54,056 nt of DNA from a virus. Taxonomy: Duplodnaviria > Caudoviricetes. Positions 1 to 54,056 of the stretch are shown in pieces (position 1 is the first letter of the stretch; every line of letters starts with the position of its first letter). The position numbers and the translations under genes were made by a program. The notes below the pieces were generated by a model. It ran no database searches and was not told where the DNA came from. It saw only the letters and a program-made list of their open reading frames with translations. The stretch is from positions 1 through 54,056 of IMG/VR virus record IMGVR_UViG_3300028045_000020. The stretch is one strand, 5' to 3'.

Positions 1-1254
1 ATAGGTTGCATTATTAGTAGCCCCAAGAAGATTGGTTAAGCACCCGCAAAGCTTTTCATTAAAATCTTGGGTTTCAGTTGTTTGTTTTGCGTAGTTAATG
101 TTCTCACTTCCTACAGCTTGGTAAGTAACATGGATATCACGCAACGATAGATTGTCCTCTTCGTTCAGACTATCCGGAACGGCAACTAAAAAAAGTTCAC
201 TAACTGCAGTTCGCACGACGGCATAATGTTCATCGATGAACGCGTCTGGAAGTGGGAGAGTATCTTTTGCTGCCAACGGCATTCTGCTACCATCAACTAT
301 TCCAGGAAAAATAGTCGAGGCTCCTACTATTGCCGTGTTGTCCCACATAGGAATTAGATAGAACTGAGCTACCGTAAACAAGTCCGGAAACAGTCCCTGC
401 CAAACCCATTTGTCCACTTCTGGGGTAGCTTCCAGATATTCTTTTATCGCCAGTCGGCATGTCTGAGAACTTGGGGAGGATCCTTTGTAAAAGATACCAA
501 ATGTCAAGTAGTGATGTGAGGCTAGTTTGCTGTTTACATATCTGGTTTGGAATTGCGCATAGCCGCTGTGGTCGTTTGAGCCTATGTTGCTGTTTAATAC
601 TGGGGCCATAAAATCAGCAGTCTCTTTAATCGCTTCTACCACCGTGCTATAATCGAGGTCTACGAGATCAATTGGCTTTGCTGGCGGAACAACTGCAGTC
701 ACTGTACAGTGAGGATAGCTAAGGAAAAAAGATTCTCTGCTGAGCCATAAATAAAAATCTTCCCTAAGTCCCTCTAGCATTACTCCAAATTTAATCCACG
801 TAGGGATCGCAACATCGACCGTAGACATATCTTCTAAGGTTACGGGTATTGGAGTAGTGACTGCGGAGATCGTAAGAGACTCGGCGACATAAATTCCATA
901 GGTAGCGATGTCAGAAATGAAAGTATTATTTAGTTCATTTGTGGTATGCTCACTCGACAGGCAGGCCTTCTCCACTATATTCTGAAATTTTTGCCAGTCT
1001 TCCTCTGGTACCCCGTCGAACAAGGCATCGTGCGAGAATCTATTTTTATCCAATTGAACTGCTATTCTTCCAAGAGCACGTTGGGATAAAATAGATAGCC
1101 GAAATGTTCGGGTGTCGTTGATTGAGACACGGTCTATAAAATAATTAGCCATCGCGTCATCGAAGTAACCACTTCCCTGATCCATTTCCCCAATATCAGT
1201 TAAATGGGTACGCAGGCGCTGCAGACTTTCGTCCGCTATGAATCCATAATGCAT
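1..1254 (-). CDS. Probable virion structural protein, 3' end runs off the window (not in the ORF track)
   Basis: Manual translation: ATG at 1254 after a GGAGGA RBS (1261-1266). The portions read (MHYGFIADESLQRLRTHL... and ...LFPDLFTVAQFYLIPMWD... to base 1) share one frame with no stops. The motif pattern recalls phiKZ-like virion proteins; function is inferred. Confidence 0.7.
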   Translation of the reverse strand, partial: MHYGFIADESLQRLRTHLTDIGEMDQGSGYFDDAMANYFIDRVSINDTRTFRLSILSQRALGRIAVQLDKNRFSHDALFDGVPEEDWQKFQNIVEKACLSSEHTTNELNNTFISDIATYGIYVAESLTISAVTTPIPVTLEDMSTVDVAIPTWIKFGVMLEGLREDFYLWLSRESFFLSYPHCTVTAVVPPAKPIDLVDLDYSTVVEAIKETADFMAPVLNSNIGSNDHSGYAQFQTRYVNSKLASHHYLTFGIFYKGSSPSSQTCRLAIKEYLEATPEVDKWVWQGLFPDLFTVAQFYLIPMWDNTAIVGASTIFPGIVDGSRMPLAAKDTLPLPDAFIDEHYAVVRTAVSELFLVAVPDSLNEEDNLSLRDIHVTYQAVGSENINYAKQTTETQDFNEKLCGCLTNLLGATNNATY

Positions 1255-1389
1255 ATCGTTTCCTCCGATATAAATTTATTTGTTAGACAACAGGTACTAC
1301 GACCTCTGTTTTTAATTTTAATGATGGCAAGTGTTAGCTATAAGATGTTGACTAAAGGATAAAAAAAATATTACTATGTAGCGATGGTA

Positions 1390-1605
1390 AGTGTGGCCTA
1401 CTCCATACTGGGAGATACGGAGTAGGCCGAAATATTTACTGAAGCCTAAGGGTTTTACCTCAGTAAACGATGCGACGACATCAGGTCATGATCCCACACG
1501 CCGTCTTCCGTCTACCAAGTACTTAAACCCAAGCATGCTATCGGATTATTGGAGACGGGGCTACGATTGTATTGTCGCGTAATTTGTAAAATAGCTTACA
1601 TGACA
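1390..1605 (-). ncRNA. Candidate structured non-coding RNA (or long structured leader)
   Basis: Lies just downstream of a promoter-like motif (1611-1621), with no minus-strand ORF >=60 aa. Stems: 1395-1404/1419-1428, 1435-1444/1458-1467, 1508-1517/1550-1558 (inner 1526-1532/1541-1547) and 1472-1476/1574-1578. Plus-strand A-C mismatches become G-U pairs on the minus strand. Confidence 0.5.
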
Positions 1606-1610
1606 CAATG

Positions 1611-1621
1611 ATAATATATAC
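1611..1621 (-). promoter_or_regulatory. Putative phage RNAP promoter motif (GTATATATTAT)
   Basis: 1-mismatch copy of the recurrent intergenic motif ATATATATTAT; resembles the phiKZ early promoter TATATTAC. Confidence 0.55.
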
Positions 1622-1648
1622 ATAAAAAATAATGAAAATCATGAGCGG

Positions 1649-1687
1649 GTATATACAGCAGGGTGGCGGCCACCCTGCTGTATACTA
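1649..1687. terminator. Perfect 18-bp hairpin downstream of the helicase
   Basis: GTATATACAGCAGGGTGG-cgg-CCACCCTGCTGTATATAC, 7 nt after the helicase stop. Confidence 0.7.
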
Positions 1688-1694
1688 CAGTCCG

Positions 1695-3176
1695 CTAATA
1701 TAAGGTACGCTCCTCATAAGTACGAGCCAACGGACTTATTAGCATACTTCGTAGTTTTCGATGTCGTTGATGTGAGGCTACAGCAACATTGCACATATCT
1801 ATAAACTCTGGCGTGTCGCCATTAGGAAGCTTTCGCAGTCTTCCTAATATTTGTTTAATAAGGGCTTCGCTCTTCGTGGATACAGTAGATATAACTGTTC
1901 GTAGATTAGATATATCTCTGCCGGTACCAGCAGAAGTTGGAGTAGATACAATTATGTCTACCCCATCGGCATAGTTATCATCAGGATCCACGGCAGTGTA
2001 CGGTTTTATTACAAGATTTGGATGTTGTATGGATAATTGTTCGACTAAAAGTTTAACTGATTTAATCTTACTAACCAATATAAGTAATTTTTGGTTAGTG
2101 GTTCTTATGCTTAAGTAATGATTGCGCACCATTGGATAAACAGTTAGTTCTAAGAACTTATCCCTTATATCATCCCTGCAATGCAAGACGACTTCTTCGT
2201 ATTTCCTATGATCGTACCCATGCGGACCAGTAACGTCCTGCTCCCTAATGTCGAGTCGATATAAAAAGCATCGAATATCTACGTATCTATCATAGTCGCG
2301 TGCGCCGTATCGTTTTACTTTTGGAAACACTTCATCAAATATAGCAAGCGTGCTCTTATCTGAATTAGTATAGGTTGCCGATAAATAAATATTGTGCTCG
2401 ATGTGTGATCTAAGATCTAACTGGGAAATAAAGTGAAAGTGCGTGTGGCATTCGTCGTTTACCTTGACTCCGATTCCATATTGCTCTAGGAACTCTCGAT
2501 AAGTGATCGGATAATCTCCAGTATTGCTTCTTACATACGCCCTTATAGTCGCCAATGAAGCTATAAAGACTTTCGGTCTTATCTCGGGATCGGCAAATAA
2601 GGTTAAGAATGACTTTTGACCACGTAACACCCAAATGTCAGTTTCCTGTATGTCGGTTAGTTTAAGGAATTCTCTTTTCCACTGTTCTACCAGCCCTGCG
2701 GTAACTATCATAGACACCATATTATGGCGTGTTATAGTTTTTATAGCCACCATTGTTTTTCCTACGCCAGTTTGTAACCCTATGGTCCTAACATGTCCTC
2801 CGTTCGGATCTATCAAATGTTTTAGGGCCCCAAGTTGTGCAGGCCGATCGACCCATTGTGGCTGCATACTGATATGTACTAGTCTGCCGACCACATTCTT
2901 TCCAAATTTTACTATAACATCGAATTCGTACTTCTGTAACTCTTTTAATAACGGCTCGGTAAAATTAATAGGTATAAGTAAAGATTTACTAAGCCTATCA
3001 TAGCTGTGATACTCTCTATTTGGAACGAATCTCCGATACCTTTTATTATAGCAGACAGAAGTAAGATTACTCTTTAAAAATTTACGCACGACTGTTGCTT
3101 GATACCCAAACACATCTCTGATTAAGATTGCTGCATGTGTCGAATACTTTGTTATAGTTATAGATTCCCCACCCAT
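1695..3176 (-). CDS. SF2 (DExH, UvsW/Rad25-like) helicase, phiKZ gp75-like
   Basis: Walker A QTGVGKT, DECH, LSAT, GTGRDI and QILGRLR motifs; follows the beta'-C gene as in phiKZ. Confidence 0.92.
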   Translation of the reverse strand: MGGESITITKYSTHAAILIRDVFGYQATVVRKFLKSNLTSVCYNKRYRRFVPNREYHSYDRLSKSLLIPINFTEPLLKELQKYEFDVIVKFGKNVVGRLVHISMQPQWVDRPAQLGALKHLIDPNGGHVRTIGLQTGVGKTMVAIKTITRHNMVSMIVTAGLVEQWKREFLKLTDIQETDIWVLRGQKSFLTLFADPEIRPKVFIASLATIRAYVRSNTGDYPITYREFLEQYGIGVKVNDECHTHFHFISQLDLRSHIEHNIYLSATYTNSDKSTLAIFDEVFPKVKRYGARDYDRYVDIRCFLYRLDIREQDVTGPHGYDHRKYEEVVLHCRDDIRDKFLELTVYPMVRNHYLSIRTTNQKLLILVSKIKSVKLLVEQLSIQHPNLVIKPYTAVDPDDNYADGVDIIVSTPTSAGTGRDISNLRTVISTVSTKSEALIKQILGRLRKLPNGDTPEFIDMCNVAVASHQRHRKLRSMLISPLARTYEERTLY

Positions 3177-3219
3177 CCGTTTCTACCCCCCTCCCGTAGT
3201 GACTTCAAAATCAGATATG

Positions 3220-3251
3220 CGTGCGATGTTGCGAAAATGCAACATCGCACG
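3220..3251. terminator. 13-bp hairpin after the RNAP beta'-C gene
   Basis: CGTGCGATGTTGC-gaaaat-GCAACATCGCACG. Confidence 0.6.
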
Positions 3252-3256
3252 TAGGA

Positions 3257-5218
3257 CTAGTCAAGTCCTATATAATTATCAAACATGCCAGGACTCTTTG
3301 GTATATTAAATGTAGCTGTCTCCGAGAAATATTTATTAATTAGTTCAAATGCAATTTTTGCTGATACCTCCCTGTTCGTAATGACTTCGCGTATAGTCTT
3401 ACATTTAAGATTCTCTATATCTGTTATTGCCGGTATCCTGTAATCATCCTCTTCCTCTATAAGAAAAGCCCTTACTACTATTTCCACATAAAATAAATTG
3501 ACTGAGGCCTTTTCATACAACAATTCTGTTAGCTCCCGCATCAACGTTGGTAATGACTTATACTTCTTTATCTTAGTATCGAAGAATGTAGCAACGCGCC
3601 TAGTGAACGCGACCATATCGTCGTTAAATGCTGAAAAATTGATAAGTGGTTTAGAGAAATCATATCCAGATAATGGAATAACATACCTGTCATTCTCCAC
3701 CGGTATCTCGTCTATTCGTAATGTTATATAAGACAACATAAAAGAGGATAGATACAAACGAAATTCTCCTGGAGCTAGTTCTATTTGCTCCACTAACGTT
3801 CCATCCAAGCGTCGCAACTCGAAGTGTTGGATCTCACTAAATGTTTCTGGCATGACGGCATCCACAAACTCTAAATCACGGAGGGAGTATGCTCCTTCTA
3901 CTGGAATATGCAGGTAATACTTTTTCAGTTCTGCCCATTTTTTCTTTTTCCAAGTAATATTTAATGGTGTTTTGACCAAATAAGTTTTGCTTCCTTCGGG
4001 CAAGGAATAATCCTTGGTTTTAGTTGCAATAAGATGCTTAGCGCTAAGGATCATTTGCGATATAATCCTCCCAACCTCGGTAGCAGCACGTATACCCACA
4101 TGTTGTCCCGGCGGCGTAAAGGCAGTCACTAAACTTATGTCGAAGACGTGATTATATTCGTCCCCAATCGCTCTGCCGGCACATGCTTCGCACACGCCAT
4201 CCGAATGCCGACAACCAAATGCTGATACCATATTCACAGTCTTTCCGATGTACGTATTCATGTTACGCTCATCTAATACTATTCGTTTCCCTTCCTCATC
4301 TATAACCTTATTCATAGCATTCTTGGCTAATGCTGGTGTTAGTTCGATCGGATAAGTTAAATTCCCGCCACAGTCTCCCGGGTGGAGATACCGCATGGCG
4401 GCAGTCACTAGTCGCAGTCTTCTTGCAAAATACTGCGCGTCCTTAATGATAGTCTTGGCGTATAGGTTAGACTTCTTCGAGCCTAACCCTTCTACCGCAT
4501 ACTCCACTATATTTTTTAACCCTGAAATATTAGAGGAGTTAACCACGGCACTCATCATGTTATCGTCGGTATCAGCACGGCAACCAAATCGCATGAGTAC
4601 CTGCGGAATTTGATTAAGTTTTAACTGCCCGGTTTCCATAAAATCAAGCAATACGTTATCTTTCACTGCCCCAGGCGTGGACAGTAGCTTAATGAACCGG
4701 GCTGCCTGAGCAGTAATAATTTCCTCAGCCTTTTCTGTTCCGATGGAGCTATCCACATCGGCATCAGTAAGTTCTTTTAGCTTCGGATCTCTCAGCATCT
4801 TACATAGCCCTAGTATAGATATAGCCTTTGCGTATGACCGGCACCATCGGGTAGAGAAGTTACTAAAGTCAGATACATTATCGGCCAAAGCTTTTAGACA
4901 CTCTGGTTGGGTAAGTCCGGAAACTTTTAGCAGCTTAAGATACATTTTAGTATGTATAGTGGCCAATGCGTTATCCGTCATAGTAGGCACCTCAATGACA
5001 TCCTCAAGTCCCGGCACAATCTCTAACCTAAAGTATACCTGCCACGCAACTATATTGAAGATAGCATGCCTTGCGGGTAAAGTCACTTCTCCGTCGATCA
5101 GTTGTAACACCATCAGTCCGGTATCTTCTCTGGCACGCATGGTATTGTATACGAAGTTGGGATCAGATATTTCCAACAGACTTCTGATTCGGATCAGCGG
5201 ATCGCGATTCTTATTCAT
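3257..5218 (-). CDS. Non-virion RNA polymerase beta' C-terminal subunit (phiKZ gp74-like)
   Basis: Bridge-helix-like YFARRL, Zn ligands DCG...CRHSDGVCEAC, trigger-loop-like SQMILSAKH. Start moved from 5269 to the ATG at 5218 because of an AGGAG RBS. Confidence 0.88.
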   Translation of the reverse strand: MNKNRDPLIRIRSLLEISDPNFVYNTMRAREDTGLMVLQLIDGEVTLPARHAIFNIVAWQVYFRLEIVPGLEDVIEVPTMTDNALATIHTKMYLKLLKVSGLTQPECLKALADNVSDFSNFSTRWCRSYAKAISILGLCKMLRDPKLKELTDADVDSSIGTEKAEEIITAQAARFIKLLSTPGAVKDNVLLDFMETGQLKLNQIPQVLMRFGCRADTDDNMMSAVVNSSNISGLKNIVEYAVEGLGSKKSNLYAKTIIKDAQYFARRLRLVTAAMRYLHPGDCGGNLTYPIELTPALAKNAMNKVIDEEGKRIVLDERNMNTYIGKTVNMVSAFGCRHSDGVCEACAGRAIGDEYNHVFDISLVTAFTPPGQHVGIRAATEVGRIISQMILSAKHLIATKTKDYSLPEGSKTYLVKTPLNITWKKKKWAELKKYYLHIPVEGAYSLRDLEFVDAVMPETFSEIQHFELRRLDGTLVEQIELAPGEFRLYLSSFMLSYITLRIDEIPVENDRYVIPLSGYDFSKPLINFSAFNDDMVAFTRRVATFFDTKIKKYKSLPTLMRELTELLYEKASVNLFYVEIVVRAFLIEEEDDYRIPAITDIENLKCKTIREVITNREVSAKIAFELINKYFSETATFNIPKSPGMFDNYIGLD

Positions 5219-5283
5219 AAAGTTCTCCTGAGTTCTTATTGCGTTGTAGTACGGCCACTTCCCGCACATAGTTAAACTTATTA

Positions 5284-7386
5284 CTATGCCTTTGTTAGCT
5301 TGGCCATAACCGTAGAAATTTTTATTCCCACTGCCCCAAGTAGTTGCTTGAGTATTCCAATATTATTACTGCTGTCCCGCATTTCTTTTGTTGTCATAGA
5401 CAACTGATCTATCTGTGTTGGGTTAATGTCTGTTAACAATCTATACTGTAACTTATCTATGGCCTGCGGACAATTGGCATGAGTTGCCATAAGTCGTTGC
5501 ACTACGTCGGTATCCTTGCTCATAGAAAGCACTGATACTTCGTCCTCTCCTATACGTTGTGGAGTTTGTTTATGTGGATGTTGACTCTTCAAGTCCCGAG
5601 ACTTCACTTTCATTGGAGAATAAAATTGGGATACGTACCCAGACGAGATTGAGCTGAGCTGATCCAACGGAACCTTCCCAAGTAAATATATGAGCTTGCT
5701 TCCTATCATTGCTGGATACTTGGTAGTTATCTCCACTGGCCCATCGCGAAATACTTTAGTGAATGTAACTGGCGACTCACCAATGTCAAATTCCCTCTCC
5801 AGCTCTTCGACCAACTGCTCTGATAGCGTTTTAAGAAATGGCGGAATCACCAGATAAATACCGTATTTCCTTACCGCCTCAAGAAGTTCTTGTTTATCTT
5901 TAGTATTACGTTTTACTATAACGGCATACTCTGGATTTATCATATCTATAAATCGCATTATTTCTTTCCATGCTTCGTCGTCATTACCCAACAGTCCGCT
6001 CGACAGTCGTTGTTTAAACAGTTCTGAACCACGAGTTATGAATTGCGAGTACCATTGTCCAACGTTCATTCGGTTAAACGGTCCAGTCGGTCCGGCAATA
6101 ATCTCTGCTACAAAATTTTGTTGGTCCTTTGGCATATACGCATCTGGCCATACCTCACTTATAACTCCCTTAGCCCCTTCTGGTCCAGTCAATTTATCCC
6201 CAGGGCCAACGCTTCTCTCGTACTTATACGTTATGGATAAATGAAAATTATTTATGGCTTCTCCCCCCTTACTGGTTAACGTTATTCGTTCCCCTTTAGG
6301 AGTTTTGGATACTCGTCCAAGACAACGAGTAACGAGGTCACTAAATCTATCACTTATTTCGCGATCACTGTGTTTGACTTCTTGGTAAGTTTTATGAATC
6401 TCTTCGTAGTACGAAGAATGTTGTTCTTGGTATTTTTGTAGCTGTTTAAAAATATCACCTTCTCGTTTTATCTGATTATACCTACTGCCATTCACAAAAA
6501 TCTGAATGTCTATAATCTCCGCTCCGGGATGGGCCTGTTGGTACAGGATATCATGGGAGTAATTCGGGTGAGATAATTCTTCCCAAGATAGATCAATGCC
6601 GTACTGACTATCTTTCATAGAACGAAAACCACATACTATCCCGTCCTCGCCTATATGTTCTCCGACGTCTGGCCATATTTTGAAGTTCTTATCATCCCCG
6701 TATAGGTTCAATGGAATGTGCTCCTTAGGAACGTTTATCTCCAAGGATTTTATGCCGGTATGTTTGAGTTTCTCTGCAAATCCTTCACTTATAACGACCG
6801 CATCCGCAGTCGTCTCTTCCATTGGTAGATACACTATGTTGGCGTTTAGCCCCTGGCAATACATGTTACCGGATTTATTTGGAGTTGAAACAAGCTCTAT
6901 GTCTTTTCCTATAAGATCCATTCCCCTAGGTACATTATGTATGGTATTCATATAACCAAATCCATCATGCCCCTGCCTGTAAGATGTTATATCAAAATAA
7001 TCCACTATTCCATCCTCGAGCCCAAGAAAGATAATAGTTGTAGTTGGGTTAACCTTAATATGATCAATACCAATTCCTACTTTAAACTTGGGAATGGCGG
7101 CAAGTACTTGAATATTCTGCAGTCGCTTGGTCTCATCGAATTGATAGTTCCCAAACAATGTTTCCGCGCCAGTAAGTATCCGTGACAGTTCTGCCCCATT
7201 CACCAATACCGCTTGTTTGATATGGCTAGTCTGGAACATAGTTGCTCTCTGCGAGGAAGTAAAAGCCGCAAAACTCATCAGCTGCGCCTCAAGTCCAAGC
7301 GCCCTTAAATCAACCGCTAAATTTTGACAAAACTCCGAGAGGCCTGGATACCGCAGTGGCTCTTTTTGGTTTTTTGCTGACTGCAT
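5284..7386 (-). CDS. Non-virion RNA polymerase beta C-terminal subunit (phiKZ gp71-73-like), uninterrupted
   Basis: RpoB-type motifs SSQRATM, DAVVISE, GDKLTGPEGAKG, RMNVGQ and QRIGEDE; AAGGAG RBS. Confidence 0.92.
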   Translation of the reverse strand: MQSAKNQKEPLRYPGLSEFCQNLAVDLRALGLEAQLMSFAAFTSSQRATMFQTSHIKQAVLVNGAELSRILTGAETLFGNYQFDETKRLQNIQVLAAIPKFKVGIGIDHIKVNPTTTIIFLGLEDGIVDYFDITSYRQGHDGFGYMNTIHNVPRGMDLIGKDIELVSTPNKSGNMYCQGLNANIVYLPMEETTADAVVISEGFAEKLKHTGIKSLEINVPKEHIPLNLYGDDKNFKIWPDVGEHIGEDGIVCGFRSMKDSQYGIDLSWEELSHPNYSHDILYQQAHPGAEIIDIQIFVNGSRYNQIKREGDIFKQLQKYQEQHSSYYEEIHKTYQEVKHSDREISDRFSDLVTRCLGRVSKTPKGERITLTSKGGEAINNFHLSITYKYERSVGPGDKLTGPEGAKGVISEVWPDAYMPKDQQNFVAEIIAGPTGPFNRMNVGQWYSQFITRGSELFKQRLSSGLLGNDDEAWKEIMRFIDMINPEYAVIVKRNTKDKQELLEAVRKYGIYLVIPPFLKTLSEQLVEELEREFDIGESPVTFTKVFRDGPVEITTKYPAMIGSKLIYLLGKVPLDQLSSISSGYVSQFYSPMKVKSRDLKSQHPHKQTPQRIGEDEVSVLSMSKDTDVVQRLMATHANCPQAIDKLQYRLLTDINPTQIDQLSMTTKEMRDSSNNIGILKQLLGAVGIKISTVMAKLTKA

Positions 7387-7437
7387 GTCACTTCTCCTTT
7401 ATATCTGAATTTTATAATTAATAACCTCATCAGTTAA

Positions 7438-7448
7438 ATAATATATAT
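7438..7448 (-). promoter_or_regulatory. Putative phage promoter ATATATATTAT
   Basis: Exact motif ~52 nt upstream of the beta-C start. Confidence 0.65.
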
Positions 7449-7571
7449 TTGTATTTACTATGGTGGATTCTCCCGCACGGTCACTTGCTTATCGCTAATC
7501 AGGATAGTAATATTTAATCCGATCTTATGAAAATAGTATACGTATATAAACATCCCCCTAAGGAGTACCTC

Positions 7572-7919
7572 ATGAAAAAGCTTACAGATAAAAATAATGA
7601 ACTAATTACACGTTGGGATAACCTAGATCACGTATGGAGAACGATGGTACATGATCATCGTTCCTTCTTACTCGCTGGGGCTACGACATTTATTATCTCT
7701 GACGGAGAGCAGCAAAGATACATGTATCGCATCAGTGATTACCTAAAGAGTAAAGGAAAAGATGCCGGCCTGACCTGGATAATTATTTGGTTAAACCAAA
7801 TAGGCTCCACTAAAAATTTTGTCAACGTCGCTGAACTACTCGTCCCAGATAGTAATCGATTGCAGGAACTATATAAAAAGTATACCACTGCAGTAAAGTT
7901 AGAAAAAAATCTACACTAA
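7572..7919 (+). CDS. Hypothetical protein
   Basis: ORF 7527..7919; AAGGAG RBS favours the ATG at 7572. Converges on, and overlaps by 9 nt, the next gene. Confidence 0.7.
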   Translation: MKKLTDKNNELITRWDNLDHVWRTMVHDHRSFLLAGATTFIISDGEQQRYMYRISDYLKSKGKDAGLTWIIIWLNQIGSTKNFVNVAELLVPDSNRLQELYKKYTTAVKLEKNLH

Positions 7920-8390
7920 AAACATTTTTTTCTGGTACTCGGATTGTAGGAATGGAGAGATCCACATCGGCGGGAACCTATCTATGATGGTACTCAGTTC
8001 TTCGGGCTTAAAGAAATACACGTCTATCAGACTATTATAGACTCGTCCCTTTATCACAGATAGGATCTTTGGATCAATTGCGATCTCTACGTCAATCATG
8101 AGTCGCGTTAGCCTGACAATAAATCTATCGTTGGGATCAGTTCCTTCGACTAAATTAGCCAAGAAATGCGTAACGCCTACTTCGGAATCTAACGCGTGTA
8201 AATTAAAAGTAGCAAAATTGTGAAATAACTTATCCACTGGTTTGTCAGAATTGCGCACAAACTTGATCTCCATATCCACAAATTCTCGGCACAGCATACG
8301 AAGCTTTTTAATTTCTTTATCATACAGCTCTATAGGTGCTTCCTTCTCAAAATGGTACTTTCCGATTTTGTAACGTTTTTTAAAGAACAT
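7911..8390 (-). CDS. Hypothetical protein
   Basis: 159-aa ORF, 9 nt downstream of 8400..9023, with an AGGGA RBS. Confidence 0.75.
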   Translation of the reverse strand: MFFKKRYKIGKYHFEKEAPIELYDKEIKKLRMLCREFVDMEIKFVRNSDKPVDKLFHNFATFNLHALDSEVGVTHFLANLVEGTDPNDRFIVRLTRLMIDVEIAIDPKILSVIKGRVYNSLIDVYFFKPEELSTIIDRFPPMWISPFLQSEYQKKMFLV

Positions 8391-8399
8391 ACATATCCC

Positions 8400-9023
8400 T
8401 TATTTTACCTTTGTTGGTGTTGCGGCTCCGGTATAAGCTCCGTGCGATCCCGGTAATGGGGTCGGCGGAAGCCAGGCCAGTAACCAAGTTATAATTTTTT
8501 TTGCCATAATTTCATATATAGCATCTCCTGCCGATTCCCGCATGGTCGCCCATGTACCATTATAAAACAGATACGCTTCCAACTCGATGCTATTGTAGTA
8601 ATAATCCATGTCGGTAGTGCCGGCAGGATGAGCCTCTAGTACGCCTAGGTCCGAGCCCACAGTTGGAGATAGATCAAGGCCTGGAGGTATCGCTAGCGGG
8701 GCAGGAGTTGTGGTTGCGGTAATTGTTCGATACATCGCAGCAGCCATCCCTACCTCTATGGCTGTTGATAGCACCTTACCAGAGGCTACTGGATCTACAG
8801 TCCCAGTTCCGTTGGGAAATATTATTGCAACGTTTATAAAGTTACCAACGTCTTCAGTCATGGAGTCTGGTATCCCGACCGGATTGAATGCCACCCATGC
8901 GTACTCTATCTCCCAGTTGGCATGGATATAATTAGCTATGGCTACTCCCAATGGAGGCAGTGACGTTGCCCCAAGCATTGCGGTTTTTAAGATGGCTCCC
9001 ATCTCTACATAGTCTAATGCCAT
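8400..9023 (-). CDS. Hypothetical protein, possible spike-associated virion protein
   Basis: AAGGAG RBS; directly follows the spike-like gene; Ala/Pro/Gly-rich. Confidence 0.6.
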   Translation of the reverse strand: MALDYVEMGAILKTAMLGATSLPPLGVAIANYIHANWEIEYAWVAFNPVGIPDSMTEDVGNFINVAIIFPNGTGTVDPVASGKVLSTAIEVGMAAAMYRTITATTTPAPLAIPPGLDLSPTVGSDLGVLEAHPAGTTDMDYYYNSIELEAYLFYNGTWATMRESAGDAIYEIMAKKIITWLLAWLPPTPLPGSHGAYTGAATPTKVK

Positions 9024-9035
9024 ATCGAGTACTCC

Positions 9036-10061
9036 TTATATAACTGTTATGAGTTTTGTTGTGTGCGTAAAGCCGCCAAATGGACATACCAGTATTGAAC
9101 AAAAACCGCCCATACCATCGGGAGGCCCAGGCGCGCCCATGGCGGTACATAGCCCAGTCTTTATCGTGACGTTACCAGTTATATTCGTGTTCGGGGCCGT
9201 CACGTCACACTTCCCCTCAGCATTGATGGCACAATTCGCCGCATTGATCTCGGTGTTGGCGTCCGAATTAATAGTAGTATTTCCTGAAGTGTTGATAGTC
9301 ACCTCAGTCGCATTGATGGTGGCTCCATTCTCGGCATTGATGATGGTGTCCGCGCTGTTGGTAGTTATTGTTGCTACTGCTGTTGCGGTAATATTATCCT
9401 CTTCAATGACGACGCTGCACTCATTTTTATTAGTGATAGCGAACTTACCAGTAGGACTGTAAAGAGTCATGCTATTTGGGCGCACCTCAGAGTTTATTTC
9501 CCTACCAGAAAAAGCTTGGTCTGTTACAGTTACTGTTTTTTCTTCTGGGGAAATAGTAATGGTGTATGCAAACTCTTCTCCGTCCGAACATCCGGTGGAC
9601 ACTTGTATTTTCTTGGACCCAGTCCTTGTGTCCATTTCTACATAATAAGTATTTTCATCCGATGGAACAACTGGCGCTTCTTCTGTTGCTACGTTTGGTT
9701 CGTTCATGACAAATATTTTAATATGTTCCCGACTTCGAAGCTCTACATCCTTTCCCATCTCTAGCCAAAAATATTCATCCATGTTGGCGTACTGATACAC
9801 CCATACCTGCTCTCCCGCCACTACGTCCGGACAGGAACGATTAGTTTTACTTGGGTCTAACCAATCCACAAGTATTGTGTCCGACACGGCTACACGGCTC
9901 GAGTACTCTCCTACAGTAAAAGATTTTTCTTCCGGCTCTGGCACCGGCGTCCCTGTAATACTAGGACTTAGTTCCGGACATAACACTTCTAGTGTAGTGC
10001 CATGAGCATCATCGATCCCTCTAATAACTATTCCAACGTACTGATTCCATTTTTTTGACAC
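9036..10061 (-). CDS. Baseplate central spike (gp5/gpV-like)
   Basis: OB-fold-like PDVVAGEQVWV, beta-helix-type repeats (TIINA/TINAT/TINTS/TINSD/EINAA) and a C-terminal CSILVCPFGGFTH. A GGAGGA RBS supports the GTG at 10061; the track's TTG at 10094 lies inside a hairpin. Confidence 0.72.
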   Translation of the reverse strand: MSKKWNQYVGIVIRGIDDAHGTTLEVLCPELSPSITGTPVPEPEEKSFTVGEYSSRVAVSDTILVDWLDPSKTNRSCPDVVAGEQVWVYQYANMDEYFWLEMGKDVELRSREHIKIFVMNEPNVATEEAPVVPSDENTYYVEMDTRTGSKKIQVSTGCSDGEEFAYTITISPEEKTVTVTDQAFSGREINSEVRPNSMTLYSPTGKFAITNKNECSVVIEEDNITATAVATITTNSADTIINAENGATINATEVTINTSGNTTINSDANTEINAANCAINAEGKCDVTAPNTNITGNVTIKTGLCTAMGAPGPPDGMGGFCSILVCPFGGFTHTTKLITVI

Positions 10062-10080
10062 AACATTTCCTCCAGCAAAA

Positions 10081-10109
10081 AAAGATGGGGGCAAGTTACC
10101 CCCATCTTT
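10081..10109 (-). terminator. Rho-independent-like terminator after the gp70-like gene
   Basis: AAAGATGGGGG-caagtta-CCCCCATCTTT, followed by a T-run on the minus strand. Confidence 0.65.
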
Positions 10110-10130
10110 AGTTCTATGTTCGGCGCAGCA

Positions 10131-11315
10131 TTAGCCGGGAATTATACTACACGGACTATTAACCGTTGCAGGATAATGTCCCGGACCCGGAACTCTACCA
10201 TATGGGGAATGTCCATATGGTACAGCTTGATTTAATTGCCCGTATGGGGCGGGGGCCATATGAGTGTATGGGGCTTGCTGTATTTGTGAAGCATATCCCA
10301 TATGCGGCATTGGATTAATGGGAGGTCGATTGGCCGTGGTTAGCATCGTAGGGGTTGCTATAGTAAATGCCGGTGGTGGATTTCGCGAAGCTTCTGTTAC
10401 CGGTAAAACGTTCGCTGCATTAGGTATTGGTAATGGGGTAGCTTGCCATGGCGGTAGATTTGACGTCTTAGTGATTGGAGCAGCAACGAGCTGAGAGCCA
10501 GAAATAAATTTAGTCAAATGGTAATACTTCTCCACGTTTGGAAGATGCCTCATAAAAGTTGCTACGTTGGTCTCCACCTGTAGTAATTTTTCTAGATACT
10601 CCTCCATTCTAGCATACCCTTTTGCCATAACAGCTAACACAGCTTCAGCCTTCGGTACGGAGATTCCAGCTGCCTTACAAGTAAAATGTTCCTTAAAATC
10701 AGAAGTGCCCAAAATCTTTTCAACGATGCCGTGAAATACTCTCCAGGTCTTTTTACGAATAGTTGCCTTATACGAGGCTACTGTCTCCTCGTCAAATATT
10801 TTACACTGCAATTGTGCTACCTTTTCTCGCTTGCTGTAAAATATCTTTAATAGATCTGTCGGCTTGATTTTTTCTAGCTCTTTCATTGTCTTAGCATCAA
10901 TGTCGTCTTTGAATTCAGTTATGATGTCAAGGTTACCATAGCTAACTTTTTCCAATTCCTCCTCTGCGGCAGTCGCAAATCGAATGATGGTTTTAATAAC
11001 TTCCTTTAACAAAAATCGCATAGTGGCCTCGCGAGTACCCCAAAACCAATTAAGTTCTTTACCTTCCTCGATGAGATCACTGAAAGGATTTAATACGATA
11101 AAATCTCCAACCGGCATTTTATCGTAGTATACGACCAACGGTAGACTTGGCCCATCCGGATCGTTCCCTGTCGGAATGCATAACAACTTATCATCCTCGA
11201 TGGTCTTGATGGACATGTTGCTTCCGTCCACATGGTATACTTCTCCAAGCTCCACCAAATAAGTAATGAAATCTGTTACATCCGTCGGTCTTATAGCTGT
11301 TTCCTTTGAACCCAT
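10131..11315 (-). CDS. Conserved phiKZ-like protein (gp70-like position) with a Pro/Tyr/Gly-rich C-terminal tail
   Basis: 394-aa ORF with AGGAGG RBS; follows the PicA-like gene as gp70 follows gp69 in phiKZ. Confidence 0.6.
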   Translation of the reverse strand: MGSKETAIRPTDVTDFITYLVELGEVYHVDGSNMSIKTIEDDKLLCIPTGNDPDGPSLPLVVYYDKMPVGDFIVLNPFSDLIEEGKELNWFWGTREATMRFLLKEVIKTIIRFATAAEEELEKVSYGNLDIITEFKDDIDAKTMKELEKIKPTDLLKIFYSKREKVAQLQCKIFDEETVASYKATIRKKTWRVFHGIVEKILGTSDFKEHFTCKAAGISVPKAEAVLAVMAKGYARMEEYLEKLLQVETNVATFMRHLPNVEKYYHLTKFISGSQLVAAPITKTSNLPPWQATPLPIPNAANVLPVTEASRNPPPAFTIATPTMLTTANRPPINPMPHMGYASQIQQAPYTHMAPAPYGQLNQAVPYGHSPYGRVPGPGHYPATVNSPCSIIPG

Positions 11316-11335
11316 TCTATCCTCCTGTTAAGTAC

Positions 11336-13120
11336 TTAAAATCCAGTAAGTCCTTTGTTAATTTTATTAGTCGCCTTAGTCGGAAGCACCTCTATGGTAT
11401 CTTGTACCGGCGAAGCCGTCAGACTATCATTCATTATCACGGGGGCAATAGAGGAAAGTTCCGACCCGCCACTACCGAAAGTACTCGGTAGATCCTCCCT
11501 CCAATTACCAGCTATGCCATTATCTACTATACTACCAGCTGGGTACTCTGATCGTCCGTGCAGATTAATCATCATGTTTGTGAGATTAAGTGCATTATTA
11601 TTAATGTCATCATATCGACCAACTAGCGGACTTCGCATTCCTCCCATCCGGTTATTAGTTACAAAATAACCATACTCTCTCTCAAGATCAGCATATTGAA
11701 GTTCAACTATTGTGGTGGTATCACTTATATGCGTACAAGAAAGCCAAAAATCCCCCTGAAATGCTTTCAGGATCGGAAACAACTGCGACATCACCGACAG
11801 TTTAAATTGATTGACATGCTCTTTTTGGGCCACTCTGTTAACAGGAACCATAGTATTAATTTGGTCCCCTTTCCATTCCCATAATCCTTTATCGATATCC
11901 ATGGGGTTACCATAATTAGAAGAGTAGGTAAATCCTACAGATACTAGATTACAAGAAGCAGCTATGGCTGCAATTGTAGAAGCGACCATGGTCGACATAG
12001 TGTTCGACATGGACTGTACTTGTTGTGGGCGAGCCTCAAATCCATCACTCATATCATTAAATTGATGCATCTGTATTTCTGGAAACTTCGCATCTAGCTC
12101 ACCCAACAACATACTCCTACTTGTATCAATACCATGCATGGGTTCGATTACGTGAGTAGATAAAAGGTTAGAATCTACCTTAGACAGAAATGTTTGATCC
12201 GGAGGCATCCCGTATGGATCGTGGCATGACGCGCCGCAGTTGTGGTCCTGGAATGTGGCGTCTATACCCTGATGGTCTATTCCCAAATCTACCGAGTGCA
12301 GCAAATGACTTAAATGATTGTTCGGGGCGTCCAGTTTTGTATCCAGCGCAACATGTCTATCTAACTGTGGATCTATCCTACTGTCATGAAATGTTGATAC
12401 ACAACCATCAGGTTCGACCATTGACTCCATGGGATATTGTAGCATTCCTGATCGTTGCTCACCTGGGGTCATCGTGTATAGATCTCTGTCGTTTCCTTGT
12501 GGGAGATACCCAGTAATATTTGGAACTATATTTCTGTCATAACTGGTCGTTACGACTTGTTTCGGTGCATTGGTATACGCTGCCTGCATCTTAAGAAGGG
12601 TGTTATGAGTAAACACCATTCGAGCATTTGGGTTATGTATCTGGTTACTCGTGCCCAACGAACTCGGAAGGACGGGTTCGTCTAAAAAGTAACCGGAAAT
12701 AAGCTGTCTGGTTTTTGGGTACCGTGTGCTGGCCGATCCATTGCTTGGATCATTATCAATAGCCAGAACAAAATTCCAAAACTCTGACAATCTGGCAGTG
12801 TCGAGCACGATCCCATTCGATTTTGGTTGTATGCTAGTTAGTAACGATTGTTGCTGTCCTGCGAATGCATACCGACCAGCTCTATTTCCATAGGGTGCGC
12901 CGTCTGCAGCAAATCTGCTGTCGTTCCTCGGGTCCGTTAAATCTTCAATGAATTGATTAGTAAACTTATACTCCATTGGTCTTAGTACCTGGACCGGTAT
13001 TGGTTTCGGTTTCGTCACGAATAGCATTGCGGTATTTCCGGTCAATGCCCTAGAAGAACATCCCTGTATTCTTGGATCAATTTCCATCGCCTGCCGCGCG
13101 GGCATTTGTGATTGATGCAT
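11336..13120 (-). CDS. picA: Probable phage-nucleus import factor PicA/Imp1 (phiKZ gp69-like)
   Basis: 594 aa, AAGGAGG RBS; lies between the gp68-like and gp70-like genes. Assigned by synteny and size, not by search. Confidence 0.6.
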   Translation of the reverse strand: MHQSQMPARQAMEIDPRIQGCSSRALTGNTAMLFVTKPKPIPVQVLRPMEYKFTNQFIEDLTDPRNDSRFAADGAPYGNRAGRYAFAGQQQSLLTSIQPKSNGIVLDTARLSEFWNFVLAIDNDPSNGSASTRYPKTRQLISGYFLDEPVLPSSLGTSNQIHNPNARMVFTHNTLLKMQAAYTNAPKQVVTTSYDRNIVPNITGYLPQGNDRDLYTMTPGEQRSGMLQYPMESMVEPDGCVSTFHDSRIDPQLDRHVALDTKLDAPNNHLSHLLHSVDLGIDHQGIDATFQDHNCGASCHDPYGMPPDQTFLSKVDSNLLSTHVIEPMHGIDTSRSMLLGELDAKFPEIQMHQFNDMSDGFEARPQQVQSMSNTMSTMVASTIAAIAASCNLVSVGFTYSSNYGNPMDIDKGLWEWKGDQINTMVPVNRVAQKEHVNQFKLSVMSQLFPILKAFQGDFWLSCTHISDTTTIVELQYADLEREYGYFVTNNRMGGMRSPLVGRYDDINNNALNLTNMMINLHGRSEYPAGSIVDNGIAGNWREDLPSTFGSGGSELSSIAPVIMNDSLTASPVQDTIEVLPTKATNKINKGLTGF

Positions 13121-13157
13121 AATTCCCTCCTTGTTAAATTAATTTGATTTACCAGCC

Positions 13158-14330
13158 TCATTGTCCCACCTGCACTAAACTATAGTTAGCAAGGCTGTAG
13201 AGTACCAAATCAAAATATATATAATACGATAGTGCTTCTGTTTCGACAGTAATAAATAATTCCTCAGAGTTAGTTTTCTCTAAAGTTACCCTCCGCATTG
13301 CTGCTGGTCGGAGTTCCCGCGACCAACTGATTAAGAACTCTTTTACAGGCTCTAGGATGTCGTTGGTACTATCCACAAATTGGAGATAGTTTGAAGCATT
13401 AGTTGCAGTCACTCTACTAATTCCATCCGGACCAATCCCACATTCCATGGAAATATCTGTATAGGGTGATTCGTTTAAATAATTAATAACTACATGGAAG
13501 CGACTTATTAATTTCCTAGGGGCTCCATACAGTACTTCCGGAGTAAGCTCAAATATTGGAGCAAAATCCATATAATCCCTATAGGTACCACTACGCACAT
13601 TACTGCGCATGAATCTATAGAGATCCTGTAAAACTAATTCTCCATCGCCGCATAACGCCAATTTTGATATGGTGTCAGTAGGATGGATCAAGTTCAATTG
13701 CTCATCAATAGTACTATTGACTAAACCTGAAAGTGCCACCGAGTCCCAATATTGTCGCTGTATGATAGAGACTTGCTCTATTGCTTCTTCTTTAAATAGG
13801 GCGCTGGTGCATGCGTCCACTCGGTCATCTCCATCAGATACTTTATCTAGTACGTTACTGCTCTGGTACCTCTCCACATGTGATTGCTCCACTGGGTAAA
13901 TAGGATACTCATGTAGATACGCAACTATCTCATTTGCCAGTAAGCGATTAGCGGTTACTAACTCTTTGGTGTTTCCAAGCCAACCGAGCACCACCCGAAT
14001 GTATTCCGGAAACCTAATATGGCTAACACTATTTTCCTCCTTATTGTATCTCTTAAGAGATATCGGATATATATGAACCGGTGTCTTTCCCACATGGAAG
14101 ACATTATTCTTTGTTATTGGTTGGCGTGATAATACTATCCTTTCTGCAACAGTGCCGCCACTTATCTCTATAAATTTATACTTAAAGATAGAGTTGTTGC
14201 TATCCCAGGTAACAGTCCTCCCTACAGACCGTCCTCCGCTTCCGCCCTGGAATGACTTCTGATAAGCATTCGAAGAGACATACTTTTCTTTATGGGGCCG
14301 CTTTGGTAATGGAATAATATCTATTATCAT
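13158..14330 (-). CDS. Hypothetical protein, paralog of 14469..15752
   Basis: Start moved to 14330 (MIIDIIPLPK; AAGGA RBS; promoter motif 44 nt upstream), matching the paralog N-terminus MIIDAIFLGK. Confidence 0.75.
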   Translation of the reverse strand: MIIDIIPLPKRPHKEKYVSSNAYQKSFQGGSGGRSVGRTVTWDSNNSIFKYKFIEISGGTVAERIVLSRQPITKNNVFHVGKTPVHIYPISLKRYNKEENSVSHIRFPEYIRVVLGWLGNTKELVTANRLLANEIVAYLHEYPIYPVEQSHVERYQSSNVLDKVSDGDDRVDACTSALFKEEAIEQVSIIQRQYWDSVALSGLVNSTIDEQLNLIHPTDTISKLALCGDGELVLQDLYRFMRSNVRSGTYRDYMDFAPIFELTPEVLYGAPRKLISRFHVVINYLNESPYTDISMECGIGPDGISRVTATNASNYLQFVDSTNDILEPVKEFLISWSRELRPAAMRRVTLEKTNSEELFITVETEALSYYIYFDLVLYSLANYSLVQVGQ

Positions 14331-14373
14331 ACGTCTATTCCTTAAAGTGGTTGAAGTAAAGTAATTCATCTTA

Positions 14374-14384
14374 ATAATATATAT
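14374..14384 (-). promoter_or_regulatory. Putative phage promoter ATATATATTAT
   Basis: Exact motif, intergenic. Confidence 0.65.
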
Positions 14385-14468
14385 CTGTATTTCGCATCGA
14401 AATACTGCTACCCATAACGTGGACGCATCGAAGGGACTGGCTATGCTACGATATGAGCATAACTGATC

Positions 14469-15752
14469 CTATGCTAGAATAAGGCATTTGCTCACAAGAA
14501 GAGCGGCAATCAAATCCAGTCGGTAACTTAAGGGTGGCGTGTCGTCATTGAAAAAGAATTTCACAAACATCTCTTCATGATAATTTTTAAGTATTGTGGC
14601 ATATCTCACGACACCGGTCGGTATACCAAAATTCATGATACACTTAAACATTGCTTGCTGTAAATCTCCAATATCGAAAGTGCACGCAACTCCACCATCA
14701 ACCTGTATGTAGCTGTTGAAAGTTTTTATTTCCAGACTGCAGTACACCATATCTATTGTAAACTCGATGTCAGATGCTGGTTGGTTCATCAAGAATACCC
14801 CAAGGGATATCAGGGCACAATCCTGATCGGGTGAAATGTATGCTGGAAGCTGACCGTCAGAAGTTTCAGAAGAGAGTGGCAATCTTTTTGGTGGATGCAT
14901 GGTTTGATATGTCCTAAACACGCCATAACTATAAGTAGGAATAGTATCAATGGATAGATCATGGGACGTTGGGATGCAGCGCATCTCCACCATCCTTTGA
15001 TGCGTTGGCGTTACCTGTTGTGGTGCCAGTTCCTCCTTTCCAACAACACTATGTAGAATGTCATGCAAGCAATCCCAATTGTATATAATTGCTGGGGCGA
15101 TACTCTCAAAGTTACATGAGTCACAGTGGCAGCAGGCCTCAAAAATAGATTCAGCATCCAAAATATTATGAACTTCGTCAAGGCACATACATGCCCCCGC
15201 CTCGTTAGTAGACTGTGTATCGAGGGCCACGTTATATACATTCGCAGACTTGAGATTAAGGCCCAAGTTATATTCACTCCATGCGTGGCTGGTAGAACGA
15301 AAATATTCGTCCGCCACAAATCCGTACTCTGCCCCATATTTTGTAAACTCACGACGTAGCTTCTCGATTCCATACTGTGCGATAGTCATCGACGAAGGGT
15401 CACCATTGAGTACTTGTAGCGTGCTGATCTGATGTGAGTTTAGTTGCCAATCGCCATTCATTTTAGATGCTATCATGTGCATTGGAACTTGATCTCCGCT
15501 TTCTGCTAAAAAAGTTGACAGCGATATTGGGATAGTGGTTATCACTATCTGTTCTCGCGAGGAAGTTCCAATTTTTTCTATGAGCTTATACTTATATAAG
15601 GGTACCCTAAACACAGTCTCACGGCCAAGATGCATGACAGTGTTGCGAACATCTCTTCCTGTTCCGGTCGGTCCATTTACCACGTAGGCAAATTTGTTTC
15701 GTAGCTCATAGTTTTCTTGAACCTTTCCTAAAAATATCGCGTCTATTATCAT
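14469..15752 (-). CDS. Hypothetical Cys-rich protein, paralog of 13158..14330
   Basis: 427 aa, AGGAGG RBS; Cys/His cluster ACMCLDEVH...ACCHCDSC. Confidence 0.75.
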   Translation of the reverse strand: MIIDAIFLGKVQENYELRNKFAYVVNGPTGTGRDVRNTVMHLGRETVFRVPLYKYKLIEKIGTSSREQIVITTIPISLSTFLAESGDQVPMHMIASKMNGDWQLNSHQISTLQVLNGDPSSMTIAQYGIEKLRREFTKYGAEYGFVADEYFRSTSHAWSEYNLGLNLKSANVYNVALDTQSTNEAGACMCLDEVHNILDAESIFEACCHCDSCNFESIAPAIIYNWDCLHDILHSVVGKEELAPQQVTPTHQRMVEMRCIPTSHDLSIDTIPTYSYGVFRTYQTMHPPKRLPLSSETSDGQLPAYISPDQDCALISLGVFLMNQPASDIEFTIDMVYCSLEIKTFNSYIQVDGGVACTFDIGDLQQAMFKCIMNFGIPTGVVRYATILKNYHEEMFVKFFFNDDTPPLSYRLDLIAALLVSKCLILA

Positions 15753-15763
15753 GTTAGCCCTCC

Positions 15764-15800
15764 TAGGAACTACCTGGTACGATGTACCAGGTAGTTCCTA
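15764..15800. terminator. Perfect 17-bp hairpin after the gp68-like gene
   Basis: TAGGAACTACCTGGTAC-gat-GTACCAGGTAGTTCCTA. Confidence 0.65.
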
Positions 15801-15805
15801 TACTA

Positions 15806-17392
15806 TCAAAATGTCACTAGTGTAATAGCGCATACACTTGTGATCAGTTTCTGCGTTGGTTGTACCTTGCGCCCATTCAAATTTGTACTGTCCATAAGCT
15901 CCCATAAATTATCCGCAGTATTATGCAGATAACCCTTATATAAGGTTGATTCGAGATAGTCGTCTATCATTCGGTCCCATCGCTTTCCGCCATCTTTTAA
16001 TGGGGAGGCGTCAGACCTTGCTCTACAAGCGCGATACTGTTCGGAAGTTTTTGCAGATAGTTTTACTCTATCATCAGTACTGCTCAGCTTTAACTTAGGT
16101 TCCTTTGTTGGTATAACAGTAAGCATAGTGAGTAACTCATAATACCCGAACTGTAGTACTACCAACTGTGCCAAGCACGCTAATTTGACGTAGTTAATAT
16201 GGTCGAGTAATTTTATACTCTGCCAGCCGCCAAGGTAGGTCCCAAAGATATGATTTATTACATGTTGATTTGTTACGTTTGGTACGATAGGGTGCTTGTG
16301 ATACCACTCCGTAGCAGTGATGAACTGCTTCTCCTCAATGTCATAATCTATTAAAAACTTATTTATTAACGGCGGAATGCTGGCCATGGGAAGAATGGCC
16401 TGATCGCAAGTTCCTATAGAGGTCTGACTATCCAGCTCTATATTAGCACGCGAGCCCTCCTCACCATCGTTTTCTCCAAATGGAGTACGGGTCATGAAGG
16501 CTGTTTTCTTGGCGTTTATTTCTCTCCCACGTATAATCTGCTTAACGGTAACGATTATAAATATCATAATGTTACCTTCATTCTTTGTAAATGGTCTGTA
16601 CAAGTCGATGTTTACGAAAGCTCTGGTGTACAAGTTACTCATTGTATGCCTCACCATATTTTCGAGACTTACGTTATGAAACACATTGGTTTGTGTCCGG
16701 TGAATACCGGAGTTAGACACATTCTTGGTATAGGTTCGGAGCTTAAGAACCAATTCAAGACATCTATTTTTCAATATGTCAGTTAGTATAACAGCACAGT
16801 GAACTTCTTTGAGTTGCACGTCTATTTCTCGCAAAAGAAAAGACATGAGTACTCCGTATATTGGCGCGAGTATCTTAGAGATTAATGCTATAACAGTCAC
16901 CTTCCGCCCGTCCTCTTCGGTAAATGTCATTTCTGCAGTATCCTGCGGTCGCAGCCCTGCCTTGCTGTAATCTCCTAATGGAATATTACCATCGGTAATA
17001 AACTTTTCTAACGTTCCCCACAGATCTATCTCGGAGTCTAACTCTGCTAAGTTACGACTAAGCTGATTCATTAGCTCTGGCAAGCGGACGATATCCGTCC
17101 TGTTCATAAATTTATTAATATCGTAGTGAGCGTTTAGCATAAACATCGCAATCTTTATTTGGTTTTCATCACTAAACTTAGTGAAAACTTTATTAACCGG
17201 GGAGGCCATTATCTCCCATTTTACAGACCTAGTCTCTAGTTTAATCAGATTGCGATACCTTGATATCTTAAACTTTAAAAATTCTGCCACATCCATCTGG
17301 ACCTTGGGAAGCGTCAAATCTCCAAGGTCCAGTCTAACCATAAGATCTTTGCCTGGTTCGGCCAACAGACAATAGTTTATCCCCTTCTTCAT
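15806..17392 (-). CDS. Non-virion RNAP sigma-like promoter-specificity subunit (phiKZ gp68-like)
   Basis: 528 aa, predicted mostly helical, TAEMTF motif; located in the SbcD...PicA...beta block where gp68 sits. Confidence 0.65.
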   Translation of the reverse strand: MKKGINYCLLAEPGKDLMVRLDLGDLTLPKVQMDVAEFLKFKISRYRNLIKLETRSVKWEIMASPVNKVFTKFSDENQIKIAMFMLNAHYDINKFMNRTDIVRLPELMNQLSRNLAELDSEIDLWGTLEKFITDGNIPLGDYSKAGLRPQDTAEMTFTEEDGRKVTVIALISKILAPIYGVLMSFLLREIDVQLKEVHCAVILTDILKNRCLELVLKLRTYTKNVSNSGIHRTQTNVFHNVSLENMVRHTMSNLYTRAFVNIDLYRPFTKNEGNIMIFIIVTVKQIIRGREINAKKTAFMTRTPFGENDGEEGSRANIELDSQTSIGTCDQAILPMASIPPLINKFLIDYDIEEKQFITATEWYHKHPIVPNVTNQHVINHIFGTYLGGWQSIKLLDHINYVKLACLAQLVVLQFGYYELLTMLTVIPTKEPKLKLSSTDDRVKLSAKTSEQYRACRARSDASPLKDGGKRWDRMIDDYLESTLYKGYLHNTADNLWELMDSTNLNGRKVQPTQKLITSVCAITLVTF

Positions 17393-17433
17393 CGTGCCCT
17401 CCTGCTTAATAAGTAACGATTAGTATCAAGGTA

Positions 17434-17444
17434 ATAATATATAT
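17434..17444 (-). promoter_or_regulatory. Putative phage promoter ATATATATTAT
   Basis: Exact motif 42 nt upstream of the gp68-like start. Confidence 0.65.
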
Positions 17445-17451
17445 ATTACTA

Positions 17452-17943
17452 TCAATTGAAGTATATTCCTCTGGCACTTCGGCGACATAGAGCGGAAAGT
17501 TTCCGCACGTCGGTTAATACGAATTTGACGCTTCCTGCCGTTGGGTCTTTGGACCCTGGGCGATAACTCCGCACTCCTATACAAATTGTTTTGCCCTTCT
17601 TCTCAAGCACGAGTATGTACTTGCGCTGTACCGAGATGCGCATGCTGGCGGTGGTAGTAGTTCCATTATCTTGCAATAGGTCGCAAAGTTTATATGTTTC
17701 CTCCTCGCTAAAAATATGTCGGAATAAAAAACTTCCAACTGTACCGTAGCAGGTGACTCCGATGGACTGATGGTCGTCCGAAGATGATTCATCGCCCATT
17801 AGGAATAGTAAGTAATGCGTTTCGTTAGTGTATATGATTTGATTGAAGTTAGGAAATAGATTTCTACGACCAAGCATTGCAGCGGCAGCAACCACTAAAA
17901 TTATAGGTAAGTAAAATACAAATACTTTAATTTCTGGGATCAT
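17452..17943 (-). CDS. Hypothetical protein with N-terminal transmembrane helix
   Basis: Hydrophobic VFVFYLPIILVVAAAAMLG followed by RR; GGGGAG RBS supports the ATG at 17943 (MIPEIK). Confidence 0.7.
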   Translation of the reverse strand: MIPEIKVFVFYLPIILVVAAAAMLGRRNLFPNFNQIIYTNETHYLLFLMGDESSSDDHQSIGVTCYGTVGSFLFRHIFSEEETYKLCDLLQDNGTTTTASMRISVQRKYILVLEKKGKTICIGVRSYRPGSKDPTAGSVKFVLTDVRKLSALCRRSARGIYFN

Positions 17944-18053
17944 CGGACTCCCCCTTTTCTTTAAGTAGGCCCCTTTGTACAATTCGTTAAAGATTATTTT
18001 ACTGTATGAGATGCGATAGAACCAGTAAACTCCGTACCCCTATACTCTCTTCA

Positions 18054-18641
18054 TCATAGTCCGATCTTTAAAAGGCTTGCTCGTCCGAGTGCTCTTCGTA
18101 GCATTGCCTGTAGTCGGTAGTACCCCATGTGTTCTTCTCCGGTCGAAATGGTGAATGCTACCTTTTTTATATTTATTTTTGGGCAGCGTTGTATAGTCAA
18201 AACGATCCCTGGCGTTTCATCGGTTACAGATAAATAGTTTGATTGAAACATTATCCTTACCGGACCCTCCGGTAGTTTAAAGGTCTTTCTGTATGTATGT
18301 TTTGATTTTAACCCGGATAAAAGTTCGGTACAGGTATTCTTGTTTAATTCCAGGACGATCGGATTATCTATGCCATGATAGAGTTTGAATAGAATGAACG
18401 TAAGTCCTTCTTCTACTGTTAAGAGATGTGAGTCTGTTGTGTCGCTACTGTACTCTGGACAGCTCCGCCAGCTTATAACCCGCATGGGTGTGTAGCCACG
18501 AAGCATTTCAATAAGTTTTTTAGTGTGACGATTTACCAGCCAATACACTACTATCCCCGTTGTCATACACAGTTGGATGGTAGTTGCTACTTGAACCAAA
18601 GATAATTCATTTACTACATAAGCCAAAATATTTGTTCCCAT
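18054..18641 (-). CDS. Hypothetical protein with probable N-terminal membrane anchor
   Basis: GAGGAG RBS; hydrophobic LVQVATTIQLCMTTGIVVYWLV followed by basic residues. Confidence 0.7.
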   Translation of the reverse strand: MGTNILAYVVNELSLVQVATTIQLCMTTGIVVYWLVNRHTKKLIEMLRGYTPMRVISWRSCPEYSSDTTDSHLLTVEEGLTFILFKLYHGIDNPIVLELNKNTCTELLSGLKSKHTYRKTFKLPEGPVRIMFQSNYLSVTDETPGIVLTIQRCPKINIKKVAFTISTGEEHMGYYRLQAMLRRALGRASLLKIGL

Positions 18642-18735
18642 AGTACGCTCCTCATATTTTTGCGATTATAGAAATAATAAATACTGTAAGGCAGATGTCC
18701 CCACTATCATAAAGATCATATAATTGGTTACGAGA

Positions 18736-18769
18736 AGAGTAAGAGTGGAATTAATTCCACTCTTACTCT
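18736..18769. repeat. Perfect 34-bp palindrome (hairpin/terminator)
   Basis: AGAGTAAGAGTGGAATTAATTCCACTCTTACTCT, 19 nt after the stop of 18789..19343. Confidence 0.75.
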
Positions 18770-18788
18770 AGTATGGCATTATACTTCC

Positions 18789-19343
18789 TCAAGCAAATGG
18801 ATTGTCCTTATCGACCGAACCGGATGAAGTAGATCCAGCGTCCGGCTTCCATTTTGTTTTGGTGAAGGCAGCAGTGATTGGCCCTGGCTGTGTAAACCAT
18901 CGCAGTAATGAGAGAATAGAATATTCACTTTTCGTAGGAGCAGCCATTGGCTCCGTGCCTACCTCAATACCGGAAAGTGTGAAATCAAAACTTTCTATCA
19001 TCGCAGCGCCGTTATGCTGAAATTGAACCTCTGCGCGGTAACAACCCGCCTCATCCTTTATAAGATTGAGGATATATGCAAGCTTATACTTGCTATCTTC
19101 TGTATTCCATTTCGATTGAGTTATTGGAAGTTTTGTGTTAGGGGGCGAGGCTACCAACTTCTCTATAGTTTTTTCAATCACCATTCCCATTTGAGAACTG
19201 ATAAATTCACCAAGTTCTGGTCTTCCCTTCCGATCCACATTAACTGATATCTGCATTCTTCCGCCGAATGCGCCAAACTTCAGTATTGCCTTCGAGGTCT
19301 TAGAAAATATCTGAAATTGTTGTCCGAAATCTAAATTTTCCAT
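18789..19343 (-). CDS. Conserved hypothetical protein (gp67-like position), possible ssDNA-binding protein
   Basis: 184 aa, beta-strand-rich pattern with a flexible acidic/aromatic tail (SSGSVDKDNPFA) reminiscent of SSB tails. Confidence 0.55.
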   Translation of the reverse strand: MENLDFGQQFQIFSKTSKAILKFGAFGGRMQISVNVDRKGRPELGEFISSQMGMVIEKTIEKLVASPPNTKLPITQSKWNTEDSKYKLAYILNLIKDEAGCYRAEVQFQHNGAAMIESFDFTLSGIEVGTEPMAAPTKSEYSILSLLRWFTQPGPITAAFTKTKWKPDAGSTSSGSVDKDNPFA

Positions 19344-19419
19344 TGTAGTTAATTACCTTATTTGAATAGGTTATTGAAATAGTTTCCTATTGAATGATCG
19401 GGGATAGTAATAAAATATT

Positions 19420-20226
19420 CTATATTTGGAACGGTACTACAAACCCATGCTTCTTCAAACTTTCGGTTATAAACGCGCTGGTCTTCAGGCCCCACATTTC
19501 TTTTTCGGCCAGTTCATACAATCTACGTTTTTCCTTTATACCTATGGATGGGGATATAAAATCCTTATCCCCAAGCAAAGCATGAATGCCGGGATGTAGC
19601 GGAAGGTTCGGTTTCTTAAAAAGTTTTACTCCGAGCGCAACTAAAGTTTTTATCTTGCCATGATAGGATTCAATTACTTTTATTTTGGCTGGATCTTTTT
19701 TGCAAAGATACCAGTCCATTGGAATATGAGACAGCATGAGTACTGTCTGTGTATTCTCTATCTGCTTAACTATATTCCAAAGTTGCGCAGCTGGGGCCAC
19801 CGGACCAATCACATTAATTTGATAGCATGTTACATTATTGATTACAGTTGGTTTTGGTTGGAGTGCATGATTGTTACGTATAACTTCTTCCGTTAGAGTA
19901 TAGACTATTTTTCTTTGCTCTGTGAATGGCCTCTTATTATCATTCTTGATGGCACTGAAATAATTTCCAGCATACAGAATAACAGTTGGAGATTTAATAT
20001 TAGCGTTGTTTCCCATTACTTCCACTATCGCATGCATACTACCAACAACCTCATTGCGAAACCGTTCTCTATTTTCGGCTATGGTAAAGTCTTTGCTGTA
20101 GCTGTTCCGAATAAGAGTACTGGAATTAATGAGAACGACATCCACTTTGCATGTCAAGTTTCCTAGGATACTTCTTAGTTCTAATAACGCTCCTTGCGTC
20201 CCTGGGGACAATTGTTGTTCTATCAT
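19420..20226 (-). CDS. Conserved hypothetical protein (gp66-like position), PIN/5'-nuclease-like pattern
   Basis: VVLINSSTLIRN, MLSHIPMD and ALLGDKDFI resemble FEN/PIN and H3TH elements; follows SbcD. Confidence 0.55.
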   Translation of the reverse strand: MIEQQLSPGTQGALLELRSILGNLTCKVDVVLINSSTLIRNSYSKDFTIAENRERFRNEVVGSMHAIVEVMGNNANIKSPTVILYAGNYFSAIKNDNKRPFTEQRKIVYTLTEEVIRNNHALQPKPTVINNVTCYQINVIGPVAPAAQLWNIVKQIENTQTVLMLSHIPMDWYLCKKDPAKIKVIESYHGKIKTLVALGVKLFKKPNLPLHPGIHALLGDKDFISPSIGIKEKRRLYELAEKEMWGLKTSAFITESLKKHGFVVPFQI

Positions 20227-20249
20227 ACGGACCTCGAATGGATAGTAAA

Positions 20250-21386
20250 TTATTTTAATATTTTGGTTATAGTCTCTACTGGTAAGATTAACCCCTTCTC
20301 ACTTAAATACTTTTGTACTGAAATATCTAAATTCTGTGGAGTTATGACCGGTAGTACTGAGGGCTCAAATATTAAAGCATTAGGGTTGGCCTTTTTGCTT
20401 TTGTCTGGACGCTTTGTTGTAATATGGACATTCGGCTTAGTGCGAGTATAGCCAGTTAGTCCTTGCGCCAGTGATATATTGTTAGTCGCTACTCGGATAT
20501 ATATTTTATGCTCCGAGTTATTGCCTGTTATAACATTGTCAAGCCAAGCAATATATTTTTGAACCGCATCGTCGATATCCTCTTCATCTTCGTGTGCAGT
20601 CAAATCTATTGTCTTAAATATAACGGACTGCTCGTTCTCTATAAACTCTACTTCAGTCTTGTGGGTAGTTGTGTTGTAAGTAAGACAGTTAAAACCTTTT
20701 CTGTCCTCCGCCCCATGTTCCAATCTTTCAAAGCTCCCAGCATAGCTAACGTTCTTAAATTGCGATCTTCGATGATCGTGTCCAAATAATATAGGACCAT
20801 TAACGAATTTGGATAACTCTCTATGGGTATACGTATTGTTTGGAACGTGTGGTATTCCAACCGGGAGAACATGTTCAAAATATCCATGCCCGGCTATGAT
20901 ATTTACCCAGGTTTTATCTATCAAGGTACTGGTTACAATTTCTCTTATAGCAGTCAATACAGTGTTCTCGTAAGGTAGATCGTCAGGAAGGTATAGCACA
21001 TCTATGTCGTATTTTGGTATATGTTCTATTGCGATGCAGTCGTACACTTTGGTGTTCTCGGTATCGCTCCCTGCCGTGAAGGCAGTATTTTGTTTTCGAT
21101 CGTGCCGGAACGTCCCATCGACCACTCGTAATAAAAAATCATATCGCAGTGCTAGTTCGTTGAGTTCTCCGATTATAGCAAGCCCTACTCTAGCAGCTTT
21201 ACTGTTCAGGTAAAGTAACGTATCCCAAACATCCCCCGTTATAAATAAAAGATCGGTATTGCTATTCAACTTAGAGTACAAGTAACGCTTAAGATTATTG
21301 TGGATATGGGTTGGATCAATTGCAGCTTTACCTATATGTAAATCGGAGACGTGTACTATGTTTAGATTAGTCCCATTCGAAGTCAT
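20250..21386 (-). CDS. SbcD/Mre11-like metallophosphoesterase nuclease (phiKZ gp65-like)
   Basis: VSDLH, ITGDVWD, DGTFRHD, AGHG, FGHDH and YAGSF motifs. Confidence 0.9.
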   Translation of the reverse strand: MTSNGTNLNIVHVSDLHIGKAAIDPTHIHNNLKRYLYSKLNSNTDLLFITGDVWDTLLYLNSKAARVGLAIIGELNELALRYDFLLRVVDGTFRHDRKQNTAFTAGSDTENTKVYDCIAIEHIPKYDIDVLYLPDDLPYENTVLTAIREIVTSTLIDKTWVNIIAGHGYFEHVLPVGIPHVPNNTYTHRELSKFVNGPILFGHDHRRSQFKNVSYAGSFERLEHGAEDRKGFNCLTYNTTTHKTEVEFIENEQSVIFKTIDLTAHEDEEDIDDAVQKYIAWLDNVITGNNSEHKIYIRVATNNISLAQGLTGYTRTKPNVHITTKRPDKSKKANPNALIFEPSVLPVITPQNLDISVQKYLSEKGLILPVETITKILK

Positions 21387-21951
21387 CTATATTCACCTGA
21401 TCTTTTTTAAGAGCTTCCGTGCCCGAAACTTTCTCGACTGCGTCGGTAGAGTTAGCTTTGCTCGCTGTTTTATTAAACCGATCGATGAGGTCGTATCGCT
21501 GGGAGTTTTCAATTTTCATTTCGTTACTTTTAGTTGTTAATGCTTTCTTTGCAGTCTCTATAACAATAGCCCCAACTCTATCTATGTTTCTTTGGATCTG
21601 AGCAGGATGGCCAATGCGCGAGGTACTCACCCCAACAAAAGCATCTAACGCATTGATGTCAGTCGGTGTGGCTGGCATGTTGATGGTAGGCACTCTATTC
21701 GCTGGAGCAGGTAATGAAACCACAAACTTCCCGGATGCATCGATGATGGTAATTGTATCGAAAATAGAAAACCGTTTACAAAATTTTACCGACAATTCTG
21801 TTTTCTGTTCCTTGGTTAGCTTGGCCGCGAGTTTCTTGTTGTACAGTGGTAGAAATTCCGCAAACTCTACGTCCCCAATAATATTCTTTTTCTTAGCTCT
21901 ATCATTTAATTCTTCTGTCATTTCGGTGGAATTGATATTAGGCTGATCCAT
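21367..21951 (-). CDS. Conserved hypothetical protein (gp62-like position)
   Basis: 194 aa, AAGGAG RBS, acidic end (DDFEWD); overlaps the SbcD start. Confidence 0.7.
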   Translation of the reverse strand: MDQPNINSTEMTEELNDRAKKKNIIGDVEFAEFLPLYNKKLAAKLTKEQKTELSVKFCKRFSIFDTITIIDASGKFVVSLPAPANRVPTINMPATPTDINALDAFVGVSTSRIGHPAQIQRNIDRVGAIVIETAKKALTTKSNEMKIENSQRYDLIDRFNKTASKANSTDAVEKVSGTEALKKDQVNIDDFEWD

Positions 21952-21969
21952 TTCTAATCGTTCTCCTTC

Positions 21970-22428
21970 CTACACGTGTTGTCGTAATAACTTACCGTCG
22001 GAAGATGTACGTAGATTGTTATAATTTAGTATTGGATTTCCGGCGACATCTGTTACGATAATAATAAATCTATTAACTGCGATCGCTTCTTCTGTGTGTT
22101 CTTCCAGCATGACCTCAACGGAATAGTCTCCATCTGGATATAATTCTACCAAAGCTTCCTTTAGTTGCTCCTGATATACGAACGCTACTTTTTCTGGTTG
22201 ATTCGAGTATTCAGTTAGGATCTCTCTAAATGAAACTAAATCTTTCTTATACAAGGAAGAAATGTCTCCGGGGTTTACGATAGAGAATGCTATGACGCTA
22301 GCTATTATATCTCTCGGACTCTCAAATATCGCGCCCTCCTTACCTAACGATAAGACGACCCCTTCACCTCTTCTTCTATGCGACAAGATCGTTCCCTCTT
22401 TATCAGTATTTGTCATGGATCCCCCCAT
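21970..22428 (-). CDS. Conserved hypothetical protein (gp61-like position)
   Basis: 152-aa ORF; the start may be the ATG at 22416. Confidence 0.7.
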   Translation of the reverse strand: MGGSMTNTDKEGTILSHRRRGEGVVLSLGKEGAIFESPRDIIASVIAFSIVNPGDISSLYKKDLVSFREILTEYSNQPEKVAFVYQEQLKEALVELYPDGDYSVEVMLEEHTEEAIAVNRFIIIVTDVAGNPILNYNNLRTSSDGKLLRQHV

Positions 22429-22512
22429 TCGTTTTTGTTAAAGGTTTTGCTCTTAGGACATATAATGACAGCCTATGGTTAAAATACACTACACTAACTG
22501 CTACAAAAAAAA

Positions 22513-22557
22513 TATGTAACTAGGTCTTGAATGCCGAGTTCGGGACCTAGTTACATA
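22513..22557 (-). terminator. Rho-independent terminator of the small gene 22580..22765
   Basis: 14-bp stem TATGTAACTAGGTC/GACCTAGTTACATA followed by T8 on the minus strand. Confidence 0.75.
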
Positions 22558-22579
22558 GGGTTTGTAGCTTGCTCGTAAC

Positions 22580-22765
22580 TTAACTACCATGGAGACGCAA
22601 TGGAGTAAAAACAACCGTAGGAAAATCCTCTTCTTCAGGGGAGTACATGATATCCGACATTATTGGAGCTATAGGCCAAAGTGAATCGTCTCCTCGTATA
22701 ATTCCTATTCTATGTCGCGACAATGGAAGACATTCGGTTAAAGTAATATTTAAGTTTTTGTCCAT
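22580..22765 (-). CDS. Small (~61 aa) hypothetical protein in its own transcription unit
   Basis: AAGGAG RBS 9 nt before the ATG at 22765; promoter-like motif upstream and terminator downstream. Confidence 0.7.
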   Translation of the reverse strand: MDKNLNITLTECLPLSRHRIGIIRGDDSLWPIAPIMSDIMYSPEEEDFPTVVFTPLRLHGS

Positions 22766-22820
22766 GATCAATTTCTCCTTTAGTTGGTTAAGGTTATTCA
22801 GATCGCATCATATCGGTTCA

Positions 22821-22831
22821 ATGATATATAT
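22821..22831 (-). promoter_or_regulatory. Putative phage promoter (ATATATATCAT)
   Basis: 1-mismatch copy of the motif, 56 nt upstream of 22765. Confidence 0.55.
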
Positions 22832-22872
22832 CTAAAAAAAAATGAAGATCACGTTATCAGTGAAACAAAACC

Positions 22873-22910
22873 TACAACGGTAGCGTGTGTAAGCACACGC
22901 TACCGTTGTA
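22873..22910. terminator. Perfect 17-bp hairpin ending the ChmA-beta'-gp59-like operon
   Basis: TACAACGGTAGCGTGTG-taag-CACACGCTACCGTTGTA, immediately after the stop at 22912. Confidence 0.7.
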
Positions 22911-22911
22911 A

Positions 22912-23559
22912 TTACTTATCCAGTTTTCCTTGCTTTGCTGGCCAGTCGGTCAGATCATAACTTTCTTCATCGTTATCCAGAAAATCTTGCATCCATTCCC
23001 TGGTGACCTGAATGTCATCTAACTCATCCGCAGAAAATAAAGGATCGTCGCTATGAAACTCGTACTCCAAGAACGATGGATTGTCTCCAGGAACTTCGCT
23101 TTCCTTTGGACTAAAGTAGGCACTGCCGTTATGGATTAATCTACCAGTTCTATCCTCAGAAGGTAGCAGGTCATAATCATATCCGAATCCAAATACCGAG
23201 CCTTCTTTTACTAACTTCCGTATAGGCGGGAAGGTCAGTATAGCTTCATGCATTGATGCTGGTATTCCCCTTTCAAGTTCCTCTATACTGGTTATAGGCC
23301 TGACGGCATTCCGATCTTCAATAACTATATTCGTAGCCTTAATCAGGCTAGCAGTTTCTGCCAATGGAAGATCTACTACTTTATTAAAATGATGATACAT
23401 GTCGGCATGTGGATCATCGGCAGACCCAAATACAATCCCTCCCGCAGCTGCAGACATCTCAGCATTTAACGAGCCTATTAGGTCTAGACTAACATTGGTA
23501 CCCAACACTGTCCCAATTGACACTGGAGTCAGCACGTCAACTAAAGGCGCAATATACAA
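22912..23559 (-). CDS. Conserved hypothetical protein (phiKZ gp59/Imp3-like position)
   Basis: 215 aa, acidic, GAGGGGG RBS, TTG start; follows the beta'-N gene. Confidence 0.6.
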   Translation of the reverse strand: MYIAPLVDVLTPVSIGTVLGTNVSLDLIGSLNAEMSAAAGGIVFGSADDPHADMYHHFNKVVDLPLAETASLIKATNIVIEDRNAVRPITSIEELERGIPASMHEAILTFPPIRKLVKEGSVFGFGYDYDLLPSEDRTGRLIHNGSAYFSPKESEVPGDNPSFLEYEFHSDDPLFSADELDDIQVTREWMQDFLDNDEESYDLTDWPAKQGKLDK

Positions 23560-23599
23560 AATGATTCCCCCTCATCAAAATAGGTTGTAGTTAATAAAT

Positions 23600-25081
23600 T
23601 TACACATCATCATGTGCCCATAAATTTAAGTTCTGTATTGACTCTGGGCACATACGTAACGTGTTACTAAGTTCCATAGATGTTCCTGAAACCATAGTTC
23701 CAGATGGATGCAACTTTTGGTATTCGCCCATTAAATCAAGCTCAAACAATCTTATCATATACATCGCATCTCCATCGAAATCGGCGTTCGGTCCGGAGAT
23801 ACACAAGGGACTAATCTCAATTGTATTATCATTTAGATCCGTTTTAATCCTAGTGACAAAGAATTGCTGCAATGCGCCATACTGCAAACTGGGGTTCCTC
23901 CCAAAGTACACCGGCAGTCCCTTGTAGGGCGATTCTTCTATAAGCTCTAACATAACATTATAAACTTCTTCTACGTGACTGGTTAGCGCCCGCGCATGCG
24001 TCCGAACCGCGTCGGACATGGAGTAAAACATCCGTTGCTGTAAAAGATTTATTATTTCTAATTTCATAGATGCGACCCCAATGCGCCAAGGAATATACAA
24101 TTCATCGAATTGATGTTCGTCAGTTATAGGGGTTATAACGGCTCTTGAACTGAAATGTAGTCTGGTACCGAACACATTCTTTCGGGCAAAGCCCGGCTTA
24201 GAAGCTATCTTCTTTACGATTATACTTTTAGTGTATAGGTAGTAATCCTCCATCAGCTCTGCTGCTCGCTCGTCAATATAAGTGGCTGAAGTTATACCGT
24301 TGCGATAAGTGTCTGCGGTAGCTGCCAGTTCCATCCAAGCTCTTAAGATATGCGGAACGGACTCGTCAGTATACTTAATGTTATCTCCCGTAAGTAAATG
24401 CAAACTCTTATTTAATATAGGTAATTCCCTACAAAATATAGCTGAGCGATTTGCATCCAAGAACTCTCTAATTCCTTTACTTCGTTTTCCTCCACCACCC
24501 ACACACAAAGGTTTATATTCAGTAAGCAGATAGTGACAAATGTCATCAAAATTTTCATAAAAATAAGTCATGCCCTGTTTAAACCGTGCTGCCAGTTCGT
24601 CAGGGAATGGTAGGTTAATATTTAAGAACGACCACAATAGTCGCTTTTTCTTATCGCAGTTACCCATCCAATTATCGAGTACCTTAAATACGGTGGGCTG
24701 TATTATAGGCGGCATGAATTCTGGAATTACTAACCAACGTCGGTATTGAAGATCATTAGCAAAATTAGTAGCTACTACGGTCTCGCAATCCTCGCATGTC
24801 ACGCCAGTATAAAAATTACCAACCAAGCACCCACATTCGCAACTCGCTGCAAAAATAAGATCGGTGGATCCTTCCCTTAGTATGTGTTTATAAAATGTTA
24901 TATTTTGTTTCTTAAACACAGTAGCTTCTTCTATTGGAACAGCCTCGGCATCAGGATCGTTACTAAAAAGCTCTCCGTAATTAACAATAGTTAAAATTGG
25001 CCTACGGTGATTACTCATATACTCTCCATATAAAAAATTAGATGCGGTAGAGTCGGCTGACTCTACCGCATTACGTGCCAT
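23600..25081 (-). CDS. Non-virion RNA polymerase beta' N-terminal/catalytic subunit (phiKZ gp55-like), uninterrupted
   Basis: Catalytic NADFDGD, RAVITP, RNPSL, KPGFARKNVFGTR and Zn finger CECG...CEDC. Confidence 0.95.
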   Translation of the reverse strand: MARNAVESADSTASNFLYGEYMSNHRRPILTIVNYGELFSNDPDAEAVPIEEATVFKKQNITFYKHILREGSTDLIFAASCECGCLVGNFYTGVTCEDCETVVATNFANDLQYRRWLVIPEFMPPIIQPTVFKVLDNWMGNCDKKKRLLWSFLNINLPFPDELAARFKQGMTYFYENFDDICHYLLTEYKPLCVGGGGKRSKGIREFLDANRSAIFCRELPILNKSLHLLTGDNIKYTDESVPHILRAWMELAATADTYRNGITSATYIDERAAELMEDYYLYTKSIIVKKIASKPGFARKNVFGTRLHFSSRAVITPITDEHQFDELYIPWRIGVASMKLEIINLLQQRMFYSMSDAVRTHARALTSHVEEVYNVMLELIEESPYKGLPVYFGRNPSLQYGALQQFFVTRIKTDLNDNTIEISPLCISGPNADFDGDAMYMIRLFELDLMGEYQKLHPSGTMVSGTSMELSNTLRMCPESIQNLNLWAHDDV

Positions 25082-25087
25082 GCTTCG

Positions 25088-26704
25088 TTACAGACTGTAG
25101 GGCGAACCACCTTGCTGGTAGTTTGGCAGATTGTTACTATGGAGCATGCCGCCATGGCCCGTGTAGCCTCCGGCTCCCTGCAGATTAACTCCATTATGGA
25201 ACATGTTAACCTGTTCGTTATACTCATACTCAATACTCTTGCCAAGATTAGTGTTGAGGAGTAAATGACATGCCCAGTTAGCGAAAGCAGGATTACTTAC
25301 CAACGAAGTACAAGTACCGACAAGTTTTCCTTCAAGTCCTTTAGCCTCAAGTAGCGCATGTCGGGCGAAGGGATCACTGCCTGATCGATAAAAGAATTCT
25401 TGAATAAGTCCCGGATCCTTAAGCAAAGTTGCCATCTTTAAGTAATCCCATTCTTTTGAATCCTGGAGTCTTCCATTGTCATTAATAAGTCCAGTCACTT
25501 CGGAATAGCTGGTAAGAAATGGGTGCGGTAAAGTTTCCATACCGAGCGATCGCATAAGCTCATCTACGTTCTGTGGAGTTAGTCCATAAAAGTCATTCAT
25601 GGCTTCCACCAAAAGATTCGGATTGCTCATCAAAAGATCAGTTCCAGCAATACGAAATCGAGAGTCGTCCAGCTCAAGCGCGATTGCTATCTCGTTCTGC
25701 GGAACTGCCTGGCTGATAAAATCGTACCACTCTTTTTCGGAAGTAACCTTATAGTGCCCACCCTCAGTATTTGGAACCAAGTTACCAATGTTTCGAGTTT
25801 CAAAATCCTTCTTATACGGTTTCCACCAGCCACGATTTTCAATGAACTGACCGACGAATAGAGGATGCAACAGTCCCCACAAATTTTTGTGTGGTATCGC
25901 ACTTGTAACGTTTGAAACTTTGATGACTCCACGAAACTTAGTTGGGTACCCACTTTGCTGATCGTTCTGGATCGGAACAAAGTCCATGTATGCGGTAACT
26001 GCGACCTGAATGTCACCAGATGAGTCCTGGTGCATCAAATTTTTTCGCTTGTTCGATCGGTCTCGTATGATAACCCCGAACCCAAAGTCTGCTCTTGATG
26101 GTATCGCATGGGGAGAAAACTTATCAATGAAAGCATTGATTCGTCCCATATCCGAAGTGATAAACATTTCTTGCCCTGGATTGTAATCAGTCTTCTCGAA
26201 TGCTTTGTGGTTTAACTCCATTTTCCATTGCGATCTGGCAGTAATCTGCAGTGATGCTTTTATAGCAGCTGCAGTTCGTTGTAGACGATCGTAATCTTCT
26301 GGCCACTGAATAATACCTTGTAGGACCTTAACTCCAGGAAAGGATAGTTGTAGCTGATTGGTCAAATCACCCAATGCGTACGTCGGTGGCTGGTTATACG
26401 TCGGAGAGTATGATTCTCCAAGACCAAGAATAATGGCATGAGTGGAATTTTTGGTAAGTATCGCGGCCCCTGCGATACGGTCATTATTAAGCGAATGTAA
26501 TACGAGGCCTGTGTTATCATGCTTGATGCAATCTCGCAGATCATCAATAAATTGTTTGCCGTTAGGGCTTAGAGTAGACGGAATGTCTATACTCTTAATG
26601 AGAGCATCCCACGAAGGGGCTGCCATTGTTGGCGGTTCCTTCCTCGGTGTCGCAGTACCTTGGTCAGGACGATCATTCTTTCCGACTGTTAAAGGCATGT
26701 TCAT
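25088..26704 (-). CDS. chmA: Probable chimallin (phage nuclear shell protein, phiKZ gp54-like)
   Basis: Large gene 6 nt upstream of the gp55-like subunit, the canonical ChmA position. Has a promoter motif, AGGAG RBS, low-complexity termini, and the motifs SRADF, TAYMDFV and RNIGNL. Not verified by search. Confidence 0.7.
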   Translation of the reverse strand: MNMPLTVGKNDRPDQGTATPRKEPPTMAAPSWDALIKSIDIPSTLSPNGKQFIDDLRDCIKHDNTGLVLHSLNNDRIAGAAILTKNSTHAIILGLGESYSPTYNQPPTYALGDLTNQLQLSFPGVKVLQGIIQWPEDYDRLQRTAAAIKASLQITARSQWKMELNHKAFEKTDYNPGQEMFITSDMGRINAFIDKFSPHAIPSRADFGFGVIIRDRSNKRKNLMHQDSSGDIQVAVTAYMDFVPIQNDQQSGYPTKFRGVIKVSNVTSAIPHKNLWGLLHPLFVGQFIENRGWWKPYKKDFETRNIGNLVPNTEGGHYKVTSEKEWYDFISQAVPQNEIAIALELDDSRFRIAGTDLLMSNPNLLVEAMNDFYGLTPQNVDELMRSLGMETLPHPFLTSYSEVTGLINDNGRLQDSKEWDYLKMATLLKDPGLIQEFFYRSGSDPFARHALLEAKGLEGKLVGTCTSLVSNPAFANWACHLLLNTNLGKSIEYEYNEQVNMFHNGVNLQGAGGYTGHGGMLHSNNLPNYQQGGSPYSL

Positions 26705-26760
26705 TTCTCCTAATTAACGTTAATTGTTTAAAAAGACCATTTGAATTATAACTCATGAAA

Positions 26761-26771
26761 ATAATATATAT
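26761..26771 (-). promoter_or_regulatory. Putative phage promoter ATATATATTAT
   Basis: Exact motif 57 nt upstream of the ChmA-like start. Confidence 0.65.
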
Positions 26772-26892
26772 TTATTATTGTCATGAACTTTCCTATATAA
26801 ATGGCTGGACTAAATATCTATTTACTGGGTGTAATAATATTTTATTGGGTATGATATACCTAATAAAGTTAACCATAAGGAACTAACTGATC

Positions 26893-28011
26893 ATGTTAAA
26901 AATTATACAACAAGCAATACCAAGAGGGAATCCAAAGATTCCATCAGATTGGATAAAATTCGTTGACGACATGAACAACCGCACTGATGGATATCGCACA
27001 AGATTCATGCTATCTCACCCAGTACACACCCCATTACTGAATGTGATATCTTCTGTAATAAACCAACTAGACCATACGATCCTTAAAACTAAAACTTCCG
27101 GCATCGGTCTATATACTGAGGTAACGAAACACCTTAACACCATCGAAAGGACAATAGACCCATACTATATTGGGGTCTCGGACAATGGACCATTTGTCGG
27201 AAACAACAGGGACACTATTAATTACTGTCTGCGCACAACAGTAGCAAACCCATTACTCACACTCCCCATTGACAGTGGGTGGGAACGCTGGGAGGACGTA
27301 AAACCGTTAAGAGTTTTGTATCATAATTCTCCAGAATTGCTTTACGACTTCTCCTCAGCCTCGATAAACTTTTCTAACACCCCACCTTCCATTTGTGTAC
27401 TATCCTTGGACATAGTTCAGCTAATCATGAAATACATGGTGTACGAAAAGCACCACGAACTGTTTGGGCCGACCGTTGCTGAGTTTGTAATGCGTCACGT
27501 GCTAGACTCACTGCAAGATGACCTATTTGACCAATGGCTTCTGAACATCATTTCTGATTCCCTAGATTTATCTATTCCGATCGATCAGATAGTCGCTAAA
27601 CAAAGAGACCCACTTAGCACTAATGCTATTACTGCCTCCGGAGCAGCAACAGTAAGGAAATATCTATTACTGATAAAGGCAGGAAAAATAACCATGGCCG
27701 ACTTCATGCACACCCCATGGATAGCAGGCAGATCTTACATGGACTTAATCACAGAGAGACTAAGACAGTTGAGAGGGATCGATGCCCGAGCTGCTAAATA
27801 TCTCTCAGTTGTGTCCGAGTTTCACCTCATTAAACTCGCCGTATCAATAGGTTCTTTATACGAAACCAGTGTGTCCAAGAAAATGTTTATTAACATAAAA
27901 AGAAAGCTGCTCAGCTACGATCGTATGGGAGTATTCTCCAATATACAGAACCCAAGACTTAAGAAGCTCGTGGCTGCAGAAGTTGCTGTACTCAAAAGTA
28001 TTACAGCGTAG
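26893..28011 (+). CDS. Conserved hypothetical protein (phiKZ gp52-like)
   Basis: 372 aa, divergent from chmA; WEDVKPLRVLYH...LSLDIVQLIMKY pattern recalled for this family. Confidence 0.6.
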   Translation: MLKIIQQAIPRGNPKIPSDWIKFVDDMNNRTDGYRTRFMLSHPVHTPLLNVISSVINQLDHTILKTKTSGIGLYTEVTKHLNTIERTIDPYYIGVSDNGPFVGNNRDTINYCLRTTVANPLLTLPIDSGWERWEDVKPLRVLYHNSPELLYDFSSASINFSNTPPSICVLSLDIVQLIMKYMVYEKHHELFGPTVAEFVMRHVLDSLQDDLFDQWLLNIISDSLDLSIPIDQIVAKQRDPLSTNAITASGAATVRKYLLLIKAGKITMADFMHTPWIAGRSYMDLITERLRQLRGIDARAAKYLSVVSEFHLIKLAVSIGSLYETSVSKKMFINIKRKLLSYDRMGVFSNIQNPRLKKLVAAEVAVLKSITA

Positions 28012-28069
28012 CAACCAATCGCAACGTTAATCGCAATTGGTTATAAGATGATAGTAAAGATATTTAATT

Positions 28070-28103
28070 ACACAGGGCGGTAGGAGATCCTACCGCCCTG
28101 TGT
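28070..28103. terminator. Perfect hairpin between convergent genes
   Basis: ACACAGGGCGGTAGGA-ga-TCCTACCGCCCTGTGT. Confidence 0.7.
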
Positions 28104-28115
28104 TGGTGACTACCT

Positions 28116-29426
28116 CTATGTAGTGATAAACGATATACTACACGAGCAACTATATTTTTGGATCGTGAGGCGATTTGTTGGCACGAAGTCGTACTCAATG
28201 ACGGTCGGGGCACCAGTGCAGGTCTCATAACCATCTTCTCCATCGAAGTGATAGTTTATTTTAGTTCGAGGAGTGAAAGTATAAGGGACAGCGTTCTTCC
28301 ATCCAGTTACGATATTGGTAACATTAATTGCAGCCAGTTCAGACAGAAGCGCGTACTGATTGTTACAAGAAAATTTAAACCTTGGGTGCCAAGTTCCGGA
28401 CGTCATGCCTTTGTCCGTATCTAGGCTTCTTGCTATCATATTAGTTTCCGGGATCGTTACCGTCTCCCCTTGCATGACCCGCCATTTATCTTTTATGTTG
28501 GCACCCTCTTGGATCATAAAGCTACTTCCCACATTTTCCATTCCTTGCTCGATATTATCGACACTTGCCGATTTGGTATTGCTTATTATCCGTACTCGAT
28601 CACCATCAAGCACATGATAAGTATCTCCCATGAATGACCCGTCAGGAACACTATAAATATCAACAATATTGTCTGGGTCATCTATGACCGGTTCCCAGGC
28701 TGGGTAGATGTACATAGTGCCATTGATATAGTAGTTACTTAGTCCTGCTGCATAGACCCCAACGTACTCATTTTGTAGAAACCCAAAGACGTTGCTTATA
28801 TTTTTCATCGGTGGGATGACAAAATTAGTAACCGGAACGTCATTATCTGGATCGACTATGCTGGCCTTCTCAATTCCCATTAGGTGAACAAGGAAATAGA
28901 GCATATCCTTCATAGTGCAATCACGAAGATTAAAGTGTATTTGCTTTTTCCTTAGGTAATATAATTCCGGAGACATTAAGTCCGCTTGGACCCATATGTC
29001 ATTAGATTGATGTGACTCATTATACACCGTGTCTTCGTCTGGTAGGAGTTCGTCCCTGCCCTGCTCTTTAAATGGATCTTTTTTATCCCGAAATAGTATT
29101 TTCTTTTGCAAAGTAACGAGGGGCTCGATAGCCTCCTCAGAGTTTCGTTCGGTCAGATAAATTTCAACGACACACACAAGATCGGCGTAGTTACGAAAAC
29201 AAGATAGGTATTCCGAGGGTGATAGTTCAAACTCTATAAATATAAAATCGGAGTACGAGGTTAGGAATCTTTGCGATATGCGCAGACGCTCTATTTTATC
29301 CAACTGAATATTTACAGCTCCATTAGGAGAACTTATCGTACACGTAACAGATAGATATTGTGGAGTTCCTTCCCGCAGTATAGACAATACCTCTTCTTTT
29401 AATGCGGCACTTATTGGATGTCTCAT
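28116..29426 (-). CDS. Probable virion structural protein (baseplate-hub-like; gp101-like position)
   Basis: 436 aa, last gene of a four-gene block; 4-nt ATGA overlap with the upstream gene. Confidence 0.55.
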   Translation of the reverse strand: MRHPISAALKEEVLSILREGTPQYLSVTCTISSPNGAVNIQLDKIERLRISQRFLTSYSDFIFIEFELSPSEYLSCFRNYADLVCVVEIYLTERNSEEAIEPLVTLQKKILFRDKKDPFKEQGRDELLPDEDTVYNESHQSNDIWVQADLMSPELYYLRKKQIHFNLRDCTMKDMLYFLVHLMGIEKASIVDPDNDVPVTNFVIPPMKNISNVFGFLQNEYVGVYAAGLSNYYINGTMYIYPAWEPVIDDPDNIVDIYSVPDGSFMGDTYHVLDGDRVRIISNTKSASVDNIEQGMENVGSSFMIQEGANIKDKWRVMQGETVTIPETNMIARSLDTDKGMTSGTWHPRFKFSCNNQYALLSELAAINVTNIVTGWKNAVPYTFTPRTKINYHFDGEDGYETCTGAPTVIEYDFVPTNRLTIQKYSCSCSISFITT

Positions 29427-29866
29427 GGGTTAAGCTCTCCTATAAGATCCAGAATAGATTTTTTGTACTGTGGGTCGAATGTCTTTGCTCTATGGGAAAA
29501 TACTTCCTTTAGTGGTAGTAGCTTAGCTCTTGCCGCCGAAGCACGGGCAATAAATTCCTTGCTCTCCTCATCTATGTTTTGGAATCCCGCCATAAATGCT
29601 AAATATTGCCCCAACAAATCTACCATAAGTGGTATGTTCACCTCTGGCTCTATGATATCAAAGCTTACCTCTTGGAATATCATATCGATTACATACTTAA
29701 GGGAAAGTTTCGTTTCCGTCACACTATGAATATCGTCGTGGATTGGATTTACTTCACCGCTCCGAACTGCCAGGGGAAGCTCAGGAACATAGGAAGATCT
29801 AAGTACTATATGGAATCGATATTTATTAATAGCATCTACTATGTTTCCAAATATAAAGGCTGACAT
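29423..29866 (-). CDS. Hypothetical protein (gp100-like position)
   Basis: 147 aa, GAGGA RBS. Confidence 0.65.
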   Translation of the reverse strand: MSAFIFGNIVDAINKYRFHIVLRSSYVPELPLAVRSGEVNPIHDDIHSVTETKLSLKYVIDMIFQEVSFDIIEPEVNIPLMVDLLGQYLAFMAGFQNIDEESKEFIARASAARAKLLPLKEVFSHRAKTFDPQYKKSILDLIGELNP

Positions 29867-29880
29867 AAATTCCTCACAAG

Positions 29881-31158
29881 TTAGGTTATGGCTTTTGCTA
29901 AAGCGTCAAGCAATAGTATATATATTGGAATTCTGTAAAATTGTTCCTCAGAAGACAGTGTTCTATATTGTTTGGATAACGTCATGAGGTCATTCTGATA
30001 AATAACTTTTTCTGTCATGTAAGCAGAAATAAGCTTATCTACTAAGGTATACTTGTCTGGGTCATTATTATAAAATGTCTGACCTAGGATATATAGCGGC
30101 ACCAAATCTATTGTTCCTGCTTCCTCGTCAGATATAACTACATTGTAAGATCTATTTAACAGTGTGTTAATAACAGTAGCTCTCTGATCAAGTGTGTGAG
30201 TTCTGGTAGTAACAAATTTTTTCAGCTTTTCTTTAGGCACGTCCCCGGGATGCAACAGCGCATACAGAAGAGTATCATTCCTGTTAGGTACCACCGTTAA
30301 TAGCTTTTTTGGCATTATGCCAACATCCATAAAACTTAAGGTACGGTTCAAGAAGTCTACCATGTACGGATCGTATACCCCATTCTCTTTGACAAAACTT
30401 CCGTACATATGTTCGTCCCAAAATAATTGCTTGTAATGCTCTATTAGTACGTTCCTAATTATGTGTATATCTCTGATCAATAGATATGTTTCGGACTCGA
30501 GTAAGGCGTTCTCTCCGGCACCAAATTTTTGCTTTGAGAAGTATACTATTTCTGTCACGGCATCTGTTAGGGTTTCAACTTCTGCACTAGACGGAAGACG
30601 GACCAGTATGAACTCGATGGCATGGTAGGTGAATCGCCGAATGGATAATTTCTTGCTGTCGTTTACTTTAAACAATCCTAACTGACCTGGATTTATTTCG
30701 TACAGGAACAGGTCCCCAACTTTAGGATAAATTCCGGGATAAACGTAAGCTGTTCCAGTCACAGTGTTATAATTTTCTTCTACGTTCTCATCAAAGGCCA
30801 GCCCTGCCTGAAACACCAACTCAAACTCATTGATCTGTAGTAATTCTCCATGCACAGAAGATATAGTTCCATCAGCTTCTGAGGTCCGAATATTTATAGG
30901 TGCAGTTTGCTGAAAGTACACCACCGTCCCGCGCATTCCCCCAGCAAACCCAGCAAGTAGCTTAACCGTATGTTGTTGTTCATCATAATTCAATGCAGAT
31001 TTATTCGTAAAGGTATCTTTAATATAGCCTCTATCGCTGATCGAACGCTTCTCACTTTCATCAATTGCTACTGGGGTATTAATGTATTCATGTACCTGTT
31101 GCTTTAGTGTCGACGCAGATGTCGACGATATTGACCCTTGCTGTGATATTAATCCCAT
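29881..31158 (-). CDS. Probable virion structural protein (gp99-like position)
   Basis: 425 aa; GTAYVYPGIYPKVGDLF resembles a head-tail-connector beta-barrel motif; AAGGAG RBS. Confidence 0.6.
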   Translation of the reverse strand: MGLISQQGSISSTSASTLKQQVHEYINTPVAIDESEKRSISDRGYIKDTFTNKSALNYDEQQHTVKLLAGFAGGMRGTVVYFQQTAPINIRTSEADGTISSVHGELLQINEFELVFQAGLAFDENVEENYNTVTGTAYVYPGIYPKVGDLFLYEINPGQLGLFKVNDSKKLSIRRFTYHAIEFILVRLPSSAEVETLTDAVTEIVYFSKQKFGAGENALLESETYLLIRDIHIIRNVLIEHYKQLFWDEHMYGSFVKENGVYDPYMVDFLNRTLSFMDVGIMPKKLLTVVPNRNDTLLYALLHPGDVPKEKLKKFVTTRTHTLDQRATVINTLLNRSYNVVISDEEAGTIDLVPLYILGQTFYNNDPDKYTLVDKLISAYMTEKVIYQNDLMTLSKQYRTLSSEEQFYRIPIYILLLDALAKAIT

Positions 31159-32470
31159 GTGCCGTCTCCTTTGACTCAGATAAAACTAATCTATATATTT
31201 TATTCCAGTTAGTGCAATTAACTGATAGCATCCCCTCATCCGAAAGGGAAAGTAAGTTTGTCCCTATTTGGACTCCATCTCCATATACACCAACGTGAAA
31301 TTGATTGTGCAAATGGAGTGCCCCAGTGGGATTTTTAAGAATTGCTTCCTGTACCTCCTGAGCAATAGTAACCCCACTGAGGTCATCCATCAAATCTATA
31401 TACGTCGGGTTTATTTTACTGTCTAACGTAAATACTATTATGAGAAAAGGTTTATAATTAAATTGTGTAGGGGCGGCACTAACTGGCAAGCTCCAAGTAT
31501 CATACCAAGGAAGTCTAACTGCACCGCGACCACGAACTGAGGCTGTCTGAAATATAGCATCTATAGCTCTGTTCGCATGTACCACATTTTCTCTTTGATG
31601 CTGCTGTAATACCCACCTTGGTAATATGTTTTCCGGAACCAACACATTATTAATTATGATTGGATAGTGCATCCATAGAATATTTGGACGGGCAAACTGC
31701 ACCACTATGGTGCATTTAAAAGTATAGCCATCTGGAGATCGGTTCGTAATCTTTGGGGCTGGTTTAGTTGCCTCAAATGATAAATTTGTTACAACGTCCA
31801 ATACCTTTTTCTGTGTAATTAACCCTGCTACGCTAAGGGGAGAGGAGCGGTTTACTTTAAGAGAAAACTGCTTACCAGACCATTCCCTCAGCCAGCTAAT
31901 AAATTGAACATTGAACGAAGGATACTTAAGTTTATAAATATTGAACAGAGTGGTGTATACCTCATCTGGTATTTTATAGTCATAGTGTACTTCTGGAATA
32001 AATCTGGAAGGAGCACTTATAGCATAGGTTTTTAATCTTGTAAAAAATTCGTATGCTGCGGACTTTTCACCAAACTGCAGCGTGCACTCAAGTTCGATGT
32101 TGCATGGGACAGTCTGTTCTGTAACAGCTACCCCTATCTCAGAATCATGAAACACCGCGTACTGATCAAACATCCGATCTTGACATATAGGCAGCATGAT
32201 ATTGTTTGGCGTTAATGTGTCATAATGACTGTTGCGAGGTTCAAAATTTGGAACTACCTCACAGACGAATTTATTTCCCGTCGGTAAGATTAAATTATGG
32301 CTCTCGTCTATTGTAACGGTACTGGTGGTATGATCAGAATTAATATAAATGTTACTGCCGAATGTAGGCTCAGCGCCGAGGTTAGAGATAAGATTTCTCA
32401 CTACTTGTTCCGCTATGGGATCTATTATGTGTTGTTGAATTTCTGGTATTGAAGCATGTAAAGTTAACAT
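31088..32470 (-). CDS. Probable virion structural protein (gp98-like position)
   Basis: 460 aa, GAGGAG RBS; overlaps the next gene by 71 nt. Confidence 0.6.
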   Translation of the reverse strand: MLTLHASIPEIQQHIIDPIAEQVVRNLISNLGAEPTFGSNIYINSDHTTSTVTIDESHNLILPTGNKFVCEVVPNFEPRNSHYDTLTPNNIMLPICQDRMFDQYAVFHDSEIGVAVTEQTVPCNIELECTLQFGEKSAAYEFFTRLKTYAISAPSRFIPEVHYDYKIPDEVYTTLFNIYKLKYPSFNVQFISWLREWSGKQFSLKVNRSSPLSVAGLITQKKVLDVVTNLSFEATKPAPKITNRSPDGYTFKCTIVVQFARPNILWMHYPIIINNVLVPENILPRWVLQQHQRENVVHANRAIDAIFQTASVRGRGAVRLPWYDTWSLPVSAAPTQFNYKPFLIIVFTLDSKINPTYIDLMDDLSGVTIAQEVQEAILKNPTGALHLHNQFHVGVYGDGVQIGTNLLSLSDEGMLSVNCTNWNKIYRLVLSESKETAHGINITARVNIVDICVDTKATGT

Positions 32471-32589
32471 TGCTCTCTCCTCAGTTACTGGTATGTGTAA
32501 GTATATATAATAGTTTAGACGAATGAAATATTAAATTAAGCCTTCCACGCATGCTATAACCAAAATTAACCAAATAAGGATAATCCGAT

Positions 32590-33951
32590 ATGAGCTTGTT
32601 AGATAACATTTCATTGCAACAATCTTTCCCATTGTGTAACTACGGCACCGGTACATTGTACGATCTAGTAACCGGAAAGTATCGCGGGGGCAGTAATGAT
32701 AGATGGATTTTAAATGGTGGAATAGTTAATATGATTCAGGGCATTCAAGGAAAGGGCAATATGTTTAAGTCCACGATTGCCGCCGGCTTGGTCGTCAATT
32801 CCATGGCGCATTATCCAGGGTCAGAAGCTATAGTAGTAGATACTGAAAATTCTCTAATACGTGATTTGGAAAGGGTTGCCAATTTCGCGCCACATGCTAA
32901 CACAAAGGATATCGTGAGTAGGATAACCCCACTCAGCGGCATCCAGTATGACATAGGAGAATTTCATAAATTTATGGTAGAACTTTGTGTTGCTAAAGAA
33001 AAGCATAAGAAGGATTATATAATAGAGTCTCCATTCATAAACCCTCTAACGATGAAGCCCGAGAAGGCATGGGTACCTACATATGTAGTTCTTGATAGTA
33101 TCACCGAAATGAGGTCTTCTTCAGAAACTAAGTTTTTAAATGATAAGGGTATTGACGACGAGAAAGCAAGAGTCCTCGCAATGAATGATGGGCTCAAAAA
33201 AACTATACTGCTCAGCTCGCTCCGTAAGATGTGTGAAACGCACGGCATCTGCGTGTTTGTAACAGCGGCGACTGGAAAAGTAAATGATATGAGTTCGCGT
33301 ACTCCACAACCTAAATATCTACAGCATAGCAGATCAGGAGAAAAACCAAAGAGAGTTGGGGCAAACTTTGAAACTTTGACTGGTACTCTGTCTCAGGCCA
33401 TGAGTGCTTCATTTATGTCCATGGACTCTAAGGGCGAAGTCCCGCGATACCCACATGGCAAAACTCCAGGAAAAGATGTAAACGAAGTAAGCTTAGTAAT
33501 ACAGCGCGGGAAGACTATGTTGTCTGGTGGAAGCGTTCCATTCGTAGTAAGCCAAGAACATGGGATTTTGAACTCAGTAACAAACTTTAACTATTGCAAG
33601 ACTAATGGATATTTTGGTATGGCGGAAAAGAGCCATAACTGTAAGCTGCATCTAAGTCCCAAACAAAACATAACCAGAACTAATGTTAGGGAGCTAATGG
33701 GTGCTTCCTACGAGCTCAGAAGAGCATTAGAAATAACCGCAGAGCTATGTTTTATCCAACAAACGTGGAGCCCCTCGGCGGGCAGTCCCTTGACCATACA
33801 TCCAGAAAAATTATTCGATCGTCTGACTAAATCCTCAACTAAGATGGAAGACTTACTGAACACTACTGGCGTATGGACATATGATAAGAAAGCAGATCGA
33901 AAGTATATGAGTACCTTGGATATAGTAGAATTGGTAGAAGATAAAAAATAA
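32590..33951 (+). CDS. uvsX: UvsX/RecA-like recombinase
   Basis: Walker A-like GKGNMFKST, VVDTEN, Walker B VVLDS; size typical of phiKZ-like UvsX. Confidence 0.85.
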   Translation: MSLLDNISLQQSFPLCNYGTGTLYDLVTGKYRGGSNDRWILNGGIVNMIQGIQGKGNMFKSTIAAGLVVNSMAHYPGSEAIVVDTENSLIRDLERVANFAPHANTKDIVSRITPLSGIQYDIGEFHKFMVELCVAKEKHKKDYIIESPFINPLTMKPEKAWVPTYVVLDSITEMRSSSETKFLNDKGIDDEKARVLAMNDGLKKTILLSSLRKMCETHGICVFVTAATGKVNDMSSRTPQPKYLQHSRSGEKPKRVGANFETLTGTLSQAMSASFMSMDSKGEVPRYPHGKTPGKDVNEVSLVIQRGKTMLSGGSVPFVVSQEHGILNSVTNFNYCKTNGYFGMAEKSHNCKLHLSPKQNITRTNVRELMGASYELRRALEITAELCFIQQTWSPSAGSPLTIHPEKLFDRLTKSSTKMEDLLNTTGVWTYDKKADRKYMSTLDIVELVEDKK

Positions 33952-33972
33952 TTTTATACAGGAGGCAGTAGC

Positions 33973-34566
33973 ATGGCCAACTATGACATTGCATTAGAAA
34001 TCCTACGACACCACGAAGGTGGCTACGTCGTGGGTGATCCGGACGACTCTGGAGGAGAAACTTGGATTGGAGTGAGTAGAAATAATTTTCCTTCATGGAA
34101 TGGGTGGGTACTTATCGATATCATGAAACAAAGAAAAGATTTTCCCAGGGTGCCAGAAGCGGAAGCGGAAGGCTCAGAGTGGCGATCTTTTTTTAAAGCA
34201 GTTAATAAAACTTTCTACGCTTCCGAAGAGTTAATGCAGGAAGTGCGAGAGTTCTATCTGCGGGAATTTTGGCATAAAGTGAAGGGAGACGATATCACAG
34301 ATCAGACAGTAGCCAACTCTATCTTTAATTTTTCAGTAAATGCCGGAATACGGACTGGGAGTAAGATAGCACAACGTGCTTGCGACGCAACCGCAGATGG
34401 AGTAATAGGAAATAAAACTGTTGGTAGTATCAACAACACAGTTCCTGAAACATTTACACTACGATTCACAATTGCTAAGATAGCCTTTTACAGAAATCTT
34501 TGCAGCAAAAACAAGAAACTTAGAAAGTATCTATATACTTGGGTCTCTAGAAGCTTGGAGGTGTAA
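33973..34566 (+). CDS. Endolysin, glycoside hydrolase family 108 with peptidoglycan-binding domain
   Basis: HEGGY...DPDDSGGETWIGV, FSVNAG and ADGVIGNKT motifs; GGAGG RBS. Confidence 0.9.
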   Translation: MANYDIALEILRHHEGGYVVGDPDDSGGETWIGVSRNNFPSWNGWVLIDIMKQRKDFPRVPEAEAEGSEWRSFFKAVNKTFYASEELMQEVREFYLREFWHKVKGDDITDQTVANSIFNFSVNAGIRTGSKIAQRACDATADGVIGNKTVGSINNTVPETFTLRFTIAKIAFYRNLCSKNKKLRKYLYTWVSRSLEV

Positions 34567-34568
34567 CT

Positions 34569-35063
34569 ATGGACATAGCAAAATTTCTAACCGGCGGTGT
34601 CGGCAAATTGGTGGACAGTATAGGTAAGGCATTCGATGATAATCTAACCTCGGACGAAGAGCGGGCGGAGCAGGCCAACATACTAAAGAAGACAGAGACG
34701 AGTGCCAAGGTAGCGTTGCGAAAGCTCGACATTAAAGAGAGGGAGATAGAAGCTGATCTAATTAAAGCAAAGATGGCTGATACTGACAGCGCAAGAGATA
34801 ACCAATCGTTAGTCCAGCAGAGTAAGGAAGCTTCTTGGTTATCAAAAAATGTACAGCCAGCGTTGGCAGTCTTTATTATTGGGGTTACCTTCTACCTCTT
34901 CTATGTCCTCATTGCAGAAGGAACTTCTGGTTTGGGAGAGGACAGAGACCTAATATTTTTAATAATAGGTTACATAGCCGCAATGGCCACACAAGTGATA
35001 GGATACTTTTATGGATCATCTTCATCATCTAGTATGAAAACTCAACTCATGATGAAAAAATAG
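34569..35063 (+). CDS. Holin-like membrane protein
   Basis: N-terminal TSDEER, WLSKNVQP, two TM helices and YFYGSS; 2 nt after the endolysin. Confidence 0.78.
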   Translation: MDIAKFLTGGVGKLVDSIGKAFDDNLTSDEERAEQANILKKTETSAKVALRKLDIKEREIEADLIKAKMADTDSARDNQSLVQQSKEASWLSKNVQPALAVFIIGVTFYLFYVLIAEGTSGLGEDRDLIFLIIGYIAAMATQVIGYFYGSSSSSSMKTQLMMKK

Positions 35064-35070
35064 CATTACC

Positions 35071-35104
35071 TTAGCAGAGGGAGGTGCCCACCTCCCTCTG
35101 CTAA
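35071..35104. terminator. Perfect hairpin between convergent genes
   Basis: TTAGCAGAGGGAGGTG-cc-CACCTCCCTCTGCTAA. Confidence 0.7.
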
Positions 35105-35105
35105 C

Positions 35106-35534
35106 CTACGGTTTTATTCCTCTAACCAAGGATACAATTTTCATTAGAATAGGAATTGCCACCAACACAGCCAGTAATTGATAGCGTAGTTTTTGAAGTT
35201 TTGATACTTCACTAACAGTCGAATCAAGTTTAGTGGATAATTCATCCAGTAATCGCTCAAAATCTTCTAGGCTCGTCTGATGGGCGGTCAGGCATAAATC
35301 GCAATCTTCAACCTTAACGGACATCTTCTTTAGCTGTTCCACATGATTCTTATTCAGTTTTATTAACTGACTGAGGATACCCTTAGTTGCTCCGTCTGCA
35401 CGGATGAAGTCCATCTTTACTCCTGTGATGGCTTCTCTAAAATCAGTTATGTCCTGTTCGGTACTTTTACGATAATCTTCAAAGTGCGCCAGCTTGGTTT
35501 GAATTTCTCCAAATTCGCGATCTGTCTCCCCCAT
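35106..35534 (-). CDS. Coiled-coil protein with C-terminal transmembrane helix
   Basis: Heptad-like N-terminal region, C-terminal LLAVLVAIPILMKIV; GGGAG RBS. Confidence 0.7.
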   Translation of the reverse strand: MGETDREFGEIQTKLAHFEDYRKSTEQDITDFREAITGVKMDFIRADGATKGILSQLIKLNKNHVEQLKKMSVKVEDCDLCLTAHQTSLEDFERLLDELSTKLDSTVSEVSKLQKLRYQLLAVLVAIPILMKIVSLVRGIKP

Positions 35535-35566
35535 ACTACTCCCTTGATCCTACCTGCACTAAGGCG

Positions 35567-36481
35567 CTACCCCGCAGGATCGAAGCTGTAAAGTGTTTCC
35601 ATAACCTCAGTGTAGTTATGTTCGAGCGCCATTTGCGCACTTACCAACTCTCCATACATCTCATACCCAATGGCCTGAGCTTTTAGAAAATTGGCCATTA
35701 CCCTAACAAACTTTTTTGATACGTTGGCTTTCGCGTTGTTATTAACTACAGAAAACAGTTTACTGGTTATTGCATCTAACGTGTCCAATCTTTTTTGTAC
35801 TGCAGATATCCCCAATAAATTTTTTTCCATATCAAGCAACGTAACTCTCAGCTCTTTTAATTCTTTCATGTTATGAAATACCTTACTAAATGGTTTCTTC
35901 TTTCCGGGCTTATCCATATAGTCTTTTAAATGGATATTGTATAATTTGGTAGCCGCAGTAAGCTTAGCCATAACATTTGTTGCGCTCGAAGTAAAGGGGT
36001 TTTCGTAATCCTTACTTCCATTAATATCGATAATAAGGGATTTCATCATTGTAATAAATCGAGCGGATAAGTCACTGATTCCAATTGTTGTTAAGGTAGA
36101 ATTTAAGTTAGAAGTGGCTGATAGATAGGTGGCACTCATGCGACTAGGGACATCAATTTCTGCTGTCATAAATTTATCAAATGAGCTTCTCTCTATCCTC
36201 TGCACCATGACTGCATGACTTTCGGTATATGCTCTAATTTCTGAGCGTTTTAAACTTCTAGGGAATTTAAAAATATTGGTTTTTGCCGTATTCATGAAGC
36301 GACCAAACAAATCTATCATAGCGGTAAACACAGCCATGAGACTATTGCTGAGCGCCTCAGTACTAACAGAGTCATCCAATGTATCAATATATTGCAGGTA
36401 CTGATCCATAAGGTGGGTGAAGTTTTTTATAGATAAAGTATACTGTTCTGGCGATGACGAGTCTAATTGAATTTTATACAT
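35567..36481 (-). CDS. Probable virion head protein, cleaved by the head protease
   Basis: SVSTE|AL near residue 43 fits the S/A/G-X-E prohead-protease consensus of phiKZ-like phages; helical sequence. Confidence 0.55.
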   Translation of the reverse strand: MYKIQLDSSSPEQYTLSIKNFTHLMDQYLQYIDTLDDSVSTEALSNSLMAVFTAMIDLFGRFMNTAKTNIFKFPRSLKRSEIRAYTESHAVMVQRIERSSFDKFMTAEIDVPSRMSATYLSATSNLNSTLTTIGISDLSARFITMMKSLIIDINGSKDYENPFTSSATNVMAKLTAATKLYNIHLKDYMDKPGKKKPFSKVFHNMKELKELRVTLLDMEKNLLGISAVQKRLDTLDAITSKLFSVVNNNAKANVSKKFVRVMANFLKAQAIGYEMYGELVSAQMALEHNYTEVMETLYSFDPAG

Positions 36482-36542
36482 GATTTGTTCCTTCCTTTAT
36501 ATACAAGCATTAAGTTGGTTCCTATAATATATTCGGGTGTTA

Positions 36543-36579
36543 CGGTACATGAGTGGATTAACTATCCACTCATGTACCG
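36543..36579. terminator. Perfect 16-bp hairpin after tail-fibre gene 1
   Basis: CGGTACATGAGTGGAT-taact-ATCCACTCATGTACCG. Confidence 0.7.
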
Positions 36580-36586
36580 ATTAAAG

Positions 36587-39500
36587 TTACCCGCTATAAT
36601 GCTCCGCACAGCCTCTCGAAGCAATAGTCCTTGACCATTGATGCGATTTTTTAACTGTCAGCATCCTCGATGCAGTCCCTACCGCTGTAGGAGTATCAAG
36701 GAAGGTACCACCTGCTAACATTCGATAAGCTCCGCCATTCCCACGACTGTACTGTCGTCCCCGACCGTTATCGGCAGGATGTGGTATGGAACTAAAGGGT
36801 AACTGAACGATAGTGCCGCCCTTGCCGGCAAATATAAGCATACCCTCCCTCAATGAAATAAAATTTAGTCTCTGGCCGTGTAACATTTTTTGAACCTTCC
36901 ACTCGGCCCCATCGATAGACATCCAAAGGTTACCGTCACTGGCCATTGCTAAGAATATCCCATCAATAAAAACTAGGTCTTTAAAGCTATAGTTCGGTAA
37001 ATAAAAAATAACCTCCTTAGTCCAGTGCTCTCCATTTAATGTTCCAACTTGAATCTCACCATAGTCTCCGACGATAATAAAATTATTCCCATTGCAGGCG
37101 ATCTTCCGAAAGGTTCCAAGATATGGCTCAAGTGGTAAATCCACGGACGCAGGCAACGCGGTATACCAGTGTAGCCCGTCAGGCGAAGTTTGTATCTCTG
37201 CATCTTCTCCAACGGCAAGAAAGATATTACCATTGTAGTGGACATCAAAGAATGTTCCATCATAACCATTGGCATTATTGCGATGAGTCCAAATTGCTCC
37301 GTCCGGAGAGGTTCGTATCTCGCCAGACTCTCCCACAGACACAAAGATACCATTGCCCCAAGCGACGGCATGTAACGTAAGCTCATAAGGCGTAGCGAGC
37401 GATTGTTTTTCCCAAACTATCCCATCTGGAGAGGTTTGTATTTCTCCAGCTTCGCCTACGGTCACAAAGATACCATCGCCCCAAGTAACTGCGAGGAAGC
37501 TACCAACAAAAGCAGCATCCGGTATCAGTCGTATCCACATGTCTCCATTTGGAGAGGTTTGTATTTCTCCGGCGGACCCAACAAAGACTAAGGCGTCGCT
37601 GGAAGCGGCCCAGTCGTTAAACTCTCCCACATAAGAAGTTCCTATGATCTCCTTTCCAGTAACGGCGACGCGATATTTATCCGCTTCGGAAAAGGGGATG
37701 GATAGAATCTCGTTCGTGCCGGTAGTCACTAATAACTCGCCGTCCACACTTGCAACCCTACGTAAAGGTTTTGCCGAATCGCTTAAACCATCAGTATTTA
37801 AGCGAGTCCAGATGATTCCATCCGGCGACCACTGTACTTCGCTGGACTCTCCTATGGCTACAAACACCCTGTTGTCTTCATCCCAAATAATATCATTGAA
37901 GGTAGAGCTATACGCATTGGTTGGGAATTGTTTAGTCCAAATTACTCCATCCTCCGAAGTTTGTATTGTTCCATAATCACCGACAGCAACGATAAGATCC
38001 TTGTTCCCTGCGATCCCATTGAAGTGACCAGGCTGGGGCGCTTGCGAAATAGGGCCATGCTGATACGTCCAGATGATTCCATCCGGCGAAGTTTCAACTG
38101 TCCAAGTCTCTCCCACAGCTACGAACATACTACCTGTCCAGGTCACCGCATGAAGATTACTAATCCACATACCATCATCACTCCGAATAGCCTCCGTCCA
38201 TATAACGGGACCGGTATCCAAACTTACCGGGGAAGAATATTGAATTACGCCCGTTGACCCAATCACGACAAAGTAAGACCCATTAAATGCACTCCCGCTA
38301 AACGGTGCTTTGTATGGGCCATATTCGGGATGTTCCTGAAGTTCCTCATACTCCCAGGCAACACCATCTCTAGAGACGCCAACACGATGCTGCTCCCAGT
38401 AGTGACCCTGCTTGAAATAGCCATCACCTACGGCAAGAAACCATCCTCCTCCCCAAGTAATGCTTGCAAATGCTCTCGGAACAGCGTAGAAAAAGTTTTG
38501 CGGTTCCCATGAAACTTTGTCAGTGCTGGAATAAACTAATGTATCCTCACCAACAACTATTAACATATTCCCATCATAGGCCATAGCATTAAACTTATGA
38601 GTAGGATCGGAGGAACAGTCGATGGATTTTCCAACATAAGGTTCGATTTGGGTCACAGGGAAAATAGGCTCATCGGCAGTCCCAGATAGCTTTGAAATTG
38701 AAACACTATATATATTTGAATCTGAATCTACCAACATTATCTGGTTGCTACAGTACGACATGTCAATGATGTCGCCGGAAATTTCTAAAACTTCACTAAC
38801 AGAGGTCCAGTAGACTCCATTAGGTGACGTTTGGATCTCCCCAGCCTCGCCAGCTATCACGAACATGCTACCTGTGAATATAATTTTTTTGAATGTTCCA
38901 TCATAACCATTCGCATTAGGAATTAAGGTATATTGCGTGGTGTTGGTAGAATGCCGGATAACTCCATCCGCTCCGACCACAATTAATATGTCTATCCCAT
39001 CATCGTTAGTACCAACGGCGATATCATACAGATCGTCACCGACAAGATCTGCCCATTCTGTTGTAACATGAGATCCGTCTGTCTCATGCAAATGGATCTG
39101 TGCACCTCCAACGGATATTATCTCTCCGAGAAACATTGTAGCTCCGCGTATCGGACCTACGTACGGGTCTGGCGCGCCCACACCTTCCGGATCCTTCGTA
39201 AGAACTAGTAAGTTCCACTGAGCCGGATTGTCCACGCTGGCTATCCCTAATCTCGCATTGGTCGTAGTTGCAATACCCCATCCCTCCATACAGGTTATGG
39301 AAATAATAGAAGATATCTCATCATAGAGTGCTGCATTAGTTACTATGGTCTGGGTTCCACTATCATCAGCTATATAAGTTATTAGTCCGGACTCGTGCCC
39401 AATAAAAAATACTCCATAGGCTTCTGAGAACGCAAGCGACGTCACATTGAAGGACATATTTTGTGGATAACTTGTCCAAGTTTCTATATTAGTGGTGAGC

Positions 39501-42500
39501 CAAAGTTCTCCCAGCGTACCTCCAGCGAGCTGGCTAAATTTACCAGCTGCTACTGCGCTAACATTTATCATGTTTACAGGGTAGCTAGGATCACTCATTG
39601 GCAACTCCGTTTTCGGGGTTACTGTAAATGGAGGAACATAGGGATATTTTGCAAGATCTATTGCTGTAATCGTTCTTCGACTACCACTGTCATATCCCCA
39701 CGAATGCTCATCGGAACTATGGTCTGCCGGGGTGAGGAGATCTTGCCATAAAATACCAGTAGCATCTTCAACTCCTTCGTGCGATACCATTCGTTGTCCA
39801 TCCTCGGATACATGCGCCCCAGAAGTAGAAAGACCGTGCGTATTGATAGCCGTAACCGCTTTAAAATTTCCATCCAAGTCCTCACCAACTATCATCACAA
39901 GATATGTCGCCGTTGGCCATTCCTCTGGGATAGTAACACTATCAACATTCACGGCCAGACCACTGGTATGGCCCATCGGCGTAGCACTTGATAACTCACC
40001 AACTTCGCTCCAATCATGATGGTCTTGGTACAGCCAAGCTCCGCCCGAAATATCAGTAGCTTTTATAAGCACGAACGCTATGTTCTCAACTAAGGTAGAG
40101 ATGGTGGTATCAGTGCCAGCAGTATGCGCCACTACATCATGATGAATTAGTGTCGGATCGTCGGGCTCAAACCATGCCTGATTCAAATACAAACTTGAAG
40201 GATCGTTTGTTACACCATCATCTTGTATAGGCATTGCGCCAGCAAAAGGAGAGTCGTTATTCCATATGCTGCTTATAAATAAACCATTGGATGATTCCAT
40301 CACCAGAGTTTTTCCAATCGGACAGCCATCGAACCATACTGGCCATGTCGACTGACTGGCATCGATCCCTCTCCGTACAAACAGTTTAAGTTGTTTATCC
40401 ATCGGCAGCGGAATAGTGGTCGTGCTCGATAATAAAGAAACCTGGGGTTCCCCTTCTCCCACTATAACTCGCACGGAGTTGCTAGCTGTCATTCCATAGA
40501 AATAACCGGCAGATCCGTTAGCGTTGTTCCTATGAATCCACGTAAGCCCATCCTCTGAAGTTTGTATTTCTCCATCGGAACCAATCGCAAAATAAATCCC
40601 ACCGCTAAAATAGACATTGAAAAAAATTCCAGAGAATCCATTGGCGTTATCCCGATGGGTCCAATTGATTCCGTCCGGAGAGGTTTGTATTTCTCCGGCT
40701 TCGCCAACTACTACGAACTTCGCCACTATTCCGGCATAATCTCCGTTAGCCACGCTGGTAAATAATCCGTTGTAGCCGTTAGCATTATCTTGATGTGTCC
40801 AAGTTACTCCATTTGGAGAGGTTTGTATTTCTCCGGCTTCGCCAACAGCAACAAAGATAAAACTATTATTTACTACACTTCGAAATGTCCCAGAGTATGC
40901 CCCGGCGTTTTGTCTGCTTGTCCAATTGGTACTGTCGGGAGAAGTTTGAATTTCGCCACTTTCCCCAACTACGAGAAATAAAGTATCATTATTGGAAGCG
41001 TCATACAAGGTACCACTGTATCCATCGGCTGTAGCTACTGCAGTCCAACGAAGTCCATCTATCGAGGTTTGAATTTCGCCTAGCTCACCCACAGCTATAA
41101 AAATTTCGTCGCACGAGGCAACAGCAAAGAAAGTTTCAGAATAACTATTGGATACATGTTGTTCGATCCAGGATATCCCATCAAAAGAAACAACGATGGT
41201 GGCATTATCCCCTACGGCTACAAATAGGTAGCCGTTAAAGGCAACATCGAGTAACCTAACTGCCGGAGTATTTGTTGTAGTCGTAAACTCTAATCCTGTT
41301 CCTGATTCCATAGAATAGGCATACCCCGTTTTAGGATTAATATACCAGGTATTGGAACCGCACCGAACTACCTCAGTAGTTTTCCACAGGTATGCTGTGA
41401 TCCTATCAAATTTATTAAATCTATTAGAATATCCGAGTGATATCCCATTTCCGTGGAAAGCTTTAATAGCTCCGACATTCGTATCAATAAACGTTGGAAC
41501 CTTTCCGATACTGATATGGGATCTTCCCCCAAAAAATTCTTTGTCCGTAAGATCGAGATAGGAGCCCTGATCTCTATTTCGTTCCCATGCCATGCAACCA
41601 TTTGTATCAGCTGTATAGTTAGCACCAGTCGCAATAGTTTGGGAAACTACGCCGACAGTAGGCTCATGATACCCGCCCATCTGCGTGAATGAGTTGTATC
41701 CACTCGACTCGCCACAAAAAGCAGCGACGTAATAAATTCCAGTAGCCCACGATTCTGGGAGTATTAAGGAAGAGCCAGACACCTCGAAGGGATAAAGCAT
41801 CGCGGTTTCTTTTTTATCCGTGTTCAGAGAGGTGTATCTCTCCCATCCACGAATGCGAAGAAAATTCATCCAGTCCCCTTCTCGGTCTATTCGTTTGATC
41901 AAAATTTTATCGGGAATAAGCTTAAGATCTATTACCGTAGGCACTCCTTTTCCATGGTTAGTAGTTATCATAGAAGTGCACTCAGTGCCATATAGCCCAG
42001 AGGTTCCAGTCGCTTGTAAGGTGGAGATGGTTTTGTTTTTTATAGTTAAAGGGTTTTGGGCTCCAAATAAAAAGACGGCAGTTCCGTCCCATACGGCTCC
42101 GGTAGGTGTTGGTACATGTTCCACTACTGTAGCGCAATATACCCAAACTATCCCATCCGTCGAAGCTTGTATTCCCCCATGTGACTCAATTGCTATAAAG
42201 ATAGATCCATTCCAGACTACACTGATAAGGTCGACCGCTCGCATCCAGGTATTACAAGAACGATAGCTTGTCCAAATCTTGCCATTAGTAGAAGTTTGTA
42301 TTTCTCCGGACTCTCCTACCGCCACAAAGATATTACCATTGGTAGCTACATGGGATAGATTTCCGGTATACCCAGAGTCGGTTTCTCTATGCTTCCAATT
42401 TATTCCATTGCCTGAAGATTGTATCTCACCACTGTCCCCTACAAGTATTATGAAATTATCCTGAAACGAGATATCGCGAAACGTTTTATTGTAAGATAGA

Positions 42501-44569
42501 TCGGCGCTGCGATGCGCCCAAATTATCCCATTCGGAGAAGTTTGTATTTCCCCATTATCTCCGACTACAACAAACATGCTACCAGTCCAAACAACCTTAC
42601 GGAACGCTCCAGCATAATTACCATCGCAGTTTCTATGGGTCCATGCTCCAGCCACGGTGGAAGTTTGTATCTCGCCATTGGCTCCTACCACGACGTTGAT
42701 GATCCCATCTGAAGCTGCGCTCGTAAAGTATCTTATCGTGTTTGCAGGGTACGGATTATTAATAAGTTCTTTAGTCCATACAAGCCCAGTGGGGGAAGTC
42801 CATACAACCGGCGTGGTTCCCCAACCTATTAGTTTGGTGCCAGTCCAGGTAGCACTAACTATAAGTTCTGTTGGACCTATCATCGGTACAGAAGATAATT
42901 GTACCGAAAACGCGTTGCTTATAGTGCTTCGCTTAGGATCGCCAAACCATCCATAAAGTATATTATTTTTCTCCGGCTGTGGAGGTGACGCATTTATTGT
43001 GTCGCTACTATTGATTACGATAGTAGTATCTCGATCAAGTGAAGCAGGAGCAACTCCAAGCGGAGCTCCGATGGCAAACTCATCCAGCTTTAATTGGGAT
43101 GCAGCGTCGGTATTAAGTCTAAGTGCCTCTCCCGGGGCTAAGCCAAGTACGTACGCTGGCCAGCGACTATCCGAATTATAATTTTTAATGAAGACTGCCA
43201 TAGGAATCCGGTCGGCCGGGGAGTATATAATCCTATCACTCGCTCCGTCACCCTCGTATATACAAAATCCAAAGCCTGTGTCTGGATTATACTTCCATAA
43301 AATCCCACTCTGCTCCAGCTCTTCTTCCGAGCAACTGAAACATTCATACTGGATTTTATCGTTAGCGTTACTAAGAACCGAGTCATTCTTTATAATCAAC
43401 CCATCGTAGCTAAATTCTGCAATTGGACTGTCAACGGAAGCATGTATGGAGTTGGTACGAAGAGCGGAGCCGCTACCCCTGTATGTATCTATCAGTTGTG
43501 TTCCAACGGAGGTAGCTGATAAATTTTTAATAACCACTATTCCGAAACGTTCCTTATAGTTAAGTCCCGTCAGGACGCGATTGTTACCGGCACGTATGGC
43601 CTGTTCTTCTGGAGAGCCCGCCATCACCATTGAAAATTCCACATCAGTTAGCATGCGTTTTCCGGAAGCCTGGAGTATTCTTACCGAATCGTACCACGAC
43701 CGGCTGAACTTTATGATGCTACCATAAGAGGATTTTCCGTCCCCTTCTGCTCCGAGATAAATATCTACCCAAAGATTAGATTCTTTATGATAGACCATAC
43801 CTTCCGGCGAACAAGTTAGCGGACGATGGTTCAAATCCCATACAGAGGCTGGGAGTGGGTCCCCGGCCCTATAATCAGAAAGCCCATGTGTCGTCATGAA
43901 TGGAGTGTCCTCGCATAGCGTATGAAACCCCCCTACCTTTCTGCTGCTATCATCGGTATATCCCTCCGGCGCATCAGGAGCGTCGGTAATTTTTATCGAT
44001 GGCACATTGGTTCCATTGTCATCATCACATAAGTAAATGTAATAGTCTTTTCCTGGAACTAGATCGGATAAATTTATCTGAGTTGGATCCTTAAGAACAA
44101 ATAGTCTAGCACTAGAATGGAGCGCAACAACTAAATGCGCCGGGGATAGCAATGTCGTGCGGCCAGCGATGGTAACGGAATCGGACATTCTCCAATCCCC
44201 CGAACACTTATATGCTAATGGAGATATTAGGTATGTCAAATGGTGAGAATTTATAAGGACGTCTGAGTTTGGGGCAAGCCTAACATCCTTGTCGGACATC
44301 CCGGCGGCAGCTCTCAGTCCATCGGAGGATCCTTGCTTTTCTGTAACGCCCTTGACTTCTTCTCGCAACGTGTCAATATCCCCAACAAAGTTAGCTTGCT
44401 TTGTCTGCAATACAGCTGCCGCGGCGGCTTTCGTAAGCAGTGCCCCGTCAGCACCATTGGCACTGTCAGTTACTTGTGTGACCTCTTCCCCGTTAAGCAG
44501 AAGTTTAGCAGTCTCTATTCTTGGAGTAACCAACTCATCGTTGGTTACCCTAGTCTCTTTAATCGCCAT
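36587..44569 (-). CDS. Giant tail fibre / receptor-binding protein (2660 aa): split Mtd-like C-type-lectin domain plus beta-propeller repeats
   Basis: GGFHTLC...SVWDLNHRP...PEGMVY...WVDIYL, GVEDATGILWQ and LAGG...SRGCAE motifs; many VAVGExGEIQTSPDGxxW repeats; GGAGGAG RBS. Confidence 0.8.
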   Translation of the reverse strand: MAIKETRVTNDELVTPRIETAKLLLNGEEVTQVTDSANGADGALLTKAAAAAVLQTKQANFVGDIDTLREEVKGVTEKQGSSDGLRAAAGMSDKDVRLAPNSDVLINSHHLTYLISPLAYKCSGDWRMSDSVTIAGRTTLLSPAHLVVALHSSARLFVLKDPTQINLSDLVPGKDYYIYLCDDDNGTNVPSIKITDAPDAPEGYTDDSSRKVGGFHTLCEDTPFMTTHGLSDYRAGDPLPASVWDLNHRPLTCSPEGMVYHKESNLWVDIYLGAEGDGKSSYGSIIKFSRSWYDSVRILQASGKRMLTDVEFSMVMAGSPEEQAIRAGNNRVLTGLNYKERFGIVVIKNLSATSVGTQLIDTYRGSGSALRTNSIHASVDSPIAEFSYDGLIIKNDSVLSNANDKIQYECFSCSEEELEQSGILWKYNPDTGFGFCIYEGDGASDRIIYSPADRIPMAVFIKNYNSDSRWPAYVLGLAPGEALRLNTDAASQLKLDEFAIGAPLGVAPASLDRDTTIVINSSDTINASPPQPEKNNILYGWFGDPKRSTISNAFSVQLSSVPMIGPTELIVSATWTGTKLIGWGTTPVVWTSPTGLVWTKELINNPYPANTIRYFTSAASDGIINVVVGANGEIQTSTVAGAWTHRNCDGNYAGAFRKVVWTGSMFVVVGDNGEIQTSPNGIIWAHRSADLSYNKTFRDISFQDNFIILVGDSGEIQSSGNGINWKHRETDSGYTGNLSHVATNGNIFVAVGESGEIQTSTNGKIWTSYRSCNTWMRAVDLISVVWNGSIFIAIESHGGIQASTDGIVWVYCATVVEHVPTPTGAVWDGTAVFLFGAQNPLTIKNKTISTLQATGTSGLYGTECTSMITTNHGKGVPTVIDLKLIPDKILIKRIDREGDWMNFLRIRGWERYTSLNTDKKETAMLYPFEVSGSSLILPESWATGIYYVAAFCGESSGYNSFTQMGGYHEPTVGVVSQTIATGANYTADTNGCMAWERNRDQGSYLDLTDKEFFGGRSHISIGKVPTFIDTNVGAIKAFHGNGISLGYSNRFNKFDRITAYLWKTTEVVRCGSNTWYINPKTGYAYSMESGTGLEFTTTTNTPAVRLLDVAFNGYLFVAVGDNATIVVSFDGISWIEQHVSNSYSETFFAVASCDEIFIAVGELGEIQTSIDGLRWTAVATADGYSGTLYDASNNDTLFLVVGESGEIQTSPDSTNWTSRQNAGAYSGTFRSVVNNSFIFVAVGEAGEIQTSPNGVTWTHQDNANGYNGLFTSVANGDYAGIVAKFVVVGEAGEIQTSPDGINWTHRDNANGFSGIFFNVYFSGGIYFAIGSDGEIQTSEDGLTWIHRNNANGSAGYFYGMTASNSVRVIVGEGEPQVSLLSSTTTIPLPMDKQLKLFVRRGIDASQSTWPVWFDGCPIGKTLVMESSNGLFISSIWNNDSPFAGAMPIQDDGVTNDPSSLYLNQAWFEPDDPTLIHHDVVAHTAGTDTTISTLVENIAFVLIKATDISGGAWLYQDHHDWSEVGELSSATPMGHTSGLAVNVDSVTIPEEWPTATYLVMIVGEDLDGNFKAVTAINTHGLSTSGAHVSEDGQRMVSHEGVEDATGILWQDLLTPADHSSDEHSWGYDSGSRRTITAIDLAKYPYVPPFTVTPKTELPMSDPSYPVNMINVSAVAAGKFSQLAGGTLGELWLTTNIETWTSYPQNMSFNVTSLAFSEAYGVFFIGHESGLITYIADDSGTQTIVTNAALYDEISSIISITCMEGWGIATTTNARLGIASVDNPAQWNLLVLTKDPEGVGAPDPYVGPIRGATMFLGEIISVGGAQIHLHETDGSHVTTEWADLVGDDLYDIAVGTNDDGIDILIVVGADGVIRHSTNTTQYTLIPNANGYDGTFKKIIFTGSMFVIAGEAGEIQTSPNGVYWTSVSEVLEISGDIIDMSYCSNQIMLVDSDSNIYSVSISKLSGTADEPIFPVTQIEPYVGKSIDCSSDPTHKFNAMAYDGNMLIVVGEDTLVYSSTDKVSWEPQNFFYAVPRAFASITWGGGWFLAVGDGYFKQGHYWEQHRVGVSRDGVAWEYEELQEHPEYGPYKAPFSGSAFNGSYFVVIGSTGVIQYSSPVSLDTGPVIWTEAIRSDDGMWISNLHAVTWTGSMFVAVGETWTVETSPDGIIWTYQHGPISQAPQPGHFNGIAGNKDLIVAVGDYGTIQTSEDGVIWTKQFPTNAYSSTFNDIIWDEDNRVFVAIGESSEVQWSPDGIIWTRLNTDGLSDSAKPLRRVASVDGELLVTTGTNEILSIPFSEADKYRVAVTGKEIIGTSYVGEFNDWAASSDALVFVGSAGEIQTSPNGDMWIRLIPDAAFVGSFLAVTWGDGIFVTVGEAGEIQTSPDGIVWEKQSLATPYELTLHAVAWGNGIFVSVGESGEIRTSPDGAIWTHRNNANGYDGTFFDVHYNGNIFLAVGEDAEIQTSPDGLHWYTALPASVDLPLEPYLGTFRKIACNGNNFIIVGDYGEIQVGTLNGEHWTKEVIFYLPNYSFKDLVFIDGIFLAMASDGNLWMSIDGAEWKVQKMLHGQRLNFISLREGMLIFAGKGGTIVQLPFSSIPHPADNGRGRQYSRGNGGAYRMLAGGTFLDTPTAVGTASRMLTVKKSHQWSRTIASRGCAEHYSG

Positions 44570-44587
44570 TCGGCTCCTCCAGTATCA

Positions 44588-44620
44588 ACCGTCCTACGAG
44601 CAAAGCACTCATAGGACGGT
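44588..44620 (-). terminator. Hairpin between tail-fibre genes
   Basis: ACCGTCCTAcGAG/CTCaTAGGACGGT; the mismatch is a G-U pair on the minus strand. Confidence 0.6.
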
Positions 44621-44627
44621 GAATCAA

Positions 44628-47600
44628 TTATTTTTTATTGTGGCGCTTAGTCGCACTATCAGCGCATCCTCTAAATCCCATTACAGTTGAACCGACCTCT
44701 CGATCAACCGACGCATACGCCTCAGATCCGCCACGAGAATCCTTTCCTCCTGCCGCTAAAATATAGTTTCCTGCACCTCCCGAAGAATGCCGTTTCCCTT
44801 GTCCGGAGTTATCGGTTTCCCATTTGACAGTAGAACTGCTGTCGTTAAATTGTCCAGCAGAACTTAGCAACTGCCACAAATATCCCGTACCGTCTTCAAC
44901 TCCAATGTTTGATACCATGCGAGTTAGTGATACACTACTGTTTATCCCAGTTGGGTATGTTCGTTGTCCACCAGCAGTAACAACAGCATTAAAACTTTCG
45001 GGACGGCTATCCCCAATTACCACCATGAACGTTCGTCCTGTCGGTAGTTCCTGAGGAAAAATTATTGTACCGTCAACTACAGTAAGTGGTGAAACTGCTA
45101 TTGGCAGATCGTCGCGCACCAGACTGTATTCCTCGTTCCAGTCTGGAGCACACCTGACCCAACATTCACCACTGTCCCATGCGCCATATAATATAACTCT
45201 AGGATTTATTATATCAGTCACTACCGAAGAGGGAGTCCCATTCTGATGTTCAAAGATACCATGGTAAGCTAATGACGGATCTCTTGGGGCAAACCACATT
45301 TGATTAAGGTACTGCTTGTCCGTCGTATTATGCCTGTTATCAACAAACAAATAATTTTCAGTAACCTCCGTTTCCCCAAACAGGTTCGAATCTATAAGTT
45401 CGCCATTTACTCCCATTCGCGCAACTTTTCCAGCCTCCATATCACTTCTCCAAATATACTGAGGAGCGGGCACATCACCAAACTCTATTCGCATAAGCAT
45501 CCTTAGAGTCCCTTTTAGTGGTAGCTTCAGCAAAGTAATATGATGGGATATCCAAGTATTGAATTGGTTATCAATAGCTACAAAAAAAGTTCCTACTCCC
45601 ACAAGACAAGATATTTCCTTACCTTGAAGTCCCGCACCGTTATAGTTGGACCAAGTAATTCCATCCTCTGAAACTATTTTCTGGCCAGTCGAACTTGCCA
45701 CTAACCAACCTTCTTTATTCGACGCTACTACACTCCATGAGACTGTATGGTAACCTGAGGGAATAGAGCAGATCGTCCAGTCTATCCCATTTGTAGAAGT
45801 TTGTATTTCCCCATTATCACCAACTGCCACGATATGATTTTCCTTGGAGGCAATCCCATTCCAAGTTCCAGTATACCCACCGGATGCTTGCCTACTTTCC
45901 CAAACTTCTCCATTTGTAGAAGTTTGTATTTCTCCTGAATTGCCAATCACCAGAAAAGTGGCCCCGTTCCAAACCAACCCATTCCATTCTCCAAGGTATC
46001 CAGACGAAATGTCTATAGCCCGATGGGTCCACGTTATACCATCAGGGGAAGTTTGAATTTCCCTGTTCCTCCCTATTGCAACAAACATACTTCCATTCCA
46101 AACTATATTAACTATACCCCCAGCATAACCGGTCATAGTCGCATCATGCCAAGTACCGTCAAAGTATCGTATCCCCTCACTTCCAGCAAGTATATAAACA
46201 CCATCGGCTTCGATGCATTTGTGTAACACAGTCTCTTCTGAGGTATAAAATAAATCCCAGTCTATCCCGTTATTAGAACGAAATAAATTTCCTGCAGCGT
46301 CGGTCAGCAAAAATATGCCTGCGTTCGTTATAGTCATAGAAGTTGGAGCATATAAGAGTCCGGTCACAACCTCCACTGAACCGGGGACGTGCGCAACGGT
46401 CTGTAGCGCCCAAGCAAATCCAATTTCTCTGTTCACATTCCATTCTATCCCATCCAATGTAAACTTCTCATTTGTTTTCCATAGAAAATGTTCAGAAATG
46501 TTAGAATCGGCATATGCAGAATTGCTGCTTAGCGTCACCCCGTCTGTCGTAAAATTATAAATACCAAGTGGTACACGCTCTGGTATCTTAGCGGTTGGAG
46601 CCAAAGAGACCACTGTTTGTTTTGTGAGGCCAGACAATGAAAATCTCATCCAATCATTTGCAGTTCTACTCTTACTCCAGGCCAGGCACTCATTGTGGTC
46701 TGTGATATAATCTATAGAGTTTTTAATTTTAATCGTTGGACTAGAAGTATTCTGATCAACTCCTCCATTAGATACCATCACCTTACATCCGTTGGTAACT
46801 TCTTTAAACGCAACTACCATAAGAAGTTCAGAAGCACAGTTTGCGCCAAACGTTAGTTCATTGCCTGAAATCTCGATAGTCTTCGAAGTTGTGTCAAAAT
46901 AATTTCTTGCTCCATGCGTGTTGTTGAGTTCTAGATAATTCCATCCAATGGCGCGACTAAACCATAACCAAGGACTATCCTCAATAATCCCCTTAATTAA
47001 AAGTATATCAGGCTCGAACGGAAAATTCATTTTAGTTAGCTGGCCAGCGGTATGCCTAACCTCGCCGAAGACTGAGTTTTCCGTTCCAAGCATAGTCTTC
47101 TTTGACATACCAAACTGAATGGAGATCCGATGGTATGTTAATAGGACATTGTTATTAAACAGATGTAGGGACATGCGCTCTCCAAAGTTTGGTTCCATCT
47201 GGGCCATCCCGGAACGATACCAATCAATCCCACTAGAAGACTGCATAGCCCCTGCTCCGAGGCCATTGCTGGTACTAAGGAATCCCGTCACTATGAAATA
47301 ATTCTCGTTCCATATTACATCCATGGTTGTTATCATAAGATCTTCTATGGTAGTCCAGACCCACTCACCACCGTAGACGATTGTGCCGACCTTAATAAAC
47401 TTATTATAAATCCATACGACCGTACTCTCGTTAGAGGCGAAAGTCGCCGTAGATTGAGCGGATCCACCAGCGCCCATAGGATTTGCTGCGAGCACCCAAG
47501 TTATCCCATCCAGAGAAGTATAGATATCGTACCCATTAGCAAGCGCAAGAAACACATTGTTATTCCAGATAAGTTTATTTATTGCCACCCCATTAGTGTC

Positions 47601-50141
47601 CGATGGACGGTTACCCTCGGTCCAATCGATTCCATTACTCGAAACTTGTAGTTCAAAATTCTCCGCGCCGCCGGCAACAAAACTGGTGCCATTCCATACG
47701 AGGGCAGTAAACTGTCCGGTGTAACCGTTAGCATTATTTCGCGTGGTCCAAGTTATACCATCTGGGGAAGTTTGAATTATTCCATTATCCCCAACGCTTA
47801 CAAAAATATTCCCACCCCATGTCACCTTCGCAGTACCGAGAGCCGTTGCTCCGTAAATCGTTCTTGCTATCCACTCGACTCCATCCGTAGTAGTATAAAT
47901 AGTTGACATGTTGTCTATGAGACAAGCGAATACGGTAGTGTCATTACTAAAAAGGTTAGTAGCTTCCTTTGGTAGTTCGGTAGAAGTTTTCCATTCCAAG
48001 CGAGTATTTGCAGTTTCTATTGGTAGTTCGTCTCCGAACCAAGCATACAACATATACTCAACCTCATCCGGATCAGGCGAATATAAAATAATCCCATTTT
48101 TCCCAGCCGTTACCCAATGATCCTTAAAATAAATTATGGTGACCATAGCAACGGGAGGACCATTGTTAATTACCATACGGGATACTCCGGTATCCTTATT
48201 CCTTATCGATATTGTGCCCGCAGAGTTTATAACCCCTTTCTGATCTTCGTGGAATACAAGATCGAGCGTTGATACATAACTCCCCTTGATGTCTGGAGCC
48301 AATTCCCAAACGATTCCATCGTAACTTATCATGGACGTTCCTGCTCCATGGCGGTCAAATACAACAAACTTTCCCTTTCCGCGCGCGTCCTCCTCCCATG
48401 TAACCGAAGTAAAATTTACGGAGCTGCCACCAGGATTGGGATGGATCGGCGTTATCCAGGTCTTGCCATCAACGGAAGTTTGTATTCCAGCACTGTCACC
48501 TACCGCTACTATGATATCTTTGTTAGCCGCTAAGAAGTTAAATTGTTCTGTATATTCTGTGGACGAAGTGGCCTGATTAAACTGAACAATAAAGTTGTTA
48601 ACCGATAGATCTCCGCCTAATGTTACGCTCTTATTACCCGTGATACCAGCATGCCATAATTCCGATTTACTGTAAGCTCCTTCTGTCGAAAGTGGAACGG
48701 TAAAAGTGATGCCTTGAGCATATGAATATATCCTCCATGGAGCAGGCCATGATATTGCCTTTACCCAGACCATGGCCGGAGTTTTCCCTATCGGGTTAGC
48801 TATAACTTTGGTAGCTTCCCTATTCCCTGCATACTTGCAAAATCCAAAACCAGTAGCGGAATTGTATTTCCACATAGTACCATCCGGTCCTACGAATTCT
48901 TCAGGGCAATAAAATAATTGCCGCATGAAAGAATCTTCCTCACTATTTCCAAATCCAACAGTCACTCCGGTACGTGTGTAGCCGATTAGTTCATCGCTAA
49001 GTACCGGAGTCTCTATGCCGCGCAACTGCAGAGCCTCGCCGGCTGTATCATTCTCTGCCCATGAGGATCCTAGCATGGTGTCAAATATAAACGGCTCGCT
49101 GTCCATGGTTAAACATTTACTTAGGATCATGCCGCCAGAACTAATAAAGTCTAGACCGATGTCGAGTTCTCGGTGATAGTTATTGTTAGCTTCTTGTTCC
49201 GGACTTCCGTCCATTACCATCGGAAATTCGGAGGAAGTAAGTAGTCGCTTGCCCTGATTCTTGAGCAACTGTATCGCAGTTACCTGTGGAATAGACGTAA
49301 GCGCATCGGCTTTATACACGGAGGATCCACTGAAATCGTTTAAATATATATCAACCCATAGATCCAATGAGGAGCAATAAACCATTCCATAAGGGTCGCA
49401 CCCAGCTGGTCTAAGGTTTAGGTCCCATATGGAGTCCGGTAATATATCCCCTGCTGTAAACCCATACAACGGATGCGTCGTGCTAACGCTATCTCCTATA
49501 TCAGTTCCTACTGTATGGAATCCTCCAATCTTCCGGCTGTTTACTATAGTGTAGCCATTCGGAGCAATCTTATGAGGGGATACTATTATCTTTGGTAGTG
49601 TTGAGCCATCTTGTCGATCACAGGCATATATGCAGTAGTCCATGCCGGCACCAAGAGTAAGCATGGCGAGTCCTAAAAATTTTCCGTGCCAAAAAAATAG
49701 TTTCTTGCCAGACGGAATTAAGACACTCAGTACGTCTGGGACCACTAGGGTACGCCTTCCCGAGCTAGTGAGCCTACTCTTAATGTGGAACTTCCCACTG
49801 CGTTCGTAATGATCCGGAGATACCAAATACGATAATCGATCCTCACCAATGTAGTAATCTCGTTTCTTACGAACAGATATATCCGCGTTTGACATATTAG
49901 TCAGTTCTCTGACTTTATTTGGGCTAAGCGGGTTCTCTCCAAGAGAAGTCATCTCCGCACCTAACAGAGCTAACTTAGTTGTGAAGTCTTCTAATTCTTG
50001 CTCTATTAAAATGCTAGCACTCTTAGAAGTAGTTAACGTGTTTGTTCCTCCAAGCACGGTCCCATCAAGTACAAATTCATCGACCGTGATAGAAGGATTT
50101 CCGAGTCGCTTACCGGTAGCTATTAGATCATTGATTGCCAT
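44628..50141 (-). CDS. Giant tail fibre paralog (1837 aa)
   Basis: Same motifs (GGFHTVG, SIWDLNLRP, WVDIYL, GVEDGTGYLWQ, LAAGG, FRGCAD) and propeller repeats. Confidence 0.8.
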   Translation of the reverse strand: MAINDLIATGKRLGNPSITVDEFVLDGTVLGGTNTLTTSKSASILIEQELEDFTTKLALLGAEMTSLGENPLSPNKVRELTNMSNADISVRKKRDYYIGEDRLSYLVSPDHYERSGKFHIKSRLTSSGRRTLVVPDVLSVLIPSGKKLFFWHGKFLGLAMLTLGAGMDYCIYACDRQDGSTLPKIIVSPHKIAPNGYTIVNSRKIGGFHTVGTDIGDSVSTTHPLYGFTAGDILPDSIWDLNLRPAGCDPYGMVYCSSLDLWVDIYLNDFSGSSVYKADALTSIPQVTAIQLLKNQGKRLLTSSEFPMVMDGSPEQEANNNYHRELDIGLDFISSGGMILSKCLTMDSEPFIFDTMLGSSWAENDTAGEALQLRGIETPVLSDELIGYTRTGVTVGFGNSEEDSFMRQLFYCPEEFVGPDGTMWKYNSATGFGFCKYAGNREATKVIANPIGKTPAMVWVKAISWPAPWRIYSYAQGITFTVPLSTEGAYSKSELWHAGITGNKSVTLGGDLSVNNFIVQFNQATSSTEYTEQFNFLAANKDIIVAVGDSAGIQTSVDGKTWITPIHPNPGGSSVNFTSVTWEEDARGKGKFVVFDRHGAGTSMISYDGIVWELAPDIKGSYVSTLDLVFHEDQKGVINSAGTISIRNKDTGVSRMVINNGPPVAMVTIIYFKDHWVTAGKNGIILYSPDPDEVEYMLYAWFGDELPIETANTRLEWKTSTELPKEATNLFSNDTTVFACLIDNMSTIYTTTDGVEWIARTIYGATALGTAKVTWGGNIFVSVGDNGIIQTSPDGITWTTRNNANGYTGQFTALVWNGTSFVAGGAENFELQVSSNGIDWTEGNRPSDTNGVAINKLIWNNNVFLALANGYDIYTSLDGITWVLAANPMGAGGSAQSTATFASNESTVVWIYNKFIKVGTIVYGGEWVWTTIEDLMITTMDVIWNENYFIVTGFLSTSNGLGAGAMQSSSGIDWYRSGMAQMEPNFGERMSLHLFNNNVLLTYHRISIQFGMSKKTMLGTENSVFGEVRHTAGQLTKMNFPFEPDILLIKGIIEDSPWLWFSRAIGWNYLELNNTHGARNYFDTTSKTIEISGNELTFGANCASELLMVVAFKEVTNGCKVMVSNGGVDQNTSSPTIKIKNSIDYITDHNECLAWSKSRTANDWMRFSLSGLTKQTVVSLAPTAKIPERVPLGIYNFTTDGVTLSSNSAYADSNISEHFLWKTNEKFTLDGIEWNVNREIGFAWALQTVAHVPGSVEVVTGLLYAPTSMTITNAGIFLLTDAAGNLFRSNNGIDWDLFYTSEETVLHKCIEADGVYILAGSEGIRYFDGTWHDATMTGYAGGIVNIVWNGSMFVAIGRNREIQTSPDGITWTHRAIDISSGYLGEWNGLVWNGATFLVIGNSGEIQTSTNGEVWESRQASGGYTGTWNGIASKENHIVAVGDNGEIQTSTNGIDWTICSIPSGYHTVSWSVVASNKEGWLVASSTGQKIVSEDGITWSNYNGAGLQGKEISCLVGVGTFFVAIDNQFNTWISHHITLLKLPLKGTLRMLMRIEFGDVPAPQYIWRSDMEAGKVARMGVNGELIDSNLFGETEVTENYLFVDNRHNTTDKQYLNQMWFAPRDPSLAYHGIFEHQNGTPSSVVTDIINPRVILYGAWDSGECWVRCAPDWNEEYSLVRDDLPIAVSPLTVVDGTIIFPQELPTGRTFMVVIGDSRPESFNAVVTAGGQRTYPTGINSSVSLTRMVSNIGVEDGTGYLWQLLSSAGQFNDSSSTVKWETDNSGQGKRHSSGGAGNYILAAGGKDSRGGSEAYASVDREVGSTVMGFRGCADSATKRHNKK

Positions 50142-50156
50142 TTAGTTTCTCCAATG

Positions 50157-50195
50157 TTACTTGCCGCGTTCGTACTACCCAAACGCGGCAAGTAA
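50157..50195. terminator. 14-bp hairpin between tail-fibre genes
   Basis: TTACTTGCCGCGTT...AACGCGGCAAGTAA. Confidence 0.6.
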
Positions 50196-50203
50196 TTTAG
50201 TTA

Positions 50204-53200
50204 TTAGTACGGACATTTTCCAAGAGACTTAGCGCAGCCTCTGTAGGTAAGGTCATTTCGACCATCCTCAGTCTTTCTGACATCTCCCCTTCTGCCCTCA
50301 GTACCGACATCCATTAAAGTTTCTGATGGTCCGCCGGCTATAAGGCAATACGAATCAGCATCCGAACTACTATATATGTATCCCCTACCGCTTCCGCCCT
50401 CCTCGTACTCCCATACACTATCATCGTTGCTATTGTATCCGGCAGTATCTTTTAGGTATTGCCATAAATATCCTGTAGCATCTTCAATTCCTATATTAGA
50501 TATTAACCGGGCATGGTTAGATCCACTATGGCGTCCCGGTGTTACTTTTGCAGACAGCTTTGGAAGATGTTTAGTAACAAAACCGTTGTGTTTGGATTCT
50601 CCCATAACCATTAACAAGAACCTACCAGAAGGAACCCCACCATCAGCTTTAATGGTCACTGTGTTGGATTCAAATAATACTGGACTTTTGTTTGAACTAA
50701 CTTCTACTACCCTACCGTCTGCTGTGTTATTCAGTAGGTCACTTATCCAATAGTTTGGGGCACTGGTGGGCTTACTTATTAATTTCCAGGTAAACTCCGT
50801 ATCATCAAGTCGTGAGATGACAATCGCCGTAGGGGCAATAACGCTAGTATCTATTACTGATTCAACAGAACCATCATTATCGATAAAGAGACATTGCCCG
50901 ACGGATGGATCGTCTGGCGCAAACCAAACCAAGTTAATAAAAGTTACTAATCGTTCCTCATCGAAGTTGTTACCTATTCGCTGTACCATATGGGGAAGAA
51001 GTCCCTGTTCTGGAACTTGCTCATCAACTACACCCATGTCTACAGGCATCGTATTGGAATAGCGCTGAAAGAAGGAGACCTTTCCTGGCGAATGGTCTTT
51101 CGTCCAGGCGACGGCCATGGTGGAGTCTTCACGACTACTAATTGCTACAAGGGGTACCTTCTGTATTGGAAGACTCATGGCCGGTGCTGGAGCAACCTCG
51201 ATTCGGTACGACTTACCTCGCCCAGTTACGACACAACTCGTTCCATTAGACGCTACCCCAGAAATTGCAGTAGTGGAAAATCTTTGATATGCCTTACTCC
51301 AGGTATTACCCTTATCTGAGGATATAGCATACCCTCCCTCGCCGTGTACTATTACGACGATGTCGCCAAAAACACTAATCTTTGATACTTCATAGGATGG
51401 GCGTGGTGGAATTATTTTGGCATCCCATAAGGTACCAGCTGTGGACACATACGCATACTCGCCACTACCAACTGCAATAAATTGCGTACCAGTCCAGACG
51501 ATGGCGGATAAGGGATGTCCTATCGATGTCGATACATTAGTCCAATCGGTACCATTTGGAGATGTCTGTATTGTCCCACCATCTCCAACTATAACCATTA
51601 GGCTCTCGTTCGACGTTGCGTAATTAAACTTTATAGAAGGATCGATGCCTGCGCCTGCGCTTTGGGAAACCCAGAGCAATCCATCAACTGAGGTAAGGAT
51701 GCAATTATTTTCCCCTACCGCTAAAAACATAGTGCCGGTGAAGAATATTTTAGTTATCTCCTCCGGGGCAACATAGCCAGTATCCCTCCAAACGATCCCA
51801 TCTTTAGATGACGCCATCCGTCGGGAAGTTGCATCACTGATTAGCCATATACCAAGGCCGTATGCTACGGCACTCCAATTTGCTTTATTATATCTTCTGT
51901 CGGTCCAATCGATTCCATTTGTAGAAGTTTTGATTAATCCCTCCTCCCCTACCATTACAAACAAACCATCGAGGTAAGCTATGTCCAACACTGTCCCGAA
52001 TCCTACAACAGAGATGTCCGGGAGTCCGCCTCCCCGCCGCTGTTGTACACTATATGCAAAGCCAGAAGCCCGGTTAAATCTCCAGGTAATTCCATCAATA
52101 GTCTCAGCCTCGGTAGTGTGCCAAGCATGGATTAACATTTCTTTGTTAAGGAGTCTATTGGTATCTCGTAAAGTAAACCCGGAGTTATTAAACGCTCCAA
52201 CCGTCAGGTTTGTGTCCCACAGCGGAAGGCTCGGTTCAATAAATCTCATAGGTAGTGCCGCACTACTTGAGTCATCGGCATTCCATATCATTCCGCCACT
52301 GTTGGGAGAATTATAATCTGCCCCCAACCCCACATTATAAGCTGGAGTTAGAGCGTCAGTTCGGTGCGCTCCGGCTACGACAGCATATCCATTAGCATGT
52401 TCCCTGAATGCTACTACTAAATAATTTCCAAAATCATTCAGTTCGCTAAGTTGTACCTTAGTCCCAACTACCAGTTGTCTCCCGACAATAGGCTCCACGC
52501 TCGATGTATCCCGGGAGTTATAGAGATTGAATGCGCTAAAATTATTTTGTTTTCTATAAATAACTCTGATAGCATCACTAGCATCAGTACGGTGTATCAT
52601 TACAGTATCCGGGGCGAACCCCACGTCTATGCATGAACCGTCATAATTATTGTGGCTCATTTCGCAGATGGTGGTATCCGCGGATACCATCAGGTGGTTT
52701 GGGCGAGCTATCTTAATAGTGCAATCTTCTCCTACGGCAATTAAGGCACCATCAAAGTAGCTAATACTATGAAATGATTTGTTGTTACCGAGCCGAACTA
52801 TTGATTCCCAACCAATGCCGTCATGTGAGGTTTGGACCTGTCCCCTGCTACCTAACAGGGTAAACGTACTCCCATCCCAAACAACATCACTGATCCTATC
52901 AATCGTACCAGAGGCGTTATCGCTGTGGGTCCAATTGATTCCATCGTAGGAAGTTTGTAGTTCTCCGCCATTACCAGTCACCAGGAATATGGATCCGTTC
53001 CAGTTGACACTAGTAAAGAGATCGGAGAAGTCGTTACTGATAACAGTGGCCCTGCTCCAAGTAATTCCATCAGTAGAAATTTGTATTTCACTATCTCCGC
53101 CTACGGCCACAAAGCTACCGTTCCCCCAAACAACATCATAGAACTGTCCGGTATAACTACCCGCACTACTCGTGCTATTCCAGGTACTACCGTCATCAAT

Positions 53201-54055
53201 GGAATACTGAATAGTTCCATTGTCACCAACCGCAACCAACGCTGAGGGCCCTGCTGCGACGCCTCGGAATCTACCAGTGAACGCGTTGGCATTATCGTGA
53301 TGAACCCAATCAACCCCATTAATCGATGTTTGTATTTCACCAACATCTCCCACAATAATGAAGGAGTTGGTGTTAAATGTAGTACCACCATACCAGGTGC
53401 TAGTGTAAGCGTATGCTGGCGAAGACAGTATCCAAGTTTTTTTATCTGTGGTGTGGAGGATGGTGCCGGAGGATCCCAACAGTAGCATCATGTTATTATT
53501 ATGCAATACTTTAAATAATGTAACAGTTAGATCGATCCCTGCTATGGCGGCTGTATCTGCCTCGTCCCAAACGATACGGTGTTTGGCATTGTTACCTTCC
53601 ATCGGCGTTTTCTCAGGAAACCAGGCATACATCATGTATTCGTCATAAGAAGAAATACTTCCGATGTGGATCAGTCCGCCGTGCCCTACCACTATCCACT
53701 TGCCCTTAAAAAACCCCACACCACGAAGAGGATTGTTCGGAGTTATGCTATCATGCTTAATCCACGAATCATCGTAAGGGTCGTCACTCATGGATGTTCG
53801 TATTTCTCCGTAGTCAGGATTGCCTGGCGGGTTCGAAGGGTCCAAGACGGGCCCTACCCTCATAGAATAAGCTCCATTACTGGCCACGAAGCTTGGGGCA
53901 TGGGTTTGGCCCGAGACACTCCCGACATAAGTCCAATTGATTCCATCCGGAGAGGTTTGTACCTCAGTGTCATTGTTGGCGTAAATGGTAAATTTTGATC
54001 CGTCATAGTCTATGTAATTAAACCATTGCGTAGTTCCGTTAGCGTTATCTCGTAT
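50204..54055 (-). CDS. Third giant tail fibre paralog, 5' end beyond the window
   Basis: The frame stays open upstream of the track's GTG at 53887 to the window edge (IRDNANGTTQW...EVQTSPDGINW). GIEDATGYLWQ, LIAGG and YRGCAK motifs. Confidence 0.8.
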   Translation of the reverse strand: MRDNANGTTQWFNYIDYDGSKFTIYANNDTEVQTSPDGINWTYVGSVSGQTHAPSFVASNGAYSMRVGPVLDPSNPPGNPDYGEIRTSMSDDPYDDSWIKHDSITPNNPLRGVGFFKGKWIVVGHGGLIHIGSISSYDEYMMYAWFPEKTPMEGNNAKHRIVWDEADTAAIAGIDLTVTLFKVLHNNNMMLLLGSSGTILHTTDKKTWILSSPAYAYTSTWYGGTTFNTNSFIIVGDVGEIQTSINGVDWVHHDNANAFTGRFRGVAAGPSALVAVGDNGTIQYSIDDGSTWNSTSSAGSYTGQFYDVVWGNGSFVAVGGDSEIQISTDGITWSRATVISNDFSDLFTSVNWNGSIFLVTGNGGELQTSYDGINWTHSDNASGTIDRISDVVWDGSTFTLLGSRGQVQTSHDGIGWESIVRLGNNKSFHSISYFDGALIAVGEDCTIKIARPNHLMVSADTTICEMSHNNYDGSCIDVGFAPDTVMIHRTDASDAIRVIYRKQNNFSAFNLYNSRDTSSVEPIVGRQLVVGTKVQLSELNDFGNYLVVAFREHANGYAVVAGAHRTDALTPAYNVGLGADYNSPNSGGMIWNADDSSSAALPMRFIEPSLPLWDTNLTVGAFNNSGFTLRDTNRLLNKEMLIHAWHTTEAETIDGITWRFNRASGFAYSVQQRRGGGLPDISVVGFGTVLDIAYLDGLFVMVGEEGLIKTSTNGIDWTDRRYNKANWSAVAYGLGIWLISDATSRRMASSKDGIVWRDTGYVAPEEITKIFFTGTMFLAVGENNCILTSVDGLLWVSQSAGAGIDPSIKFNYATSNESLMVIVGDGGTIQTSPNGTDWTNVSTSIGHPLSAIVWTGTQFIAVGSGEYAYVSTAGTLWDAKIIPPRPSYEVSKISVFGDIVVIVHGEGGYAISSDKGNTWSKAYQRFSTTAISGVASNGTSCVVTGRGKSYRIEVAPAPAMSLPIQKVPLVAISSREDSTMAVAWTKDHSPGKVSFFQRYSNTMPVDMGVVDEQVPEQGLLPHMVQRIGNNFDEERLVTFINLVWFAPDDPSVGQCLFIDNDGSVESVIDTSVIAPTAIVISRLDDTEFTWKLISKPTSAPNYWISDLLNNTADGRVVEVSSNKSPVLFESNTVTIKADGGVPSGRFLLMVMGESKHNGFVTKHLPKLSAKVTPGRHSGSNHARLISNIGIEDATGYLWQYLKDTAGYNSNDDSVWEYEEGGSGRGYIYSSSDADSYCLIAGGPSETLMDVGTEGRRGDVRKTEDGRNDLTYRGCAKSLGKCPY

Positions 54056-54056
54056 A

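Follow-up and report, generated by a model that had tools for sequence, protein, structure and literature searches.

A promoter-like motif and tandem hairpins bound a gene-less gap, the possible source of a short early RNA, in a divergent marine phage

A long non-coding gap between a helicase gene and a virion structural gene

The DNA analyzed here (referred to as the window) is a virus record of 54,056 bases from IMG/VR, with an estimated completeness of about 20% and with almost all of its genes on the minus strand. In this record, a gap of 440 nt (positions 1255-1694) separates the stop codon of a helicase gene, at 1695, from the start codon of a structural gene, at 1254. The upstream neighbor encodes an SF2 helicase of 493 aa (1695-3176, minus strand) that matches the phrog_16 DNA helicase family with an E-value of 1.8e-23. 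The downstream gene (1-1254, minus strand) encodes the N-terminal part (418 aa) of a "virion structural protein" that is conserved in chimalliviruses (phrog_3293, E 8e-24), for which tblastn found matches at 20-25% identity in 29 phage records (EL, OBP, and Serratia and Vibrio jumbo phages). No other gap in the 54-kb window that lacks an ORF exceeds 190 nt, and the core of the one between these two genes has a GC content of 0.46-0.51, compared with 0.25-0.34 in the flanks and a genome mean of 0.425. A scan for tRNA and tmRNA genes found none in the window.

The window carries the genes of a split multisubunit RNA polymerase (phrog_3015 and phrog_3295, with the Pfam domains Rpb2_6 and Rpb1_2) and, to judge from its sequence, it is a fragment of a very divergent phiKZ-like phage, uncultured and of marine origin. 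Its helicase shares 25-28% identity with the helicases of named jumbo phages (tblastn), and a blastn search of 50,697 phage records found no DNA similarity of the window to named phages. Two seawater metagenome DNA runs, and no RNA run, are listed as carrying DNA of the window; the first has an identical contig, which may be the source of the record, and the second contributed solely identical fragments, all of them outside the gap, with no variants recovered from either run.

The 3' part of the gap is an AT-rich spacer that precedes the structural gene (1255-1394, minus strand; GC 0.31-0.34). It is unstructured (z +0.97) and includes a T8 run at 1368-1361 and a ribosome site, GGAGGA, at 1266-1261. 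In addition, a 12-nt direct repeat, ACACTTRCCATC, occurs on the minus strand at 1394-1383 and 1334-1323, with a spacing of 60 nt, between the hairpin at 1395-1428 that is described below and the structural gene. No further exact copy of this repeat exists in the window, and it may be a protein-binding or late-promoter element.

A repeated promoter-like motif in the 5' part of the gap

A preliminary description of this locus reported a phage promoter motif at 1611-1621. We located it at 1620-1611 on the minus strand, where it is one of five exact copies of the word TATATATTAT in the window, against 0.45 ± 0.66 copies expected; none of 100 shuffled sequences reached five. All five exact copies are intergenic, on the minus strand, and in the sense of the genes. 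When one mismatch was allowed, 21 sites were found against 13.1 ± 3.7 expected, a count that 3 of 100 shuffles attained, and 12 of the 21 lie in gene sense. The word also persists in distant relatives: the pattern TATATATTA[TC] is present in 49 of 122 of their loci, and among 110 non-duplicate related loci 60 occurrences have the sense of the helicase and 10 the reverse orientation. It is positioned directly 3' of the helicase gene in loci L004, L031/L032, L044, and L046, and in L044 it precedes a 72-aa ORF that is followed by a terminator. Sites resembling sigma-70 promoters show no enrichment in the window (38 found with 53.9 expected, and 52 with 52.6 expected). Collectively, the excess of copies, their intergenic placement in gene sense, and their retention in relatives mean that the promoter-like nature of TATATATTAT is well supported at the level of sequence.

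As a conserved AT-rich word of about 10 nt that is repeated and placed in gene sense, TATATATTAT has the features of phiKZ-type early promoters, the kind used by the virion RNA polymerase. The portions of the published descriptions used here (PMC7598289; Wicke et al., PMC8244752) depict such promoters as conserved AT-rich words of about 10 nt that lie upstream of operons, are strand-biased, and are common to related phages, and the copy at 1620 further resembles them in having a T-rich stretch upstream. In contrast to this general likeness, the word itself is specific to the phage group of the window, and its assignment to a polymerase is made by analogy. The class "early" is likewise an analogy with phiKZ-like phages, since searches put a name to few of the genes behind the other copies of the motif. 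If the position of the motif relative to the start site, as given in the relevant part of PMC7598289, holds for this phage, transcription from 1620-1611 would start near 1605.

Two genes for proteins of about 530 aa (15806-17392 and 25088-26704, minus strand) follow exact copies of the motif, one of them presumably being the gene that the preliminary description called chmA. A tblastn search of named phages and a sequence search of the PDB matched neither protein; the first belongs weakly to a PHROG of unknown function, and the second has no PHROG.

The copy at 1620-1611 is an exception among the gene-sense sites in its distance to the next start codon, which is 357 nt. Of the 11 other sites in gene sense (up to one mismatch), ten are followed by a start codon after 33-115 nt, and one falls within a gene, with 1194 nt to the next start codon. 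The short leaders behind the other intergenic copies argue against one account of the gap, namely that it provides a plain, long 5' untranslated leader for the virion structural gene, giving no discrete short product and containing hairpins that act as mRNA stabilizers or processing sites. It would also be unusual for a virion structural gene to have an early-type promoter, and the homologous gene comes after a terminator or hairpin in three groups of relatives. On the other hand, transcription in this phage often runs through gene-end hairpins into the following gene, and no second promoter motif, at up to two mismatches, was found between the hairpin at 1395-1428 and the ATG at 1254, an absence equally compatible with a plain long leader and with the short RNA that we favor below. 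Weighing these points, we consider a plain long leader quite unlikely.

Coding potential of the gap

No frame is open throughout the gap, stop codons being present in all six. On the minus strand, no ORF of at least 20 aa starts 3' of the motif, and a Shine-Dalgarno sequence precedes none of the seven ORFs of at least 8 aa, in agreement with the initial statement that neither an ORF nor a ribosome site follows the motif. The candidate gap RNA also contains no ORF of at least 10 aa with a Shine-Dalgarno sequence, an absence that is one of the features by which the short 5'UTR-derived ncRNAs of phiKZ are defined. A minus-strand frame that stays open for 55 codons had no database match, tblastx of the gap against related loci returned nothing better than E 0.8, and the 111-aa gene that follows the helicase in L006 and L007 has no counterpart in the window.

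On the plus strand, an ORF of 63 aa with a GTG start (1391-1582) was tried as a gene and rejected. The preliminary description had named conservation of this protein as a finding that would speak against an RNA at this site, and we looked for homologs and found none: the ORF belongs to no PHROG family, has no word-sharing candidate, and has 0 matches among 1,835,955,588 representatives. Moreover, it is antisense to all neighboring genes, and its start lies inside the hairpin at 1395-1428.

A promoter, a non-coding segment, and an AT-rich unstructured region also make up the layout of promoter-dependent replication origins, such as the primary origin of T7 and oriF and oriG of T4. On this reading, the transcript would form an R-loop that primes DNA synthesis in the AT-rich region 1255-1390, beside the helicase gene. 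Beyond this layout nothing specific favors an origin, and no iterons, skew signal, or conservation were found; we regard it as highly improbable.

Folding of the non-coding segment

The minus strand of 1390-1610 (221 nt) folds with a predicted energy of -78.3 kcal/mol (z -5.57), which none of 200 shuffled sequences matched, compared with -64.3 kcal/mol (z -2.46) for the plus strand. This signal is unevenly distributed. The subsegment 1388-1474, which holds two hairpins at the 3' end, reaches -38.0 kcal/mol on the minus strand (z -7.31, equaled by 0 of 200 shuffles) and -29.6 kcal/mol on the plus strand (z -3.42), whereas the minus strand of 1475-1610 has a z-score of -0.71, with 39 of 200 shuffles folding equally well. 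The excess stability of the minus strand comes entirely from the two 3' hairpins, and the 5' two thirds behave like shuffled sequence. In the comparison with shuffles on both strands that the preliminary description had suggested, the stretch as a whole thus folds better than the controls, but owing to its 3' hairpins only. Among 2,692 windows of 220 nt, the minus strand of 1361-1580 ranks eighth, and the other top-ranking windows are sites of intergenic hairpins.

The preliminary description had further proposed that the minus strand folds into an irregular rod of about 110 nt with a GCGAC/GUCGC helix at its base. We found that the proposed rod (1468-1580, minus strand) has a z-score of -0.81, with 37 of 200 shuffles folding equally well, and that the pairs of its closing helix have probabilities of 0.007-0.011; forcing this helix gives -74.8 instead of -78.3 kcal/mol, a cost of 3.5 kcal/mol. 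The split z-scores, coupled with the disfavored closing helix, indicate that 1390-1610 is a string of separate hairpins and not a rod. Other elements of the proposal were recovered. The minimum-energy fold contains the stems CCGUCUCCAA/UUGG.UAGACGG and AAUCCGA/UUGGGUU as well as two more hairpins, the duplicated AGACGG is present, and pairs that are G-U on the minus strand and A-C on the plus strand occur at 1547-1526 (two), 1505-1474 (two), 1468-1434 (three), and 1428-1395 (two).

In the 5' part, two minus-strand hairpins are predicted, one at 1508-1558 (10 + 7 bp around an internal loop; pair probabilities averaging 0.97 and 0.87) and one at 1474-1505 (8 + 2 bp, with the second copy of AGACGG). 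Both are well defined in the ensemble (p 0.87-0.98) but neither stands above chance, and the stretches of 113-136 nt that enclose the hairpin at 1508-1558 have z-scores of -0.7 to -0.8. The 3' part consists of a first hairpin at 1434-1468 (12 bp, 11-nt loop, three G-U pairs, -12 kcal/mol) and a second at 1395-1428 (14 bp, 6-nt loop, two G-U pairs, -23.7 kcal/mol, tail ACACTTACCATC), both on the minus strand. The two hairpins depend on five G-U pairs, and only on the minus strand do they attain ten contiguous pairs; they are thus RNA elements of the transcribed strand.

Neither 3' hairpin has the form of an intrinsic terminator, that is, a GC-rich hairpin with an immediate U-tract. No U-tract follows them (their tails are ATTTCGGCC and ACACTTACC), a terminator scan flagged neither, and the T8 run of the spacer lies 26 nt past the hairpin at 1395-1428. 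As the hairpins have no U-tract, termination at this site is presumptive; the hairpin at 1395-1428 is the putative 3' boundary of the short RNA.

Two complementarities were noted within the segment. The 5' arm of the hairpin at 1434-1468 is 74% complementary over 19 nt to the ribosome site of the gene that starts at 1254, a match that we judged to be due to chance from an estimate of the number of possible pairs. The duplicated UAGACGGAAGACGG, at 1514-1501 on the minus strand, is a perfect 14-nt complement of 30601-30588 (minus strand) in the mRNA of gene 29881-31158, and its E-value of 0.13 is compatible with chance.

Gene-end hairpins across the window

The preliminary description had placed an 18-bp hairpin between the motif and the helicase gene as an insulator. 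This hairpin exists at 1651-1685 on the minus strand, directly after the helicase stop, with 16 contiguous pairs (about 18-19 if the outer pairs are included), fully complementary arms (100%), an energy of -27 to -30 kcal/mol, and no U-tract; the 50 nt around it have a z-score of -5.91. It lies 30 nt upstream of the motif, and the same order of hairpin and motif recurs at 18736/18683, 22872/22830, and 36543/36533.

A catalog of all stems of at least 10 bp in the window showed that nearly every intergenic gap has one strong hairpin of 13-20 bp with an energy of -22 to -31 kcal/mol, the sequences all being different. Thirteen gene-end hairpins lie at 1651, 3218, 10081, 15764, 18736, 22513, 22872, 25042, 28070, 35071, 36543, 44588, and 50157, and examples of their extents are 3218-3253, 15764-15800, 28070-28103, 36543-36579, 44588-44620, and 50157-50195. 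A T-rich tail follows about 4 of the 13. The usual intergenic order in the window is stop, hairpin, promoter, ribosome site, and start. Several gene-end hairpins are located directly 5' of the next ribosome site, so that read-through evidently occurs often. Since, by our reading, 3 of about 14 intergenic hairpins are stronger on the plus strand, the bias toward the minus strand is a trend and not a rule. Gene-end hairpins look like genome-wide structures that serve the phage's own polymerases as RNA 3' ends, attenuators, or processing sites.

The hairpin at 1395-1428 belongs to the same class as these gene-end hairpins. We found no basis for the view that the gap specifies a single, specially structured RNA of about 210 nt: the 5' two thirds are shuffle-like, and the two hairpins that bear the folding signal are ordinary for this genome.

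A complete unit of comparable layout was observed at 22429-22911 on the minus strand, where a hairpin of 18 bp is followed by the promoter variant TATATATCAT, and this in turn by a ribosome site, an ORF of 61 aa (22580-22765, minus strand; no family), and a hairpin with T8. The gap at 1255-1694 follows the order of this mini-cassette, but without an ORF and with two hairpins.

The slot after the helicase gene in relatives

The relatives with which we compared the gap all have helicases of at most 40% identity to that of the window. The closest helicase matches found with protein and alignment queries were at most 36% identical in IMG/VR, at most 40% in JGI metagenomes, and 33% in GTDB genomes; closer relatives occur on Logan contigs (P0002 with 61% identity, on a contig of 2.2 kb, and P0003 with 46%, on one of 32 kb), and an assembly of 191,840 bp encodes an identical helicase. 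In 14 of 121 related loci, duplicates included, the structural gene is within reach downstream of the helicase. The slot immediately 3' of the helicase has a variable content. In L006, L007, and L009 it holds an ORF of 111-113 aa and a strong terminator before the homologous structural gene, in L044 small-ORF cassettes behind the same promoter word, and in L003, L004, and L045 other small ORFs, while L012 has no gene there, just a hairpin and an AT-rich word. When the relatives were surveyed crudely for ORF-less gaps 3' of the helicase, random ORFs of at least 40 aa masked such gaps.

Homologs of the gap RNA were sought and none was found by blastn against 50,697 phage records, by a DNA search of five near-complete related genomes, or by two exact-pattern scans of IMG/VR; blastn, nhmmer, and tblastx searches of 122 related loci (893 kb) recovered the promoter word only. 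A single-sequence covariance model of the RNA, R1, run on the window, 98 of the 122 loci, and five related genomes, found itself, plus matches at E 0.9 and 9.3. With no homolog of the RNA body in these sets, there is no sign of selection on it. The Rfam scan that had been suggested for this site likewise matched no family: nothing in the whole window attained a gathering score, and the six matches on 1000-2000 all had E-values of at least 2.2, far below threshold, with no 6S RNA at E-values up to 10.

The variable slot suggests that the gap might be the relic of a lost cassette for a small early gene, whose ORF decayed or was deleted to leave a promoter, junk sequence, and a terminator hairpin with a functionless transcript. 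In line with this, relatives have different genes in the slot or, in L012, none, an intact cassette of like layout exists at 22429-22911, the 5' part of the gap is no more structured than chance, and no homolog attests to conservation. Hairpin-plus-promoter modules also recall the PeSL (promoter-early stem-loop) cassettes of T4-type phages, which, in the part of Arbiol et al. (2010, PMC2839356) considered here, drive modular shuffling and have stem-loops proposed as a barrier against early transcription spilling into late virion genes. Like PeSL cassettes, the window combines a stem-loop and a promoter between genes, flanking small accessory genes, and a slot of variable content. Unlike them, as that part of the source describes them, it has hairpins that all differ, where PeSL modules are nearly identical and recombine, and its sigma-70-like sites are not enriched, where PeSL promoters are of sigma-70 type. 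Several observations stand against a relic. No trace of a former gene is visible, as there is no ribosome site and no similarity in any frame to the slot genes of relatives or to database proteins. Only about 100 nt lie between a leader of normal length and the hairpins, which is scant room for an ORF. Furthermore, the core has not decayed to the AT-rich level of intergenic DNA, its GC content of 0.46-0.51 being above the genome mean of 0.425, and the limit of 190 nt on all other gaps suggests that useless DNA is purged. We view a relic as possible but doubtful.

In one relative, L049, whose helicase is 36% identical to that of the window, the helicase gene and two tiny ORFs are followed by an ORF-less segment of 380 nt (4610-4990, plus strand). 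In gene sense this segment folds at -124.4 kcal/mol (z -8.70, 0 of 100 shuffles), compared with -92.1 kcal/mol (z -6.80) for the other strand, and it ends in a canonical terminator of hairpin and T8. It matches no Rfam family and does not resemble the gap of the window; an apparent GACGG-AAGACGG likeness was dismissed, its local score of 25 being at chance level (23 ± 2.9 in shuffles). On modeled thermodynamics, the L049 segment is a stronger ncRNA candidate than the gap itself.

The preliminary description had favored a dedicated early RNA as its main reading, in which case the gap would encode a trans-acting RNA of about 210 nt whose fold is the functional entity, for instance as a protein sponge, an RNA polymerase decoy, or an anti-defense RNA. 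A promoter-like motif of its own and a 3' hairpin delimit the gap as a discrete unit, folding strongly favors the minus strand, the ensemble shows well-defined hairpins at 1558-1508 and 1505-1474, the GC content of the core exceeds that of the flanks, and the L049 segment (z -8.7), in the same neighborhood of a relative, provides a structured parallel. Against this, the rod and the 5' domain are shuffle-like (z -0.7 to -0.8), with a closing helix at p ~0.01, R1 finds only itself in the window and 98 loci, nothing similar occurs in the five near-complete relatives, and the 14-nt match to a phage mRNA (E 0.13) does not exceed chance. The size of about 180-210 nt and the proposed rod shape do resemble those of 6S RNA and similar polymerase-decoy rods. 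In contrast to 6S RNA, however, the rod is disfavored and not above chance, and no 6S family was matched. We consider a dedicated structured RNA unlikely, and found no support for the functions as polymerase decoy, anti-defense RNA, or scaffold that the preliminary description had put forward, neither 6S nor any other Rfam family being matched. A more elaborate scenario seems to us improbable as well: in a marine jumbo phage of the nucleus-forming type, the virion RNA polymerase that is injected would make a stand-alone early ncRNA within minutes of infection; this RNA would act in trans on the host or on phage mRNAs, and would be one of several unrelated, lineage-specific RNA cassettes in a plastic slot after the helicase, the 380-nt segment of L049 being another.

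A proposed gene-less unit from promoter to hairpin

The reading that we prefer, and to which we give about an even chance, is that the gap is a gene-less unit producing a short early RNA of about 180-215 nt, and that hairpins of the gene-end type bound this RNA and shield the downstream virion gene, with some read-through. The phiKZ-type AT-rich promoter at 1620-1611 (minus strand) would start an RNA near 1605 that has no translatable frame. About 140 nt further on, the RNA would form two strong tandem hairpins, 1468-1434 and 1428-1395, which appear to be selected on the transcribed strand. These hairpins, 140-225 nt downstream of the motif and 140 nt before the ATG at 1254, may stop, pause, or stabilize at the 3' end most transcripts, giving an RNA of about 180-215 nt, and could thereby protect the structural gene, which is presumably late, from early transcription. 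A fraction of transcripts may continue as a long leader of the structural gene. Where the candidate RNA would start and end, and when it would be made, are inferred, and one result against this short-RNA reading is that its first 136 nt are no more stably folded than shuffled sequence.

With respect to the preliminary description as a whole, the motif, the non-coding nature of the segment, the strand bias of the hairpins, and the layout from promoter through about 215 nt to a hairpin are all supported at the level of sequence, and what finds no support is a special structured RNA. Its fallback suggestion, in which the segment is a long leader that regulates the gene at 1254, comes close to the reading that we prefer.

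The nearest parallel to the proposed unit is found in phiKZ. As reported in the part of Putzeys et al. (2024, PMC10914365) on which we draw, phiKZ has 17 candidates for 5'UTR-derived ncRNAs, which arise when transcription ends prematurely, fewer than 250 nt past the start site, and include species of 71 nt and 141 nt with more than 90% premature termination, observed by ONT-cappable-seq and northern blots. Examples in phiKZ and other virulent Pseudomonas phages lie upstream of the major head gene and of the primase/helicase gene. The gap shares with these RNAs, as far as that part describes them, a promoter-like motif, strong hairpins as a putative 3' end before a gene, a predicted product below 250 nt, the absence of an ORF with a Shine-Dalgarno sequence, and possible read-through. 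It differs in that the phiKZ-type RNAs were seen experimentally and are conserved within genera, whereas the gap RNA is predicted from sequence alone. It differs as well in its hairpins, which are without the TTAT motif that accompanies the terminator hairpins of phiKZ in the same account, and the gap is unrelated in sequence to these RNAs.

Should the short RNA exist, gene-less RNAs close to promoters would be a general trait among phiKZ-like phages. Such RNAs have so far been mapped only in cultured Pseudomonas phages, and the gap would add a marine lineage that is very distant and uncultured and would supply a concrete candidate for an early RNA regulator or insulator of a phage. At present, the value of the analysis is mostly corrective, since the striking folding score of this locus is traced to two ordinary gene-end hairpins and not to a special RNA architecture.

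A group I intron and possible inteins in relatives

Two further observations concern the relatives. Locus L003, from a related phage of 235 kb, contains a group I intron at 657-1043 on the plus strand (Rfam RF00028, 52.4 bits, E 7.6e-11), about 4 kb upstream of the helicase. In addition, several helicase homologs are longer than the others (P0004, P0006, and P0008, and those at 5001-7202 of L011 and 5001-6827 of L014) and show PF14890/PF14528 intein or homing-endonuclease domains, or matches in two pieces with an insert, which suggests that this helicase family harbors inteins.
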